This document shows, piece by piece, positions 1-64,000 of a stretch of DNA of 64,000 nucleotides. The notes beneath the pieces were generated by a model. The model did not search any database. It was not told the DNA's origin and saw nothing but the letters and a program-made list of their open reading frames with translations. Each line of letters begins with the position of its first letter. Position 1 is the first letter of the stretch. Origin of the DNA: Synechococcus sp. (lineage in GTDB: Bacteria > Cyanobacteriota > Cyanobacteriia > PCC-6307 > Cyanobiaceae); contig JBJBCN010000002.1 in the NCBI GenBank assembly GCA_047285805.1, positions 480,001-544,000 of the forward strand. Direction: 5' to 3'. A program made the translations under genes and the position numbers.

Positions 1-462
1 TTGAACCAGCAGCAGCGCGAAGTAGAGACGAGTCTTCTTCTGAATATTCCAACTCGCTGCAACGGAGAGCAGCGTGACCAACCCGGAGAGCACCACAAGC
101 GGGGCCGACAGCCCATCGGTGGCGAGGGACCACTCCAGTCCAATGACAGGGACCCAGGCGAAACGCTCAACCAGCTGGAGGCCCGCAATCGCACCGTCGT
201 AATGCTGGCTGTAGACGTAAAGCATCAAGCCCAGGTCCGCCAGCAGGGTGACCAGGGCGACGGTCCTGGGCAGCTTGGGGTCGGTGCCGTCTCCGGGGAG
301 GAGCATCACCAGCGGAGCGATCGCAATTGGCAGCAGGGCGATCAGGCTCAGCCAGGGAAACGTGATCGGCGCCGCCAGGGTGCCGTTGGTCAAGGCGGAG
401 TCGCCAAATGCGGAGCCGGGGATCGCTGCAGACGCGGCCAGCAGGGGCAGATTGGCGTCCAT
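1..462 (-). CDS. ndhD: NAD(P)H-quinone oxidoreductase subunit 4 (NdhD), 5' part; runs off the window start
   Basis: Not in the ORF track. Manual translation from ATG 462 gives MDANLPLL...FPWLSLIALLP...LQLVERFAWVPVIGLEWSLATDGLSAPLVVLSGLVTLLSVAASWNIQKKTRLYFALLLVQ, a typical NdhD/NuoM N-terminus. Confidence 0.9.
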   Translation of the reverse strand, partial: MDANLPLLAASAAIPGSAFGDSALTNGTLAAPITFPWLSLIALLPIAIAPLVMLLPGDGTDPKLPRTVALVTLLADLGLMLYVYSQHYDGAIAGLQLVERFAWVPVIGLEWSLATDGLSAPLVVLSGLVTLLSVAASWNIQKKTRLYFALLLVQ

Positions 463-615
463 CGCGTGCACGGCTTTTGGATGTCTTGGGGCTATCCCGT
501 ATATGGGTCTAGCCCTCGAGGGGCTCAACCCTGCACCTACGGGACCGGCCGACTAGAGATAAAATCTACCAGCGAGACTGACCTGTCCTAGGCATTTTTA
601 CTCATGCGAGGAGGT

Positions 616-1560
616 TTAGATGGGCAGTTGATCCCAGCGGCTGCCGCCCTGGTGTAGTTGCAGCACTTGGGAGCGCGAGGCCACGCCAGCCCCCTCCCAG
701 GCGCGGACCATCGTCTTGCTCACAGCGACGGCCGAGTCCTCGGTGCACAGGGCCAAGATGCTTGGCCCGGCGCCGCTGATCACGCATCCCCAGGCCCCGG
801 AGCCCATGGCCGCATCGCGAACCTCTTTGCCCCCTTGGATCAGTCCCCAGCGATAGGGCTCGTGGATCCGGTCATGCATGCCATCCGCAATCAGGTCACC
901 GTTTCCGGTGCGCAGGCCCTGCAAGAGCAGTGTCAGGCAACCCAAGTTGGTGACCGCATCGGGAATGGAGATGGCCTTGGGCATCACCCGCCGGGCCTCG
1001 CTGGTTGAGAGGCGAATCGCGGGAATCGCTACCACCACCATCACCTTCGGGTCCCACTCGCAGCGCACTACCCGCCAGCGGTGGGAGGCCGCGCGCGCTG
1101 TCAGACACAGTCCGCCGAGGAGTGAAGGCACCACGTTGTCGGGGTGGCCTTCAATGTCAATCGCCAGTTCCAGCAACTTCTCGCGGCTCAGCTTCTCGCC
1201 AATCAGGGCATTGGCGCCCATCAAGCCGGCGACGATCGCGGTGGCGCTGCTGCCCAATCCCCGCGCTGGGGGAACGGCCAGCCGGACTCGGGCCTCGATC
1301 GCGATGGGCTCTTCTCCCGCCTCTTTCCAAACCCGCTGCGCGGCTCGATAGACGAGGTTGTCGGGGCCTCCGCGCAAGTGGGATCCCTCACTGCCTTCGA
1401 TCACCAATTCGAAGCGCTCGCTTCCCCCTTCGATGCAGCGCATCTCGAAGCGGTTATTCAGATCGAGGGCTGCTCCAAGGCAATCAAAGCCGGGACCCAA
1501 GTTGGCTGTTGTGGCGGGGACATCCACCACAACCCCCTGTCCGATGCGGGGGCGGGCCAT
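616..1560 (-). CDS. thrB: homoserine kinase
   Basis: VPATTANLGPGFD, GHMP motif PPARGLGSSA, EGHPDNV, ISGAGP. Confidence 0.96.
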   Translation of the reverse strand: MARPRIGQGVVVDVPATTANLGPGFDCLGAALDLNNRFEMRCIEGGSERFELVIEGSEGSHLRGGPDNLVYRAAQRVWKEAGEEPIAIEARVRLAVPPARGLGSSATAIVAGLMGANALIGEKLSREKLLELAIDIEGHPDNVVPSLLGGLCLTARAASHRWRVVRCEWDPKVMVVVAIPAIRLSTSEARRVMPKAISIPDAVTNLGCLTLLLQGLRTGNGDLIADGMHDRIHEPYRWGLIQGGKEVRDAAMGSGAWGCVISGAGPSILALCTEDSAVAVSKTMVRAWEGAGVASRSQVLQLHQGGSRWDQLPI

Positions 1561-1591
1561 GCGCTCTGTTCTGCTGGGCTCAGTGTCCCAC

Positions 1592-2596
1592 TCAGGGGTT
1601 CAGGAGACGGGCTCTGCAGGCGGCACTGAACAGGCCCGTCTCTGCATCGATCAAGGCATGGACTGGGATTTGTTCCACTACAGGGCTCAGTCTTCCTTTG
1701 TTGAGGAAGGGGCCAAGGAAGCGTTCTGACTGCAGCTCCTTCAGCAACTTCCCTGCGGTTCCGCCCCCCACCCAGAGGCCGCCGTAGCAGAGGCTTTGCA
1801 GAGCAAGATCCCCCGCGGCGCTGCCATAGGCCGCGAGCCAGAGATCCAGGGCTGCACGGGCTAGGGGGTCACCGGAGGTGGCTGCTGCTGCCGTCGCGGC
1901 TGGCAGTTCTGTAAACGGGGTGCCCATCAGGGCGTGGTTTTGTCCATCGGGATGGCTGGCCAAGCGCCAGCGCATGACGTCCCCTAGGCCCGTGCCGCTG
2001 ACCACCCGCTCGATCGACAGACGTGGCAGCCCCAACTCCTGAATCAGCCAGGTTTTGAGTTGCCACTGCTCCTCCGTGCAGGGGGCGAACTCGGCATGGG
2101 AAGCCTCGCTGGCCATGGCATTAAGACCCGAGTCTGTTGGGACGCCGATGGCGACCCCCAGTCCAGTCCCGGCGCCGAGGATGGCGATTGGGGCATTTGG
2201 ATCGGGACAGCCGCCAGCGGCGGCCCGCAGGGTCGTGTGTTGCTCGGGCTGGAGATGCGGCAGCCCGTAGATCAAGACCGCAAAGTCATTGATCAGTTCG
2301 ACGGCCTTCAGCTGGCAGGCCTGCGCCAAATGCTGCTCCTCGAGCAACCAGGGCAGGTTGGTGAGTTTCACGCGTCCCTGCCGCACCGGACCGGCAATGG
2401 CAAAACAGGCCCGCTCGGGACGGGGTAGGCCCGAGGCTTCACCGCCCAGGAAGTTGTTCACCAGAGCCGAAAAGTCAGGCCATTCGGCCGACACGTAGCG
2501 GTGAGTGGCGCACCGCACGAGCGCCGGACCCTCGATGCGGTACAGACCAAGCAGGGTCTTCGTGCCGCCTATATCGCCGGCGAGGAGCGTGGTCAT
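1592..2596 (-). CDS. glk: glucokinase
   Basis: LLAGDIGGTKT, FAIAGPV, LTNLPW, LINDF, GAGTGLG, ERVVSGTGL. Confidence 0.95.
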   Translation of the reverse strand: MTTLLAGDIGGTKTLLGLYRIEGPALVRCATHRYVSAEWPDFSALVNNFLGGEASGLPRPERACFAIAGPVRQGRVKLTNLPWLLEEQHLAQACQLKAVELINDFAVLIYGLPHLQPEQHTTLRAAAGGCPDPNAPIAILGAGTGLGVAIGVPTDSGLNAMASEASHAEFAPCTEEQWQLKTWLIQELGLPRLSIERVVSGTGLGDVMRWRLASHPDGQNHALMGTPFTELPAATAAAATSGDPLARAALDLWLAAYGSAAGDLALQSLCYGGLWVGGGTAGKLLKELQSERFLGPFLNKGRLSPVVEQIPVHALIDAETGLFSAACRARLLNP

Positions 2597-2602
2597 CGGG
2601 GA

Positions 2603-4435
2603 TCAGTAGGGGCTGACCTTGAGCCCCGCTACCCGATCTTGATTCGCCGCTGCGGCTGTGGCCATGAGGGTGTCCAATGGGATGCTGCCGAGGTCGCCAT
2701 GCCGGCGGCTGCGCAGGCTGATGCTGCCACCCTCAGCTTCCTTGGCACCGATTACGCCGAGGACGGGGATCTTCATTCGCTCGCCGTTGCGAATCAGCTT
2801 GCCCAGGCGATCACCGGAGTGATCGACGCTGGCGCGGACACCGGCTGCCTTGAGGGCTGTAGCAACGGACTCGGCGTAGTCGCGCACCTCATCGGTCACC
2901 GGCAACAGACGGATCTGTTCGGGAGCGAGCCAAAAGGGGAAATCCCCGGCGTAGTTCTCGGTCATGATCCCGAAGAACCTCTCCAGCGAGCCGAAGATGG
3001 CGCGGTGAATCATGATGGGCCGCTGCCTTGAACCGTCGGCGGCGACGTAGTCCAGGTTGAATCGCTCCGGCAGGTTGAAGTCCAGCTGGATCGTGGAGCA
3101 CTGCCACATCCGGCCGATGGCGTCCTCGATCTTGAGGTCAATCTTCGGCCCGTAGAACGCACCGCCGCCCTCGTCGATCTTGTAAGACCAGCCCTTGCGA
3201 TCGAGTGCTTCGATCAAGCCCTGGGTCGCTAGATCCCAGACCGCGTCCTCACCGATTGATTTCTCAGGACGGGTTGAGAGGTTGATCTCGTAATTCCGGA
3301 AATCGAAGGTCGAGAGGATCTCTTCGGTCAGGTTCAAGATCGCCAGGATCTCGTCGCTGATCTGTTCAGGGAGGCAGAAGACGTGGGCGTCGTCCTGGGT
3401 GAAGCCGCGGACGCGCATCAGGCCATGCATCACGCCGGGCCGCTCGTAGCGATAGACCGTTCCCAGCTCGGCCCAGCGGATCGGAAGCTCGCGATAGCTA
3501 CGCAGGGTGCTGGCGTAGGTCAACACATGGAAGGGACAGTTCATCGGCTTGAGCTGGTATTCCCGCTCATCCACCTGCATGGGGCCAAACATCGACTCGC
3601 TGTAGAAGTCGAGGTGCCCAGAGGTCTTCCAGAGGCTGATGTCAGCCACATGGGGGGTGTAAAGAAGCTCGTAACCGGCGTTGAAGTGCAGCTCGCGCCA
3701 GAGGTTCTCAATTAGAAGGCGCATGCGGGCGCCACGGGGGTGCCAGAACACCAAGCCCGCGCCGGCTTCGTCCTCGATGGAGAACAAATTGAGGTCGGTG
3801 CCGATCCGGCGGTGATCGCGGCGCTTGGCCTCTTCTTGCCGTCGCTTGTACTCAGCAAGCTGCTCCGCGGTCTCCCAGGCGGTGCCGTAGATGCGTTGCA
3901 GCTGGGGGTTGTTCTCGTCCCCGCGCCAATAGGCACCAGCAACGCTTTCAAGGTCAAAAGCCTTGGCGTTGAGCTCTTTGGTGTTGCTGACGTGGGGGCC
4001 GGCGCAGAGGTCCCACCACTCCTCTCCGAGTGTGTAAAGGGTGATGGGTTCTTGGATGCCCGCCAGGATTGCGAGTTTGTAGGGCTCGTTCTGGGCCTTG
4101 ATCTTTTGTTCGGCCTCGGCGCGGCTCACCTCAAGGCGTTCCAGTGGAAGCTTCTTGTTGATGAGCTTGATCATTTCCTTCTTGATGGCCTTGAGGTCGG
4201 CCTCGGTAAAGGGATCGGGATTATCGAAGTCGTAATAGAAGCCATTTTCCGTCCAAGGACCGATGGTCACCTGGGCCTCCGGAAACAACCGCTGCACCGC
4301 CATGGCCATCACGTGGCTCATGGAGTGACGAATGCGCAAAAGCTGTTCGCTCTCGCTGGTCTTGGGCAGATGCACCGTCACCACGTCCTGCCCTGCGTCA
4401 CTTGCTGCAGGCTCGGCAGTTCGGGTCGCGGTCAC
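2603..4435 (-). CDS. thrS: threonine--tRNA ligase
   Basis: IRHSMSHVMA, DLCAGPH, LKPMNCPFH, AFYGPKID, QLDFNLPERF, HRAIFGSLERF. Confidence 0.98.
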   Translation of the reverse strand: MTATRTAEPAASDAGQDVVTVHLPKTSESEQLLRIRHSMSHVMAMAVQRLFPEAQVTIGPWTENGFYYDFDNPDPFTEADLKAIKKEMIKLINKKLPLERLEVSRAEAEQKIKAQNEPYKLAILAGIQEPITLYTLGEEWWDLCAGPHVSNTKELNAKAFDLESVAGAYWRGDENNPQLQRIYGTAWETAEQLAEYKRRQEEAKRRDHRRIGTDLNLFSIEDEAGAGLVFWHPRGARMRLLIENLWRELHFNAGYELLYTPHVADISLWKTSGHLDFYSESMFGPMQVDEREYQLKPMNCPFHVLTYASTLRSYRELPIRWAELGTVYRYERPGVMHGLMRVRGFTQDDAHVFCLPEQISDEILAILNLTEEILSTFDFRNYEINLSTRPEKSIGEDAVWDLATQGLIEALDRKGWSYKIDEGGGAFYGPKIDLKIEDAIGRMWQCSTIQLDFNLPERFNLDYVAADGSRQRPIMIHRAIFGSLERFFGIMTENYAGDFPFWLAPEQIRLLPVTDEVRDYAESVATALKAAGVRASVDHSGDRLGKLIRNGERMKIPVLGVIGAKEAEGGSISLRSRRHGDLGSIPLDTLMATAAAANQDRVAGLKVSPY

Positions 4436-4491
4436 GGCGGCGGGATAGCAACCCTGATCCTACGCAGCTCAATTCAGACCATAACTAGTGT

Positions 4492-4860
4492 GTGATCGTG
4501 AACGAGCCTCAAGAACCCCAGACTGAGTCAGCTGAACTGCTCGACCATTTGCTCGAGTCACTCCTCGCTGACTTTCTCTACTGGTTCAAGCGTGGTCTCC
4601 TCCTCTTGGATCATGCCCCAGAGCAGCTGGTGCCCGCCCAGGAGCAGCGAGTGCTTCGGGCTTCGTTGCACGAAGCGCTGCAGGCGATTGCGGCCACCCA
4701 GGCCCTGCGGGCCGCCTGCTCGACGCCCATGGCGGTGGACATGGATGCCATGACCCCTTGGCACCGTTTGATGATGCGGGTTTGGAGTCTCTCCGCGATG
4801 TTGCGGGTGGCGGGGGTGCCCCTGCCGGAGAAGGATCGTCCTGACCCCACTCAGGCCTGA
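4492..4860 (+). CDS. conserved cyanobacterial protein (DUF2605-like)
   Basis: LLESLLADFLYWF...M.PWHRLMMRVW pattern; fills the gap between thrS and the lysozyme gene. Confidence 0.7.
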   Translation: MIVNEPQEPQTESAELLDHLLESLLADFLYWFKRGLLLLDHAPEQLVPAQEQRVLRASLHEALQAIAATQALRAACSTPMAVDMDAMTPWHRLMMRVWSLSAMLRVAGVPLPEKDRPDPTQA

Positions 4861-5522
4861 GCCCAGCGGCTTCGCTTCAGCTGCTTGAGGTTGTCCTCGT
4901 AGAAGTTGGCGAGCTCGTTGGCTTTCTTCACCGGCTGCCCGTAGGCGCTAAGGCCGTTATGGCTGGGGAAGGAGGCCCACTCCTTGGACAGAACTGCCAT
5001 CACGTTGCGGGTCAGGCCATGGCGGTCCAGTTGATCGAGTACGCCACGGCGATCAATCAGATATAGAGCGGCCTGGTCTTGGTTATGGGGCTTGAAGCTT
5101 CGGAGGCTCAGTTTGCTCGCCGCTTCCTTCCAGGTGCCAGGCAAAAACTGGTATGCGCCGGCGGCAGCGCTGGCGTAGCGCTTCACCACGACAACATCAG
5201 GGTGCTTAGCCAGGCTGCTAAAACGTCCACCGCCGTAGAGGGTGCGATAGCCGTGGTGGCCTTGCTTCCAGGTGCCTTCGGCATAGCGGATCGTGTTGAG
5301 CAGTGCCCGCCGTTTGGGCGTGATCGCATACAGCTCACCCGCATCGCTTTTTCTTGAAGCCGCCACGACGTGCTCGATGGACTGATCCACTTCGCTCCCT
5401 ATGGAAGGGGCGACAAAGGGACCGGCGGCCAGCAGTAGCAGGCCCAGTGAGCAGGCCGGAGCGGCCGCACGGCTGGGCTTGAGGGAGCGCTCGAGCAAAT
5501 GACGAATTGGCAAGCGGCACAA
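4851..5522 (-). CDS. lambda-type lysozyme/muramidase (GH104/GH24-like) with N-terminal signal-like segment
   Basis: ALLNTIRYAEGT, GYRTLYGG, SAAAGAYQFLPGTW, QDQAALYL, EWASFP; TTG start uncertain. Confidence 0.88.
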   Translation of the reverse strand: MCRLPIRHLLERSLKPSRAAAPACSLGLLLLAAGPFVAPSIGSEVDQSIEHVVAASRKSDAGELYAITPKRRALLNTIRYAEGTWKQGHHGYRTLYGGGRFSSLAKHPDVVVVKRYASAAAGAYQFLPGTWKEAASKLSLRSFKPHNQDQAALYLIDRRGVLDQLDRHGLTRNVMAVLSKEWASFPSHNGLSAYGQPVKKANELANFYEDNLKQLKRSRWAQA

Positions 5523-5681
5523 TGTCGCAGTTCAAAGAGGCTGCTGGTAGATCGAGTCCCAGGGTGAGACTTCTCCGCCGAACTGGACAGGCGGCCGCTT
5601 GTTATGCATTAGCGGTTTTTGGGCTTGAGACAGGGATTTGGGCTGGCTCCCTTCAGAGTTGCGGCGCCGAAGGATTAGCCA
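5523..5681 (-). promoter_or_regulatory. candidate structured 5' leader RNA (four hairpins plus possible pseudoknot) of the lysozyme gene
   Basis: Inverted repeats at 5644-5681, 5595-5615, 5575-5594 and 5555-5571; loop 5580-5589 is complementary to 5523-5533. Confidence 0.45.
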
Positions 5682-5722
5682 CCTTTATCTTTCCTTTGGC
5701 TTTCGATTAAAGGCTTCGGGTT

Positions 5723-6751
5723 TTAGCTGGCCCTGAGTAAGCCCAGGGCCTCCCGGGTGCGCTCCAAGGTCTCCTCCGCAACGGCATTCGCCCGTTCACT
5801 GCCCGCCTTGAGGACGCGGTCGAGTTCGGCGGGGTCAGAGCCCAAGGTGTTGTAGCGCTCCTGAATCGGCCTGAGTGCCTCCACGAGGGTCTCGGCGAGG
5901 AGGGGTTTGAACGTGCCCCAACCCATGTCGGCGCATTCGGCGGCAGCGGCCTCACGGCCTTTGCCGCTGAGCATGGCGTAGAGACTGAGCAGGTTGTCGG
6001 TCTCAGGACGGTCGGGGTTGCCGAATTCCAGTCCCATCACGGGGTCCGTTTTGGCGCGCTTCACCTTCTTGGTGATGAGCTCCGGAGGATCCAGCAGGTT
6101 CACCCGAGATCCTTCATTCGGGTCGCTCTTGCTCATCTTGATGCGGCCGTCGGTGAGGCTCATCACCCGGGCCCCTTCCTTGAGGATCAAGGGTTCGGGG
6201 ACCTTCAGGACGGGGATGGGCTCCCCGTCGCCATTCCGCGGCGCGAACCGCGCATTGATGCGCTGTTGGGCGATGTCGCGGGCCAGCTCCAGGTGCTGCT
6301 TCTGGTCCTCGCCAACCGGAACCAGGTCCGCGTCATAGAGAAGTATGTCTGCCGCCATCAAGACGGGGTAATCGAGTAGGCCTACGGAGACCTGGTCCCC
6401 TTGCTTGACGGCCTTTTCCTTGAACTGGATCATCCGCTCCAGCCAGTTCAGCGGTGTCACGCAGTTCAGCAGCCAGCAGAGCTCGCTGTGGGCGGACACG
6501 TGGCTCTGAACGAAGACCGTGGCTTTGTCGGGGTCAATCCCGCAGGCGAGGTAGAGCGCAGCGGTGTTGCGGGTGTCCCGGGCCAGGGCCGCCGCGTCGT
6601 GCGGGACCGTGATCGCGTGTAGGTCCACCACACATAAGAACGTGTCATGGCTCTGTTGGAGGCCGACCCAGTTGCGGATCGCCCCTAGCCAGTTGCCCAA
6701 ATGCAAGGCGCCAGTGGGCTGAACTCCGGACAGGACCCTGGCGCGTTGCAT
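5723..6751 (-). CDS. trpS: tryptophan--tRNA ligase
   Basis: SGVQPTGALHLGNWLGA (HIGH), VPVGEDQKQHLE, KMSKS; start placed at ATG 6751. Confidence 0.97.
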   Translation of the reverse strand: MQRARVLSGVQPTGALHLGNWLGAIRNWVGLQQSHDTFLCVVDLHAITVPHDAAALARDTRNTAALYLACGIDPDKATVFVQSHVSAHSELCWLLNCVTPLNWLERMIQFKEKAVKQGDQVSVGLLDYPVLMAADILLYDADLVPVGEDQKQHLELARDIAQQRINARFAPRNGDGEPIPVLKVPEPLILKEGARVMSLTDGRIKMSKSDPNEGSRVNLLDPPELITKKVKRAKTDPVMGLEFGNPDRPETDNLLSLYAMLSGKGREAAAAECADMGWGTFKPLLAETLVEALRPIQERYNTLGSDPAELDRVLKAGSERANAVAEETLERTREALGLLRAS

Positions 6752-6812
6752 AGGAGCTAGCGAGATGTTCGCCGGATTCTGCCTGGGGGCAGGACCCGGC
6801 AGCTGCTGTCGA

Positions 6813-7265
6813 TCAGGCCTCAGTGGTTTCGCTGGTTTCCACGCTCTCCGCAGCGGTGTCCCCGGCTGCTTCAGCAGGTGCGGGCTCGTCGCTCGCCGGT
6901 GCCTCTTCAGCCACGGCAGCGGCGGGCTTGGCTGGGCGGGCAAAGGGGTTGGGGCGATTTCCAGGGCGCTCGCCGCGACCGCCGCCACGACGGTCGCCCC
7001 GCTCACTGCGGCCTCGGGAGCCAGCGCTGGCCTTCTGTTGAGCCACGATGTCGTCGATGCGGCCCTCCTCGATCAACTGGGCCACGGTGCGCAGGGACAG
7101 GCCAAGGGCGGCCACTGTGGAGCGGACGCCAAAGGCCTCCTGCACGGCGCGGGCGGCGCGCATTTCGTTATCGCTCAGGCGAATGCGGAATCCACCCCCT
7201 TCACGAGGACCGCGGTTGTCGCGGGACTGTTCGCCCGAATTCCGCTGGAAATCACCGTCGGCCAT
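6813..7265 (-). CDS. conserved hypothetical protein
   Basis: GGFRIRLSDNEMRAARAVQEAFG.RSTVAALG core with a low-complexity tail; co-oriented with neighbours. Confidence 0.75.
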   Translation of the reverse strand: MADGDFQRNSGEQSRDNRGPREGGGFRIRLSDNEMRAARAVQEAFGVRSTVAALGLSLRTVAQLIEEGRIDDIVAQQKASAGSRGRSERGDRRGGGRGERPGNRPNPFARPAKPAAAVAEEAPASDEPAPAEAAGDTAAESVETSETTEA

Positions 7266-7284
7266 GGCCGCACACCTGAAGAAG

Positions 7285-7797
7285 TCAGCGGCAAGTGTGC
7301 CTTACGGACAGGGAGGCGGGCCAGTGCCAGATCAAGCGATGTTCTTCTGGGCTGCCGTCGCGGGCTAAGACCAGAACGGGCAGGGGATTTGGCCCTGCTG
7401 ACTCAATGCGGCTTCGGTAACGCGAGAACAGGTCGAGGTAGGCCTGAAGCGTCCAGCCGTTGCACCCTTGGTCTTGGGCGGCCCAGAAGCGTTGGAGCGC
7501 TTCGGAGCAGGCTGCTTTCCCGAAGTCTTCCCAGCACTGTTCCTCGGCCTCACCGCTTGAAAAGCCCGCTCGGATCAGGTTCCGAAAGTGAATTAACTCC
7601 GGAGCTTCCCCGCTGTTGTCGGGGGGCAGTACCGCGCTGAGCTTGCTGATCGGAATGATCCGCAGTCGCAACCAGCAGCGCTCCAGCAGGGCGATGGGCC
7701 GATCACCATCCCAGCGATTGATCAGCTGTTGGCGGGCGCTGAGATCCGCCAGTAGATCCTGTTGATGGGGGGTGAGCCAGTCCCTGAGCTCAGCCAT
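7285..7797 (-). CDS. conserved hypothetical protein
   Basis: ATG 7797 overlaps the CDF gene stop (MAELRDWL...LLERCWLRL...CWEDFG); operon-like spacing. Confidence 0.7.
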   Translation of the reverse strand: MAELRDWLTPHQQDLLADLSARQQLINRWDGDRPIALLERCWLRLRIIPISKLSAVLPPDNSGEAPELIHFRNLIRAGFSSGEAEEQCWEDFGKAACSEALQRFWAAQDQGCNGWTLQAYLDLFSRYRSRIESAGPNPLPVLVLARDGSPEEHRLIWHWPASLSVRHTCR

Positions 7798-8719
7798 GGG
7801 TCCCCTGGAAGGTGATGGTCGATTCGGCGTACTCCCGAGGTTCCAGGTGAATCGTGCAGCGGACCGGACCAAAGCGGCGCTCGAGATGGTCTTCGACGAG
7901 CTCGGTGATGCGGTGGGCTTTCGGGAGGTCATCGGCATCGACCACCATGTGCAGCTCGATGAAGACTCGTTGACCGAGCACGCCGCGGCTTGCGATGTCG
8001 TGGACGTTGAGAACTCCCGGAACATCCATAGCCGTCTCATGGATGGATTCAGGTGCGATGGCGATTTGATCCACCAGCCAGGGAAGGTTGGTCCTAAGGA
8101 GCTGCCAGCAGACTCTGATCAACAGCAGACAGAGCGGAATCGCCATCGCCACATCCAGCCAGTTCTGTTTGAACAGCACGACTCCGCAGAGGCCCACCAA
8201 AACGACAACCGTCGTCCAGATGTCGCTGGTGGTGTGTTGGGAATCGGCCATCAGGAGCTGATTCCCAAGGCGTTTGCCCTCGCTTCGCTCGTAGCCGGCG
8301 AGCAGCAGGTTGCAGCCCAGAACAATCGAGAGCATGACGAGCTCTTGGCTATCTAGGCGAATGGGTTGCAGTCCCGAGGCGATTCGCTCAAGGGCCGTTC
8401 GCAAGATCTCGAAAGCGGTCAAACAAATGAAGCCAGCAATGGCCAGCGCGCCAATCGCTTCGTATTTGTCATGGCCGTAGGGGTGGTCACGGTCAGGCTT
8501 CGGGTCAGAGAGCCGATTGGTGATCAGTCCCAACAGGCTGGAAAGGCCATCGGTGGCGCTGTGCATGGCATCGGCCAGCAGCGTCAGCGATCCGCTGAGC
8601 AGGCCAATGGTCAACTTCAGCAGGGACATGCCGACGTTGACCCCAAGGGCCACCAGCAGCACCCGCTGCACCTCGGATCGGCGGTCTTCGCGCTCACTAT
8701 TCTGGCCGGCAAGACCCAT
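7790..8719 (-). CDS. cation diffusion facilitator family transporter
   Basis: LLADAMHSATD, PDRDHPYGHDKYE, ADSQHTTSD, IHLEP; start may be 8767. Confidence 0.92.
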   Translation of the reverse strand: MGLAGQNSEREDRRSEVQRVLLVALGVNVGMSLLKLTIGLLSGSLTLLADAMHSATDGLSSLLGLITNRLSDPKPDRDHPYGHDKYEAIGALAIAGFICLTAFEILRTALERIASGLQPIRLDSQELVMLSIVLGCNLLLAGYERSEGKRLGNQLLMADSQHTTSDIWTTVVVLVGLCGVVLFKQNWLDVAMAIPLCLLLIRVCWQLLRTNLPWLVDQIAIAPESIHETAMDVPGVLNVHDIASRGVLGQRVFIELHMVVDADDLPKAHRITELVEDHLERRFGPVRCTIHLEPREYAESTITFQGTHG

Positions 8720-8790
8720 GGTCCCGGAGGCTGTCTGAGGTCCTTCCACGCTATTGGGTCTGGGCATGGGTTAATAGCTGAGCTAAAGAA

Positions 8791-10230
8791 TTGGCGCAGT
8801 CGCCGAGTTCAGCCCCCCCGTTGACAGTTCCTCAGGTCTCAGCTGAATCCCCTGCGCCGAGGCCCTTGATCCTGGGGGAGCAGCTCAGCGCGAGTTTGTT
8901 CCGCCAAGGTCTACGCCATTGGCCATGGCTGGCAGCGGCCGGGGGTGGCTGGATGCTGTTCGAATCCATCCACGGTCCCCTGTCTTCGCTCGTGAGCGTG
9001 GGTGTGGCTGGCGCGGGCCTCTGGTTATTGGGAGGTCGGATGCGGCCGTCCGGTAAACAGCTGCCCCAGTCTTCCGAGGGCTGGTTGGAGCGCTGCGAGG
9101 CCGTTCTTGAGCAGTTCGAGACCCTCAACCGCAGCGGCAGCGACGAGACCCCAGCCCAGGACGAACGTTTCCAGCGGATTCAGGAGTTGCGCTGCTCCCA
9201 GCTGGATGTTCTGCGTCAGCGGCAACAGGAATCGGCGATCCACCTTGCCCTGGTGGGGACGGTGGCCTGGAGCGAACAGGACCAGAACACAATCCTGGAT
9301 CACTGCCCCTGCGTTCATCCCCTCAGGGTGCATCGCAGCCATGCCTTGCCCCTGTCTCCCCATTCATGGCTTTGGCCGGAGGCCTTTCGACAGTGCGAGC
9401 TGCTGCTGTATCGCCTGGATCTCCCGTTGACAGCGGCGGATCTTCGCTGGCTTGAAGCGCTTCCCGAACAGCAGCGTGTGGGGATTTTGGTGCGGACTCA
9501 GGCTGAGATAGGCGCCCCCCAACAGCTGCACCAGCTGGAGCAGCAGCTTCCTGTTCACCTTCGTGGGCGCTGTTGGCTTCTGGCTGATCAGGAGGCCTGT
9601 GCCTATCAGGATCTATCGGCTTGGTTGGCCGAGTCCACGCCCCTCAGCCGCGAGCGGAACCAACAGCGTTGCCTGCAGGAGCTGCATGACGCGTTGCAGC
9701 TCGAGCTTGAATGCCTGCGGCGTCAGCACTGGTCCAGGCTGCTGCAACGCACCCAATGGACCGTGGCGGCGGGCGTTGTGGTGGCTCCGCTCCCCAGCTT
9801 GGATCTGCTGGTTCTGGCCGCAGCCAATGGCTTGATGCTCCAAGAGATGGCTCGGCTTTGGAATTGTCCTTGGTCCCTTGAGCAATTGCAGGCGGCAGCA
9901 GCCCAGCTTGGAAAAGCAGCGCTGACGCTGGGGGTTGTGGAATGGAGCTCCCAAGCCCTGGCTTCTGTGATCAAGTGGCACGGCCCGACCTGGTTGCTCG
10001 GGGGTGCCATGCAGGCCCTGAGCGCCGCTTATCTGACTCGCGTTGTTGGCCGGGCAATGGCGGATTACATGGCGTTAGCTGCTGGTGTTCCCGAAGAGGA
10101 ATTGGAGGTGTTATTGCAGCGACAGGCCCCTCTGTTGGTGGCTCGGGCTGCTGAAGAAGAGAAGCTCAACTGGAACGCGTTTCTGACCTCAGCACAGCTG
10201 TGGTTGAAGCAGCAACCGCTGCCTGCTTGA
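8791..10230 (+). CDS. YcjF/DUF697 family membrane protein
   Basis: C-terminal QWTVAAGVVVAPLPSLDLLVLAAANGLMLQEMA...QALSAAYLTRVVG. Confidence 0.8.
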   Translation: MAQSPSSAPPLTVPQVSAESPAPRPLILGEQLSASLFRQGLRHWPWLAAAGGGWMLFESIHGPLSSLVSVGVAGAGLWLLGGRMRPSGKQLPQSSEGWLERCEAVLEQFETLNRSGSDETPAQDERFQRIQELRCSQLDVLRQRQQESAIHLALVGTVAWSEQDQNTILDHCPCVHPLRVHRSHALPLSPHSWLWPEAFRQCELLLYRLDLPLTAADLRWLEALPEQQRVGILVRTQAEIGAPQQLHQLEQQLPVHLRGRCWLLADQEACAYQDLSAWLAESTPLSRERNQQRCLQELHDALQLELECLRRQHWSRLLQRTQWTVAAGVVVAPLPSLDLLVLAAANGLMLQEMARLWNCPWSLEQLQAAAAQLGKAALTLGVVEWSSQALASVIKWHGPTWLLGGAMQALSAAYLTRVVGRAMADYMALAAGVPEEELEVLLQRQAPLLVARAAEEEKLNWNAFLTSAQLWLKQQPLPA

Positions 10231-10264
10231 GCACAAAGGCAGCCACATCGACTTGCTATACATA

Positions 10265-10297
10265 ACTTCATCAAGACTTCATGAAGGCTTCATGAAC
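10265..10297. repeat. three tandem 11-bp direct repeats upstream of psbA
   Basis: ACTTCATCAAG / ACTTCATGAAG / GCTTCATGAAC. Confidence 0.7.
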
Positions 10298-10415
10298 ATT
10301 TTGCTTCTTTTCTGAATTTAATTTTTGCTCCAGGAAATGTTTTCTAGGAGCCTCTAAGGTTTGCAGGCCGTATCTGCGGCATTCGTACTCATTTGGCTCA
10401 ATAGAGCCTCCCTCT

Positions 10416-11492
10416 ATGACCACTGCTCTTCGCAAGAGCGGCTCCAGTTCCTGGACGCAGTTTTGCGAGTGGGTCACCAGCACCGACAACCGCATCTATG
10501 TGGGTTGGTTCGGCGTCCTGATGATTCCTTGCCTGCTGGCCGCCACCATCTGCTACATCGTTGCCTTCATCGCCGCCCCGACGGTGGATATCGATGGCAT
10601 CCGTGAGCCTGTTGCTGGCTCCCTGATCTACGGAAACAACATCATTTCTGGTGCTGTTATCCCCTCCAGTAACGCCATCGGCCTGCACTTCTATCCCATC
10701 TGGGAAGCCGCCAGCCTCGACGAGTGGCTGTACAACGGTGGCCCCTATCAGTTGGTGGTTTTCCACTTCCTGATCGGCATCTCTTGCTACATGGGCCGTC
10801 AGTGGGAACTCTCCTACCGCCTCGGCATGCGCCCCTGGATCTGCGTGGCTTACAGCGCCCCGCTCTCTGCTGCTTTTGCAGTCTTCCTGGTGTATCCCTT
10901 CGGTCAGGGCTCCTTCTCGGATGGCATGCCTCTGGGCATCTCCGGTACCTTCAACTTCATGTTGGTGTTCCAGGCTGAGCACAACATCCTGATGCACCCC
11001 TTCCACATGCTTGGTGTGGCTGGTGTGTTCGGTGGTTCCCTGTTCTCCGCCATGCACGGCTCCCTGGTGACCTCTTCCCTGGTGCGTGAAACCACCGAGA
11101 GTGAGTCCCAGAACTACGGCTACAAGTTCGGCCAAGAGGAAGAGACCTACAACATCGTGGCTGCCCACGGTTACTTCGGTCGCCTGATCTTCCAATATGC
11201 GTCCTTTAACAACAGCCGCAGCCTCCACTTCTTCCTGGGCGCTTGGCCTGTTGTCGGTATCTGGTTCACCTCCATGGGCGTTAGCACCATGGCGTTCAAC
11301 CTGAACGGCTTCAACTTCAACCAGTCGATCCTGGATTCCCAGGGTCGTGTGCTGAACACCTGGGCTGACGTGCTGAACCGCGCCAACCTCGGTATGGAAG
11401 TGATGCACGAGCGCAACGCTCACAACTTCCCCCTCGACCTGGCTGCTGTTGAGTCCACCCCCGTGGCTCTGACTGCTCCCGCGATCGGTTGA
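10416..11492 (+). CDS. psbA: photosystem II D1 protein (D1:1-type, Gln at the position equivalent to residue 130)
   Basis: [44 protein letters not shown]. Confidence 0.99.
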
Positions 11493-11525
11493 TCTCAAAC
11501 ACTGGCTGATTTCAGCCAAACCTGG

Positions 11526-11552
11526 GCCCCCCGCTTCGGCGGGGGCTTTTTT
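11526..11552 (+). terminator. rho-independent terminator of psbA
   Basis: CCCCCGC-TTCG-GCGGGGG hairpin followed by C and T6. Confidence 0.9.
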
Positions 11553-11600
11553 GTTGGCCTTGAGGGGTTTTGATGGGATTGCAGCTGTTTTGGCCTGTCG

Positions 11601-12428
11601 TTGTCTTCCGCTTCAGCCCTGTGCCCCCTGCGCTTGGCCGTGGTCGGCCATGTCGAGTGGGTGGAATTCCTTGCGGTTGATCAACTGCCCCGTCCTGGAG
11701 CCATTGGTCATGCACTGCGTACCCTGCAGGAACCCGCAGGCGGTGGCGCTGTCGTTGCGGTGCAGATGGCACGGTTGCTCCAGCAGCCCGTCCAGTTCTT
11801 CACGGCCATGGGCCGCGATGAAGTTGGGCAAGCCTGCGTGCAGCGCCTCGAGCAACTGGGCCTTGAGGTTCACGTCGCTTGGAGGGAGGCCCCAACCCGG
11901 CGGGGCCTGAGCTTGGTGGATGGCGAGGGGGACCGGGCGATCACCGTGATCGGTGAGCGGCTGACCCCAACCCTTGAGGACCCACTGCCTTGGTCGGCCC
12001 TCGCCGATTGCGATGGCCTCTTTGTCACTGCCGCCGATGCCCCTTTGTTGAAGGCCTGCCGTGCTGCTGCAGTGCTGGCTGCGACTCCGCGGGTTCGTCT
12101 GCCTGTGTTGCAGGAGGCCCGGGTGGCCCTCGACGCCTTGATTGGCAGTGGCCTTGACCCAGCGGAGCGGGTGGATCCGGCGCAGTTGAACCCACCACCG
12201 CAGACGCTGATCCGCACGGAGGGTTCCTCGGGGGGACTCAGTCTTCCAGGCGGACGCTATGCGCCTGCAGCGCTTCCGGGGCCGATGGTGGAGAGCTACG
12301 GCTGTGGTGACAGCTTTGCGGCGGGGGTAGTAACGGGCTTGGCTGCTCGCTGGTCCCTGGCACAGGCCATCGCCTTGGGGGCCCAGTGTGGTGCGGCCTG
12401 TGCGACGCGCTTTGGCCCCTATGGCTAG
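11601..12428 (+). CDS. PfkB family carbohydrate kinase
   Basis: AVVGHVEW, PAGGGAVVA, C-terminal ESYGCGDSFAAG. Confidence 0.88.
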   Translation: MSSASALCPLRLAVVGHVEWVEFLAVDQLPRPGAIGHALRTLQEPAGGGAVVAVQMARLLQQPVQFFTAMGRDEVGQACVQRLEQLGLEVHVAWREAPTRRGLSLVDGEGDRAITVIGERLTPTLEDPLPWSALADCDGLFVTAADAPLLKACRAAAVLAATPRVRLPVLQEARVALDALIGSGLDPAERVDPAQLNPPPQTLIRTEGSSGGLSLPGGRYAPAALPGPMVESYGCGDSFAAGVVTGLAARWSLAQAIALGAQCGAACATRFGPYG

Positions 12429-12555
12429 TTAACTGGGACGCTTGGGCCTGCGGGTGCTCAGGGTGACCTTTACCACGGCCTCGATCATCGAGTAGCTCCG
12501 CTCCGATTGGACCGGTGGTGGCTTGGCTGCTTTTTGTGCAGTTGGAGCGCCGTCT

Positions 12556-12849
12556 TCAAGCGGGCTCCACGGATGAACCCGAAGAGCCATTGAGCTGACT
12601 GACGCTGACCCCCGCCGGTGCGCAGAGGTAGGTCCCGTCCCCCACCCGCTCCACGCGGCCATCGAGGGCGAGGACCGCACCCGCCACAAAATCCAAGATC
12701 CGCTGGGATTCGCTCAGCTCCATCCCTTCGAGCTGGAGCACAACGCACTGCCGCTCTCGGACGGACTCCACGGCATCACTGGCCTGCTCGAACTGCTGAC
12801 AGCGCAGCACCGTCACCTGCGGCAGCCAGATACCAAATGGTGTCTGCAT
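12556..12849 (-). CDS. sepF: short SepF-family protein
   Basis: FEQASDAVESVRERQCVVLQLE...QRILDFVAGAVLALDG...YLCAP, the SepF core; ATG 12849 chosen as start. Confidence 0.8.
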   Translation of the reverse strand: MQTPFGIWLPQVTVLRCQQFEQASDAVESVRERQCVVLQLEGMELSESQRILDFVAGAVLALDGRVERVGDGTYLCAPAGVSVSQLNGSSGSSVEPA

Positions 12850-13013
12850 GGCCCGTTCGAGCAACGCTGTCCGTGTTCTGCCCCATGGACGAGCCTCTGT
12901 CCAGGTGCAGCGGGTATGGGCCGTGATTGTTGAAACGTGCGTGGATCGATCGATCCATTCACCTATGGCCTTCTGGCCTGCGATCATCGAAACAGCTTTG
13001 CCGAGGACGGGGC

Positions 13014-13811
13014 TTGCAAGCACTGGACCACCAGATACTGCTGGCCTTCCTCCTCACCCTCGGAGCAGGTCTTTCGACCGGCATCGGCAGTTGGCTCGGG
13101 GTGCTCAGCCGCCGTTTCAGCCCAGGCCTGCTGACCACCGCCTTGAGCTTCTCGGCCGGCGTCATGATCTTTGTGTCCTTCGTGGAAATTTTCCCGAAGG
13201 CGCGTCAGTCTCTGACACCTGCCATGGGCACCAGCACCGCTTACCTTGTGACGGTCCTGGCATTTTTTGCGGGGATGTTGGCGCTGGCGCTGATCGATCG
13301 GATGCTGCCGTCCCATGAGCTGGCGATCTTGCCATTGCGTGAGGGTGGTGATTCATCCGCCCTAATGCGTACGGGCCTGTTCTCGGCCCTCGCCATCGCG
13401 ATCCATAACTTCCCCGAGGGGCTCGCCACCTTTGTGGCGGCCCTCTCCGAGCCCCGGCTTGGCATTGGCATCGCCATTGCCATCGCTATTCACAACATTC
13501 CTGAGGGGTTGGCGGTGTCAGCCCCCGTCTATTACGCGACCGGCAGCCGCAGTAAGGCCTTCTGGATTTCCTTTGCCTCCGGATTGGCGGAACCGTTTGG
13601 AGCGCTCATCGGCTATCTCTTCCTACGATCGTTCCTCAACGACGTGGTCCTTGGTCTGGTCTTCTCCAGCGTTGCCGGAATCATGATCTATATCTGCTTT
13701 GACGAGCTGCTGCCGGCGGCGCAGCGTACCGGTGCGAAGCACCATCTGATGATGGTTGGCGTGACTACCGGAATGTTGGTGATGAGCATCAGCTTGGTGA
13801 TGCTCAGTTAA
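13014..13811 (+). CDS. zupT: ZIP family zinc transporter
   Basis: LTLGAGLSTGIG, IAIHNFPEG, IAIHNIPEG, SGLAEP, DELLP; start uncertain. Confidence 0.92.
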   Translation: MQALDHQILLAFLLTLGAGLSTGIGSWLGVLSRRFSPGLLTTALSFSAGVMIFVSFVEIFPKARQSLTPAMGTSTAYLVTVLAFFAGMLALALIDRMLPSHELAILPLREGGDSSALMRTGLFSALAIAIHNFPEGLATFVAALSEPRLGIGIAIAIAIHNIPEGLAVSAPVYYATGSRSKAFWISFASGLAEPFGALIGYLFLRSFLNDVVLGLVFSSVAGIMIYICFDELLPAAQRTGAKHHLMMVGVTTGMLVMSISLVMLS

Positions 13812-13819
13812 CGCGCCCG

Positions 13820-14980
13820 ATGGTTGCCGTTTCTGATCAACGCTGGCCGTGGTGGCCGCTGCTGCCGCTCTATCCCTACGGACGCAAGCGCACCTTGGTG
13901 CGCGAATTGATCCCTGAGCAGCTCTGGAGCTTCGAGCAGTTGCAGGGTGTCTTCTATGTCGCGGTCCCCATCCGCATGACCGTGGTCCGGGTGCGGGGGG
14001 GCTTGATGCTTTATGCCCCCGTGGCGCCCACCGCAGAGGTCCGCCAAGGGCTGAAGGACCTTGAGGAGCGCTTTGGACCGGTCAGGACGATCGTTTTGCC
14101 GACGGCTTCAGGGTTGGAACACAAGTTGCCAGTTCCGCCCATGGCCCGGGCCTTTCCATTGGCGGACGTCTGGATCACCCCAGGCCAGTGGAGTTTTCCG
14201 ATCAATTTGCCCATGTCCTGGCTGGGCTTCCCCCGGGGGCGGACACGGGTTCTGCAGGAGCAGGGCTACCCCCATGCTGACGAGCTCAGCTGGTCATCCC
14301 TAGGCCCTCTCGATCTGGGCTTGGGGCGTTTCCAGGAATTTGCCTGTTTGCACCAGGCCAGTGGCTCACTGCTTCTCACCGATGCCTTGGTCGCCATCAA
14401 TCCAACACCGCCACCCATCTTTGATCTCGACCCGACGCCCCTTTTGTTCCACGCGCGTGACAGTGGTGACCAGCTGCTGACGGACACCCCGGAATTCCGC
14501 CAGAAGGGCTGGGAACGCTTGGCTCTCTTTGCCTCGTTTCTACGGCCGGAGGCCCTTCAGGTCCTCCCCATTGCAGAGTTGTTGGAGAAGGCCTTCAAGC
14601 CCGGCTGTCGATCGGCCCGCAGTTACTTCGGCTTGTTTCCCTTTCATTGGCGCTCGAGTTCCCGCGAGGCTTTTCTCGCGTTGAGCCAGAAGAGCGGCAC
14701 GCTGCTGGTGGTGCCAGTGCTTGAGCGACTGGTCTTTCCGCGGGCCCGCCCCGTCCTGGTCCGTTGGCTGAAGGAGTTGTCACAACTGCCGCAGGTGCGC
14801 TGGCTGGTGCCAGCCCACTACGACGCTCCGGTTCCCTGCTCCAATGACCAGCTCGCCCAGCTAGCCCAGGCGTTCGAGGCTCGTCAATGGGCTCCGTCCG
14901 AGGGCAACTGGGATTACCTGGCCTCCATCGACCGGCTGCTGCTGCGCATCGGTGTGGTGCCCAGTGAGGAGTCCATTTAA
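13820..14980 (+). CDS. DUF4336 domain protein
   Basis: WPWWPLLPLYPYG, VPIRMTVV, SGLEHK, VPAHY. Confidence 0.85.
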   Translation: MVAVSDQRWPWWPLLPLYPYGRKRTLVRELIPEQLWSFEQLQGVFYVAVPIRMTVVRVRGGLMLYAPVAPTAEVRQGLKDLEERFGPVRTIVLPTASGLEHKLPVPPMARAFPLADVWITPGQWSFPINLPMSWLGFPRGRTRVLQEQGYPHADELSWSSLGPLDLGLGRFQEFACLHQASGSLLLTDALVAINPTPPPIFDLDPTPLLFHARDSGDQLLTDTPEFRQKGWERLALFASFLRPEALQVLPIAELLEKAFKPGCRSARSYFGLFPFHWRSSSREAFLALSQKSGTLLVVPVLERLVFPRARPVLVRWLKELSQLPQVRWLVPAHYDAPVPCSNDQLAQLAQAFEARQWAPSEGNWDYLASIDRLLLRIGVVPSEESI

Positions 14981-14983
14981 GGC

Positions 14984-15331
14984 CTAGAGTCGCAGCTCCC
15001 CGGGGTTGGCCTCGGCACCGCCATCGTCAAACAAGGTGGATTCCAGCTCCATCCGCTGCTCCATTTGACGCAGGAAGTAGCCGGTCATCATCGCGGAGGC
15101 CAGCAACCCCGCCAGCTGGTCGCGGCTGGAGGTGATCTTCACGTCGAACTGTTCGCCGGGGATCATCCCCAGCAGGCCTTGGACGTTGTGCCGAATGATG
15201 TCCTGGATATCGTCGCTGGCCGAGCGAGCCACGCGTTGCAACACGTCCGGAGACTGATCCTGCAGATACTGAATCAGGGAGTTGCTGCTGATCGGTTCGC
15301 TGTCGCTGGTCAGGAACTCCGGGTTGAACAT
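14984..15331 (-). CDS. DUF760 domain protein
   Basis: MFNPEFL...LIQYLQ...LLASAMMTGYFLRQMEQR. Confidence 0.88.
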   Translation of the reverse strand: MFNPEFLTSDSEPISSNSLIQYLQDQSPDVLQRVARSASDDIQDIIRHNVQGLLGMIPGEQFDVKITSSRDQLAGLLASAMMTGYFLRQMEQRMELESTLFDDGGAEANPGELRL

Positions 15332-15360
15332 TCCGGCGTGCTCCACGTGAGCTCTGCACC

Positions 15361-15963
15361 CTACCCCAGCTGATTGTCGGCACCTGGGGCGGGGAACCGA
15401 ATCAGGCCGGCACGATTCAGGGGCCAGTAGCGGATCACCGCGGTGCCGATTAAATCCTTCTCTGGCAGGGGGCCCCACACGTGGGAATCGAGGCTGGAAT
15501 TGCGGTTGTCCCCCAAGACCAGGAGGTGGTGATCGGGAACCGTCACCGGGCCGAAGGTGTAGTCGATAGCTTCGCGGCGCCAGGGTTCAGAGACCCCCTT
15601 GCCATTGCGCAGGAGCATCCCGTCACGCACTTCCACCACGTCCCCGGGTTGGCCGATGACCCGTTTGATCAAGGCCGCCGTTGGGTCGTAGCCGGCCGCC
15701 ACCAGTGGTTCCGGGGCGCGAAAGACAACGATGCTTCCCGTTGGCACGCCGGAGCCGAGCTTCGGTCTGACCTTTTCCACGAGAATCCGGTCCTTGAGTT
15801 CCAGGGTGGGCAGCATCGAGCCCGAGGGAATCCAGCGCGGTTCCAGGACCGCCCAGCGCAGCACCAGGGCCAAGCCCAGCCAGACCAGGACGGACCTCCA
15901 GCCCTTTGCGACAGACCCAGGTGCTTGCGGCGGTGTCTCCATGGGTTGGGCTTGGGCCGTCAT
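15361..15963 (-). CDS. lepB: signal peptidase I
   Basis: EPRWIPSGSMLPTL, LIKRVIG, LGDNRNSSLDSH.WG. Confidence 0.96.
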   Translation of the reverse strand: MTAQAQPMETPPQAPGSVAKGWRSVLVWLGLALVLRWAVLEPRWIPSGSMLPTLELKDRILVEKVRPKLGSGVPTGSIVVFRAPEPLVAAGYDPTAALIKRVIGQPGDVVEVRDGMLLRNGKGVSEPWRREAIDYTFGPVTVPDHHLLVLGDNRNSSLDSHVWGPLPEKDLIGTAVIRYWPLNRAGLIRFPAPGADNQLG

Positions 15964-15995
15964 GATCGTCACATCCTGATCAACGGCCCGCTGCG

Positions 15996-17765
15996 GTGCC
16001 TCTTCCCGCGCCCCACCCCTGTAGTGCCGAGGCGAATCTTCAGGCCTCCTTGGCACTCTTGCTGGAGCTCCAACGCCAGGGGTTGCGGCGTTTGGTGCTG
16101 TGTCCGGGGAGCCGCTCAGCCCCATTGGCCCTGGCGGCGGGTCTGCTGGCCGAGCGGGGATTGGACCTGTACTGCGGCGTGGATGAGCGATCGGCTGCGT
16201 TCCTCGCCCTGGGTTTGAGCCGAGGCGACGGCATCCCTGCCGCCCTGGTGACCACCTCCGGAACCGCCGTGGCCAACTTGCTGCCTGCCGTTGTCGAGGC
16301 TGATTTTGGTGCGATTCCGCTTCTGGTGCTTAGTGCGGATCGACCGAGCCGATTGAAGGATTGTGGTGCCAATCAGACTGTCAATCAGGAGACGTTCTTG
16401 GCGACCTCGTGCCGGCGTTTTCTGCAGGGGGATTCCAGGGGCCTGGCTGCCATGGAGGCTGGGGCGTTGCAGGACCTCGCCCGGGAGGCCTGGGCCTCAG
16501 CGTTGGCCTCTCCCTGGGGGCCTGTGCACTGCAACCTCCCCTTTGAGGAGCCCCTGCATGCCTCGGCGGAGAGCCTCAGCCGGCTGCAGGCGGAGCTGGG
16601 TTCGCTGGTTCTCGAGGTCGTCCGCGGCGATAACGGCGTTGCTGAGCCAGAGGCCCCCCCTCTCCTTTTGGACTTCGATCGTCCAGGCGTGGTGGTGGCC
16701 GGCCCCTGGCGCGATAGCGCCGAGGCCCTGCCAGGCTTTGCCGCAGCCTTACAAGGTCTGCAAGAGCGCACTGGCTGGCCAGTGTTTGCGGACGTGCTCT
16801 CCGGGTTGCGGGGCTGGCCAGGGCTCGAGTGCATCCACAGCTATGACTTGCTGTTGGCGGATGGCCATCGCTTGCCGCCCTCCCCTCAGCTGCTGCGCCT
16901 GGGCCCGGTGCCTGCCAGTCGCAGGCTCCAGGGATGGATTCAGCAGTGCGCCGGCCCCCAGCTGTTGGTGAGCGAGGGGGACCCCCGCAACCTCGATGCC
17001 CTCGGTGGCGCAACGGCGCGCTGGTCCATGGGCTTGGCGTCCTGGTGGCATCAGTTGTCTGGCGACCAGGGGCAAGGGCGCCCTTCGAGCGAGAACAAGC
17101 GTTGGCGCGGCCTCTGGCTCTCCGCCGAGCAGCATGTCCAGCGTCGCCTGGATGCGGACCTAGCTGGTTCGTCCCCTTCCGAGCCTGCGTTGGCCCGTTG
17201 CCTCAGCCGTCTTCTTCCGGCCGATTGGGGCCTGATGCTCGCCAGCAGCAGTCCCGTGCGGGATTGGGAGAGTTTTTCGGCAGCGGATGCCCCTTGCCGC
17301 CGGACCAATGGCTTCCGCGGGGCCTCAGGCATTGACGGCACGCTCTCCATCGCGGCTGGCTTGGCCTGCAGCACCGGTCCAACCCTCCTGATAACCGGCG
17401 ATCTGGCCCTTCTGCACGATGCCAATGGATGGCTGTGGCACCAGCAGCTGCAGGCGCGTGGTGCGCGCTTGACGGTCGTGATGGTGGACAACGGCGGCGG
17501 GGGGATCTTTGAGCAGTTGCCGATCCGCCCGGCCCTTGACTTCGAGCGTCTATTCGCCATGCCCCAAGCCCTGGACCACCAGCGTTGGGCCGCGGGCTAT
17601 GGCATTCCTTCCCGCGATGTCGCGAGCCTGGAGGCCTTGCCTGAGGCCTTATCTTGGGCGCTAGAGCACACCCTGAGCCTGTTGGTGCTGCGCACGGATC
17701 GCCAGGCGGATGCCCAGTTGCGTCAGGCCTTGCGCCGCACAATGGTCCAACTCGCCACCAGCTGA
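15996..17765 (+). CDS. menD: SEPHCHC synthase
   Basis: [48 protein letters not shown]. Confidence 0.95.
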
Positions 17766-18616
17766 TGTCAGCCGCTTCGGCCGCCGTGCAGTGGATCCCC
17801 CAGGGCTCCTATGAGGACATCCTGTTTGATCTGAGCGACGAGGGCATTGCCAGAATCCAGATCAACCGCCCCCAGAAGCGCAACGCGTTCCGTCCGAAGA
17901 CCGTCAGCGAACTCTTTGATGCGTTCTCACGGGTGCGGGACAACCCCAAGGTGGGCGTGGTTCTCTTCAGCGGCGTTGGCCCGGCCTCCGATGGGGGCTA
18001 CGCCTTCTGCGCTGGCGGCGATCAGAGCGTGCGCGGGGACGGTGGCTACATCGGTGACGACGGTCTGCCGCGTCTGAATGTTCTCGATTTGCAGCGGCTG
18101 ATTCGCAGCCTCCCGAAGGTTGTGATCGCCTTGGTGGCGGGCTACGCAATCGGCGGCGGTCAGGTGTTGCACCTGCTCTGTGACCTCAGCCTGGCGGCCG
18201 AGAATGCCCGTTTTGGCCAGACAGGCCCCCGTGTGGGCAGCTTCGACGGCGGCTTTGGTGCTGGTTATCTCGCCAGGGTCGTCGGCCAGCGCAAGGCCCG
18301 GGAGATTTGGTTTCTCTGCCGCCAGTACGGCTCCAAGGAGGCCTTGGAGATGGGCTTGGTGAATGCGGTGGTTCCACTCGATCAGTTGGAGGCGGAGGGT
18401 GTGCTTTGGGCGCGTGAAGTGATGCAACACAGCCCGACGGCGATCCGCTGCCTCAAGGCGGCCTTCAACGCCGAGACGGATGGCCTGGCTGGCATTCAGG
18501 AATTGGCCGGTCAAGCCACTCATCTCTTCTATCGAACGGAGGAGGGGCAAGAGGGCAGAAATGCCTTTCTGGAGAAGCGCCCCCCTGATTTTTCGGGGTC
18601 CGACTGGCTGCCCTAG
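17765..18616 (+). CDS. menB: 1,4-dihydroxy-2-naphthoyl-CoA synthase
   Basis: [33 protein letters not shown] overlaps the menD TGA. Confidence 0.97.
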
Positions 18617-18665
18617 CAAAGCCTGAGTCTCGTAGCTAGTCCTGGGTGAGACTGTTTCTTGGTTC

Positions 18666-19271
18666 GTGGTGTTCTCCCGCTCGACCGGCGTTGCCCTCCT
18701 GGCGCCCCTCGCCTTGGCCTTGCTTCCCCAGGTCGCCGAGGCGCGCCAACCGGACCCCATCCCCCCTCCGGCGCCAGTTATCAGTGATGCGGTGGCCCTC
18801 TCGCGCATTCCCGTTGAGCTCAAGAGCCAGGAGGGTCTGCACCTGGTCCTGGATCGCCAGACCCGGCAGCTGATGGTGATGAAGGACGGCCGCATGCTGC
18901 ACCGTTATCCGGCCGCAGTCGGCACGGACGGTTGGGAAACCCCCGCCGGTACTCATCGGGTTCTCCAGAAAGTGGCCAAGCCGGTTTGGCAGCATCCGGG
19001 CAATGGAAGCCAGGTGGGGCAAGGCCCGAAGAATCCACTCGGGTCCCGCTGGATTGGCTTCCACCGCAATTGCACCCCGAAGGAAAACGCCTGGGACGGT
19101 GAGCGCTATCTCAGCGTGAATGGCTGCACGGTGGCGGGATTCCATGGCACTCCCCATCGCTGGACTGTCGGTCGCGCCGTTTCCCACGGTTGCGTGCGCC
19201 TGTACGAGGAAAACGTCCAGGAAGTGTTTGAGCTCGTCGAAGTCGGCACCTTGGTGACGGTTCTTCCCTGA
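18666..19271 (+). CDS. L,D-transpeptidase (YkuD family)
   Basis: ETPAG, NPLGSRW, GFHGT...VSHGCVRL; signal peptide. Confidence 0.92.
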
Positions 19272-19312
19272 ACACTGCCCGTAAAGTTGCCCCCACTTGC
19301 GAACCCATCGCC

Positions 19313-20839
19313 ATGCGGGTGCTCTTTGCTGCGGCTGAATGTGCACCGATGGTCAAGGTGGGCGGGATGGGCGATGTAGTCGGCTCCCTGCCCCCGGCCT
19401 TGGCCCCGCTGGGCCATGACGTTCGCCTGATCATGCCCGGCTATGGCCGGCTCTGGAGCCTGCTGCAGATCCCCGGTGAACCCGTCTGGCGGGGGCACAC
19501 CATGGGTACGGATTTTGCGGTGTTTGAGACCCGCCACCCCAGCAATGGCTTGCCCCTTTACCTGGTGGGCCATCCCGTCTTTGACCCCGAGCGGATCTAT
19601 GGCGGTGAGGACGAGGACTGGCGCTTCACTTTCTTCGCTAGTGCTGTGTCTGAATTCGCCTGGCACCACTGGAAGCCCGACATCCTTCACTGCCATGACT
19701 GGCACACCGGCATGATTCCGGTCTGGATGCATCAGGACGCTGAGATCAGCACGGTCTTCACCATCCACAACCTCAAGTACCAAGGACCTTGGCGCTGGAA
19801 GTTGGATCGGATGACGTGGTGCCCCTGGTACATGCAAGGGGATCACACGATGGCGGCGGCGTTGCTCTATGCGGACCGAGTAAACGCGGTCTCCCCGACC
19901 TATGCCCAGGAGATCCGCACGCCTGAGTACGGCGAAAAGCTAGATGGCTTGCTGAACTTCGTTAGCGGCAAGTTACGCGGCATCCTTAACGGCATCGATC
20001 AGGCCGCCTGGGACCCGTCCACCGATAAGACCTTGCCCGCCAATTTCTCGGCGGACGATCTTTCCGGCCGTGCCGCCTGCAAGCGCGCCCTGCAGGAACG
20101 GATGGGCCTCACGGTCAATCCCGACACCTACCTCATGGGTGTCGTCAGCCGTCTGGTGGATCAAAAGGGCATCGACCTGTTGCTGCAGGTCTCGGATCGG
20201 GTCTTGGCCTATTCCGACAGTCAGATCGTGGTGCTGGGGACGGGTGATCGCAACCTGGAGGCCGGCCTCTGGCAGATGGCGTCCCGTTACCCCGGGCGCT
20301 TCGCTGTGTTCCTTACCTATGACGATGCGCTCTCGCGTTTGATCTACGCAGGTAGCGATTCCTTCTTGATGCCGAGTCTCTTTGAGCCGTGTGGCATAAG
20401 TCAGCTCTTGGCCATGCGCTATGGCTCCATCCCCGTGGTGCGGCGCGTTGGCGGGCTTGTGGATACCGTTCCGCCCCATGACCCCAATGGCCACTCCGGG
20501 ACAGGCTTCGGTTTCGATCGCTACGAGCCCCTCGACTTTTACACCTCGATCGTTCGTTCCTGGGAGGCCTATCGCCATCGCCAGAGTTGGGCCGAGTTGC
20601 AACGGCGGGCCATGCAGGCCAACTTCAGTTGGGATCGTTCCGCCCTGGAGTACGACCGGATGTACAAGGAGGTCAAAGGGGTAAAGGAACCCACTCCCGA
20701 TGCCCAAGCCGTGGAGCAGTTCTCCTTGGGGCAACAGGCTGATCCCAGTCGCCAAGGCGTCGACCAGGCTCCGGAAGCCGAGGCCACTTCGGGTCTACGC
20801 AATCGCCTGTCACTACTGCGCCGGCGGAGCAGCCGCTGA
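19313..20839 (+). CDS. glgA: glycogen synthase
   Basis: [28 protein letters not shown]. Confidence 0.97.
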
Positions 20840-21606
20840 GGACACCCCCGCCCACGGAAGACCGGCGCAGCGAACTTCCTGCGCCCTACCGGAATCCTTG
20901 GGGTGCTCTGGCCGAGGACCTTCGTGCCGTCCGTGCCGACGTCTGGTTGCGTGGCCGGGAGCTTTGGCGGCGCAATCGCCAGGGGACCTTGCCGTCACCC
21001 GCTTGGTGGCCGGCTGATCTGGCCCCCTTGTTTTGGCCGGCCCTGATCCTGCTGCTGGTTGCTGTTTTGGCAAGCGCGTTGACCGCGTTGCTCAGGGTTT
21101 GGCCTCAACCTCCAGATCCTGTGGAGCGATCGGTTCCTGCCGCTGTAGTTGAGGACGTGCCCGAGCCGCTGCCGGGCCCGATGCCGATCAGTGAGCCACC
21201 GGCTGTTGCCCCTCCGCTGGAGGAGATCGTTCTGGAGCGACCCGAGGAGAGGACCCCTGAGCTTGACGCCAGCGTCTTGGAGCGAGAAGGCCAGGAAACA
21301 GAGGGCCTTGAGGGACCGTTTGCACCGGATCCACTACTGGAACTCGTGCAGCGACCGGAAGCCGATGGCCTCCTGGTCCAGGCGGAGGGCTTCGCCGAGC
21401 AATCTCTTTTGATCCTGCAGGTGCGACCGGCATTCCCCGCGTTGAGTCCCCAGGAGCAGTGGCGCCGCGCTGAGCTCTGGCAACAATGGGCACTGGACTT
21501 GGGCTACGACCATCTCGAACTGCGCGATTCCCGCGCTGGCCTCATCTCCCGTGATGCCCTGGTGGGTGAGGGCATGATCTTGCTGAGTGATTCGTCGTCC
21601 AGCTAA
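20836..21606 (+). CDS. conserved hypothetical membrane protein (start uncertain: CTG 20836 or TTG 20947)
   Basis: Open frame between glgA and murF with one TM segment and C-terminal GYDHLELRD...[10 protein letters not shown]. Confidence 0.7.
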
Positions 21607-21610
21607 TCCG

Positions 21611-22969
21611 ATGCAGTTTGGCGCTCTGATTGCCCGATGGGGAGACCCGCAGGGCGCCTCAACCGGATGGGATCCCGACGCGGTTGCTGGCTCTATTTGC
21701 ACCGATAGCCGCAACTTGGCGGCTGGACAACTGTTTGTCCCTTTGGTGGGTGAGCACTTTGATGGCCATACCTTTTTGGCCGAGGCGGTCGCGACGGGTG
21801 CCCAAGCCGCGATCGTCCAGCGGGACCGGAAGGACCTGGTTCCGGAAGGGCTGCTCCACTGGCTCGTCGATGACACACTGGAGGCCTACCAGCAGTTGGC
21901 GTTGCTCCACCGTCAGCAACTGGGCGCTCCGGTGGTTGCCGTCACGGGCTCGGCCGGGAAGACCACAACCCGCGAACTGATTCGCTCCGCATTGCGGCCC
22001 CTGGGGCCGGTGCAAGTCAGCCAGGGCAACGAAAACAACGACATCGGGGTTCCGCTCACCTTGCTCAATGCAGGGGAACACCACCGGGCGGTGGTCGTTG
22101 AAATGGGGATGCGGGGACTGGGGGAGATTGAACGCCTGAGCCACACGGCGGCTCCGGACGTGGCCGTGGTGACCAATGTCGGGACTGCCCATATCGGGCG
22201 GCTCGGCAGCCGTGAGGCGATTGCCCAGGCCAAGTTGGAAATCACGGCCGGCCTGCAAGAGGACGGACTGCTGGTGGTGCCTGCCGGTGATCCCCTGCTT
22301 GAGGCGGCCCTTGCGCGGGTCTGGTCCGGCCGGGTGGCCCGGATCGCCTTGGCCGATGAGGACGGCGTTGCAGACGCCGATTTGATCGGCGACTGGGATT
22401 ACGGACAAGGCGTGATCGGTGTCAAGGGATCACGCCTACACGTGCCGCTCGATGGTCGCCACAACGCCCGCAATCTTCTCCTGGCCCTCGCAGTGGCCAC
22501 TGAACTGGGTGTGCCCCTTGGCGAGCTCACGCAGATGGAGGTGGATGTTCCAGGGGGGCGAAATCGACGGTTGCAGCTCGGTGGCTTGACCCTGCTGGAT
22601 GAGACCTACAACGCCTCTCCAGAAGCTGTCTTGGCGGCCTTGGATCTTCTGGCGGCCCAGCCCGGCCGCCGCTTTGCGGTCCTTGGCACCATGCTGGAAA
22701 TGGGGGATCAGAGCGTGGCCCTGCACCGCCAAGTCGCAGAGCGCGCAGCGGGCTTGGGCCTCGACGGTTTGGTGATCGTCGCGAGCGGTGCGGAAGCCCA
22801 GGCCATGGCCGAGGCCGCCGCGCCCCTTGCTCGACTGGAGGTTGTGGCCCAACCCGATCTCGCAGCGGCCCCGCTGGCGCGATGGCTTTCGACAGGAGAT
22901 GTGCTGCTCCTGAAGGCGAGCCGTGGTGTTGCATTGGAGCGCCTAATCCCTCTACTTCCTGAGGTTTGA
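21611..22969 (+). CDS. murF: UDP-MurNAc-tripeptide--D-Ala-D-Ala ligase
   Basis: TDSR, FDGH, VTGSAGKTTT, NNDIGVP, DETYNASP, LLKASRG. Confidence 0.96.
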   Translation: MQFGALIARWGDPQGASTGWDPDAVAGSICTDSRNLAAGQLFVPLVGEHFDGHTFLAEAVATGAQAAIVQRDRKDLVPEGLLHWLVDDTLEAYQQLALLHRQQLGAPVVAVTGSAGKTTTRELIRSALRPLGPVQVSQGNENNDIGVPLTLLNAGEHHRAVVVEMGMRGLGEIERLSHTAAPDVAVVTNVGTAHIGRLGSREAIAQAKLEITAGLQEDGLLVVPAGDPLLEAALARVWSGRVARIALADEDGVADADLIGDWDYGQGVIGVKGSRLHVPLDGRHNARNLLLALAVATELGVPLGELTQMEVDVPGGRNRRLQLGGLTLLDETYNASPEAVLAALDLLAAQPGRRFAVLGTMLEMGDQSVALHRQVAERAAGLGLDGLVIVASGAEAQAMAEAAAPLARLEVVAQPDLAAAPLARWLSTGDVLLLKASRGVALERLIPLLPEV

Positions 22970-22998
22970 GCCAGGCTGGCCTCAGCGCTGGGGCCAGC

Positions 22999-23649
22999 AT
23001 GCAATTTAATCTCAAGAGCCGCCTTCAATCCCTGAAGCTGGTTTCAGGGCTCGCGACGTTTCTGAAGAACCCCGAATCCCTCGAGGGGGTGTTTGCGGTG
23101 AGCCGCAGCCTCCAGAACAGCTCCCTGTCGGTGCAGATGTTTCGCCATCTGCTTATGAACCCCGAGTTAGCGGCCCTGGTGCAGGAGAACTGGCGTCCTG
23201 GAGAGGTTGATCTTGATGCCTTGCTGGCGCTTCCGGAGGGGAGCTTGGGGCATGTCTACGCCCACCAGCTCCGCTCCCAAGGGCTGACGCCAGAAAGCCT
23301 GATCGATCCCACGCCGGTGCGTTCGCCCGAGGCCTACATCACGCACCGGCTTCGGGAGACCCACGACATCGTCCATGTCCTGACGGGCTTTGGCACCGAT
23401 GGTCCCGGAGAGTTGGGTCTTCAGGCCTTCAACCTTGCCCAGAACCGTTCGCCCCTGGCGGTGATGTTGATCTTTGGCGGGATGCTGAGCTGTCTGCAGA
23501 ACGACGAACCACTCGAGGACCTTCTGGAGGGCCTCTCTCGTGGTTTCGAGATGGGGCTCAAAGCCCGCTGTTTAATCGCTCAAAAACTCGAGGACGGATG
23601 GGACCGCCCGCTGGCGGAGTGGCGCCAAGTGTTGGACCTGCCCGCCTAG
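22999..23649 (+). CDS. Coq4 family protein
   Basis: [23 protein letters not shown]...GE (HDxxH-x11-E motif). Confidence 0.85.
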
Positions 23650-24986
23650 GACCAGTCCTCCTTCACGAGCTGCTTGGCTCGGCCCAAGGCCAAGGCCCCT
23701 GCGGGCACGTCCTTGGTCAGGGTCGAACCAGCCCCCACCGTCACGTTAGCCCCCAGGGTGATCGGCGCGACCAGCACGGAGTTCGCGCCAGTCTTGCTGC
23801 CCGCACCAATCACGGTCTTGTGCTTGTTGACCCCGTCGTAGTTCGCGGTGATGGTCCCTGCGCCGACGTTGACCTGTTCACCGAGCTGGGCGTCGCCGAT
23901 GTAGCTGAGGTGATTTACCTTGCTGCCTGCGGCGATCTGGCTCTTCTTGATCTCGACGAAGTTGCCGATCCGGCAGTCGTTGGCGAGTTCACTTCCTGGC
24001 CTGAGCTGGGCATAGGGGCCAACGGAGCAGCGATCGGCCACGACGGCATCGCGGAGGACCGAATAGAGCACCTCCACCTCTTCGCCCAGGCTCACGTTCT
24101 CGAGGAAGCTCCCGGGGCCAATCCGGCATCCCCGGCCGACCGAAGTGCTGCCGCGGAAATGGCATTGGGGTTCGACCACGACATCGCGTCCAAAACGGGT
24201 TCCGTTGCTGAGGGTGCAGCTATCCGGGTCGACAAAGGTCACGCCTTCGGCCATCCAATGGCGGCGGAGCCGTTGCTGGATCACCGCTTCGCATTGGGCC
24301 AGCTGGTAGCGGTCGTTGATGCCGCTGATCTCATCGGCATCGCCGACCTCCAGGTGCATGGCCGGGCTGAGCATGGCCACGGTGTCCGTGAGATACAGCT
24401 CCCCTTGGTCGTTGTCAGTGCTGAGTTGAGGCAGAACCGCGGCCAGCTTCGACCAGTTGAAGCAATAAATCCCGGCGTTGGTGAGGGTGTTGGCCCGCTG
24501 TTCTTCGCTGCAGTCGCGGTGCTCGACGATGGCGGATACCTGGCCGCTGGAATCCGCGAAGACACGGCCGTAGCCGGTTGGATCTGAAAGCCGTGCCGTC
24601 AGGAGGGTCACCGCCGCTTGGGAGCTGCGGTGCTGCTCGAGGAGTGCTGTGATCGTCTTCTCCATCAGCAGGGGAACATCGCCATTGAGGACGAGCAGAT
24701 CACCCTCAAAGTCCACCAGGGGCGCCAGCAGCTGCTGGACGGCATGGCCGGTGCCGTTCTGAGGCTGCTGCAGCACAAATTCCAGCCCGGCGTGGTGGCT
24801 CAGGGACTGCTCGACCCGCTCGGCTTGGTGCCCCACGATCAGGATTTGGCGCTGGGGCTCAAGGGCTCGGCAGCTGCCGAGCACGCGCTCCACAAGGGTG
24901 GCCCCCGCCAGGGGTTGCAGGACCTTGGGCAGGTCGCTCTTCATGCGGGTGCCCTTTCCGGCGGCCAATACGGCAACGGCGAGCAT
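23646..24986 (-). CDS. glmU: bifunctional UDP-GlcNAc pyrophosphorylase / glucosamine-1-phosphate acetyltransferase
   Basis: [41 protein letters not shown]. Confidence 0.97.
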
Positions 24987-25014
24987 CGGCAAGGGCGGGT
25001 AGCTGAGCGGGAAT

Positions 25015-25917
25015 CTACTGGTGGTTGCCCGCAAGTCCCCACCGCCGCCGCCAGGCGCTGGTGCCCTCGACGTTGCCCTCTTGCATCGCCTTGGCTTGGG
25101 CCTGTTGCCGCCGTTGCAGGATTGTTTTGCGGTCCAGGGTGAAGCCGGGGTCGCGGTAAGGCTCGGCCGCGTTCGTGAGCAGATGTTCCTCCTCCATCGC
25201 GGTGAGTGGACGAAGGCGAGGGCTGGAGGGCAAGGGGGATGGGCTCGCTGCGGTACCGCCACTCCAGTCCTGTTGGTGCTGTTGCAGTCCGCAGCGGGCC
25301 TCGATCGTGGCCAGTTCCAGGCCCGCAAGCAGCAGGCCTTGGCGCACGGCTGCGGCACTGCAATAGGTCAGCAATAGCCCCTTGGGCTGCAGCAGGCTGC
25401 CAAGTGCCCCCAGAAATTCAACGCTCCACAACTGGGGACAGCGGCTGGGTGAGAAGGCATCCATCAGCAGCAGATCGAATTGCCCCTGCCGCTGCTCCAC
25501 CAGCTGTTGGACCGTCTGCCGAGCATCTCCCCAGAGCATGCCCGGACTGCCGCAGAGCTCCTGGAGCCGCGCCAGCGTGCCTGGTTGCCACTGGCTGCAG
25601 AAGGCTGGGCTCGCCAGGGCCTGCGCGAATGGTTCCCGATCGAGTTCAAGTCCCCACCACTCCAGGGTGAGGCCATGGCCGCCGCAGCCCTCGATCAGTG
25701 CCGCGGTGTTGCAGCCGGTCCCAACACAGACATCGAGAACCAGCAGGCTGCTCCCTTGTTCAAAACGCTCGAGGCCGGCCGGCTCGACAAACTTTTCGCG
25801 TGCTTCCGTTAGGGCACCGCGGCTGCTGTGAAAGGCTTCGCCAAACTCCGGGCTGAACAGGCTGAAGCTGCCGTCAGCGGTGCTGCGGGGCTCAAGCTTG
25901 AAGTCGTTCGAGGTCAT
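25015..25917 (-). CDS. MnmC/MnmD-like SAM-dependent tRNA methyltransferase
   Basis: [41 protein letters not shown]. Confidence 0.85.
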
Positions 25918-27199
25918 CCCAGAAGCCGGGGTAGGACACCGCTGCCGCCTCCGGACGATGGATGGTGGTGGCACTGCTCGCGATCTGTGCTGCGACGGCC
26001 AGGCTCATGGCGACGCGGTGATCGGTTTCGCTGTCGACCTCCGCGCCTTGCAGCTGGATGCCACCCTGAATCGTCATCCCGTCTGGGAACTCTTCGATCT
26101 GGGCCCCCATGGCCCCGAGTTGACGGGCCATGACTGCCAGACGATCGGTTTCTTTAACGCGGAGTTCCTCGGCACCCGTCACCCGGCTGAGTCCCTCGGC
26201 GCAGCATGCCGCGGCAGCCAGCACGGGGATTTCATCCACCAGCCGTGGAATTAGGTCAGCGCCGATGTTGAACGCCTTCAGCGGACCGTGCAGTACGCGC
26301 AGATCCCCGACGGGTTCGCCTGCCGCATCCCGGGCATTGAGCACCTCAATGCGAGCCCCCATCTGCTCGAGGACATCCAGGATTCCGGTGCGGGTGGGGT
26401 TGAGACCGACGTTCTCGATCGTCAGATCAGCGCCTGGGGTGATCGCCCCGGCTACCAACCAGAAGGCGGCCGAACTGATGTCTCCAGGAACTATGACGTG
26501 CTGTCCCTTGAGGGTGGAGCCCGGCACAACGGTGACCTTGGTCTGCCCCGGGCCCCCCACAGTCAGCTCGGCACCGAAGGCGCGCAACATCCGCTCGCTG
26601 TGATCCCGGCTCTGGACCGGCTCGATGACCGTCGTTGGACCATCGGCCGACAGCGCAGCCAGAAGGATGGCGCTCTTTACCTGGGCGGAGGCGACCGGGG
26701 TGCGGATGGTGGTCCCTTTCAGTTGACGGCCCTCGATGGCCAGGGGAGCCAGGTTCCCGCCAGCGCGTCCGTGGATGGAGGCTCCCATTTCAGAGAGGGG
26801 CCCCCCGACCCGTTTCATCGGCCTGCGCCGCAGGGAGTCATCACCGGTGACGACGAAATGGCGACCCCTGCGGCCCGCCAACAGCCCCAGCATCAGGCGC
26901 ATGGTGGTGCCGGAGTTGCCGCAATCCAGGACGCTCTTCGGTTCCTGAAAACCATCTAGGCCCACGCCTTGGACGACGACGGTCTGACCAGCTTCGTTTA
27001 TAGACACCTCGACCCCCATCGCCCGCAGGCAGGCGGCGGTGCTGAGGGGGTCCTCAGCGGGAAGCAGTCCTTCGATTCGGGTCGTTCCTTCCGCGATGGC
27101 CCCAAACAGCAGGGCGCGGTGGGAGATCGACTTGTCCCCGGGGACTCGCACGTGTCCCTTGAGGCTGCGACCGGTGGTGGTGCCCAGGGCGAGGGACAT
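25892..27199 (-). CDS. aroA: EPSP synthase
   Basis: [40 protein letters not shown]. Confidence 0.98.
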
Positions 27200-27285
27200 G
27201 GAGAACTGTTTGGTTTCAGCGAGCGTAGGAACTGATCAAAACCGGACACCCTCGCCAGACTTAGGCCACCCCACAGAACGGGTCC

Positions 27286-27537
27286 ATGGCTGAGCAACTC
27301 AACTCTCTCTTTGGCTTTCTCGCTCTGATCCAGGACAACCCAGAGCTTCGGGCCCGTCTTAATGAGGTCTGCACCGCGGACGAGGTGGCCGCGATTGCCG
27401 GGGAGCACGGTCACGTTTTTGAGGCATCGACCCTCGTGGGCCTCTTTGAACGCTGCAATGAGGCCCCTGTGGCCCGTTCAGGACTGATGGACGAAAAGCT
27501 GATCCGCCTCTATCTGCAACGGGAAGCGCTGCGTTAA
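27286..27537 (+). CDS. Nif11-like domain small protein
   Basis: L..FL..IQDNPELRARL....ADEVAAIAGEHGHVF matches the Nif11 leader pattern. Confidence 0.7.
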   Translation: MAEQLNSLFGFLALIQDNPELRARLNEVCTADEVAAIAGEHGHVFEASTLVGLFERCNEAPVARSGLMDEKLIRLYLQREALR

Positions 27538-27968
27538 CCCAGCATCAGGCCGCCTTCATTACTGAGGCACTCCTGCCAGCTCTGAAGGTCAAACAGCAGT
27601 TCCTGGAGCGTCAGTTGCTTGAGCTCGCGGTCTAAAGCGGTTTGCAGGCGTTTTCCCATGCTGCTGAGCACCTGCTGCTCCGCGCGGCTGCTATCCCCAG
27701 GCCCGTTCAGCGTGAGGGGCGCTCCCACGGCGCTGAGGACCTCGCCAACCGGAATCGATTCAGCCGCTCGGCTCAACCGGTAGCCCCCCTGACGGCCCCT
27801 TTTGGCCTCCACGAGCTCGGCTCGGCGTAATTGCAGGAGCAGTTGCTCGAGCATCGGAGCGGGAAGGCCCTGGGCTTCGGCGATGTCGCTGACCGAGCAC
27901 CACTGGGGACTGGCCATGGCCAGGTGCAGCAACGCCTGCAGTGCCTGGAGGCCAGAGCGCCGCAACAT
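27534..27968 (-). CDS. Rrf2 family transcriptional regulator
   Basis: IAEAQGLP..MLEQLL..LRRAELVEAKRG.QGGYRL. Confidence 0.92.
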   Translation of the reverse strand: MLRRSGLQALQALLHLAMASPQWCSVSDIAEAQGLPAPMLEQLLLQLRRAELVEAKRGRQGGYRLSRAAESIPVGEVLSAVGAPLTLNGPGDSSRAEQQVLSSMGKRLQTALDRELKQLTLQELLFDLQSWQECLSNEGGLMLG

Positions 27969-27971
27969 CGC

Positions 27972-29537
27972 CTAGGCCGGCCGTTGCAGGCGTTCAAGAA
28001 CCTGTTCGATGACGTAGCCAAACAGGGCCGGGTCGGGCTCCTGTTGACCGACATCGGCGAGCCCCAGTTCCTCCCAGCGCGCATCCAGGCGCGCTTCCAG
28101 CTCTGCGGGCCGTCGCAAGGGCTCTCCCCAAGGGTGGTTGCGCTCGGGCCCCACCTTGGTGGTGGCATCAATCGCGAGGCGTCCCCCCAGTCCAAGCTGC
28201 TCGCTGGCGAAATCCAGGGTGTCGAAGGGGGTGTTCTCTAGGACAAAAAGATCACGTTGGGGATCCACGAGGGAACTGATTGCCCAGATCACCTGTCTGG
28301 GATCGCGAATATTGATCGATTTGTCGACTACAACGACAAACTTGGTGTAGGTGAATTGCGGCAGAGCACTCCAAAAGGCCATGGCCGCCCGCTTCGCCTG
28401 GCCTGGATAGGCCTTGTCGATCGCGATCACCGCGAGCTTGTAGCTGAGTCCCTCCATCGGGAGGAAGAAATCAACGATTTCGGGAATTTGTTGACGCAGA
28501 ATCGGCGTATAAATCCGATTCAGAGCGATGGCGAGCATTGCGTCCTCCTTGGGGGGACGGCCGCTGAAGGTCGTGAAGTAGGTCGGATTCCGCCGTTGGG
28601 TGACGCACTGGATGCGCACCAGGGGTGAGGGTTCTACCCCTCCGTAGAAGCCCATGTGATCGCCAAAGGGGCCATCAGCCAGCGCCTCGCCAGGGGTGAT
28701 CTTTCCTTCGAGGACGATTTCGCTGTGGCTTGGCACCTCCAGGTCCAGGGTCTTGCATTTCGCCAGTCGCACGCCCTCTCCGGCGTAGAGGCCAGCAAAC
28801 AGCCATTCGCTCAGCTGCACGGGAATCGGCGTGGCAGCAGCCATCACCAAAAGGGGGTGAACCCCGATGGCGATGGCGATCTCCAGCGGCTTACCAAGGG
28901 CGGAGGCCTTGCGCAGGTGGCGAGCGCCACCGCGCACGCTCAACCAGTGCACTGTCATGGTGTTGATCGACTGCTGTTGCAGCCGGTAGACCCCGACATT
29001 GGGGGTCCCGGTCTCGGGATCCTTGGTGATCACCAGGCCGAGGGTGATGATGCGGCCCGCGTCACCGGGCCAGGGCCTTAGCAGCGGCAGGCGGTCCAGA
29101 TTGACGGCCTCGTCCAGGAAGACCTCCTGCCGACATGGCGGCAGCAGATCCAGGTCGGGCTTGGCCCTGAGCACATCCAGCAGGACCGAGCCAAAGCGGA
29201 TGGCTTCACGCGGTCCCTTCGGTGGCTTGGGCTGCTGCAGCAGCGCTAGGCGCTCCCCGAGGGCTTCGAGCTCCTCGGGCCGCTCCATGCCCATCGACCA
29301 GAGGACCCGCTCCAGGGTCCCCAGCAGATTGACGGCCACCGGAATGCTGGAGCCTTTGACGTTTTCAAAGAGCAGGGCCGGACCGCCACAACCAAGAACC
29401 CGGTCGGCAATCGCCGCAAGTTCGAGATCGGGGTCCACCGGTGCGCTGATCCGGCGCAGTTCCCCCCGCGCTTCGAGCAGTTCGAGGAAGCCCCGGAGAT
29501 CGCGTTGGGATCCAATCGCGTTGGCCGCTGATCCCAT
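27972..29537 (-). CDS. ubiD: UbiD family decarboxylase (likely plastoquinone pathway)
   Basis: [37 protein letters not shown]. Confidence 0.93.
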
Positions 29538-29600
29538 GGCGCTCTCAACTTTTCAGCAAGTTCTGCCTACTGTGACGCACCCCCTTGTGCCACCGCGGTC

Positions 29601-30356
29601 GTGCAGATCTCCTATTTCCACACCTCGGAGAACGTTCCCAGCCTGCGACCGGTGGCTGAGGGTGGACCGGATGCGGCCGTCGTCATCGATGTGCTGCGGG
29701 CCACCACCACCATTGCCTGTGCTCTGCGGAGTGGCGCTGAGGCCATCCAAGCCTTTGCAGACCTTGAGGCCCTCAATCAGGCCGCCAATGCATGGGTTCC
29801 TGAGCGCTGCCTGCGGGCGGGTGAACGCGGCGGTCAGACGGTCGATGGCTATGACCTCGGCAACTCCCCCCTGGCGGTGACCCCGGAGGTGGTGGGAGGC
29901 AAGCGCATTTTTATGAGCACCACCAACGGCACTCGCTCGTTGGAGGCGGTCAAGCCTGTCCCGCTTCTAGTCACGGCCTGCCTGCCGAACAGAACCGCCG
30001 CTGCCAAGCGCTTGCTTGACCACGGGGTCGAGCGTGTCTGGGTGGTCGGCAGTGGCTGGGAGGGGGACTATTCCCTGGAGGACAGTCTGGCGGCTGGTGC
30101 CGTCATCTCCGCTGCCATGGAGTTGGCTGTTTCTCCCCATGTTGGCGTCCGCTGCTCTAATGACGAAGCCCTAGCCGCCCTCGCCCTTTGGCAGCAGTGG
30201 CGCCACGACACCGAGACCTGTCTGCGGGCCGCCAGCCATGGCCAGCGGTTGATGGGTCTGGGTAACCATGACCTCGACTTCGCCTGCTGCTCAGCTGTCG
30301 ACACGATGACGATGGTCCCCACCCAAACCAGTCCCGGAGTGCTGCAGGCCGCTTGA
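29601..30356 (+). CDS. comB: 2-phosphosulfolactate phosphatase family protein
   Basis: [34 protein letters not shown]. Confidence 0.92.
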
Positions 30357-30404
30357 TCCCATTGCGGCCACCCTTACAGTGACCGCGGCGGCAAAACTCC
30401 TGCG

Positions 30405-31223
30405 TTGACAAGCTTTCTGGCTTCGGCAATCCAGCTCAATAGCAGCGCTGATCTCACCGCCAACTTCGCCGCTGCCGAAGAGCAGATCGAGCTGGCTATT
30501 CGCCGGGGTGCGGAGTTGGTGGGCTTGCCCGAGAACTTTGCCTTCATGGGCGAAGACAGCCAACGGCTGGAGCAGGCCGCACAGATTGCGGAACAGGCCC
30601 AGCGCTTCCTGATCACCATGGCCCGCCGTTATCAGGTGGCCCTAATGGGCGGTGGATACCCGGTGCCGGCCGGTGCAGGCCTCACCAGCAACCGGGCCCA
30701 GTTGGTGGGCAAGGACGGCCAAATCTTGGCCACATACGACAAAATTCACCTCTTCGATGTCGATTTGCCCGACGGCAACACCTACCAGGAGTCGGCAACG
30801 GTCCAACCGGGATCCAGCTTGCCACCGGTGGTTGATGTCCCAGGGCTCTGCCGCGTCGGCCTGTCCATTTGCTACGACGTCCGCTTCCCGGAGCTCTACC
30901 GGCATTTGGCCGCTGAGGGGGCCGATCTGCTCTTCATTCCCGCCGCCTTCACCGCCTTTACTGGCAAGGACCACTGGAATGTTCTGCTGCAGGCACGGGC
31001 GATTGAAAACACCGCTTATGTGGTCGCCCCAGCTCAGACTGGTCAGCACGGCCCCCGGCGCCAGACCCATGGCCATGCCCTGGTGATTGATCCCTGGGGC
31101 ACCGTTCTCTCTGATGCCGGTACGTCCGTCGGCCAAGCGGTCGCTCCGATTGATGTGGGTCACCGTGAGCGGATCCAGGCCCAGATGCCCAGCCTTCTGC
31201 ACCGCAAACCCGCTCTGTTCTAA
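30405..31223 (+). CDS. carbon-nitrogen hydrolase (Nit1-like)
   Basis: LPENF, YDKIHLFD, ICYDVRFPE, ARAIEN. Confidence 0.93.
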   Translation: MTSFLASAIQLNSSADLTANFAAAEEQIELAIRRGAELVGLPENFAFMGEDSQRLEQAAQIAEQAQRFLITMARRYQVALMGGGYPVPAGAGLTSNRAQLVGKDGQILATYDKIHLFDVDLPDGNTYQESATVQPGSSLPPVVDVPGLCRVGLSICYDVRFPELYRHLAAEGADLLFIPAAFTAFTGKDHWNVLLQARAIENTAYVVAPAQTGQHGPRRQTHGHALVIDPWGTVLSDAGTSVGQAVAPIDVGHRERIQAQMPSLLHRKPALF

Positions 31224-31233
31224 GGCGAGACCT

Positions 31234-32349
31234 GTGTCGCCGCTGACGCTGCACCGCCCCGCCAGTCGCCTGTCGCGTCTGGGGCTTGCACTGCTTCTTC
31301 CCTGTGTGACTTTCCTATCTGCGTTGCCGGCGCGAGGGTGGAGTGCCCTCTCCGCCTGGGCTATCAGTCGCAATGGAGTCCTGGAATTACGGACGCCGCC
31401 GGCCACGCGGCTGCAGGCCTTTTTTGAGGAGGGCGGTGCCGGGATGGGGCCTCGCATCTGGGTGGATTTGCCCGGGGCCCCTCAGCGCTCGAGAACGCTG
31501 GCCGGCAATGGTGCGATCCGTGAGGTCCGCATCGGCAGACCCACTGACAACGCCACCCGCTTAGTGATCGAGTTCGCACCCGGGACTCGCCTGGACCCCC
31601 GTAAAATCAAGCTGGTGGGCACCGACGTTGACCGCTGGTCCATGGATTTTGGGCCCAGTGTGCGCGGTCTCCATGCCATCGGTGAGGGCAGTCTTGAACG
31701 GCCTCAAGGTCCCAGTTGGCGCGCCCTGCCTCCCCCGGCTCTCCAGCTGCCGCGCGGTCCCATTCCAAAACTGGGGGATCTTCCGTCGGTTCCCCGGGGG
31801 CGTTACACGGTGGTGCTCGATCCTGGCCACGGTGGCCCGGATCCAGGTGCGATCGGCATAAACAACCTGCGCGAGACCGATGTGGTTCTCGATGTGAGCC
31901 TGCAGGTGGCTCATATCCTTCAATTCAAGGGTGTGCGGGTCCTGCTCACCCGCTCTTCAGAAGTTGATGTGGACTTGCCCCCTCGGGTGGCGTTGGCCAA
32001 CAACAACCGAGCGGATCTCTTCGTCAGCATCCATGCCAACGCCCTGAGCATGAATCGCCCGGACGTGAACGGTGTTGAGACCTTCTATTTCCAGGGCGGT
32101 CGTTCCTTAAACCTGGCTCAGTCCATCCAGAACCAGCTCTTGGCGGCGTCGCCTGGAACCCCAGACCGGGGAGCGCGCTCCGGCCGCTTCTTTGTGATTC
32201 GCCGCACGGTGATGCCCGCAGCTCTGGTGGAGATGGGCTTTGTCACGGGTCAACTTGATGCCCCGCGATTGGCCGATCCCGTTTTCCGCCGGCGGCTCGC
32301 CGTTGCTATCGCTATGGGCATCCTGAATTACCTGGTCGCTTACCCATGA
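31234..32349 (+). CDS. N-acetylmuramoyl-L-alanine amidase (AMIN + Amidase_3)
   Basis: LDPGHGG.DPGA, FVSIHAN, LVEMGF; GTG 31234 chosen as start. Confidence 0.93.
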   Translation: MSPLTLHRPASRLSRLGLALLLPCVTFLSALPARGWSALSAWAISRNGVLELRTPPATRLQAFFEEGGAGMGPRIWVDLPGAPQRSRTLAGNGAIREVRIGRPTDNATRLVIEFAPGTRLDPRKIKLVGTDVDRWSMDFGPSVRGLHAIGEGSLERPQGPSWRALPPPALQLPRGPIPKLGDLPSVPRGRYTVVLDPGHGGPDPGAIGINNLRETDVVLDVSLQVAHILQFKGVRVLLTRSSEVDVDLPPRVALANNNRADLFVSIHANALSMNRPDVNGVETFYFQGGRSLNLAQSIQNQLLAASPGTPDRGARSGRFFVIRRTVMPAALVEMGFVTGQLDAPRLADPVFRRRLAVAIAMGILNYLVAYP

Positions 32350-33194
32350 GTGGGGCCCCCATCGGCCTCTTTGATTCCGGCGTTGGCGGTTTAAGCATCT
32401 GGCGCCAGGTGGTGCATGCCCTGCCGTCTGAGCCACTGCTCTACGTCGCCGATCAGGCTCATGTGCCGTACGGCCATCGCTCGGCAGCCGAGATTCAGGC
32501 CAACAGCCAGGCGATAGCGGACTATTTGGTTTCCGAAGGCTGCAAGGCGATCGTGGTGGCCTGCAACACCGCCTCTGCCGTTGCGCTGGAGCCGCTCCGC
32601 CAGCGTTTTCCGCAGCTACCGATTCTCGGTTTAGAGCCCGCGGTGAAGCCGGCGGTGCAGCTCACCCGCTCCGGGGTGGTGGGGGTGATGGCCACACCGG
32701 CCACATTTCACGGCCAGTTGTATCGAGCCACGGTCGGTCGCTACGCCACGGCCGTTCAGGTGGTGGAGCAGGTTTGTGTCGGCCTGGCGGAATTGGTGGA
32801 GCAGGGCGAGCTGGAGGGACGGGACTGTGACTCCAGGTTGATGGGCTATCTGGAGCCCATGTTGGCGGCCGGGGCCGACACGATTGTCTTGGGCTGTACC
32901 CACTACCCCTTCGTGATCGAGTCCATCCGCCGTTTGGTGGGGCCGTTGATGGCGGTCGTGGATCCAGCGCCGGCCGTGGCCCGTCACCTTGCCGATGTCC
33001 TGGCCAGGGACGGGCTGTTGGCCCCTGTCGAGAGGGGGCCGCTGGAGCCGGCTTCCCGCTACCGCTTTGCCACAACGGCCAATCCATCGGCTTTCAACCA
33101 GGCCCTCTCGCGACTGGTGGGTGTGAGGAGCTCTAGTCAGACCTTGATCTGGCGACAGGGTCCCGATCAATCCCTCGTTCTCCACCCTGCTTAG
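32346..33194 (+). CDS. murI: glutamate racemase
   Basis: FDSGVGG, VACNTAS, LGCTHYP. Confidence 0.96.
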   Translation: MSGAPIGLFDSGVGGLSIWRQVVHALPSEPLLYVADQAHVPYGHRSAAEIQANSQAIADYLVSEGCKAIVVACNTASAVALEPLRQRFPQLPILGLEPAVKPAVQLTRSGVVGVMATPATFHGQLYRATVGRYATAVQVVEQVCVGLAELVEQGELEGRDCDSRLMGYLEPMLAAGADTIVLGCTHYPFVIESIRRLVGPLMAVVDPAPAVARHLADVLARDGLLAPVERGPLEPASRYRFATTANPSAFNQALSRLVGVRSSSQTLIWRQGPDQSLVLHPA

Positions 33195-33244
33195 GCAGCG
33201 GTCAGAGGCTGGCTCCTTCTAGGATCAAACCACCGCTGGGGTTC

Positions 33245-34216
33245 ATGGCCACCGTTGCAGAGCTGCTACAGCCCGTCGAGTCCGATCTCGAGGCTCTGCT
33301 GAGTGATCTCCGCAGTCTGATTGGTGCTGGGCACCCGATTCTCCAAGCCGCTGCAGAGCATCTCTTCAGCGCTGGTGGAAAGCGGCTTCGTCCCGGCATT
33401 GTTCTTTTGATTTCACGGGCGCTTGCGCCCGATGGTGAGCTCACCAGCCGTCACCGGCGCCTGGCCGAAATCACCGAGATGATCCACACCGCCTCGCTCG
33501 TCCACGATGACGTGGTGGATGAGGCCTCCACCCGCCGCGGCGTCGACACCGTCCACAGCCGCTTCAATCACCGCGTTGCGGTCCTGGCCGGTGACTTCCT
33601 GTTCGCTCAGGCCAGTTGGCACCTCGCCAACCTGGACAACCTCGAGGTGGTCAAGCTCCTCTCTCGCGTGATCATGGATCTCGCCGATGGAGAGGTGAAA
33701 CAGGGCCTCTATCGCTACGACACAGGCCAGAGCTTCGAGACCTACCTCGAGAAGAGCTACTGCAAGACCGCCTCGTTGATTGCCAACAGTGCCCGTGCGG
33801 CCGGGGTTCTTAGTGGTCTGCCTAAATCACAGCTCGATGACCTCTATCGCTTTGGGCGGCAGTTGGGCTTGGCTTTCCAGGTGGTCGATGACATCCTTGA
33901 TTTCACCGGCAGTGACCAACAGCTGGGCAAGCCCGCAGCCAGCGACCTTGCCAGCGGCTACCTAACGGCACCGGCTCTCTATGCCCTTGAGGAACGTCCG
34001 GCGCTAGCTGGTCTGATTGAGCGAGAGTTCAACCAAGAGGGAGATCTCGAGCAAGCCCTGGAATTGGTTCGCAGCAGCAACGCGATCCATCGTTCACGGA
34101 ACCTGGCCGAGACCTTCGCCAATGAGGCCTACGAGGCCCTGAGCTTCCTACCCCCATCGGATTGCCGCACGGCTCTGTTGGATCTGCCTGAGTTTGTTCT
34201 GAGCCGCCTCTACTGA
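33245..34216 (+). CDS. sds: solanesyl diphosphate synthase
   Basis: GGKRLRP, LVHDDVVD, FQVVDDILD. Confidence 0.93.
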   Translation: MATVAELLQPVESDLEALLSDLRSLIGAGHPILQAAAEHLFSAGGKRLRPGIVLLISRALAPDGELTSRHRRLAEITEMIHTASLVHDDVVDEASTRRGVDTVHSRFNHRVAVLAGDFLFAQASWHLANLDNLEVVKLLSRVIMDLADGEVKQGLYRYDTGQSFETYLEKSYCKTASLIANSARAAGVLSGLPKSQLDDLYRFGRQLGLAFQVVDDILDFTGSDQQLGKPAASDLASGYLTAPALYALEERPALAGLIEREFNQEGDLEQALELVRSSNAIHRSRNLAETFANEAYEALSFLPPSDCRTALLDLPEFVLSRLY

Positions 34217-34884
34217 GGAGTGTCACCGAGTAACGGCAGCACGTCGATGAGTGAGGTGAGCATCTCTGCGCCTTCTTCCTGGTAATGCTTGCGATCGGCA
34301 CCAGGTGCCGGCACTACGAAGACGCGACAGCCCGCTGCCAAGGCGGCCTCGGCTCCCGCGGGGGAGTCTTCAAAGGCCCAGCTCTCAGCGCAGTCAACCC
34401 CCAAACGCTGGGCGGCGAGTTTAAAGACATCCGGATGGGGCTTTCCCCGTTTGAGTTCGGGATCGTCACCATGGACCCGTTCTTGAATGGCCTCGAGCCA
34501 GGGGTGCGGTTTGGCTTTGAGCTTCACCGCCTCCCTGGAGCTGCTGGTGGCAAGAGCCATCGGTAGAGCCATGTCGAGGCATCGTCGAACCAGCGCTTGG
34601 GCTCCGGCCATGGGTTGGGCCTGGATCAGGAGTGCTTCGGCGATGGGTTGGCGGATAGCCAGCAAGGCCTCCGGGTTGGGGACCTCGAGGCCGCTTGTAC
34701 CAATCCAGAGACGGACTTGATCGGCGCAGTCCAGCCGCCGGCGCCCTCGCAATTGCATGAGCTCCCCATCCGTCAGCTCTCGACCGAAGTGCTGGGCCGC
34801 CTGCTGCCAGGCCTGGGCATGCAGGGGTTCGGTGTCGAGCAGAAGCCCATCGAGGTCGAACAGGCAGGCGGCGGGATGAGCCAT
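34210..34884 (-). CDS. HAD family phosphatase
   Basis: FDLDGLLLDTE, ATSS, KPHPD, FEDS. Confidence 0.9.
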   Translation of the reverse strand: MAHPAACLFDLDGLLLDTEPLHAQAWQQAAQHFGRELTDGELMQLRGRRRLDCADQVRLWIGTSGLEVPNPEALLAIRQPIAEALLIQAQPMAGAQALVRRCLDMALPMALATSSSREAVKLKAKPHPWLEAIQERVHGDDPELKRGKPHPDVFKLAAQRLGVDCAESWAFEDSPAGAEAALAAGCRVFVVPAPGADRKHYQEEGAEMLTSLIDVLPLLGDTPQ

Positions 34885-34974
34885 GTCCCCATCCTGAACC
34901 CTGCAACAGCGTTACAGCCCTTCAGCGCGGCGTTTTTCCTCGCTTGAATGGCCCCATTACTTTGTCGCTGGCCC

Positions 34975-36945
34975 ATGTCTGAGACCGGGATCGAATCAGT
35001 GCTGAATGAGGCGCGGGTGTTTGATCCACCGGCAGCGCTCTCCGCAGCGGCTCGGATAGGCTCCCTGCAGACGTATCGCGAACTGGCGGCCCTTGCGGAG
35101 GTCGATCCCGATACCTTTTGGGGCGAGGCGGCACGCCGGGAGCTGCATTGGTTTAAGCCGTTTGAGACTGTCCTCGATTGGAGCAATCCCCCCTTTGCGC
35201 GCTGGTTTGAGGGGGGACAAACCAACCTCTCCTACAACTGTTTGGACCGCCATCTCAGTGGACCCCGGGCGGAGAAGACGGCCCTGATCTGGGAGGGCGA
35301 ACCGGGCGATGTTCGCCGCTTCAGTTACCGCGAATTGCATGCGGAAGTCTGCAAAGCTGCCAATGCCCTCAAGGCCCTCGGCATCGCCAAGGGCGACCTA
35401 GTCGCGCTTTACATGCCGATGGTGCCCGAGGCGGCCATTGCGATGTTGGCCTGCGCCCGTATCGGCGCACCCCATTCCGTGGTCTTCGGTGGCTTCTCCG
35501 CAGATGCCCTGCGCGATCGGCTCATCGACGGCGAGGTCAAAGCGGTCATTACCGCCGATGGCGGTTTCCGCAAGGACAAACCCGTTCCCCTGAAGCCTGC
35601 CGTTGACGAGGCCCTAGCGGCCAAAGGCGGTGCCCCCAGCGTTGAGCATGTTCTGGTGGTCCAGCGCATCGACTCCGGATGTGCAATGGAGTCTGGTCGT
35701 GACCACTGGTGGCATGAGCTCGTGGCTGGACAGAGCAGCGACTGTGCAGCTGAGCCGATGGAGAGCGAGGACCGTCTTTTTGTCCTTTACACCTCGGGCT
35801 CCACGGGGAAACCGAAGGGTGTCGTGCACACCACCGCCGGTTACAACCTCTGGGCCCACCTGACCTTCCAGTGGATATTCGACATCCGCGAAGACGACGT
35901 GCACTGGTGCACGGCGGATGTGGGCTGGATCACGGGACACAGCTATATCGTCTATGGCCCCCTCTCCAACGGGGCGACGACGGTGATGTACGAGGGCGCA
36001 CCCCGCCCGAGCAAGCCAGGCGCCTTCTGGGAGTTGATCCAGAAACACCGGTGCACCATCTTTTACACCGCACCGACGGCGATTCGCGCCTTCATGAAGA
36101 GTGGCCGTGAGGTGCCGGATCAATACGACATGAGTTCCTTGCGGATCTTGGGCACCGTGGGTGAGCCGATTAATCCGGAGGCCTGGATCTGGTATCGCGA
36201 TGTCATCGGCGGCGGTCGCTGCCCGATCGTCGACACCTGGTGGCAGACGGAAACCGGTGGAGTGATGATCAGCCCCCTACCGGCAGCGACCCCGACGAAG
36301 CCTGGTTCCGCGACCCTTCCCCTTCCCGGGATTGAGGCCGACATCGTCGACTATGACGGCAACTCTCAAGGAGCCGATCAAGGGGGTTACCTCGCCGTTC
36401 GCCGTCCTTGGCCAGGGATGATGCGCACCGTCCACGGTGATCCGGACCGCTTCCGCAAGAGCTACTGGGAGGAGATTCGTCCAGCTGATGGCTCCCACAT
36501 CTATTTCGCCGGTGACGGAGCCCGTCGCGATGCCGATGGATACTTCTGGGTCATGGGCCGGGTCGACGACGTGATCAACGTCAGTGGCCACAGGCTCGGG
36601 ACGATGGAAATCGAGAGCGCCCTGGTGAGTCACCCCGCCGTGGCGGAGTCGGCTGTGGTCGGCCGCCCGGATGATCTCAAGGGTGAGGGCATCGTCGCCT
36701 TCGTCACCCTTGAGGCCGGGCGCAGTGGTGATGACGCCTTGATCGCAGAGCTTCGCAGACATGTGGGCAAGGAGATCGGTCCGATTGCCCGCCCGGATGT
36801 GATCAAGTTCAGCGATGCCCTTCCGAAGACCCGTAGCGGCAAGATCATGCGCAGAATTTTGCGCTCTCTGGCCGCCGGTCAAGAGGTGAGCGGCGACACC
36901 TCAACCCTCGAGGATCGTTCCGTCCTCGATCAGTTGCGGGTCTGA
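34975..36945 (+). CDS. acs: acetyl-CoA synthetase
   Basis: [34 protein letters not shown]. Confidence 0.98.
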
Positions 36946-37655
36946 CTCGGGCTTTTCCACCACTGCAGCAGTTGATCGGCCAGTTGATCCAGTTCCCTCT
37001 GTCGGGCTGGATCATCGGCCCATCCCCCCAGCAGTTTTTGTCGTAGTCCTGCGCTGGCGGGGGTGAGGTGATCTCCGGCTCGCTGCATCAATTGCGAGTT
37101 GTCTGGGCTGCGTTGTTGCAGCACCTTCAGGAGCCGAGGGCTCTGGTCCAGTTGGTCGCTCTTAAAGCGCACCAGCAGATTGTTGGCTTGTCTGTAATTC
37201 CGCTCAATCAGCCGCAGGGTTTCCTCGGGGGATGGACTGAATTCACTGGTCACCCCGAGGGCCGGTCCGATCTCCGCGAGCAGTGGAACGCTGCGTTCGG
37301 CCGAGAAGTTGTTGAAGCTCATGGCCGCCAGGGCGCTGCAGCCTCGTCCGTTATCGGGGGCCAGAAGGTGCAGCTTGCAGCCCAGGCTGTGGCCGAGCCT
37401 CAACGGTGGGGGCTGATCAGGGTCTCGCCGCTGGCGAAAGGTCCTCCAGGCTTCATTGGCCTGGGCCTGATGGTCAAAGCCTGGGACATAGCTCCAAGCG
37501 TGGATGGCCATGCCGCGGCGCGCCAAGGCCTCGAGCAAGCGCCGATAGCTGATCTTTGGTGTCGCAGCGAGATAGCTGCCGCCGATGAACTCGATCAACC
37601 CCTGGGGTTGGGGAGGGCTCCAGCACCAGAGACTTCCCCGCTGACGCCAGTTCAC
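36930..37655 (-). CDS. DUF1350 family protein (alpha/beta hydrolase-like)
   Basis: [32 protein letters not shown] overlaps the upstream stop. Confidence 0.82.
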
Positions 37656-38122
37656 GCGGCCTGCAGGCGCTTCAGGCACTCCAGGGCTTCACGGCGATGG
37701 GCCGGCCCGTCCAGCAGGTTGTTGAAGACGTGGCGCACTACACCCTCGGCGTCGATCACATAGGTGACGCGGCCCGGCAGAAGCCCAAGGACGCCAGGTA
37801 CACCAAAGGCCTTGCGCAGCTGGTTGTCATGGTCCACCAGCAAGGGGTAAGGGAGGTTGTGGCGGGTGGCGAAGCGTTGATGACTGCCGGCGTTGTCGCC
37901 GCTGACCCCCCAGACGTCGGCCCCCAAGGCCTGCAAATCGGCGTAGCTGTCGCGGAAGGCGCAGGCCTCCATCGTGCAGCCCGGAGTGTCGTCCTTTGGG
38001 TAGAAGAAGAGCACCAGGGACTTGCCGGTCAATTGGTCGCTGCGGCGCTCAACCCCGTTCTGATCCTGTAGGGCGATCAGGGGAGCGCGATCACCGCTTT
38101 TTAGGGCTTGAGCCAAGGCCAA
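37652..38122 (-). CDS. peroxiredoxin Q / BCP
   Basis: FFYPKDDTPGCTMEAC.FRD, GRVTYVID. Confidence 0.95.
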   Translation of the reverse strand: MALAQALKSGDRAPLIALQDQNGVERRSDQLTGKSLVLFFYPKDDTPGCTMEACAFRDSYADLQALGADVWGVSGDNAGSHQRFATRHNLPYPLLVDHDNQLRKAFGVPGVLGLLPGRVTYVIDAEGVVRHVFNNLLDGPAHRREALECLKRLQAA

Positions 38123-38214
38123 TCCAACAGATGGGCAAACCCTAGGGAGGGGCTGGCCAGGGCTGGGATCATGGGGGCACTACGGAGGTGGTGATGGTCA
38201 GGGGCGACGCCGAG

Positions 38215-39132
38215 ATGGACGACCAACAGTCGCTCACCGCTTGGGAGCAGGTTGACCTGCTCAGCCTGGTAGGCGCCCCTGCGGCCACCTCGCTCCCCTC
38301 GCAACCAGAGCCAGAGCGTTCTGATGAACCTATGTCGGCAATCGAGTCAGCCTCTGAGCCCGATGTCATTTCTGAGCAGGTTCCTGAACCAGCCGCCCTG
38401 CCAATCCCCGCAGAGGTGCCTGCAGTCTCACCGGAGCGTCTACTGATCCTCGACACCGAGACCACGGGACTATCCCCAGCGCAACACCAGTGCATCGAGG
38501 TTGGGGCAGTGCTGTTCTCGGTCCCGGATCGCTCCGTGCTGAGTCAGGTCTCGTTTTTGGTGCCCTGTCAGAGCAATGCCGCTGAAGCGGTGAATGGGAT
38601 CGCACCCGCCCTCACCCAGCGAACACAGCCCTGGCAGGCCGGTTTGGCCTGCTTTGAGGCCATGGTCGAGGCGGCTGATCTGCTGTTGGCCCACAACGCC
38701 TCCTTCGACAAGCAGTGGTTTGGCCTCGCTTCCCTGCCAGCCCTAAACAAGCCCTGGCTTTGTTCGATGGAGGACATCCGTTGGCCCCAGGAACGCCAGC
38801 TGCGATCAACCCCTTCGGTCCGTGATCTGGCCTTGGCCTATGGCGTTCCGGTTTGGGCGGCCCACCGGGCTTTGACCGACTGCATCTACCTGGCGCAGGT
38901 TTTTGAGCGCTGCGAGGGCTTGGAGGATCTCCTGGTTCAAGCGATGGAGCCGCGTCGCCTCTACCGCGCACGCCTCTCCTACGAGGAACGGCACAAGGCC
39001 CGGGAGGCTGGATTCCGTTGGAACCAGCCTGTGAGTGGCGCCTGGAGCCGCCGCCTTTCCGAGCGGGAGGTGGCTTTACTTCCATTCCCGGTGGCTCCGG
39101 TGGATGATCCAGGGGAGCGGCAGAGCGCCTGA
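38215..39132 (+). CDS. DEDDh 3'-5' exonuclease (DnaQ-like)
   Basis: ILDTETTG, AHNASFD, AHRALTD. Confidence 0.92.
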   Translation: MDDQQSLTAWEQVDLLSLVGAPAATSLPSQPEPERSDEPMSAIESASEPDVISEQVPEPAALPIPAEVPAVSPERLLILDTETTGLSPAQHQCIEVGAVLFSVPDRSVLSQVSFLVPCQSNAAEAVNGIAPALTQRTQPWQAGLACFEAMVEAADLLLAHNASFDKQWFGLASLPALNKPWLCSMEDIRWPQERQLRSTPSVRDLALAYGVPVWAAHRALTDCIYLAQVFERCEGLEDLLVQAMEPRRLYRARLSYEERHKAREAGFRWNQPVSGAWSRRLSEREVALLPFPVAPVDDPGERQSA

Positions 39133-39221
39133 TTTGCTTCAGCAACAGGAAGCGGACCCGCTCATTTGAATGACTTGCCATGGGCTCTCACCATCGTGGT
39201 GGGTACGCTCTGCTCCTTTAC

Positions 39222-39485
39222 ATGTCTGCTCACGCCCGTGGTCATCCCTCCAGGCCTTGCGCGGTTAGCAAGGTCCAGCGCTGGCAGCGCAGCCGCACCT
39301 GGGCCCGCTTAATCCGGGAAGCGGAAGCGCTTTGGCATGTTGATGTGCGTGAGCTTCATCGCCTCGCAGCCCTGGAGTTGTCCCAATTGCTGGAAGAGGT
39401 GCCGCCGGGTCTGCGCCCTCGCGTGAATCGCTGGTTAGAGGGCTATCACGTCCATACGCGCCTGGAACCAGATTCGAAGCTTTGA
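39222..39485 (+). CDS. conserved hypothetical protein
   Basis: WARLIREAEALWHVDVR...ELSQLLEEVP...RVNRWL; fills the intergenic space. Confidence 0.65.
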   Translation: MSAHARGHPSRPCAVSKVQRWQRSRTWARLIREAEALWHVDVRELHRLAALELSQLLEEVPPGLRPRVNRWLEGYHVHTRLEPDSKL

Positions 39486-39489
39486 TGCG

Positions 39490-40046
39490 TGAGTGTCAGT
39501 AGTGAGGCTAGGAGCTCACAGTTCGGAAAACGCTTCGAGTGAATGTTCAAGTAGGTCTGGCCATCCAGCAGGGCCTTGAGGTCCTGCTGCTGGATCACCA
39601 CCGAACCTGTCAGCCGACAGGTCGTGACTCCCTCCCGAAGGGGGCCCCGCTGAAGCTTCAGATCCGTTTGGACGGTAGCGGTGGTGTAGGGGATCTAGAG
39701 GACCCCCGGCATAGGCCCCGGGTTGGCTCGGGGGTGTCGGCCCTTGTACATGGATGCCTCCGTACACCGCTGGACGAAATAATCCGCCTGCTGAAAGATT
39801 TTGGAAGGCGAAATCAAAAACCAAGCGTTGGGTCTCTGCTTCGTAGTAGATCCTGCGGGGATTGATGAGCCCGCCCGTGGCGGACGATTCCTTGACATTG
39901 GCAAAGCCTGGGCCGCCAGCGCCATTCCCCGGGAGAAGTCAGTTGCCCGTGTAAACACTGAGTCGAAGGTGCATGGGCTCAGCCTGTTCGCGTAGGCCGA
40001 GGGCCATGACCGTGACCAGGGGCAGCAAGCGAAGAAAGGCCTTCAT
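39490..40046 (-). pseudogene. degraded CHRD-domain secreted protein
   Basis: Signal peptide MKAFLRLLPLV; TGA at 39939-39941; SSATG...LVFDFAFQNL...GIHVQGP; frameshift at the G5 run 39703-39707; TAG at 39695-39697; then DLKALLDGQTYLNIHSKRFPNCEL. Confidence 0.72.
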
Positions 40047-40098
40047 GAATCAGTGAATCTGGACTCGGTCTAGCCAGCTTCCTTGTTGTTGTTACACC

Positions 40099-40125
40099 AA
40101 AAAAACCACCTCTGGGGGAGGTGGT
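40099..40125 (-). terminator. rho-independent terminator downstream of tRNA-Pro
   Basis: Minus strand ACCACCTC-CCCCA-GAGGTGGT followed by a T run. Confidence 0.85.
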
Positions 40126-40150
40126 CAATTTGGTCTTGCCGTTGATGAAA

Positions 40151-40224
40151 TCGGAGCGGCGGGATTTGAACCCACGACCCCCACTACCCCAAAGTGGTGC
40201 GCTACCAAGCTGCGCTACGCCCCG
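40151..40224 (-). tRNA. tRNA-Pro (GGG)
   Basis: CGGGGCGTAGCGCAGCTTGGTAGCGCACCACTTTGGGGTAGTGGGGGTCGTGGGTTCAAATCCCGCCGCTCCGA; anticodon loop TTGGGGT; CCA not encoded. Confidence 0.97.
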
Positions 40225-40239
40225 GCGACGAAGAAGCTA

Positions 40240-40626
40240 TCACAGCGCTTTCCCGCGTCTGGAACGGATTTTTCGAAGCATCTGGCGGGTCAGTTGCTCC
40301 CGGTTTAACCCCGCATAGCCCCAGAGGCGGAGGCCGCAGGCGAGCTCCCTCAACTCCCGCAGATTCATCGACGCCAGGCGCAGTTCAGGCACCTTCTGCC
40401 AGGCGGTGGCCGTGGGTGGCAAAGCACTGCCAACGCGGCCCGGTTTCAGGCTGGAGAGTGCCCCGTCCGCCATCCATTCGGGCACAAGCACAAACAGCAC
40501 GGCTAAAAGCCCGTAGAGCTCCACAAGACCACGGGGCAAGGGATGCAGTTGCCGAGGGGCGTTGGTGTCAGCCGATTCGGTAATGGGTCTTGGCTCCGTG
40601 TCAGCGCCGGCGCCATTGTTTCGCAA
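40240..40626 (-). CDS. conserved hypothetical membrane protein
   Basis: PLPRGLVELYGLLAVLFVLVPEW TM segment; C-terminal LRELRELA..L.LWGY helical motif. Confidence 0.7.
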   Translation of the reverse strand: MRNNGAGADTEPRPITESADTNAPRQLHPLPRGLVELYGLLAVLFVLVPEWMADGALSSLKPGRVGSALPPTATAWQKVPELRLASMNLRELRELACGLRLWGYAGLNREQLTRQMLRKIRSRRGKAL

Positions 40627-40669
40627 GCCACGTCCTCCCCCAAGGGGGGCAGCGGCTGAGCTGTCCGCC

Positions 40670-40852
40670 TTAGATCAGGTCAGCTGGGCGACGTTGGAGT
40701 GGCTTCGGGCTCTCAAGGGCGGGTTGGTCTTTCCAGAGCATCGGCACTTCGGTACTGGGCGCCAAGCGGACATACCAAAAGACCATCGCAAAGATCAGCC
40801 CGAGGGTGGCCAACATGCCGATGATCAGGGTGCGATCGGGCAACGGATTCAT
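40670..40852 (-). CDS. small membrane protein
   Basis: Single TM segment; ATG overlaps the upstream TGA. Confidence 0.6.
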   Translation of the reverse strand: MNPLPDRTLIIGMLATLGLIFAMVFWYVRLAPSTEVPMLWKDQPALESPKPLQRRPADLI

Positions 40853-41145
40853 CAGACCTGATCCATCCGCAAACACTGGATGCGCATCGGCAGTTGCTCC
40901 AGGGTGAGTTCATCGCCGCGCAGGATCATTTCCATGCCGTCGCTGCTGTAGCGGACCCCGGGTTCATTGCTTTGAAACCGGAAGAATGTTCTGCGGTAGC
41001 CGCCGCTGATCATGGAGGCCTGGGATTGGTTCCGCTCAATTACGAGCATCCCCTTGTCATGGCAGAGGTATCGATCTTTGATCCCGTAGTCCTCCCACCA
41101 AGGGGACTGCATGGCCTGGGCGATCAGAAGGGCAAAGCCAAGCAT
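40852..41145 (-). CDS. conserved hypothetical secreted protein
   Basis: TAATG coupling to the msrA stop; PWWEDY...YLC...ERNQSQAS...QC. Confidence 0.65.
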   Translation of the reverse strand: MLGFALLIAQAMQSPWWEDYGIKDRYLCHDKGMLVIERNQSQASMISGGYRRTFFRFQSNEPGVRYSSDGMEMILRGDELTLEQLPMRIQCLRMDQV

Positions 41146-41903
41146 TAGAGGCGGATGGGGCTGTTGTCTCCCCGCAGGACGCAGTGGCTGAGGCTCCAGT
41201 CGTAGTGCTCCCACACCGAAGCAGGGAGTTGGTAATGACAGCCCTCCCACTGTTGATCGAGCAAGACGCCCTGGGGTTGAGCTGAGCAGTATGGGCGACT
41301 TCCCGGGCGTGCCAAGTATTGCTGGTGGTATCCCTCCGCGAAGAAAAAGGGTTTGCCCAGAGCGATGTCCGTGGTGATGGCTCCTTTGCAGGAGCCATCG
41401 AGCAGCTCTTGGTAGCGATCACGGGAGGCCTTGGCGACCTCGATGAGCTTTGGTTCGTTGACGAAGATCGAGGAGCGGTACTGGGTTCCGGTGTCATTGC
41501 CCTGGGCCATGCCCTGGGTGGGGTTGTGGCATTCCCAGAACAGTTTCAGGAGATCGCTAAAATCGACTGCATTCACATCCCAGACAACCCGGACCACTTC
41601 GGTGTGTCCCGTGCGGCCCGAGCACACCTCCTCGTAGATGGGATTTGGGGTGAAGCCTCCGGCGTAACCGACGGCGGTAGTTATCACGCCCGGCAGTCGC
41701 CAGAAGCCTTTCTCGGCCCCCCAGAAGCAGCCGCAGCCAAACAGGGCTTCCTGTTGGCTGGTGGTCAATGGTGCCTTGAGTGCCGTACCGAGCACGACGT
41801 GGCGCTCGGAGGTCGCGATCGTATCCCGGCGACCGGGCAGGGCCGCTTCTGGTGCGATCAGGTTTGCCTTCGATTCACCCATGCCTTGGAACAGTCCGAA
41901 CAC
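41145..41903 (-). CDS. msrA: peptide-methionine (S)-S-oxide reductase
   Basis: GCFWGAE, YEEVCSG.TGHTE, QGND.GTQYRS, AEGYHQQY. Confidence 0.96.
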   Translation of the reverse strand: MFGLFQGMGESKANLIAPEAALPGRRDTIATSERHVVLGTALKAPLTTSQQEALFGCGCFWGAEKGFWRLPGVITTAVGYAGGFTPNPIYEEVCSGRTGHTEVVRVVWDVNAVDFSDLLKLFWECHNPTQGMAQGNDTGTQYRSSIFVNEPKLIEVAKASRDRYQELLDGSCKGAITTDIALGKPFFFAEGYHQQYLARPGSRPYCSAQPQGVLLDQQWEGCHYQLPASVWEHYDWSLSHCVLRGDNSPIRL

Positions 41904-41936
41904 ACAGAAGCACTTGCTGGCCAGAGCGTAGGGAGT

Positions 41937-42191
41937 TCAGCCCTCAGCCGAAGTGGATTCCAGGGAGATGTGATTCAGCAGCGTTGTGGTGAACGCAAAA
42001 AGCAGGAAGGGCAGCGACAAGACGAGGATCAGCCCGACACCAACCAGCGCCACCATTGGCTTGCTCGTGCCCATCAGGGCTAAGCCAGCCGCCAGGCTGA
42101 CGAAGATCACCAACATCCAAATCAGGATCTGGCCGTAGATGTCGCCAAACGTCAGGGTGCAGCGCAGGCGGTAGGCAGTGCTGGTGAGCAT
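41937..42191 (-). CDS. conserved small membrane protein
   Basis: CTLTFGDIYGQI followed by two TM segments. Confidence 0.75.
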   Translation of the reverse strand: MLTSTAYRLRCTLTFGDIYGQILIWMLVIFVSLAAGLALMGTSKPMVALVGVGLILVLSLPFLLFAFTTTLLNHISLESTSAEG

Positions 42192-42274
42192 TGGTCGCTC
42201 ATCGGGGCATTTATGCCCAGCTAAGCGAGCTACGGCTTGGTTGTCTGGAGTTGTTGCGATAACGATGTTCTCCG

Positions 42275-44035
42275 TTAAGCCACCCTGCTGAGCTTCTCCT
42301 CGGCCTGTTCCCTTTCCCAGAGGCGCCTGTAGGTGCCCGGTTGCTCCAGCAGAACGTTGTGGTGCCCCTCCTGAACGAGGCGTCCCTCGTCGAGCACCAG
42401 GATCCGGTCGCAGGCTGCCGCTGCGGAGAGCTGATGGCTGATCATCAAGACTGTCCGGTCCTGTTGTCCGCGAATCGAGCCCAGAATCTCGGAGGCGGTG
42501 TTGTTGTCAACGCTGGCCAAGGCGTCATCCAGCACGAGCAGAGGCGCTTGAACGAGTAGGGCTCGTCCCAGGGCTGTGCGTTGACGTTGACCCCCACTCA
42601 GGGTGATCCCTCGCTCCCCCACCAAGGTCTCGTAGCGATCCGGGAATCCGTGAACATCGGCGGCAAGCCGGGCCTGCTCCGCGGCCTGCTCGACGCGGGA
42701 CAGGTCTGCGTTGGGCTCCCCGTAGCGGAGGTTGTCAGCGAGGGTCGCGGTGAAGAGGTAACCCTCCTGGGGCACCAGGGCGACCTGCTGCCGAAGTTGC
42801 TCAAGTTTGAGGGAAGTGATGTCGGTCCCATCGAGATAAAGCTGCCCCTGGGGCACCTCCACCATGCGGCCGAGGGCCCTGGCCAAGGTCGTTTTGCCGC
42901 ATCCGACCGGTCCAACGACGGCTACGAGCTCGCCGGGGATTAAGCGGAAACTGACGTCATTAAGGGTGTTTCGCTCCGCATCGGGATAACGCAGGGTCAA
43001 GCCGCGCGCTTCGATCCCGGCGGCTTGGCTTCCCGTTCGTCGCGGAACCGGCAGGGGAGTCGCCGGCGAAAAAATTGTTGGTTTCCGGCGAAGCAGTTCT
43101 TCGACCCTCTCGAGGGATACCTGACCGGTCTGGAAGGTGTTGAGGGTAAAGCCCAGCAGGGCCGTCGGGAAGACAAGGCGCTCGACATACAGGATCAAGG
43201 CCACCAGGTCACCGATCGATAGCCGACCGCTTTCCAGTTGTCCGCTACCCAGGGCGAGCAAGAGCAGCAGGCTGATCGATGAAATACCCTCCAGCAGCGG
43301 AAAGAGCGTGCTCCGCGTCCGAGCCAATTGCAGCGCGTCGTCCCTGTAGCGCTTGTTGCGCCGCTCGAACGCCTCCCGCTCAGTACGTTCTTGGCCGTAG
43401 ATCTTGATGGCGCTGATGCCCGAGAGGTCCTCTTGGATCAGATCGCTCAGTGCCCCCAGGGCTTCCTGTTGCCGGCGTTGTTGGCGCATCATTCGGCCGC
43501 CGAACAAGCGGACGGTGATCAGCATCAAGGGGTAGAGGCCGACTGCCGCCAGGCTGAGCAGCGGGTCGATTGCCAGCATGGCCGGCATCGTCAGGGCATA
43601 GGCCAGCGCGGTATTCGTCAGGCTCAGGACGGCAAAACCCAAGAGCCGCCGCACATTCTCCACGTCGCTGGTGGCCCTACTTATCACTTCACCACTGCCG
43701 CTGCTCTGAACCCACCCCGGCTCTTGTCGGAGCATGTGGTCAAAGATTTTTTGCTTCAGCTGGGCTTCGACCTGCCGGCCTACGCCAAAGACCAGCATCC
43801 TTGAGAACAGCCGGACGCCGCCCATCAGGGTCGCCAGCACGACGATGATCCCGGCCTGGCGCAGGACATCGCTGTAGCTGAACCCGTCCTGAAGGTCATC
43901 GATCACCCCCCGCACCATTAGTGGGATGGTGACGCTTAGAAGGTTGACGACCACCAAGGCGGCGACGCCCAACAGCACCGTGCGGCGGTAGGGCCGCAGG
44001 TAGCGCTGGATCAGACCGAAGCGGATCGCCGCCAT
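42275..44035 (-). CDS. ABC exporter, fused permease/ATPase
   Basis: GPVGCGKT, LSGGQRQR, LVLDD; N-terminal TM domain. Confidence 0.95.
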   Translation of the reverse strand: MAAIRFGLIQRYLRPYRRTVLLGVAALVVVNLLSVTIPLMVRGVIDDLQDGFSYSDVLRQAGIIVVLATLMGGVRLFSRMLVFGVGRQVEAQLKQKIFDHMLRQEPGWVQSSGSGEVISRATSDVENVRRLLGFAVLSLTNTALAYALTMPAMLAIDPLLSLAAVGLYPLMLITVRLFGGRMMRQQRRQQEALGALSDLIQEDLSGISAIKIYGQERTEREAFERRNKRYRDDALQLARTRSTLFPLLEGISSISLLLLLALGSGQLESGRLSIGDLVALILYVERLVFPTALLGFTLNTFQTGQVSLERVEELLRRKPTIFSPATPLPVPRRTGSQAAGIEARGLTLRYPDAERNTLNDVSFRLIPGELVAVVGPVGCGKTTLARALGRMVEVPQGQLYLDGTDITSLKLEQLRQQVALVPQEGYLFTATLADNLRYGEPNADLSRVEQAAEQARLAADVHGFPDRYETLVGERGITLSGGQRQRTALGRALLVQAPLLVLDDALASVDNNTASEILGSIRGQQDRTVLMISHQLSAAAACDRILVLDEGRLVQEGHHNVLLEQPGTYRRLWEREQAEEKLSRVA

Positions 44036-44124
44036 GGATAAAGGCAAGGTGTCGCCAACTTAGGCATCGCCCCCAGAACAGCGTTGTTGAGCGATGCTGT
44101 GCCGGCGCGCCCCTTCCTTCGGTG

Positions 44125-44439
44125 ATGGACGAGAACCCGCAGGTTCATCCTCTTTATGCCACCGACCGTGATCTGGTGGATCGATTGCTCGCCATAGAGG
44201 CCCCCTCTGATGCCGATCTCGTCGAGCTCGGTCGCTTGCTGATGCGCTACGAGGGATTCCCCGGTGCCTTGGATCTCCAGGAGGACCTGAAAAAGACTCT
44301 GCGTCTCTGGGGACTGAGCCTCGACCAGTTGCATCAGCGCACGCGAGCGATCTGGGCTGCCGGCTACCGCCCCGGGGCCGATGCGGCCCCCCAGGCCGTG
44401 GGCTCTGGTTTTGATACGTCCGATCAGGACAGTCCTTGA
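44125..44439 (+). CDS. DUF3288 family protein
   Basis: HPLYATDR, RLLMRYEGFPGA.DLQ, RTRAIW. Confidence 0.85.
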   Translation: MDENPQVHPLYATDRDLVDRLLAIEAPSDADLVELGRLLMRYEGFPGALDLQEDLKKTLRLWGLSLDQLHQRTRAIWAAGYRPGADAAPQAVGSGFDTSDQDSP

Positions 44440-44480
44440 GTCACGTTCTTGCTAGACACCACTTCTGATTTCTCGTTTTG

Positions 44481-45509
44481 ATGTCTGCCCCCCAGTCCTG
44501 GCCAGCCCTGCTCGATCAACTGCTGTGCGGTGAGCCCTTGGAGGCCGCCAAGGCCAAGGGCTTGATGGAGGCGTGGCTCTCAGAGCAGCTGGAGCCCGTG
44601 CAGTCCGGGGCCCTGCTCGCGGCCCTCAGGGCCAAGGGGGTGAACGGAGAAGAGCTCGCCGCCATGGCCGAGGTGTTGCGGGCCGCCGCTCCGCTCCCCT
44701 GCGAGCGCCCTGATTTGCCCTTGGTCGACACCTGCGGAACCGGTGGAGATGGGGCCAACACCTTCAATATTTCAACCGCTGTGGCGTTCGTCGCTGCCGC
44801 TTGCGGCGCTCAGGTGGCGAAGCATGGCAACCGCAGCGCCAGCGGCAAGGTGGGCTCCGCCGATGTGCTCGAAGCCGTTGGCTTGAACCTCAAAGCGCCA
44901 ACCAATCAAGTGGTTCAGGCCTTGAATGTGGCTGGAGTGACCTTCTTGTTTGCCCCGGGATGGCACCCCGCATTGGTGGGACTTGCCCCGCTGCGCCGGG
45001 CCCTCGGGGTGCGGACGGTTTTCAACCTCTTAGGTCCCCTGGTGAACCCCCTTCGTCCTGACTACCAAGTCCTCGGGGTCGGAGCGGCCGATCTGCTAGA
45101 TCCGATGGCTGATGCGCTGGCCCGTCTAGGCAGCGTCCGTGCGGTGGTCGTTTTTGGCCATGGCGGATTGGATGAAGCCTCTCTCTCCGGCCCGAGCGAG
45201 CTGCGCTTGATTCGCGACGGCGAGGTGGAGCGGCAGCTCCTGGATCCCCAGTCCTTGGGCCTCAGCCTCGCTCCAATGGAGGCCCTACGCGGCGGAGAGC
45301 TCGAGGACAACGCTCGTATTCTCGAGGCGGTGCTCCAGGGCCAGGGCACCCAAGCCCAGCAGGACGTTGTTGCGCTCAATGCGGCCTTGGTGATTTGGGC
45401 GGCCGGCCTTGCGGAGTCCGTGGAGGTGGCCCTGCCCCAGGCCCAGGCCGCCATGGCAAGCCGCAGCGCCCACGCCAAAATGCTCAACCTCCGGCAGGCC
45501 CTGGCTTAG
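44481..45509 (+). CDS. trpD: anthranilate phosphoribosyltransferase
   Basis: [25 protein letters not shown]. Confidence 0.97.
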
Positions 45510-45534
45510 AACCCCTTTACGGGATGATGACGGC

Positions 45535-46680
45535 ATGAGCAGCACAGCGACCCCTCAGCCGGCCCTCCTTGTGTTGGCGGATGGCCTGGTGTTGCGTGGT
45601 GAAGCCTTTGGTGCCACGGCAACGGCCCTGGGCGAAGTGGTATTCAACACTGGCATGACGGGCTACCAGGAGGTCATGACCGACCCCAGCTATGCCGGGC
45701 AATTGGTCACCTTCACCTACCCCGAGCTTGGCAACACCGGGGTCAACAGCAGCGATCAAGAGGCTGATGCGCCCCATGTGCGCGGGGTGATCGCCCGTCA
45801 GCTGGCCCCCACCGAGAGCAACTGGCGCAGCGAGGGCAGCCTGGGGGCCTGGTTACAACAACACGGTGTGGTCGGTATTTCCGGCATCGACACCCGCTCC
45901 CTGGTCCGTCACCTTCGGGAAGGCGGAGCGATGAATTGCGCCATCAGTAGTGATGGCAGCACGCCGCAGCAACTGCTTGAGCGGGTGCGGGCCATGCCTT
46001 CGATGGCCGGCTTGAACCTGGCGAAGGATGTCTCAACGCGGGAGCCCTACCGCTGGTCCTCGCTCTGTCCGGCGAGCTTTGATCAGCGACTGCAGGAGAA
46101 CCCCACCACCCCCTACAAGGTTGTGGCCATTGACTTTGGGATCAAGCGGGCGATTCTCGAGCGGCTTGTGGCCCACGGCTGTGATGTCACGGTTCTCCCG
46201 GCTGACGCGACCTTGGAGCAAGTGTTGGAGAGCCAGCCCGAGGGCGTCTTCCTCTCCAATGGTCCTGGCGATCCGTCGGCTGTGACCAGTGGGATTGCCT
46301 TGGCCAAGTCCCTCGTCGAGCACAACAACCTGCCCTTGTTTGGTATTTGCCTCGGACACCAGATCCTGGGCCTGGCCCTTGGCGGCAACACCTTCAAGCT
46401 CGGTTACGGCCACCGCGGCCTGAATCACCCCTGCGGCACTACCGGCGTTGTGGAGATCACCAGCCAAAACCACGGCTTTGCCCTGGATGCGGACTCCCTA
46501 CCGGCTGATCAAATGGAGGTGACCCATTTGAATTTGAACGACCGGACCGTGGCGGCGTTTGCCCACCGCCAGAAGCCGATCTTCGGTGTCCAGTACCACC
46601 CAGAGGCCAGCCCCGGGCCCCACGATGCGGACCATCATTTCGGTCGATTTGCCACGTTGATGCGTGAGCGCCGGAGCTGA
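45535..46680 (+). CDS. carA: carbamoyl-phosphate synthase small subunit
   Basis: [38 protein letters not shown]. Confidence 0.98.
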
Positions 46681-46781
46681 TCGATCGAACTTTGTTTCGG
46701 TCCTGCCCGTTTCGAAAACCCTCATTACACTGCGATCGCCAGTGACGTCAGAGGTTCGCAGCCATCACTGATCTGCAGCGA

Positions 46782-47129
46782 TTGACCGTCTCTCTCCGCG
46801 GTGGGTTTGAACAGCAGGACGGATGCCTGCTGTTCAGTTTCACCGGACAGTTGGATGCCTACTCCGAGAAGCAATTTCTCGCGTTCATCAACGACCACCT
46901 CACCAGCACACCTCAGCCGCTGGTGCTGGATCTGAGCAAGATCGATTTCATCGACTCTTCCGGTTTGGGTGCCCTGGTGCAGTTCGCGAAGCATTGCAAT
47001 GACCAGAAGATCCAGTTCCTGGTGGTCGGCAATGCCCGGGTCGTGCAGACGGTGAAACTGGTAAGGCTTGAGGAGTTTCTCCATCTCCAGCCCGACCTCA
47101 ACACCGCCCTCGGATCCATCGCCGCCTGA
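46782..47129 (+). CDS. STAS domain protein (anti-sigma factor antagonist)
   Basis: GQLDAYS, LDLSKIDFIDSSGLGALV. Confidence 0.92.
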   Translation: MTVSLRGGFEQQDGCLLFSFTGQLDAYSEKQFLAFINDHLTSTPQPLVLDLSKIDFIDSSGLGALVQFAKHCNDQKIQFLVVGNARVVQTVKLVRLEEFLHLQPDLNTALGSIAA

Positions 47130-47142
47130 TTCGGCCGCCTGG

Positions 47143-47532
47143 ATGACCCAACTCCAACCGCCGGGATGGCCCGGGGAGTTGGGTCCACTTCAATTGGCCT
47201 GGCTTGGCGACGCCGTCTGGGAGCTGCACCAGCGCATCCGCCGTTGCCGCCAACCCGGCAGGAGTGCCGATTTGCATCGCGCTGTCGTGGCGGATGTCCG
47301 TGCTGATGCCCAAGCCCATGCTCTTGATCGCCTGCAGGAGAACGGCTTTCTCAGGAAGGAGGAACTGGAGTGGGTGCGCAAAGGCCGCAATAAAGCGGGC
47401 AGGGGGCCTCGCAAGGGGGAGGCAGGTCTCTATGGAAAGGCCACGGGATTTGAGACAATGGTTGGCTGGCTCTTTCTGCAGAACCCCAGCCGCCTTGCAC
47501 AGCTGCTGGCAGAACTCGAGGACGCCGACTGA
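47143..47532 (+). CDS. mrnC: mini-ribonuclease III
   Basis: LAWLGDAVWE, V.A.AQA, GRN, ATGFET.VGWL. Confidence 0.88.
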   Translation: MTQLQPPGWPGELGPLQLAWLGDAVWELHQRIRRCRQPGRSADLHRAVVADVRADAQAHALDRLQENGFLRKEELEWVRKGRNKAGRGPRKGEAGLYGKATGFETMVGWLFLQNPSRLAQLLAELEDAD

Positions 47533-47553
47533 TAACCCTTTTGCTTGAAAACC

Positions 47554-49200
47554 ATGAGCCCTCGTTTTGATCGTCGTAATGACCAGCGTTCGGGCTCTGG
47601 CGGAGGCAAACCTCCCCGTTCCGGAGGGCGCTTTGGTGGCGAACGCTCAGGTGGGGACCGCCGCGGTGATCGCTTCGACTCTGATCGGGGGGGCGAGCGG
47701 TATGGCTCCGCTCGCGGTGGTGACCGCTTTGGTGGCGGTGAAGAAGGCGGTGGTGGTCGTCCTGGGTATCGCGCCGGTGGGCGTACCGCAGGCCGTCCTG
47801 GCGTTAGGCCCGGTGGGCGTCCCGGTTTCCGTGGAGGTTCCTCCCGTCCCTTCTCTCCCCGCGGTGAATGGCGCCCTGATGGGGAGGGGCGCGGAGGAGC
47901 CGGCCAGGGACGTGAGCGCTTTTCCCGTCCTGAGGGCCGTTCGGAGGGCCGCGGTGATGCCTCGAGCCGACCGGAGCGTCGTGGTGCCCGCCCCCAAGGC
48001 CGCCCGTTTCTGAAAGGGCGTGGTGCAGACCGTTACCGCGACGCTGGTTCAGAAAGTGGTCGTGGTGGCGGCAAGGGCCGTTTGGGTGGAGCTCGTGACG
48101 ATCAGCGCGCTGGTCGCAAGCCCTTCAGCCGCGACCGGGATCAGGGCAAACCCATCGCCGTTGAGGTTCCGGTCGGTGAGGCCGAACGCTTCAACGCCTA
48201 TCCCGCCGATGACCTGATCTGGGGCCGCCATGCCGCCCTGGCGGCCCTTGAAAGCGGCCGGCCTGTGCACCGCATTTGGTGCACCCCTGAGATGCGCTTC
48301 CAGCCCCGTTTCCTTCAGCTGCTGCGCGAAGCGAAGTCCGCCGGCGTTCTGGTCGAAGAGGTCACCTGGTCCCGCCTGGGTCAGCTGACCAATGGTGCGG
48401 TTCACCAGGGCATCGTCTTGCAGGCCGCTGCAGCCGACACCTTGGATTTGGGGAGCTTGATTGATGGTTGCCGTGACCTGGGGGAGCCACCTCTGTTGAT
48501 GGCACTCGACGGCATTACCGATCCCCACAACCTCGGGGCGATCGTCCGCAGTGCGGAGGCGTTGGGGGCCCATGGTCTGGTTCTACCGCAGCGGCGAAGT
48601 GCTGGCCTGACCGGTTCGGTCGCCAAAGTGGCCGCCGGTGCCCTGGAGCACCTCCCGGTGGCCCGGGTGGTCAACTTGAACCGGGCCCTCGACAGCCTCA
48701 AGAACGAGGGCTACCGCGTGATCGGCCTGGCCGGTGAGGGCAGCGTCGCCCTTGGCGAGGCCGACCTGGATGGTCCCTTGGTGGTGGTGACGGGTTCGGA
48801 GGGTGATGGCCTCTCGATGCTGACCCGCAAGCACTGCGATCAGTTGGTGCGGATTCCGATCCGAGGCGCGACCCCCAGCCTTAATGCGTCGGTGGCCACG
48901 GCGATGGTGCTTTACGAAGTGGCTCGCCGCGGATGGATGCAGAAGATTTCTGGCGCTGCGCCCGCCCCGCGGATCGTGCGCCCGCAAATGCCTACTCCGC
49001 CCCCGCTGGAACTGCCTGAAGAGGAGATCGTTAGTGAGGCCGGGGAGGCCGAGGCGACCGTCAGCGCCGCCGAAGAGGTCCGTGCAGAGAAGATCGTTGC
49101 CGATGTGATGGCTGATTTGCAGGACGAGGGCCCGACCAGCCCGGATCAGGTCGATGGCTCTGATCCCTCCGCGACGTTCTCCTCCGACATCAAGCTCTGA
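47554..49200 (+). CDS. rlmB: 23S rRNA Gm2251 methyltransferase with a long Arg/Gly-rich N-terminal extension
   Basis: WGRH, HQGI, LDGITDPHNLGAIVRSA, GSEG.G, SLNASVA. Confidence 0.93.
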   Translation: MSPRFDRRNDQRSGSGGGKPPRSGGRFGGERSGGDRRGDRFDSDRGGERYGSARGGDRFGGGEEGGGGRPGYRAGGRTAGRPGVRPGGRPGFRGGSSRPFSPRGEWRPDGEGRGGAGQGRERFSRPEGRSEGRGDASSRPERRGARPQGRPFLKGRGADRYRDAGSESGRGGGKGRLGGARDDQRAGRKPFSRDRDQGKPIAVEVPVGEAERFNAYPADDLIWGRHAALAALESGRPVHRIWCTPEMRFQPRFLQLLREAKSAGVLVEEVTWSRLGQLTNGAVHQGIVLQAAAADTLDLGSLIDGCRDLGEPPLLMALDGITDPHNLGAIVRSAEALGAHGLVLPQRRSAGLTGSVAKVAAGALEHLPVARVVNLNRALDSLKNEGYRVIGLAGEGSVALGEADLDGPLVVVTGSEGDGLSMLTRKHCDQLVRIPIRGATPSLNASVATAMVLYEVARRGWMQKISGAAPAPRIVRPQMPTPPPLELPEEEIVSEAGEAEATVSAAEEVRAEKIVADVMADLQDEGPTSPDQVDGSDPSATFSSDIKL

Positions 49201-49253
49201 TTGCTGCGCTGGGCCAATCCGGAGCCACAATGGGTTTATCGCCTTCCCCCTGG

Positions 49254-49499
49254 ATGACACCGCTTCTTCGGCCGCTGCGCAGCATTGCAAACGGGTTTGG
49301 GATGGCTTGGTGGGCCAGGGTTGAGACCAGGCAGCCCGACGTGACTTATTGGTTTGGTCCCTACATACGGCGCACCAGCCTGGAGTCGGCGCTTCCCCCG
49401 TTTCTGGCGGATCTGCGCAGTGAAGGGGCTGGACAGATCAACCACACCATGCTGAAGACCCGGCGGTCCGAGCCGTTTACCATTGCTTCCGAGAGCTGA
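49254..49499 (+). CDS. DUF1816 family protein
   Basis: AWWARVET..P.VTYWFGP. Confidence 0.85.
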   Translation: MTPLLRPLRSIANGFGMAWWARVETRQPDVTYWFGPYIRRTSLESALPPFLADLRSEGAGQINHTMLKTRRSEPFTIASES

Positions 49500-49558
49500 G
49501 CGTCTGAAGCACCACTGGTTGACTGATAGCGTCAACTCTTGGTTTGGACCTGGGTTTG

Positions 49559-51019
49559 ATGGGTATCGCCGAGTGGCGCGACCAGCTCAAGAGCGGCGAT
49601 GTCTCCGCCCGGGAGCTCACCGACCATCACCTCAGCCGGATTGAGGCGGTCGAGCCCAGCGTCAATGCCTACACCGAGGTCACCGCTGAGCGGGCCAGGG
49701 CCGATGCGGATCGCATCGATGCCCTGAGGGCCTCTGGCGCTGAACTCCCGCCGCTGGCCGGCGTCCCTTTGGCGATCAAGGACAACCTCTGCACCCGGGG
49801 CATCCGTACGACCTGCTCCAGCAGGATGCTTGAGTATTTTGTCCCCCCCTATGAATCCACCGTGACCGAACGCCTCTGGGGCGCTGGTGCGGTGTTGCTG
49901 GGCAAGACCAACCTCGATGAGTTCGCCATGGGCAGCTCCACCGAGACCTCGTTCTTCGGTCCCAGCCGCAACCCCTGGAACACCGAGAAGGTTCCTGGGG
50001 GTAGTTCCGGCGGCAGTGCCGCCGCGGTGGCGGCTGGCGAGTGCGTGGGTTCCCTGGGATCAGATACCGGTGGCTCCATTCGCCAGCCCGCCTCCTTCTG
50101 CGGGATCGTTGGCCTGAAGCCCACCTATGGACGGGTCAGCCGTTATGGCTTGGTGGCATTTGCCAGCTCCCTGGATCAGGTTGGCCCCTTTGCGAACAGC
50201 GTCTCCGATGCGGCTGAACTGCTCCAGGTGATCGCTGGGGAGGATCCACGTGATTCCACCTGCTTGGAGGCCCCTGTTCCCGATTTCCGGGCCGCTCTGA
50301 CACTGCCCGTGGCCGGCCTCAGGGTCGGTATCGTTCGGGAATGCTTTGAAGCGGAGGGTCTGCATCCCGAGGTCAAGGCCTCGGTGATGGCCGCCGCCGC
50401 CCAACTCGAGGCTCTGGGCTGTGACCTTGTCGATGTCAGCTGCCCGCGTTTTAACGATGGGATCGCGACTTACTACGTCATTGCTCCATCGGAGGCATCC
50501 GCCAACTTGGCTCGCTATGACGGTGTGAAGTACGGCTACCGCGCCGAAGACGCCGCAAGCCTCGCTGAAATGACCTCCCGCAGCCGGGCTGAAGCATTCG
50601 GCGATGAGGTGAAACGTCGCATCCTGATCGGCACTTACGCCTTGTCCGCTGGCTACGTCGACGCTTATTACAAAAAGGCCCAGCAGGTCCGGACCCTGAT
50701 CCGTCGTGACTTTGATGCGGCCTTTGGTCAGGTCGACGTCCTGCTGACCCCTACCTCACCGACCACCGCGTTTGGCTTTGGCGCCCATGCAGAAGACCCC
50801 CTTGCCATGTACCTGGCCGACCTGCTGACGATCCCCGCGAACATGGCGGGCTTGCCGGCCATCAGTCTCCCTTGTGGCTTCGATGGTGTGGGCCTGCCGA
50901 TCGGTGTGCAGCTGATCGCGGGCGTGTTGCAGGAGGAGCGTCTGCTCCAGGTCGCCTACCACTACGAGCAGGCCGCTCGGGTGATGGAGAAACGTCCCCG
51001 GGCCTCCCTGGTGCCCTGA
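49559..51019 (+). CDS. gatA: Asp/Glu-tRNA amidotransferase subunit A
   Basis: [36 protein letters not shown]. Confidence 0.98.
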
Positions 51020-51125
51020 TCACTAGGGCTGGCGTGTCGGACTGACGAACTGGCGAGTGAAGCCCTGAATCTGGTGTTGCCGGCTTAGCCTGGCACCAGT
51101 CTTGGCTCCATCGCTTTCTCCGCGC

Positions 51126-54100
51126 TTGGCCTTCGTCCCCCTCCACAACCACAGCGACTACAGCCTTCTGGATGGGGCCAGTCAGCTGCCGGCCATGGTG
51201 AAACGTGCTGAGGAGCTGGGCATGACTGCGATCGCCCTCACCGACCACGGCGTCATGTACGGCGCCATTGAGCTGTTGAAGCTCTGCCGGGGCAGCTCGG
51301 TGAAACCGATAATCGGCAATGAGATGTATGTCATCAATGGCTCCCTTGATGACCCCAACCCTCCAAAAAAAGAGCGCCGCTACCACCTGGTTGTCCTGGC
51401 CAAGAACGCTGTCGGCTATCGCAATTTGGTGAAGCTCACGAGCATCAGCCACCTGCGGGGTATGCGTGGTCGGGGCATTTTTTCCCGGGCTTGTATCGAT
51501 AAGTCAACCCTCGAGCGCTACAGCGAGGGTTTGATCATTGCCACCGCCTGCCTCGGCGGTGAAATCCCCCAGGCGATCCTGCGGGATCGCCCCGACGTCG
51601 CTCGCGACGTGGCCCGCTGGTACCAGGGGGTCTTCGGCGACGACTTCTACCTGGAGATCCAAGACCACGGCTCTCCGGAGGACCGGATCGTCAATGTGGA
51701 GATGGCAAAGATCTCCAAGGAATTGAGGATTCCGTTGGTGGTCACCAATGATGCCCACTACTTGACCAGTAATGACGCGGAGGCCCATGACGCGCTGCTC
51801 TGCGTCCTCACGGGCAAGTTGGTGACCGACGAAAAGCGTCTGCGCTACACGGGCACTGAATTCATCAAGAGCGAGCAGGAAATGCTCGGTCTCTTCGCCG
51901 ATCACCTGGACCCTGAGGTGGTGGCAGAAGCGGTTGCCAATACAGCACTGGTGGCCGAGAAGGTCGAGGACTACGACATCCTTGGCCGCTATCAAATGCC
52001 CCGTTTCCCGATCCCCGAGGGACACACACCGGTGAGCTACCTCCGGGAGGTCACCGAACAGGGTCTTCGGGCGCGCCTGGGGCTGCCCGAAGACAGTGGA
52101 TTTGACCCCATCTATGGCCAGCGGCTCGATTTCGAGCTGCAGGTCATGGAACAGATGGGGTTCCCCACCTACTTCTTGGTGGTCTGGGACTACATCCGTT
52201 TCGCTCGTGACAACGGCATTCCCGTGGGACCGGGCCGTGGTTCCGCCGCCGGCTCACTGGTGGCCTACGCCCTGGGTATCACAAACATTGATCCGGTCAC
52301 GAACGGATTGCTGTTCGAGCGCTTCTTGAACCCCGAGCGCAAGTCGATGCCTGATATCGACACGGACTTTTGCATCGAGCGCCGTGGCGAGGTGATTGAC
52401 TACGTCACGGAGCGCTACGGCGAAGACAAGGTCGCTCAGATCATCACCTTCAACCGGATGACCTCGAAGGCGGTGCTTAAGGATGTGGCCCGTGTGCTCG
52501 ACATCCCCTATGGCGATGCGGATCGTCTCGCCAAGTTGATCCCGGTGGTGCGCGGCAAACCCGCCAAGCTCAAAGAAATGATCGGCGAGGAATCACCAGC
52601 CCCTGAGTTCCGCGAGAAATATCTCGGCGATCCCGCGGTGAAGCGCTGGATCGACATGGCGATGCGCATTGAGGGGACCAACAAGACCTTCGGTGTACAT
52701 GCCGCTGGTGTCGTCATCGCGGCGGATCCCCTCGATGAAGTGGTGCCGTTGCAGCGCAACAACGACGGCCAGGTGATCACCCAGTACTTCATGGAAGACG
52801 TGGAGTCCATGGGCCTGCTGAAGATGGACTTCCTGGGCCTTAAGAACCTCACGATGATCGATAAGACCGTCGATTTGGTTCAACAGAGTTCCGGCATCAG
52901 CATCGATACCGATGCTCTCCCACTTGATGATCCAGGCACCTTCGGTCTCCTAGCCCGCGGCGATCTTGAAGGCATCTTCCAGTTGGAATCCAGTGGGATG
53001 CGCCAGATCGTGCGTGATCTCAAACCGTCTTCCCTGGAGGACATCTCATCCATCCTGGCCCTCTACCGACCCGGTCCCCTCGATGCGGGTTTGATTCCGA
53101 AATTCATCAACCGCAAGCACGGCCGCGAGGCGATCGATTTCGCCGACGCCAAGTTGGAGCCGATATTGCAGGAGACCTACGGGATCATGGTCTACCAAGA
53201 GCAGATCATGAAGATCGCTCAGGATTTGGCGGGCTATTCCCTGGGTGAGGCGGACTTGCTGCGCCGGGCCATGGGTAAGAAAAAGGTCTCGGAGATGCAG
53301 AAGCACCGAGACATCTTTGTGAAGGGCGCGAGTGAGCGTGGCGTCGACGCCAAGATCGCCGACGAGCTCTTCGATCAGATGGTGCTCTTCGCTGAGTACT
53401 GCTTCAACAAGAGCCATTCCACCGCCTACGGCGCGGTGACCTATCAGACCGCTTACCTCAAGGCGCACTACCCAGTGGCTTACATGGCGGCGCTGCTCAC
53501 GGTGAATGCCGGCAGCACCGACAAGATCCAGCGCTACATCTCCAATTGCAATGCGATGGGGATTGAGGTCATGCCCCCTGATGTGAATGCCTCGGGCATT
53601 GACTTCACCCCTGTCGGTGATCGCATCCTGTTTGGCCTTTCGGCGGTTCGAAACCTTGGCGAGGGGGCGATTCGTGTCCTTCTGGAGACCCGCGCTACCG
53701 ATGGTTCTTTTAAGTCACTCGCAGATCTCTGTGATCGAATCCCCGGCGCCACCTTGAACCGTCGCTCCTTGGAAGCGCTGATCCACTGCGGTGCTATGGA
53801 TGCCCTTGAACCCGAGGCCAACCGGGCTCAACTGATGGCGGACCTGGATCTGATTATCGACTGGGCTTCCTCCAGGGCCCGTGACCGGGAGAGCGGGCAG
53901 GGCAACCTGTTCGATCTGTTTGCGAGGTCGGCGGACGATTCAAACGATGCGACGCCCGTGGCTGGAGGCGATCTCAGTACGGCCCCGAAGGCGGCGCCGG
54001 TGAAGGATTACCCCCCGACTGAGAAGCTGCGGCTCGAGAAGGAATTGGTCGGCTTCTACCTCTCGGATCACCCGCTCAAGCAGCTCACCCGCCCTGTACA

Positions 54101-54665
54101 GCTGCTTTCACCGGTGGGCCTCGGTGGCCTCGAGGAGCAAGCCGATAAGGCGCGAGTCAGCGTGGTGGGCATGGTCTCCGGCCTACGACCGGTGACCACC
54201 CGCAAAGGGGATCGTATGGCGGTCCTTCAGCTAGAGGATCTAAGTGGCAGTTGTGAGGCCGTGGTCTTCCCGAAGACCTACGCCCGCCTTTCGGATCACC
54301 TGGTGGTGGATTCCCGTCTTTTGATTTGGGCTTCAGTCGACCGGCGTGACGAGCAGGTGCAGTTGATCGTTGATGACTGCCGCGTCATCGACGAGCTGCG
54401 CTTCCTCGTGGTCGAACTGGATGGCCAACAGGCCAGTGACATTGCCATCCAGCACAAACTGCGGGAATGCTTAAACCAGCACCGCACCGAAAAAGACGAG
54501 GGCGGTATTCGCGTTCCCGTGGTGGCCATGGTCAAGGACCAGCGCCAGGTGCGTTATGTGCGGCTGGGCCACCAGTTCTGCGTCCGTGACAGCCGTGCCG
54601 CTTTGAGCAGCCTGGAGGCCCAGGCCTTCCGGGCCCGTCTCAGCTCGACGCTGGTGGGCGCTTAA
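51126..54665 (+). CDS. dnaE: DNA polymerase III alpha subunit (contiguous, no intein)
   Basis: PHP motif [37 protein letters not shown]. Confidence 0.98.
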
Positions 54666-55071
54666 GGGAGCTGCGGAGGCGTGTGATGTTAACGCCCAGT
54701 TGCTCGAACCCCAGCAGGCTGCCTGCAGTGGATTCCCAACTGGCTGACAAGACCCCGTAGCTCAATCCGACCAGGCCAAGCAGGAAAAACCCCCCAGACG
54801 TCACCAGCGTGGCGCTCGGGGGGATGTCCATCAGTCCACGGCTGACAACCAAGTAGCTCACGATGAAGGTGGCCATGCCCATCACTGTGGGTAGACCGGT
54901 CGCGATGGCCACACGCCGGGCCATGCGATTGGCCACGGCGGGTGGAATTGCTTGTGGGTGGTTCGGCTTGGTACGACCTTTGGTCGTTTTGGATTGGCTA
55001 GAGGGGACGCTTGGAGCAAGTCCTCCGCTGCTCTTCAGAGGACGGGAGCGGTTTTTCCCCTCTTTTGCCAT
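54640..55071 (-). CDS. pam68: PAM68 family PSII assembly protein
   Basis: [26 protein letters not shown]. Confidence 0.88.
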
Positions 55072-55072
55072 C

Positions 55073-55342
55073 TCAGCCGCGGATGCCCAGCTTTTGGATC
55101 AGGTCGGTATAGCGCTTCTCGCTGTTGCTGCGCAGGTAGCTGAGGAGGCGCTTGCGGCGACCGATCATCTTCAGCAGACCCTGGCGGGACGAGAAGTCAT
55201 GGATGTTGCCTTGCAGGTGACCACTCAGATTGCTGATGCGCTCGCTCAGCATCGCCACCTGAACTTCCACGGAACCGGTGTCGGTGCCATGGGTCTGGTG
55301 AGCGTTGATTAGTTCCTGTTTCTTGGTGGTGTCGAGCGACAT
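55073..55342 (-). CDS. rpsO: 30S ribosomal protein S15
   Basis: [32 protein letters not shown]. Confidence 0.98.
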
Positions 55343-55405
55343 GCGCGGCGTCTGGCCCTGACGGTGCAAACAACCAACTTACTGCCCCGAGGGGACCGTC
55401 TCTCC

Positions 55406-56059
55406 TCAGGCCGCATCGCGGGAGAGGTAGCGCAGGCTCTCCCGCAGCCAGGCATCGCCGTCCTCGCCCAAATCTTGGCTCTGCAGGCTGAGGGCCCGCA
55501 GGGCTCGGTTGATCTCCAGCGCCTCGTAGCCCAGGGCCGCCAGGGTCAGCTGCACCTCCTCTCGGACCTCTTCCGCTGGAGAGTCTCCGGCCTCCGCGTT
55601 CTGCAGGTCATCGGCTGCGCTCAACTGCAGGCTCTCGCCGTAGCGCGCCTGCAGCCGAGTCCGCAATTCCACGGAGAGGCGCTCGGCAGTGCGTTTGCCC
55701 ACCCCGGGTGCCTGGCAGAGCTGACGGAGATCGGCCTGCACGATCGCGCTAACCAGCTCTTCGCAACTCAGCTGGCCTAGTAGGCCCAGGGCCATCTGCG
55801 GTCCAACGCCGCTGACGGCCACCAGTTCGCGGAACAGATCCCGCTCATGGCGCGCACAGAACCCGTACAGCGTCCAGCTGTCCTCCCGTATGACCTGGTG
55901 CACATGCAGGGATGTCTCGCTGCCATCACCGCCGAGCTGATCCCAGTGCCGACGGGGCATCTGTACTTCGTAGCCCACTCCTGAACAGACCAGCAGAACG
56001 CCGAATCGGTTGTTCAGATGCCAGCGATCGGCGAGTTGCCCTTGCAGCCAGCCGATCAT
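55406..56059 (-). CDS. ruvA: Holliday junction DNA-binding protein RuvA
   Basis: MIGWLQG, GVGYEV, LYGF, VSGVGP, PGVGKRTAERL. Confidence 0.96.
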   Translation of the reverse strand: MIGWLQGQLADRWHLNNRFGVLLVCSGVGYEVQMPRRHWDQLGGDGSETSLHVHQVIREDSWTLYGFCARHERDLFRELVAVSGVGPQMALGLLGQLSCEELVSAIVQADLRQLCQAPGVGKRTAERLSVELRTRLQARYGESLQLSAADDLQNAEAGDSPAEEVREEVQLTLAALGYEALEINRALRALSLQSQDLGEDGDAWLRESLRYLSRDAA

Positions 56060-56081
56060 GGGGAGACGCTTACTGCTCTCC

Positions 56082-56561
56082 ATGCTGCCCGGTCTGACCA
56101 CCCAGGCTGATCGCCTTGCACCACTTTCCCGCCTGTTGAGTTGGGCGCTGGCCCTTATCTTGGCTGCGGTCTTAGCCCTGGGGATGGGTGGTTGTGTGGG
56201 TTCCGGCCAACCGCCCCAGAAGGTCTTGCTCTCGGCGTTGGCCCTTCAAATCGACTTGACCCAGCGCTCTATTGCCGATGCCCTGACCTTGGATGCTGCG
56301 GGGCCGCCGCAGGTCAGTCGCGTTCGAGTGGAGTCCCAGGAGAGCTACCCCATTGGAGGGGGAAAAGGCATTCACCTACGCGGTCGCTTTGATTGGCGCC
56401 TGGCTGGTGATCCCATCCGCGTCGACAGCGTTTTCGATCTCTACCTGCAGCGGGGTGAGCGTGGCCAGAGTTGGCGCTTGGCACGACCCATCGGCAGTGA
56501 AGACGGCGCAACCCAGGACTGGCTGACCTATCCCCTTCCCCTGAAAGGCGAGCAGAGCTAA
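56082..56561 (+). CDS. hypothetical lipoprotein
   Basis: Lipobox-like LGMGGC after a hydrophobic stretch; FDLYLQRGERGQSWRLA. Confidence 0.7.
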   Translation: MLPGLTTQADRLAPLSRLLSWALALILAAVLALGMGGCVGSGQPPQKVLLSALALQIDLTQRSIADALTLDAAGPPQVSRVRVESQESYPIGGGKGIHLRGRFDWRLAGDPIRVDSVFDLYLQRGERGQSWRLARPIGSEDGATQDWLTYPLPLKGEQS

Positions 56562-57466
56562 GAGGCTTTGCTGCGTTCGGGCTTCAGGCTCAGGAGAGTC
56601 GCGGCCAGGACCAGGAGGGCGGCTGTTGTGGTGTCGGGATCCAGGGGTTCCTGAAACAGAAGCCAGCCCCAGAACGCCGCCAGAGGAACCTGGCCGTAGC
56701 TCATAGCCGTGGCCCGTGCTGCCGGCATCCCCAACAGCCCCTTGGTGATCCCGATCTGTCCGAGCTGGGTGAACAGACCCACTCCCACGAGGGCCAACAG
56801 TTCCCAGGCGCTGGGCCAAACCGGATCCAGCAGGACCAAGGGAGCGGTCAACAGCAACCCAACCAAGGGGAAGTAGAAGACAATGACCAGGGGGTTCTCC
56901 GTGCGCCCGAGGGCGCGAACACTGACATAGGCACAGGCTGCGAGAATTGCTCCGGCTAAGGCCAGGAGCACACCAGACCAGGGCAAGGGGTTGGCTTGGA
57001 CTCCGAGCCAGCCCCCGCCCAGGGGACCAAGCAGGCTCGCAAGCTCTCTCGGGTTGCTGAGAATCACGACCGCCGCCCAGCCCAACAGTGCCGCGATCCA
57101 CACCTTGGCCCCGACTCGTTCCTTCAGCAGCAACCAGGCCAGCAGCGCCGTGAAGGTCGGTTGGAGGTACTGCAGAACCGTTGCCGGTGCCAGGGGCAGT
57201 TGGGCAAGGGCTGCGAAGAAACAAAAAAGAGCACCCGTGCCAATCGCTCCGCGCAGGACCAGCAGTCCTTTGCGCTGACCCCAGGGATCGAGTCCCGCCT
57301 GCCGCAGCATCACCATGCTGAGTACGAGGCTGATGGCGGAGCGGGCCATAACGACCTCGGCCACCGGGATGCGCCCGCCCAATGCTTTCACGCAAACGCC
57401 CATCAGGCTGAAGCTCAGCGTGCTGGACAGCATCCACAGGCTGGCCCTGCCATCCTGGAGCGTCAC
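56558..57466 (-). CDS. DMT/EamA family transporter
   Basis: About 10 TM segments in two EamA-like repeats; start uncertain (57433 or 57466). Confidence 0.88.
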   Translation of the reverse strand: MTLQDGRASLWMLSSTLSFSLMGVCVKALGGRIPVAEVVMARSAISLVLSMVMLRQAGLDPWGQRKGLLVLRGAIGTGALFCFFAALAQLPLAPATVLQYLQPTFTALLAWLLLKERVGAKVWIAALLGWAAVVILSNPRELASLLGPLGGGWLGVQANPLPWSGVLLALAGAILAACAYVSVRALGRTENPLVIVFYFPLVGLLLTAPLVLLDPVWPSAWELLALVGVGLFTQLGQIGITKGLLGMPAARATAMSYGQVPLAAFWGWLLFQEPLDPDTTTAALLVLAATLLSLKPERSKAS

Positions 57467-57479
57467 TTGCGCCCGGAGC

Positions 57480-59582
57480 GTGTCAGTCCCTCGCCTCCAT
57501 CCCCGCACGATCGAGGCCGTTAAAGAGCGCGCTGACATCGTCGATGTGGTGGGTGAGCACGTTGTGCTCAAAAAGAAGGGCAGGGAATTCGTCGGGATTT
57601 GCCCCTTCCACGACGACAAATCACCGTCGATGACGGTTTCACCGGCCAAGCAGTTCTACTACTGCTTCTCCTGTGGAGCCGGCGGGAACTCGATCAAGTT
57701 TTTGATGGAGTTGCAGCGCCAGAGTTTCTCTGACGTGGTCCTGGAGCTGGCGCGCAAGTACCAGCTGCCGGTCGAGACCCTCGAGGGCCCGCAGCAGGAG
57801 CGCCTACGCCAGCAGCTGTCCCGTCGCGATCAGCTCCACAAGGCGCTCTCTTTGGCGGCCGGCTGGTTTCGCGCGCAACTACGCGCTACGGAGGGCGCCG
57901 CGGCCCTTGACTACCTGAAGCGCAGTCGTGGTCTGGATGAGGCCACCCTGGAGGGGTTCGATCTGGGGTACGCCCCGGAGCGTTGGGATGGTCTGTTGAG
58001 CCACCTTCAGCAGGTTGAGGGGTTGAGCCCGGAGCTTTTGGAGGCGGCAGGCCTGGTAGTTCCCCGCCGGGGAGGGGATGGTTTCTATGACCGTTTTCGC
58101 CATCGGGTGATGGTGCCGATTGCGGATCGCCAAGGACGGATTATTGGCTTCGGCGGCCGCAGCCTTGATGGCGGTGAGCCCAAGTACCTGAACTCTCCGG
58201 AGACGGAAGTCTTTGAGAAGGGCAAACATCTCTTTGGCCTTGACAAGGCGGTCAATGCGATTCGCAAGGCCGATCGTGCCGTCGTGGTCGAGGGCTACTT
58301 CGACGTCATCGCACTTCACGCGGCTGGCATCACCAATGCGGTGGCGGCCCTGGGCACGGCGCTAAGCAATCAGCAGATCACCCAGCTCTGCCGTTGCTGC
58401 GATGGCAAGCGCTTGATCCTGAATTTCGACGCTGATGGCGCCGGGGTTCGGGCCGCCCAACGGGCTATTGGCGAGGTGGAGCAGCTGGCCCTGCAGGGCC
58501 AGCTGGAACTGCGGGTGCTGCACCTCCCCAGCGGCAAGGACCCCGACGACTTTCTGAAGGAGCACGGAGCAGCGGATTACCGCTCCCTGCTCGATCAATC
58601 CCCCCTTTGGCTCGATTGGCAGATCGACCAGGTCCTGCACGACTGCGATCTCAGCAAGGCCGATCAGTTCCAAAAGGCGGTGACCGAGCTGGTGGCCCTC
58701 TTGGGCAAGCTGCCGGCCAGTGCCGTTCGCTCCCGTTACCTCCAGCAGGTGGCCGAACGGCTCAGCGGCGGCCAGGCCCGGCTGGCACTGCAGTTGGAGG
58801 ACGACCTGCGCCAGCAGGTCAAAGGGCAGCGCTGGCATGGTCGCTCTCGCCGTTGGGAGCAGCCCGGTGAGGCCGGCCTGCGGGAGCGGGCTGAAGCCGA
58901 GGTCCTGCGTCTCTATCTTCATTGCCCGACCTATCGCGGTCCGATTCGCAGCGAGCTGCGGCGCCGCGAGCTCGATGACTTCGCCATTGCCCACCACCGG
59001 CAGCTTTGGGCCGTGATCAGTTCGCTGGAGGAGGACAACCTGGGGGGCGGACGCCTGGAGGCGATCAACCGCGGTAGTGAGGCCGGTGCGGAGCTGGCCG
59101 ACCTGGATCTACCACGCCTGCTCAGTGATCAGCTACTGCTGGTCGACGATCCCGACTCAGGCCTGCCCACCGAACTGCTTGGACGTTTGACCCCACTGCT
59201 GGAGCCTAGTGACGTTCAACGCCTCTCCCTGAGCAACCCCTCCCTGCAACTGCGGGGAGCCACCGCGGCATTGGAGCGCCAGCGCAGCATGAAGCGGGCT
59301 CGTCACCTGCTGGACGCTTGGAGCAGCCAGCGGCTGGAGACCCTGGAGCGCTGCATTGCGCGGCTGCTGGATGACTCCCAGGCACCGCCCGCTGAGGCGG
59401 AGGCCGAGAGCCTTGACATGGAAACCCGCATCGAGGCGATGTTTGTCGAGCTCAATAGCGATGCCCTGCGCTTTCAGGACCTCTACTACAACGAGCGCAA
59501 ACACATCGAACACCTCGATTCCCAACGGCGCGCCACCTTTGAAGACGTCGTTGCCGAGTCCCAGGATGCTCAGCAGGCCTAG
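57480..59582 (+). CDS. dnaG: DNA primase
   Basis: CPFHDDKSPS, CFSCG, KYLNSPET, VEGYFDV, FDADGAG, KDPD. Confidence 0.98.
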   Translation: MSVPRLHPRTIEAVKERADIVDVVGEHVVLKKKGREFVGICPFHDDKSPSMTVSPAKQFYYCFSCGAGGNSIKFLMELQRQSFSDVVLELARKYQLPVETLEGPQQERLRQQLSRRDQLHKALSLAAGWFRAQLRATEGAAALDYLKRSRGLDEATLEGFDLGYAPERWDGLLSHLQQVEGLSPELLEAAGLVVPRRGGDGFYDRFRHRVMVPIADRQGRIIGFGGRSLDGGEPKYLNSPETEVFEKGKHLFGLDKAVNAIRKADRAVVVEGYFDVIALHAAGITNAVAALGTALSNQQITQLCRCCDGKRLILNFDADGAGVRAAQRAIGEVEQLALQGQLELRVLHLPSGKDPDDFLKEHGAADYRSLLDQSPLWLDWQIDQVLHDCDLSKADQFQKAVTELVALLGKLPASAVRSRYLQQVAERLSGGQARLALQLEDDLRQQVKGQRWHGRSRRWEQPGEAGLRERAEAEVLRLYLHCPTYRGPIRSELRRRELDDFAIAHHRQLWAVISSLEEDNLGGGRLEAINRGSEAGAELADLDLPRLLSDQLLLVDDPDSGLPTELLGRLTPLLEPSDVQRLSLSNPSLQLRGATAALERQRSMKRARHLLDAWSSQRLETLERCIARLLDDSQAPPAEAEAESLDMETRIEAMFVELNSDALRFQDLYYNERKHIEHLDSQRRATFEDVVAESQDAQQA

Positions 59583-59703
59583 GGCCGAATCTCCTTTCCC
59601 TACAGCTCTGTTTTTTTCCTGCTCAGCGTCGCTATTACAAGTCTGAAGCTCTCCGGTCTCTTCCCTGACTGACCTCCGTTCGCTCGCGTCTCGCGCCGCC
59701 GGT

Positions 59704-59958
59704 GTGGCTGTTCTCAGCGGGAGCACCCTGTTCGCTGCCCCATCTGTTTCGGCGCAGAGCATGGTCGTTCAGATCATTCAGAACCAGTGCTCCAGGGCGA
59801 TGAATGCGGACTTCAAGGCCGCGGGTAAAACCCCGCCGTCCGGCATGGTTCAAGACACCTGCAACTGCGTCGCCGAGCGCATCGAGAAGCTTGACTCCAT
59901 CGAGGAGGCAAAAACCTTCTGCGTCAAGCAGAGCACAGCGAAATACGGTGCTGTTTAG
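59704..59958 (+). CDS. small secreted protein with four Cys
   Basis: Signal-like N-terminus; C...TCNCV...C; may start at CTG 59665. Confidence 0.65.
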   Translation: MAVLSGSTLFAAPSVSAQSMVVQIIQNQCSRAMNADFKAAGKTPPSGMVQDTCNCVAERIEKLDSIEEAKTFCVKQSTAKYGAV

Positions 59959-59964
59959 GTCTTC

Positions 59965-61242
59965 TTATCGCGCCCAGACGGTGGGGAGGTCGCTCAGTCG
60001 GGTGGTGGCGGCCCGCGAGAGTTGCTCCCGCCGCATTAACCACGCTGGCTGGAGCCCGCAGGCGGCCCACTGAACCGTCCCGCTGCCGTAGCGACGGTTC
60101 AGTTGATCGATGCTGGCCATGAGGGCCTCCCGGCGCTGCTGCTCGACCTGGCTGAGGGGTTGCAGGAGGTGGTGCTGAAGCTGACTCTCCGGTTGCAGGT
60201 CCTGCAGCAGGATTCCGGCCTTGGCAAAGCGTTTGTAGGGTCGATAAAGGCTGGGAACCATCTGGCAGGCCGCCCGCAGCAGGACGCCGGTGTCGTTGCT
60301 GGCCAGGGGAAGGCTGAGGCTGGCGGCTTGGCTGTAGAAGCCGGGGGCGAAGGGACTGGTGCGGGCAAACACCGTGAGCCGTCCAGCCCGTTGCCGTTGC
60401 CGCCGTAACTTCTCCGCGCCGCGGCTGATGTAGCTGGCGACGGCTTGGCGCAGCTCTTCTTCGGTGGTGACGGGGCGGCTGAAGCTGCGGCTCACGCAGG
60501 TCTCCTGCTTCTCTCCGGCTTGCTGCTCCAGGGGCAGGCAGCTGATGCCCTGCAGTTCCAGTTGCAGGCGGAGGCCCACCACCCCGGCTTTAGCCCGCAG
60601 TTCTCCGCTGGGCATGTCCCGCAGTTGCTGCGCCGTACTGATACCCCGCAGCCGGCACCAGCGGCTCAGGCGCCGGCCGACACCCCAGAGTTCCTCCACT
60701 GGGGTTCGCTCCAGCCAGCTCGTAGTCTCCCCGGGGATGCTGAGGTCAAACACCCCTGCGTGTTGCCGATCCCCCTTGGCGATGTGGTTCGCCACTTTGG
60801 CCAGCACTTTGCTGGTGGAGAGTCCGATGGCAATGGGCAGGCCCAGGTTGTGGCGGATCCGGCCGCGCAGGGCTGTGGCCCAGGGAATGAGGTCGCCGTT
60901 GTTCGGTCTAGGCAGACGGATGAAGGCTTCATCGATGGAATAGACCTCCAGCTCGGCGACGAAGGGCTCCAGGCTGCTCATCAGCCGATTGCTCATGTCG
61001 CCATAGAGCGCGTAGTTGGAGCTGCGTACGACCACGCTGTGCCGTTGGAGGTGGTCGGCGATCTGGAAGTAGGGCTTGCCCATGCCGATGCCGAGTTGTC
61101 GGGCCTCACTGCTGCGGGAGACCACGCAGCCGTCGTTGTTGGAGAGAACCACGACGGGGCGGCCCAGCAGTGCTGGGTCGAAGGCCTGCTCACAGCTGGC
61201 ATAGAAGTTGTTGGCATCGATCAGCCCGAGGGCATCAGCCAT
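59965..61242 (-). CDS. umuC: Y-family DNA polymerase V catalytic subunit
   Basis: IDANNFYASCE, LSNNDGC, YSIDE, WGVG. Confidence 0.95.
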   Translation of the reverse strand: MADALGLIDANNFYASCEQAFDPALLGRPVVVLSNNDGCVVSRSSEARQLGIGMGKPYFQIADHLQRHSVVVRSSNYALYGDMSNRLMSSLEPFVAELEVYSIDEAFIRLPRPNNGDLIPWATALRGRIRHNLGLPIAIGLSTSKVLAKVANHIAKGDRQHAGVFDLSIPGETTSWLERTPVEELWGVGRRLSRWCRLRGISTAQQLRDMPSGELRAKAGVVGLRLQLELQGISCLPLEQQAGEKQETCVSRSFSRPVTTEEELRQAVASYISRGAEKLRRQRQRAGRLTVFARTSPFAPGFYSQAASLSLPLASNDTGVLLRAACQMVPSLYRPYKRFAKAGILLQDLQPESQLQHHLLQPLSQVEQQRREALMASIDQLNRRYGSGTVQWAACGLQPAWLMRREQLSRAATTRLSDLPTVWAR

Positions 61243-61714
61243 GGGCGGAGAGGCTATGAATGGCGTGGATCGCCACCCCCCAGATCTGGACGTCGCTGCA
61301 GTGGTGTAATTCGAGCGGGGGATAGGCGTTGTTGGCGGCCTCGAGCCGCAATCGGCCTTGGTGCCGGGCGAGGCGCTTCAAGGTGAAGGCGCCATCAAGC
61401 ACGGCTACGACGATCTGGCCCGGCCTGGCTTCGAGGCTGCGGTCCACGACCAGCAGATCACCGTGCTGGATTCCGGCGTCAACCATTGAATCGCCGCTCA
61501 CCCGCAGGAAGAAGGTGCTGTTGGGGTGGCGGATCAGGGTTTCGTTGAGGTCGATGCCGACATCCATGTAGTCATCGGCCGGACTGGGGAAGCCTGCCGC
61601 CACGGTGCTGGTGGCATGGGGCAGCCTCAGCTCCTGGGGCTCCTCCCGCGGTTGGCCCAAGAGTTGCGGCGGGCCGTCGGAGGACAGAGGGGCAGGCAAG
61701 GCCACGGGCACCAC
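61235..61714 (-). CDS. umuD: DNA polymerase V accessory subunit (S24 peptidase)
   Basis: AAGFPSPADDY, RVSGDSM, FTLKRL. Confidence 0.95.
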   Translation of the reverse strand: MVPVALPAPLSSDGPPQLLGQPREEPQELRLPHATSTVAAGFPSPADDYMDVGIDLNETLIRHPNSTFFLRVSGDSMVDAGIQHGDLLVVDRSLEARPGQIVVAVLDGAFTLKRLARHQGRLRLEAANNAYPPLELHHCSDVQIWGVAIHAIHSLSAHG

Positions 61715-61728
61715 AGAGACCTTTACGA

Positions 61729-61744
61729 TAGTCCATCTGTACTA
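61729..61744. promoter_or_regulatory. cyanobacterial LexA (SOS) box upstream of umuD
   Basis: Minus strand TAGTACAGATGGACTA, one mismatch from the AGTAC-N4-GTACT palindrome, 15 bp before the umuD start. Confidence 0.8.
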
Positions 61745-61755
61745 GTCGCGGATGT

Positions 61756-62193
61756 CTAGACCTCCTCGTCCCCCTCCAGAAGCAGTTGCTGGAAGGCCAC
61801 GTAGAGGTCCTGTTCCTCGCTGTTGGCGGGGTGGTGGCGCTGTTTATTGGGCCGCAGTTCCTGGGGTTTGCCTTGGGCTTGCAAGCCGCCGGTAAGGCGG
61901 TTGGTTTGGCTTTGGAGGGCCTGCAGTTGCTCCCGCTGGGCGGCCTGGCGCTTGCGTTCTTGATCGCTTTCGGCCTGGCGGAGGCGATCCATGAGATGGG
62001 GCGGCACCGTGCCGTCCTCGCTGGCCTTCATCAGCTCGCCAAAGAGGGCCTGGGGATCCGTTTCGGTCTCAACGCGATGGCGTTTGCCGGACGCCCCCTT
62101 GGTGTCCTCGTGGCGCTCTGCCTTGGGGAGAGGTTTTGGCAGGGAGCGGCCCAGTTCTTGGAGCCGCTCCAGGCTGCGGGCATCGAAGCTCAT
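61756..62193 (-). CDS. conserved hypothetical protein
   Basis: FDARSLERLQELGR.LP, H.VETE.DP..LF.ELM.AS.DG.VP.HL, LY.AF.QLLLE. Confidence 0.78.
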   Translation of the reverse strand: MSFDARSLERLQELGRSLPKPLPKAERHEDTKGASGKRHRVETETDPQALFGELMKASEDGTVPPHLMDRLRQAESDQERKRQAAQREQLQALQSQTNRLTGGLQAQGKPQELRPNKQRHHPANSEEQDLYVAFQQLLLEGDEEV

Positions 62194-62205
62194 GGTCGGA
62201 TGGCG

Positions 62206-62703
62206 TCAGCTGCACTCAAGGGTGTCTTTGGTGGCACGACCGGTGACCGGGTTCATGCCGCTGGCGCTGGCGCAGAGGGTTTTCAGGACGTCGCCGCGGA
62301 ACGGCACGTTGGTGAAGTCCGCACCTTCGATCAGGACATCCTTAAAGCGCGTGTTGAAGGCAAAGGCGTTCTCCAGCACCGCATTACGCAGGTCCGTTCC
62401 ATCGAGGACGGCTGAATCGAGGGTGGCGTCACTCAGGTCGGCGCCCGAGAGGTTGGCGTCCTGGAGCTTGGCGCCGTAGAGGCTGGTGCCACGCAGGTCG
62501 GCCCCTTGGAAATCGGCTTCCCGCAGGTTCGTCAGGTTGAAGGTGGCGCCGTGCAGGTCGACGCCAGCAAAGTCATGGCCGATCAGCACCTGCTTGGCGT
62601 AGTCCATGGCCGCCTGCGCCGGCTGGGCCGGGTGGAGAGCCGCACTGACGAGCAGCAGGGCCAGCAGCGCGGAGCGAAACAGTGCTCGGAAGAAGCGACG
62701 CAT
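62206..62703 (-). CDS. pentapeptide repeat protein (secreted/lumenal)
   Basis: Signal peptide, then A(D/N)LxG repeats; C-terminal NPVTGR.T..TL.C. Confidence 0.92.
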   Translation of the reverse strand: MRRFFRALFRSALLALLLVSAALHPAQPAQAAMDYAKQVLIGHDFAGVDLHGATFNLTNLREADFQGADLRGTSLYGAKLQDANLSGADLSDATLDSAVLDGTDLRNAVLENAFAFNTRFKDVLIEGADFTNVPFRGDVLKTLCASASGMNPVTGRATKDTLECS

Positions 62704-62777
62704 GGTGGAGAGCCGGTGTCGAGAAACCCTAGGCAGGGCGCCTTGGGAATTCTGAGCAGGGATACAGGCTGCGGCTG

Positions 62778-62934
62778 ATGGGGCGATTCGAGTCGCAACG
62801 GCGGGGCGATTGGGCGGAACAGCGGGCCCTGCGCTTGCTGCGGGCTGCGGGTTGGAACCGACTCTCCCAGCGTTGGCATTGCCGCTGGGGGGTAATGGAT
62901 TTGCTGCTCCATACACCGCAACGGCTGCTATTGG
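62778..62934 (+). pseudogene. yraN: YraN family nuclease, 5' fragment interrupted by an inserted element
   Basis: GDWAE.RA..LL...GW......W.CRWG..DL...RLLL; the expected VEVK motif is replaced by unrelated GDYLQKG and the frame stops at 62987. Confidence 0.8.
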
Positions 62935-64000
62935 GTGACTACTTGCAAAAAGGCTTAAAGTCAGTCCACAAGTGCCTTTTGGGCTGACTGCGATATGCAC
63001 GGTGGCTCTGTCGCCAAGACCAGTGGAGCCAATCCTGTGGCGATGAACAAGCTGGTCGCGATCTCCTATGCGCGTGTTTCGACCGGCAAGCAGTCGGAGG
63101 AGAGCGCGAGTGGATTGGAGCGTCAGGAGTTAGCCATTGCTCGCTGGCTTGAAGCGCACCCTCAGTACGAACTGGACCGCGAGATCAAGGCAGTCGGCTG
63201 GGCGCGAAAGCGGGACGTTTTGAGTGGTTCATCAAGGAGCTTCAGGAGGGCCGACTGCCACAAGGCACCTGCCTTGTGGTGGAGAAGATCAGCCGGTTCT
63301 CCCGAGAGCCTGTAATGGAGGTGCTGGAGACCCTCATTCGGCTGTTTCGAGCTGGGGGGTGCGTAGCGGCTTGCGAGTTGGGGGGTGAGGTGCTGAGCAA
63401 CTTGGACGGTCAAAACGGCGCTGTTTTCATGCTTGTGGGGGCGATACAGCGGGCTCGGGGTGAGTGGGAGGAGAAGCGGGACCGTGCTGCTGGCAGCAGT
63501 GCGAAGCAACGTCGATTGATCGCAGAGGGTGAATAGCCTTTCAGGGCAGGACAGAAGGGCAAGCGAGCTGACTACCCCTTCTGGCTGGACTTCAACCCCG
63601 ATGCCGGCCAGTTCGAACTGAACCGGCATGCCGAGTGGTTACGCCAAGCCTTTTTGTGGGCTCCTGAAGTGGGCAGCACTGTCATTGCTCGCAAGCTCAA
63701 GGAGATGGGCGTGCGTTCTCCCTCTGATGGACGCAAGGTCCTTTCGCACAAGCGCATTACCCGGCTCTTGAAAGACCGCGCAGTACTTGGGGAGCGGCAA
63801 TTCGTTGATGCCCGCCACAACCCCGTGGGCGAGCCAATTCGTGGGGTTTATCCGCCCGTGGTGACCGAAGACGAGTGGCGTCTTGCGAGAACTGCCATAG
63901 AGGCTCGTTTTGGAGGAAATCGGCGAACAGGCACAAAGCACCACTTGCTTTTTGAAGGCCAAGTTTTTTGTGCCCACTGCGGAGGCACCGTTGGCGTGGA
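62935..64000. mobile_element. left end of a putative integrative element inserted in yraN
   Basis: Abrupt loss of YraN similarity, an AT-richer junction, an inverted repeat at 62959-62989, then a large serine recombinase. Confidence 0.72.
63043..64000 (+). pseudogene. large serine recombinase (resolvase + recombinase + Zn-ribbon) with frameshift and internal TAG; runs off the window end
   Basis: ISYARVSTGKQ..LERQ; 1-nt loss near 63199-63200; LVVEKISRFSR; TAG 63534-63536; then YPFWL...IARKL...AVLGE...YPPVV...LFEGQVFCAHCGG. Confidence 0.85.

Follow-up and report, generated by a model that had tools for sequence, protein, structure and literature searches.

The window analysed here is a 64,000-nucleotide stretch of the host genome G000 (G000:C2:480001-544000), and it ends 1.07 kb into an insertion that splits yraN. 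The element measures 9,037 bp, this spacing being the distance between two copies of the core GGCTGCT, at 62923-62929 (attL) and at 71960-71966 (attR, outside the window). Positions beyond the window are given as window-equivalent, i.e., the L001 coordinate + 60000. ORFs that we take, from their translation, to be umuC-like and umuD-like lie at 59965-61714, immediately upstream of the left flank. The features of the locus are as follows.

Within the window:
62206-62703, minus strand: pentapeptide-repeat gene, conserved host left flank
62778-62929, plus strand: yraN 5' half, codons 1-50, with Asp41, drifting
62923-62929, plus strand: attL core GGCTGCT, predicted crossover CT at 62925-62926
62928-62952, plus strand: attL element arm, inverted repeat of the attR arm (20/25)
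62923-64000, no strand assigned: part of the element within the window
63043-64000, continuing to window-equivalent 64715, plus strand: pseudogene of a large serine recombinase (LSR) with Resolvase, Recombinase and Zn-ribbon domains; catalytic Ser codon 63079-63081

Beyond the window (window-equivalent):
65048-65797, minus strand: 249-aa ORF
65860-66138, plus strand: 92-aa ORF
66197-66547, minus strand: 116-aa ORF
66771-67727, minus strand: 318-aa multicopy inverse-autotransporter-like ORF
67838-69436, minus strand: HK97 protease-capsid fusion, with TAG at 68108-68110
69767-71233, minus strand: AAA_25 helicase-like ORF
71134-71901, minus strand: 86-aa, 80-aa and ribbon-helix-helix ORFs
71936-71960: attR arm
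71960-71966: attR core
71960-72063, plus strand: yraN 3' half, with a 115-bp deletion and a 1-bp insertion relative to the genome G023
72113-72925, plus strand: ksgA, host
72942-73874, plus strand: ispE, host

Structure and decay of the element in G000

The yraN 5' half begins at ATG 62778, matches PF02021 at model positions 1-33 only (E 5e-4) and ends before Val-Glu-Val-Lys, as the preliminary description had it. PF02021 is matched in 41/44 same-genus genomes and spans at least positions 1-71 in all except G018, and the intact orthologue of G023 matches YraN models and passes NF011281. Both the 3' half and attR, expected past position 64000, are present: a search with intact orthologues placed the 3' half at G000:C2:551960 (window-equivalent 71960), 9.04 kb downstream, followed by ksgA and ispE in the order seen in each of the 19 full-length relatives retrieved. 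The interruption lies in codons 49-50, with Asp41 on the 5' half and Glu54-Val-Lys56 on the 3' half, and thus parts the catalytic Asp from Glu-x-Lys; the Asp41-to-Glu54 spacing equals that of D37 to E50 in Legionella YraN, as given in the part of PMC13663708 covered. The insertion had been placed just before the active site, which is right with respect to Glu-Val-Lys, but the site is in two parts and Asp41 already lies upstream, so that the insertion is inside it.

The element-side arms of attL and attR are inverted repeats (20/25), and in the rebuilt attP 20/28 positions pair around a central CT, which was reached by 0/20,000 shuffles. The symmetry centre and predicted crossover dinucleotide is the CT at 62925-62926. 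The attachment sites had originally been centred on the GG at 62933-62934; this crossover is ruled out in favour of the 7-bp core, and the final Leu of the translated end 'RLLL' is already encoded by element DNA. The reported serine recombinase lies just downstream, starting at 63043 with all three domains, and with both cores, the 3' half and a symmetric attP located, the proposal that an LSR integrative element uses yraN as its attB holds. At this locus lies the left end of a phage-satellite-like element integrated via its LSR. From serine-integrase chemistry we infer the reaction itself: the LSR would recombine attP with attB at the CT within GGCTGCT (yraN codons 49-50), and an active element would excise as a circle, restoring yraN in frame.

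The junctions also withstood a check for misassembly. Contigs of run X2 cover L001 1500-4866 and 11080-13500 with zero differences, both junctions and both LSR breaks (see below) included; as this run is possibly the source of the G000 assembly, the match checks the assembly only. Metagenome contigs span attL (X13) and attR (X5). Although the two LSR breaks could pass for sequencing errors, an assembly artefact, or a truncated yraN and a recombinase adjacent by chance, is refuted by these contig matches and the duplicated core, and equally contradicted by the located 3' half, the symmetric attP and an identical junction in four other populations or genomes.

By gene content, the element is a capsid-encoding satellite with an LSR, a protease-capsid fusion and an AAA helicase; its gene set comprises the LSR, three unassigned ORFs, the 318-aa protein, the HK97 protease-capsid fusion, the AAA_25 helicase-like protein and three small ORFs. 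The HK97 capsid match is above the cut-off. Profile scans detected the AAA_25 helicase-like domain and no primase domain, and among the element ORFs scanned no terminase, portal, head-tail or tail genes were detected. The 116-aa ORF, considered as a small terminase, has no Pfam, PHROG or NCBIfam match, and its Atlas lead of 0.86 is below the useful level. The small right-end ORFs, the last of which shows a weak ribbon-helix-helix match, are candidates for a directionality factor. In an active element, the AAA helicase would serve replication, and the protease-capsid protein might be used together with a helper phage, packaging being conjectural with no terminase or portal detected.

The copy in G000 is dead, immobilised and decaying, because its LSR carries a frameshift and a stop, its capsid gene a stop, and the yraN 3' half is short by 38 codons. 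The LSR has one base missing at 63199/63200 and a TAG at 63534-63536 where homologues have Lys, and no second LSR copy was found in G000. Stop-codon recoding for the LSR and capsid TAGs was considered and rejected in view of the Lys in LSR homologues, the extra frameshift, and the related capsid gene of G285, which is open there. Rejoined, the G000 yraN would encode 82 aa vs 120. The 5' half differs from that of G023 by 11 non-synonymous and 5 synonymous codons in 50, compared with 11 non-synonymous and 45 synonymous in the 260 codons of ksgA.

Related elements and further sites in yraN

A protein search with the LSR yielded 48 homologues, of which 36 were aligned as a profile query; the alignment search recovered 36 metagenome loci, 2 viral loci and 1 genome locus. 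At L083/L084 (one population), L090 and L097, an LSR with 61%, 56% and 48% identity to that of G000, respectively, comes after a yraN 5' half interrupted at the G000 codon. In G018, both junctions lie at this codon on either side of an assembly gap; the rejoined frame is full (121 aa). Split yraN beside homologous recombinases, anticipated in the preliminary description, thus recurs at the same codon, and G018 and the three metagenome populations indicate that codons 49-50 are a genuine target of the element family. A GspH-like minor pilin, a prepilin gene of the pilin cluster, is interrupted by sister LSRs of 52-57% identity in 8 loci (L085, with only about 15 flanking bases available, L086, L089, L091, L092, L093, L096 and L120; L122 has the same sequence as L120 and was counted once), and the pilin insertion sequence resembles the yraN site. 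The target of L088, which is closely related to L090, is an unrelated gene; at the remaining loci, the flank was too short or the target not assignable.

Relatives of about 9.1 kb exist in circular or concatemeric form: L094/L095 represent one 9.1-kb element in circularly permuted versions, L119 is a two-copy 9,155-bp repeat, and both have capsid genes. L108 has the L096 element joined at an attP-type junction, derived from either a circle or a tandem copy. The single broken LSR as a query gave no match in genome or viral contigs; in viral contigs, no near relative of the element capsid protein and no match to a degenerate attL pattern were found. In G285 and G437, yraN breaks off near the same codon, but their 3' half was not found, and they were excluded from the counts; G285 retains capsid and ribbon-helix-helix remnants.

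Is this codon the only place at which yraN is invaded? PF02021 is matched in 264/401 family genomes, with no match in 137/401. We followed up 15 genomes with weak or double matches, together with G143 and G426, found via their LSRs; breaks past model position 71 leave the match strength unchanged, so the insertions counted are a minimum. Elements occupy yraN at five more sites in seven other picocyanobacterial genomes, with an LSR at four of the sites and with both halves located and rejoining in frame at each:

codon ~27: G143, 9.2 kb
codon ~33: G313, 13.4 kb
codon ~40: G324, 10.4 kb; G207, 46 kb; G220, 21 kb
codon ~56: G269, 13.8 kb, no recombinase found
codon ~88: G426, 18.2 kb

G416 has a left junction of the G313 type with an LSR remnant. 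Counting G018, the rejoined yraN is in frame and about 119-136 aa long in all eight genomes, and the LSR frame is open in G143, G207, G220, G313 and G324. LSRs from different yraN sites share at most 35% identity, and the nine yraN-associated LSRs as one clade were rejected (p-AU 0.0007, in a quick tree that used 25/53 rows and left out the long branch of G313).

As a control, the neighbouring gene DUF3082 (80-position model) was matched in 369 genomes, with best E-values never weaker than 1e-16 among the matches listed. Insertions inside the Pfam span number 7/264 for yraN vs 0/369 weak matches for DUF3082 among those listed (Fisher p 0.002, a value that overstates the difference, since the genomes are related and the control, a single gene kept even where yraN is absent, may itself be under selection). 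Elements in yraN are sporadic (2/45 genomes of the genus), and outside the family none was found in 130 cyanobacterial genomes. Taken together, the comparisons identify yraN as a recurrent LSR target in picocyanobacteria, convergently acquired, with six sites in about 360 bp; the presence of unrelated elements at several spots suggests that it is a favoured landing site for such elements.

Several candidates were dropped. G340 has an intact yraN with a stray 5' piece, G210 an intact yraN with extra DNA downstream, and G149, G244 and G348 a full-length gene; G300, G343 and G458 show partial matches with ksgA directly next and no insertion. In G467, the insert is in frame and leaves a single open frame, and G524 has an intact gene plus a decayed 5' copy with no LSR match. 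The extra DNA in G210 (L267, G210:C39:32654-46813) amounts to about 11 kb between yraN and DUF3082, with no family LSR detected. In L114:1-260, a more distant LSR directly follows the yraN stop codon, at the normal place of ksgA, a possible site at the yraN-ksgA boundary. The yraN element of G143 has, in addition, a gene for a small tyrosine recombinase and one of YhaV toxin-antitoxin type (L125:14862-16224).

Transformation as a possible target and its loss in the host

The gene that a survey of integrase targets labels as magnesium chelatase is presumably comM. It takes 12.4% of site-specific integrases, and LSR targets are enriched in competence genes, in the accessible portion of that survey (PMC10083194); yraN is not a label in its text or eight supplementary files, where attB is given as sequence and the site may be present unnamed. 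Competence genes reported as interrupted by mobile elements include comM, comYC, comGA, comFA, comEC, comK and pilQ in the portion of a review seen (PMC12378983), whose main text does not contain yraN. YraN is described as the partner nuclease of ComM (PMC13663708; abstract and sections 5 and 11): Tn-seq screens of Legionella and Synechococcus elongatus picked out yraN, transformation drops to 0.5-5% in null mutants of Legionella, Acinetobacter and Vibrio, and elements in the gene are not mentioned in these main-text parts. Minor pilins and SigF2 are required for transformation in S. elongatus, according to the part of PMC7125226 covered. The statement that yraN had not been described as an integration target stands: no such paper was found, in a search mostly confined to journals outside subscription. 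The new point is the target, with yraN hit at six positions, five of them by LSRs of mostly separate lineages, and a sister clade on a minor pilin. Like known competence-gene-interrupting elements, these insert site-specifically into a gene of the transformation pathway; unlike them, they have picocyanobacterial hosts and represent several LSR lineages at different sites of one small gene.

Among the carriers, comM is full length in G018, G143, G207, G220, G269 and G324, comEC and pilB/pilT are also whole in G143 and G324, and dprA is whole in G324, the sole carrier tested. In G143 and G324, the yraN insertion is the only lesion seen among the transformation genes examined. Further LSRs occupy comEC and a PLD-family gene in G220, the same PLD-family gene in G268 and a sigF-like gene in G309; these LSRs are more distant from that of G000 than the pilin-splitting ones. 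We assume the PLD-family gene to be the cyanobacterial uptake protein ComA. In G313 and G416, comM is split by 8-9 kb with no LSR detected. Two to three insertions in different transformation genes per genome were seen in G220 (L128, L179/L180, L262), G313 (L165, L260) and G416 (L130, L177, L261), and G268 (L127) is also among the genomes with such insertions. Another 32 family genomes contain 33 LSR loci; 8 of these lie in transformation-related genes and 11 in or beside mutY, yjbQ, gloA, thiD, luxR-type or SLOG genes; the remaining 14 are unassigned, four of these not having been examined. The mutY lineage (L129-L133, in G457, G416, G325, G157 and G363) covers five genomes and three genera, and its aligned protein is identical in 3/5 genomes, suggesting recent transfer.

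These data raise the question of why yraN is chosen. Integration there would lower chromosomal recombination of incoming DNA and so shield the element from curing. Because one short gene contains so many independent sites, we consider selection for such protection to be the most likely reason, at slightly better than even confidence. Both this and a neutral reading fit the LSR-target data. In the neutral case, yraN would be a harbour conserved at the DNA level, single-copy and cheap to lose, with loss of transformation as a side effect, which we regard as a real possibility at somewhat less than even probability. It agrees with the related LSRs in mutY (five genomes), yjbQ, gloA and thiD, with the partial yraN of G458, G343 and G300 that carries no insertion and the 137 family genomes lacking a match, with the several interrupted competence genes of G220 and G313, where a second hit adds little, and with the seemingly non-competent lineage that the G000 element entered (see below). 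However, the five LSR-used sites in the 360-bp yraN come from separate lineages, whereas the five mutY cases are one; the target switch within the clade led to another pilus/transformation gene, the minor pilin; and DUF3082 showed no break among the matches listed. Protection from curing may be part of a broader pattern, to which we give close to an even chance, falling just below it: LSR satellites would converge repeatedly on transformation (yraN above all, and by switching a pilin, a PLD-type uptake nuclease, comEC and sigF) as YraN-dependent recombination cures them. If so, transformation in wild picocyanobacteria of marine and fresh waters would be frequent enough to keep their genomes policed, and the occupancy of these target sites would set local recombination rates. 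As a whole, we are fairly confident of an LSR satellite in yraN, dead in the copy studied here, with the gene a recurrent target and selection the most likely reason.

In G000 itself, the advantage would have come too late. The genome is 100% complete by markers, and internal deletions hit the whole transformation and type IV pilus apparatus within conserved flanking DNA: comM has a 412-bp deletion and frameshifts, comEC two deletions, dprA is a 48-codon remnant, a 2.06-kb deletion runs across pilB/pilT, a second pilT has a 720-bp deletion, and the pilin cluster is absent (C2:1366299-1367423, C2:1266186-1267425, C3:147810-152989, C3:512251-513225, C2:1156904-1157355 and C2:1293205-1299130). 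By gene content, the host has lost transformation altogether. Of the genomes retrieved, G023 is the most similar, and its yraN is intact and empty; it shares with G000 the DNA replacing dprA and a 4.8-kb block replacing the pilin cluster, has its own comEC frameshift and pilB stop, and represents an earlier stage of the same erosion. Because these two replacements are common to the empty-site genome, competence was most parsimoniously lost first and the insertion came later; arriving then, it would have bought nothing. The reverse, that the insertion triggered the loss and the remaining genes decayed afterwards, is improbable: the deletions in comM, comEC and pilB/pilT are indeed larger in G000 than in G023, but G023 was already eroding with its yraN intact, and the element is probably recent in the G000 lineage, as wild relatives carry an LSR region about 96-97% identical.

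These LSR contigs come from seawater and sponge metagenomes; one spans attL, one attR, and one contig end matches the empty yraN site, which points to the element still being present in wild relatives of G000. In X4 and X5, the metagenome depth of the LSR is about 4-7 vs about 1,000-2,800 for the flanks, a hint only and not cell shares. Among the joints listed for four runs, no excised circle of the G000 element was found, in contigs only, from which rare forms are dropped. The suggestion that the insertion limits recombination of incoming DNA fails for G000, where comM, comEC, dprA, pilB, pilT and the pilins are gone or fragmented, and is plausible for the family in hosts such as G143 and G324.

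The role of YraN in the recombination step of transformation has been shown only recently, and whether this step removes mobile elements can be approached through evolution, from the recurrent and independent choice of the gene by integrases, which also brings picocyanobacteria into the conflict between transformation and mobile DNA. With the predicted attB/attP pairs, the curing hypothesis could be tested in Synechococcus elongatus, in which yraN came out of a screen as needed for transformation, and integrases with a conserved landing site are on offer for cyanobacterial genetics. The G000 copy alone is a fossil and ordinary.

Relation to known elements

In heterocyst-forming cyanobacteria, the serine recombinase XisF excises an element from fdxN, and the yraN element is likewise a cyanobacterial LSR element interrupting a protein-coding gene. 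An excisable switch of this kind, in which regulated excision restores yraN when competence is needed, had been proposed; we consider it very improbable. The in-frame, full yraN obtained on rejoining in all eight other genomes and the five open LSR frames agree with it, but attB is restored by any serine-integrase excision and is expected without a switch. Moreover, the elements are sporadic and satellite-like, occupy various sites, carry replication and capsid genes and show no sign of programmed excision, unlike fixed developmental elements. In G000 there is no switch, because the LSR and capsid gene are broken and the yraN 3' half is 38 codons short, so that excision would restore no working gene, and the partner genes are gone. 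The comparison with XisF survives as a loose analogy only: the C-terminal 392 aa of the LSR score 20.4 bits against the NF041201 (NCBIfam) cut-off of 375.

PICI integrases are usually of the tyrosine type, and that of the yraN element is of the serine type. The element has two PICI features, an integrase and a capsid morphogenesis gene (broken by the stop), and only the weak ribbon-helix-helix match in place of an alpA, merR or stl regulator. In the accessible text of PMC10085698, PICI and cfPICI likewise have an integrase at one end, a replication protein and a capsid, merged with the protease in some cfPICI; unlike them, the yraN element had no large terminase, portal, head-tail adaptor or connector detected among the ORFs scanned. 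PICI-like tycheposons (10.1101/2020.12.28.424599, as far as seen) are also picocyanobacterial, about 10 kb long, and combine an integrase, a replication gene and a major capsid protein, and the element has the corresponding set (integrase, replication gene, and major capsid protein or terS within about 10-20 kb). Tycheposons, however, integrate at tRNA genes, mostly by tyrosine recombinases (27/937 elements have an LSR), whereas the yraN element lies in a protein-coding gene and has a protease-capsid fusion and extra ORFs; no tRNA was found in the 60 kb of L001-L003 or in 57 LSR loci at which a tRNA or tmRNA site was sought. Marine virion-encapsidated elements (VEIMEs) of module 3, in the portion of PMC9618062 covered, are small satellites with serine recombinases that occur as concatemers (cf. 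L119), but encode no major capsid protein, which the yraN element family does. A further element-type paper for comparison, seen in part, is PMC7064763. The Resolvase, Recombinase and zinc-ribbon domains with a catalytic Ser, the common core of attL and attR and the symmetric attP are those of an LSR element. Because the tRNA site and the cfPICI genes were not found, we do not class it as a tycheposon or PICI; it works like a PICI-like tycheposon or PICI and is an LSR satellite, a fossil in G000.

Sequences related to the element occur elsewhere. In G424, a small 1.7-Mb family genome, L139 (G424:C1:440000-447000) has the same four genes in the same order (LSR, 116-aa ORF, protease-capsid fusion and AAA protein) at a glyoxalase-like gene, which reappears right after the LSR. 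Remnants of related elements in G000 (C2:1333896-1339292, 1144341-1147491 and 296407-298985) include an AAA protein 84% identical, capsid ends and the 116-aa ORF. The 318-aa protein (L001:6771-7727) is found at about ten other places in G000 and in the related elements L096, L130 and L256; it belongs to an inverse-autotransporter-like cluster and bears the automatic name 'carbamoyl-phosphate synthase'. A repeat near L001 4850-4970 has many copies.
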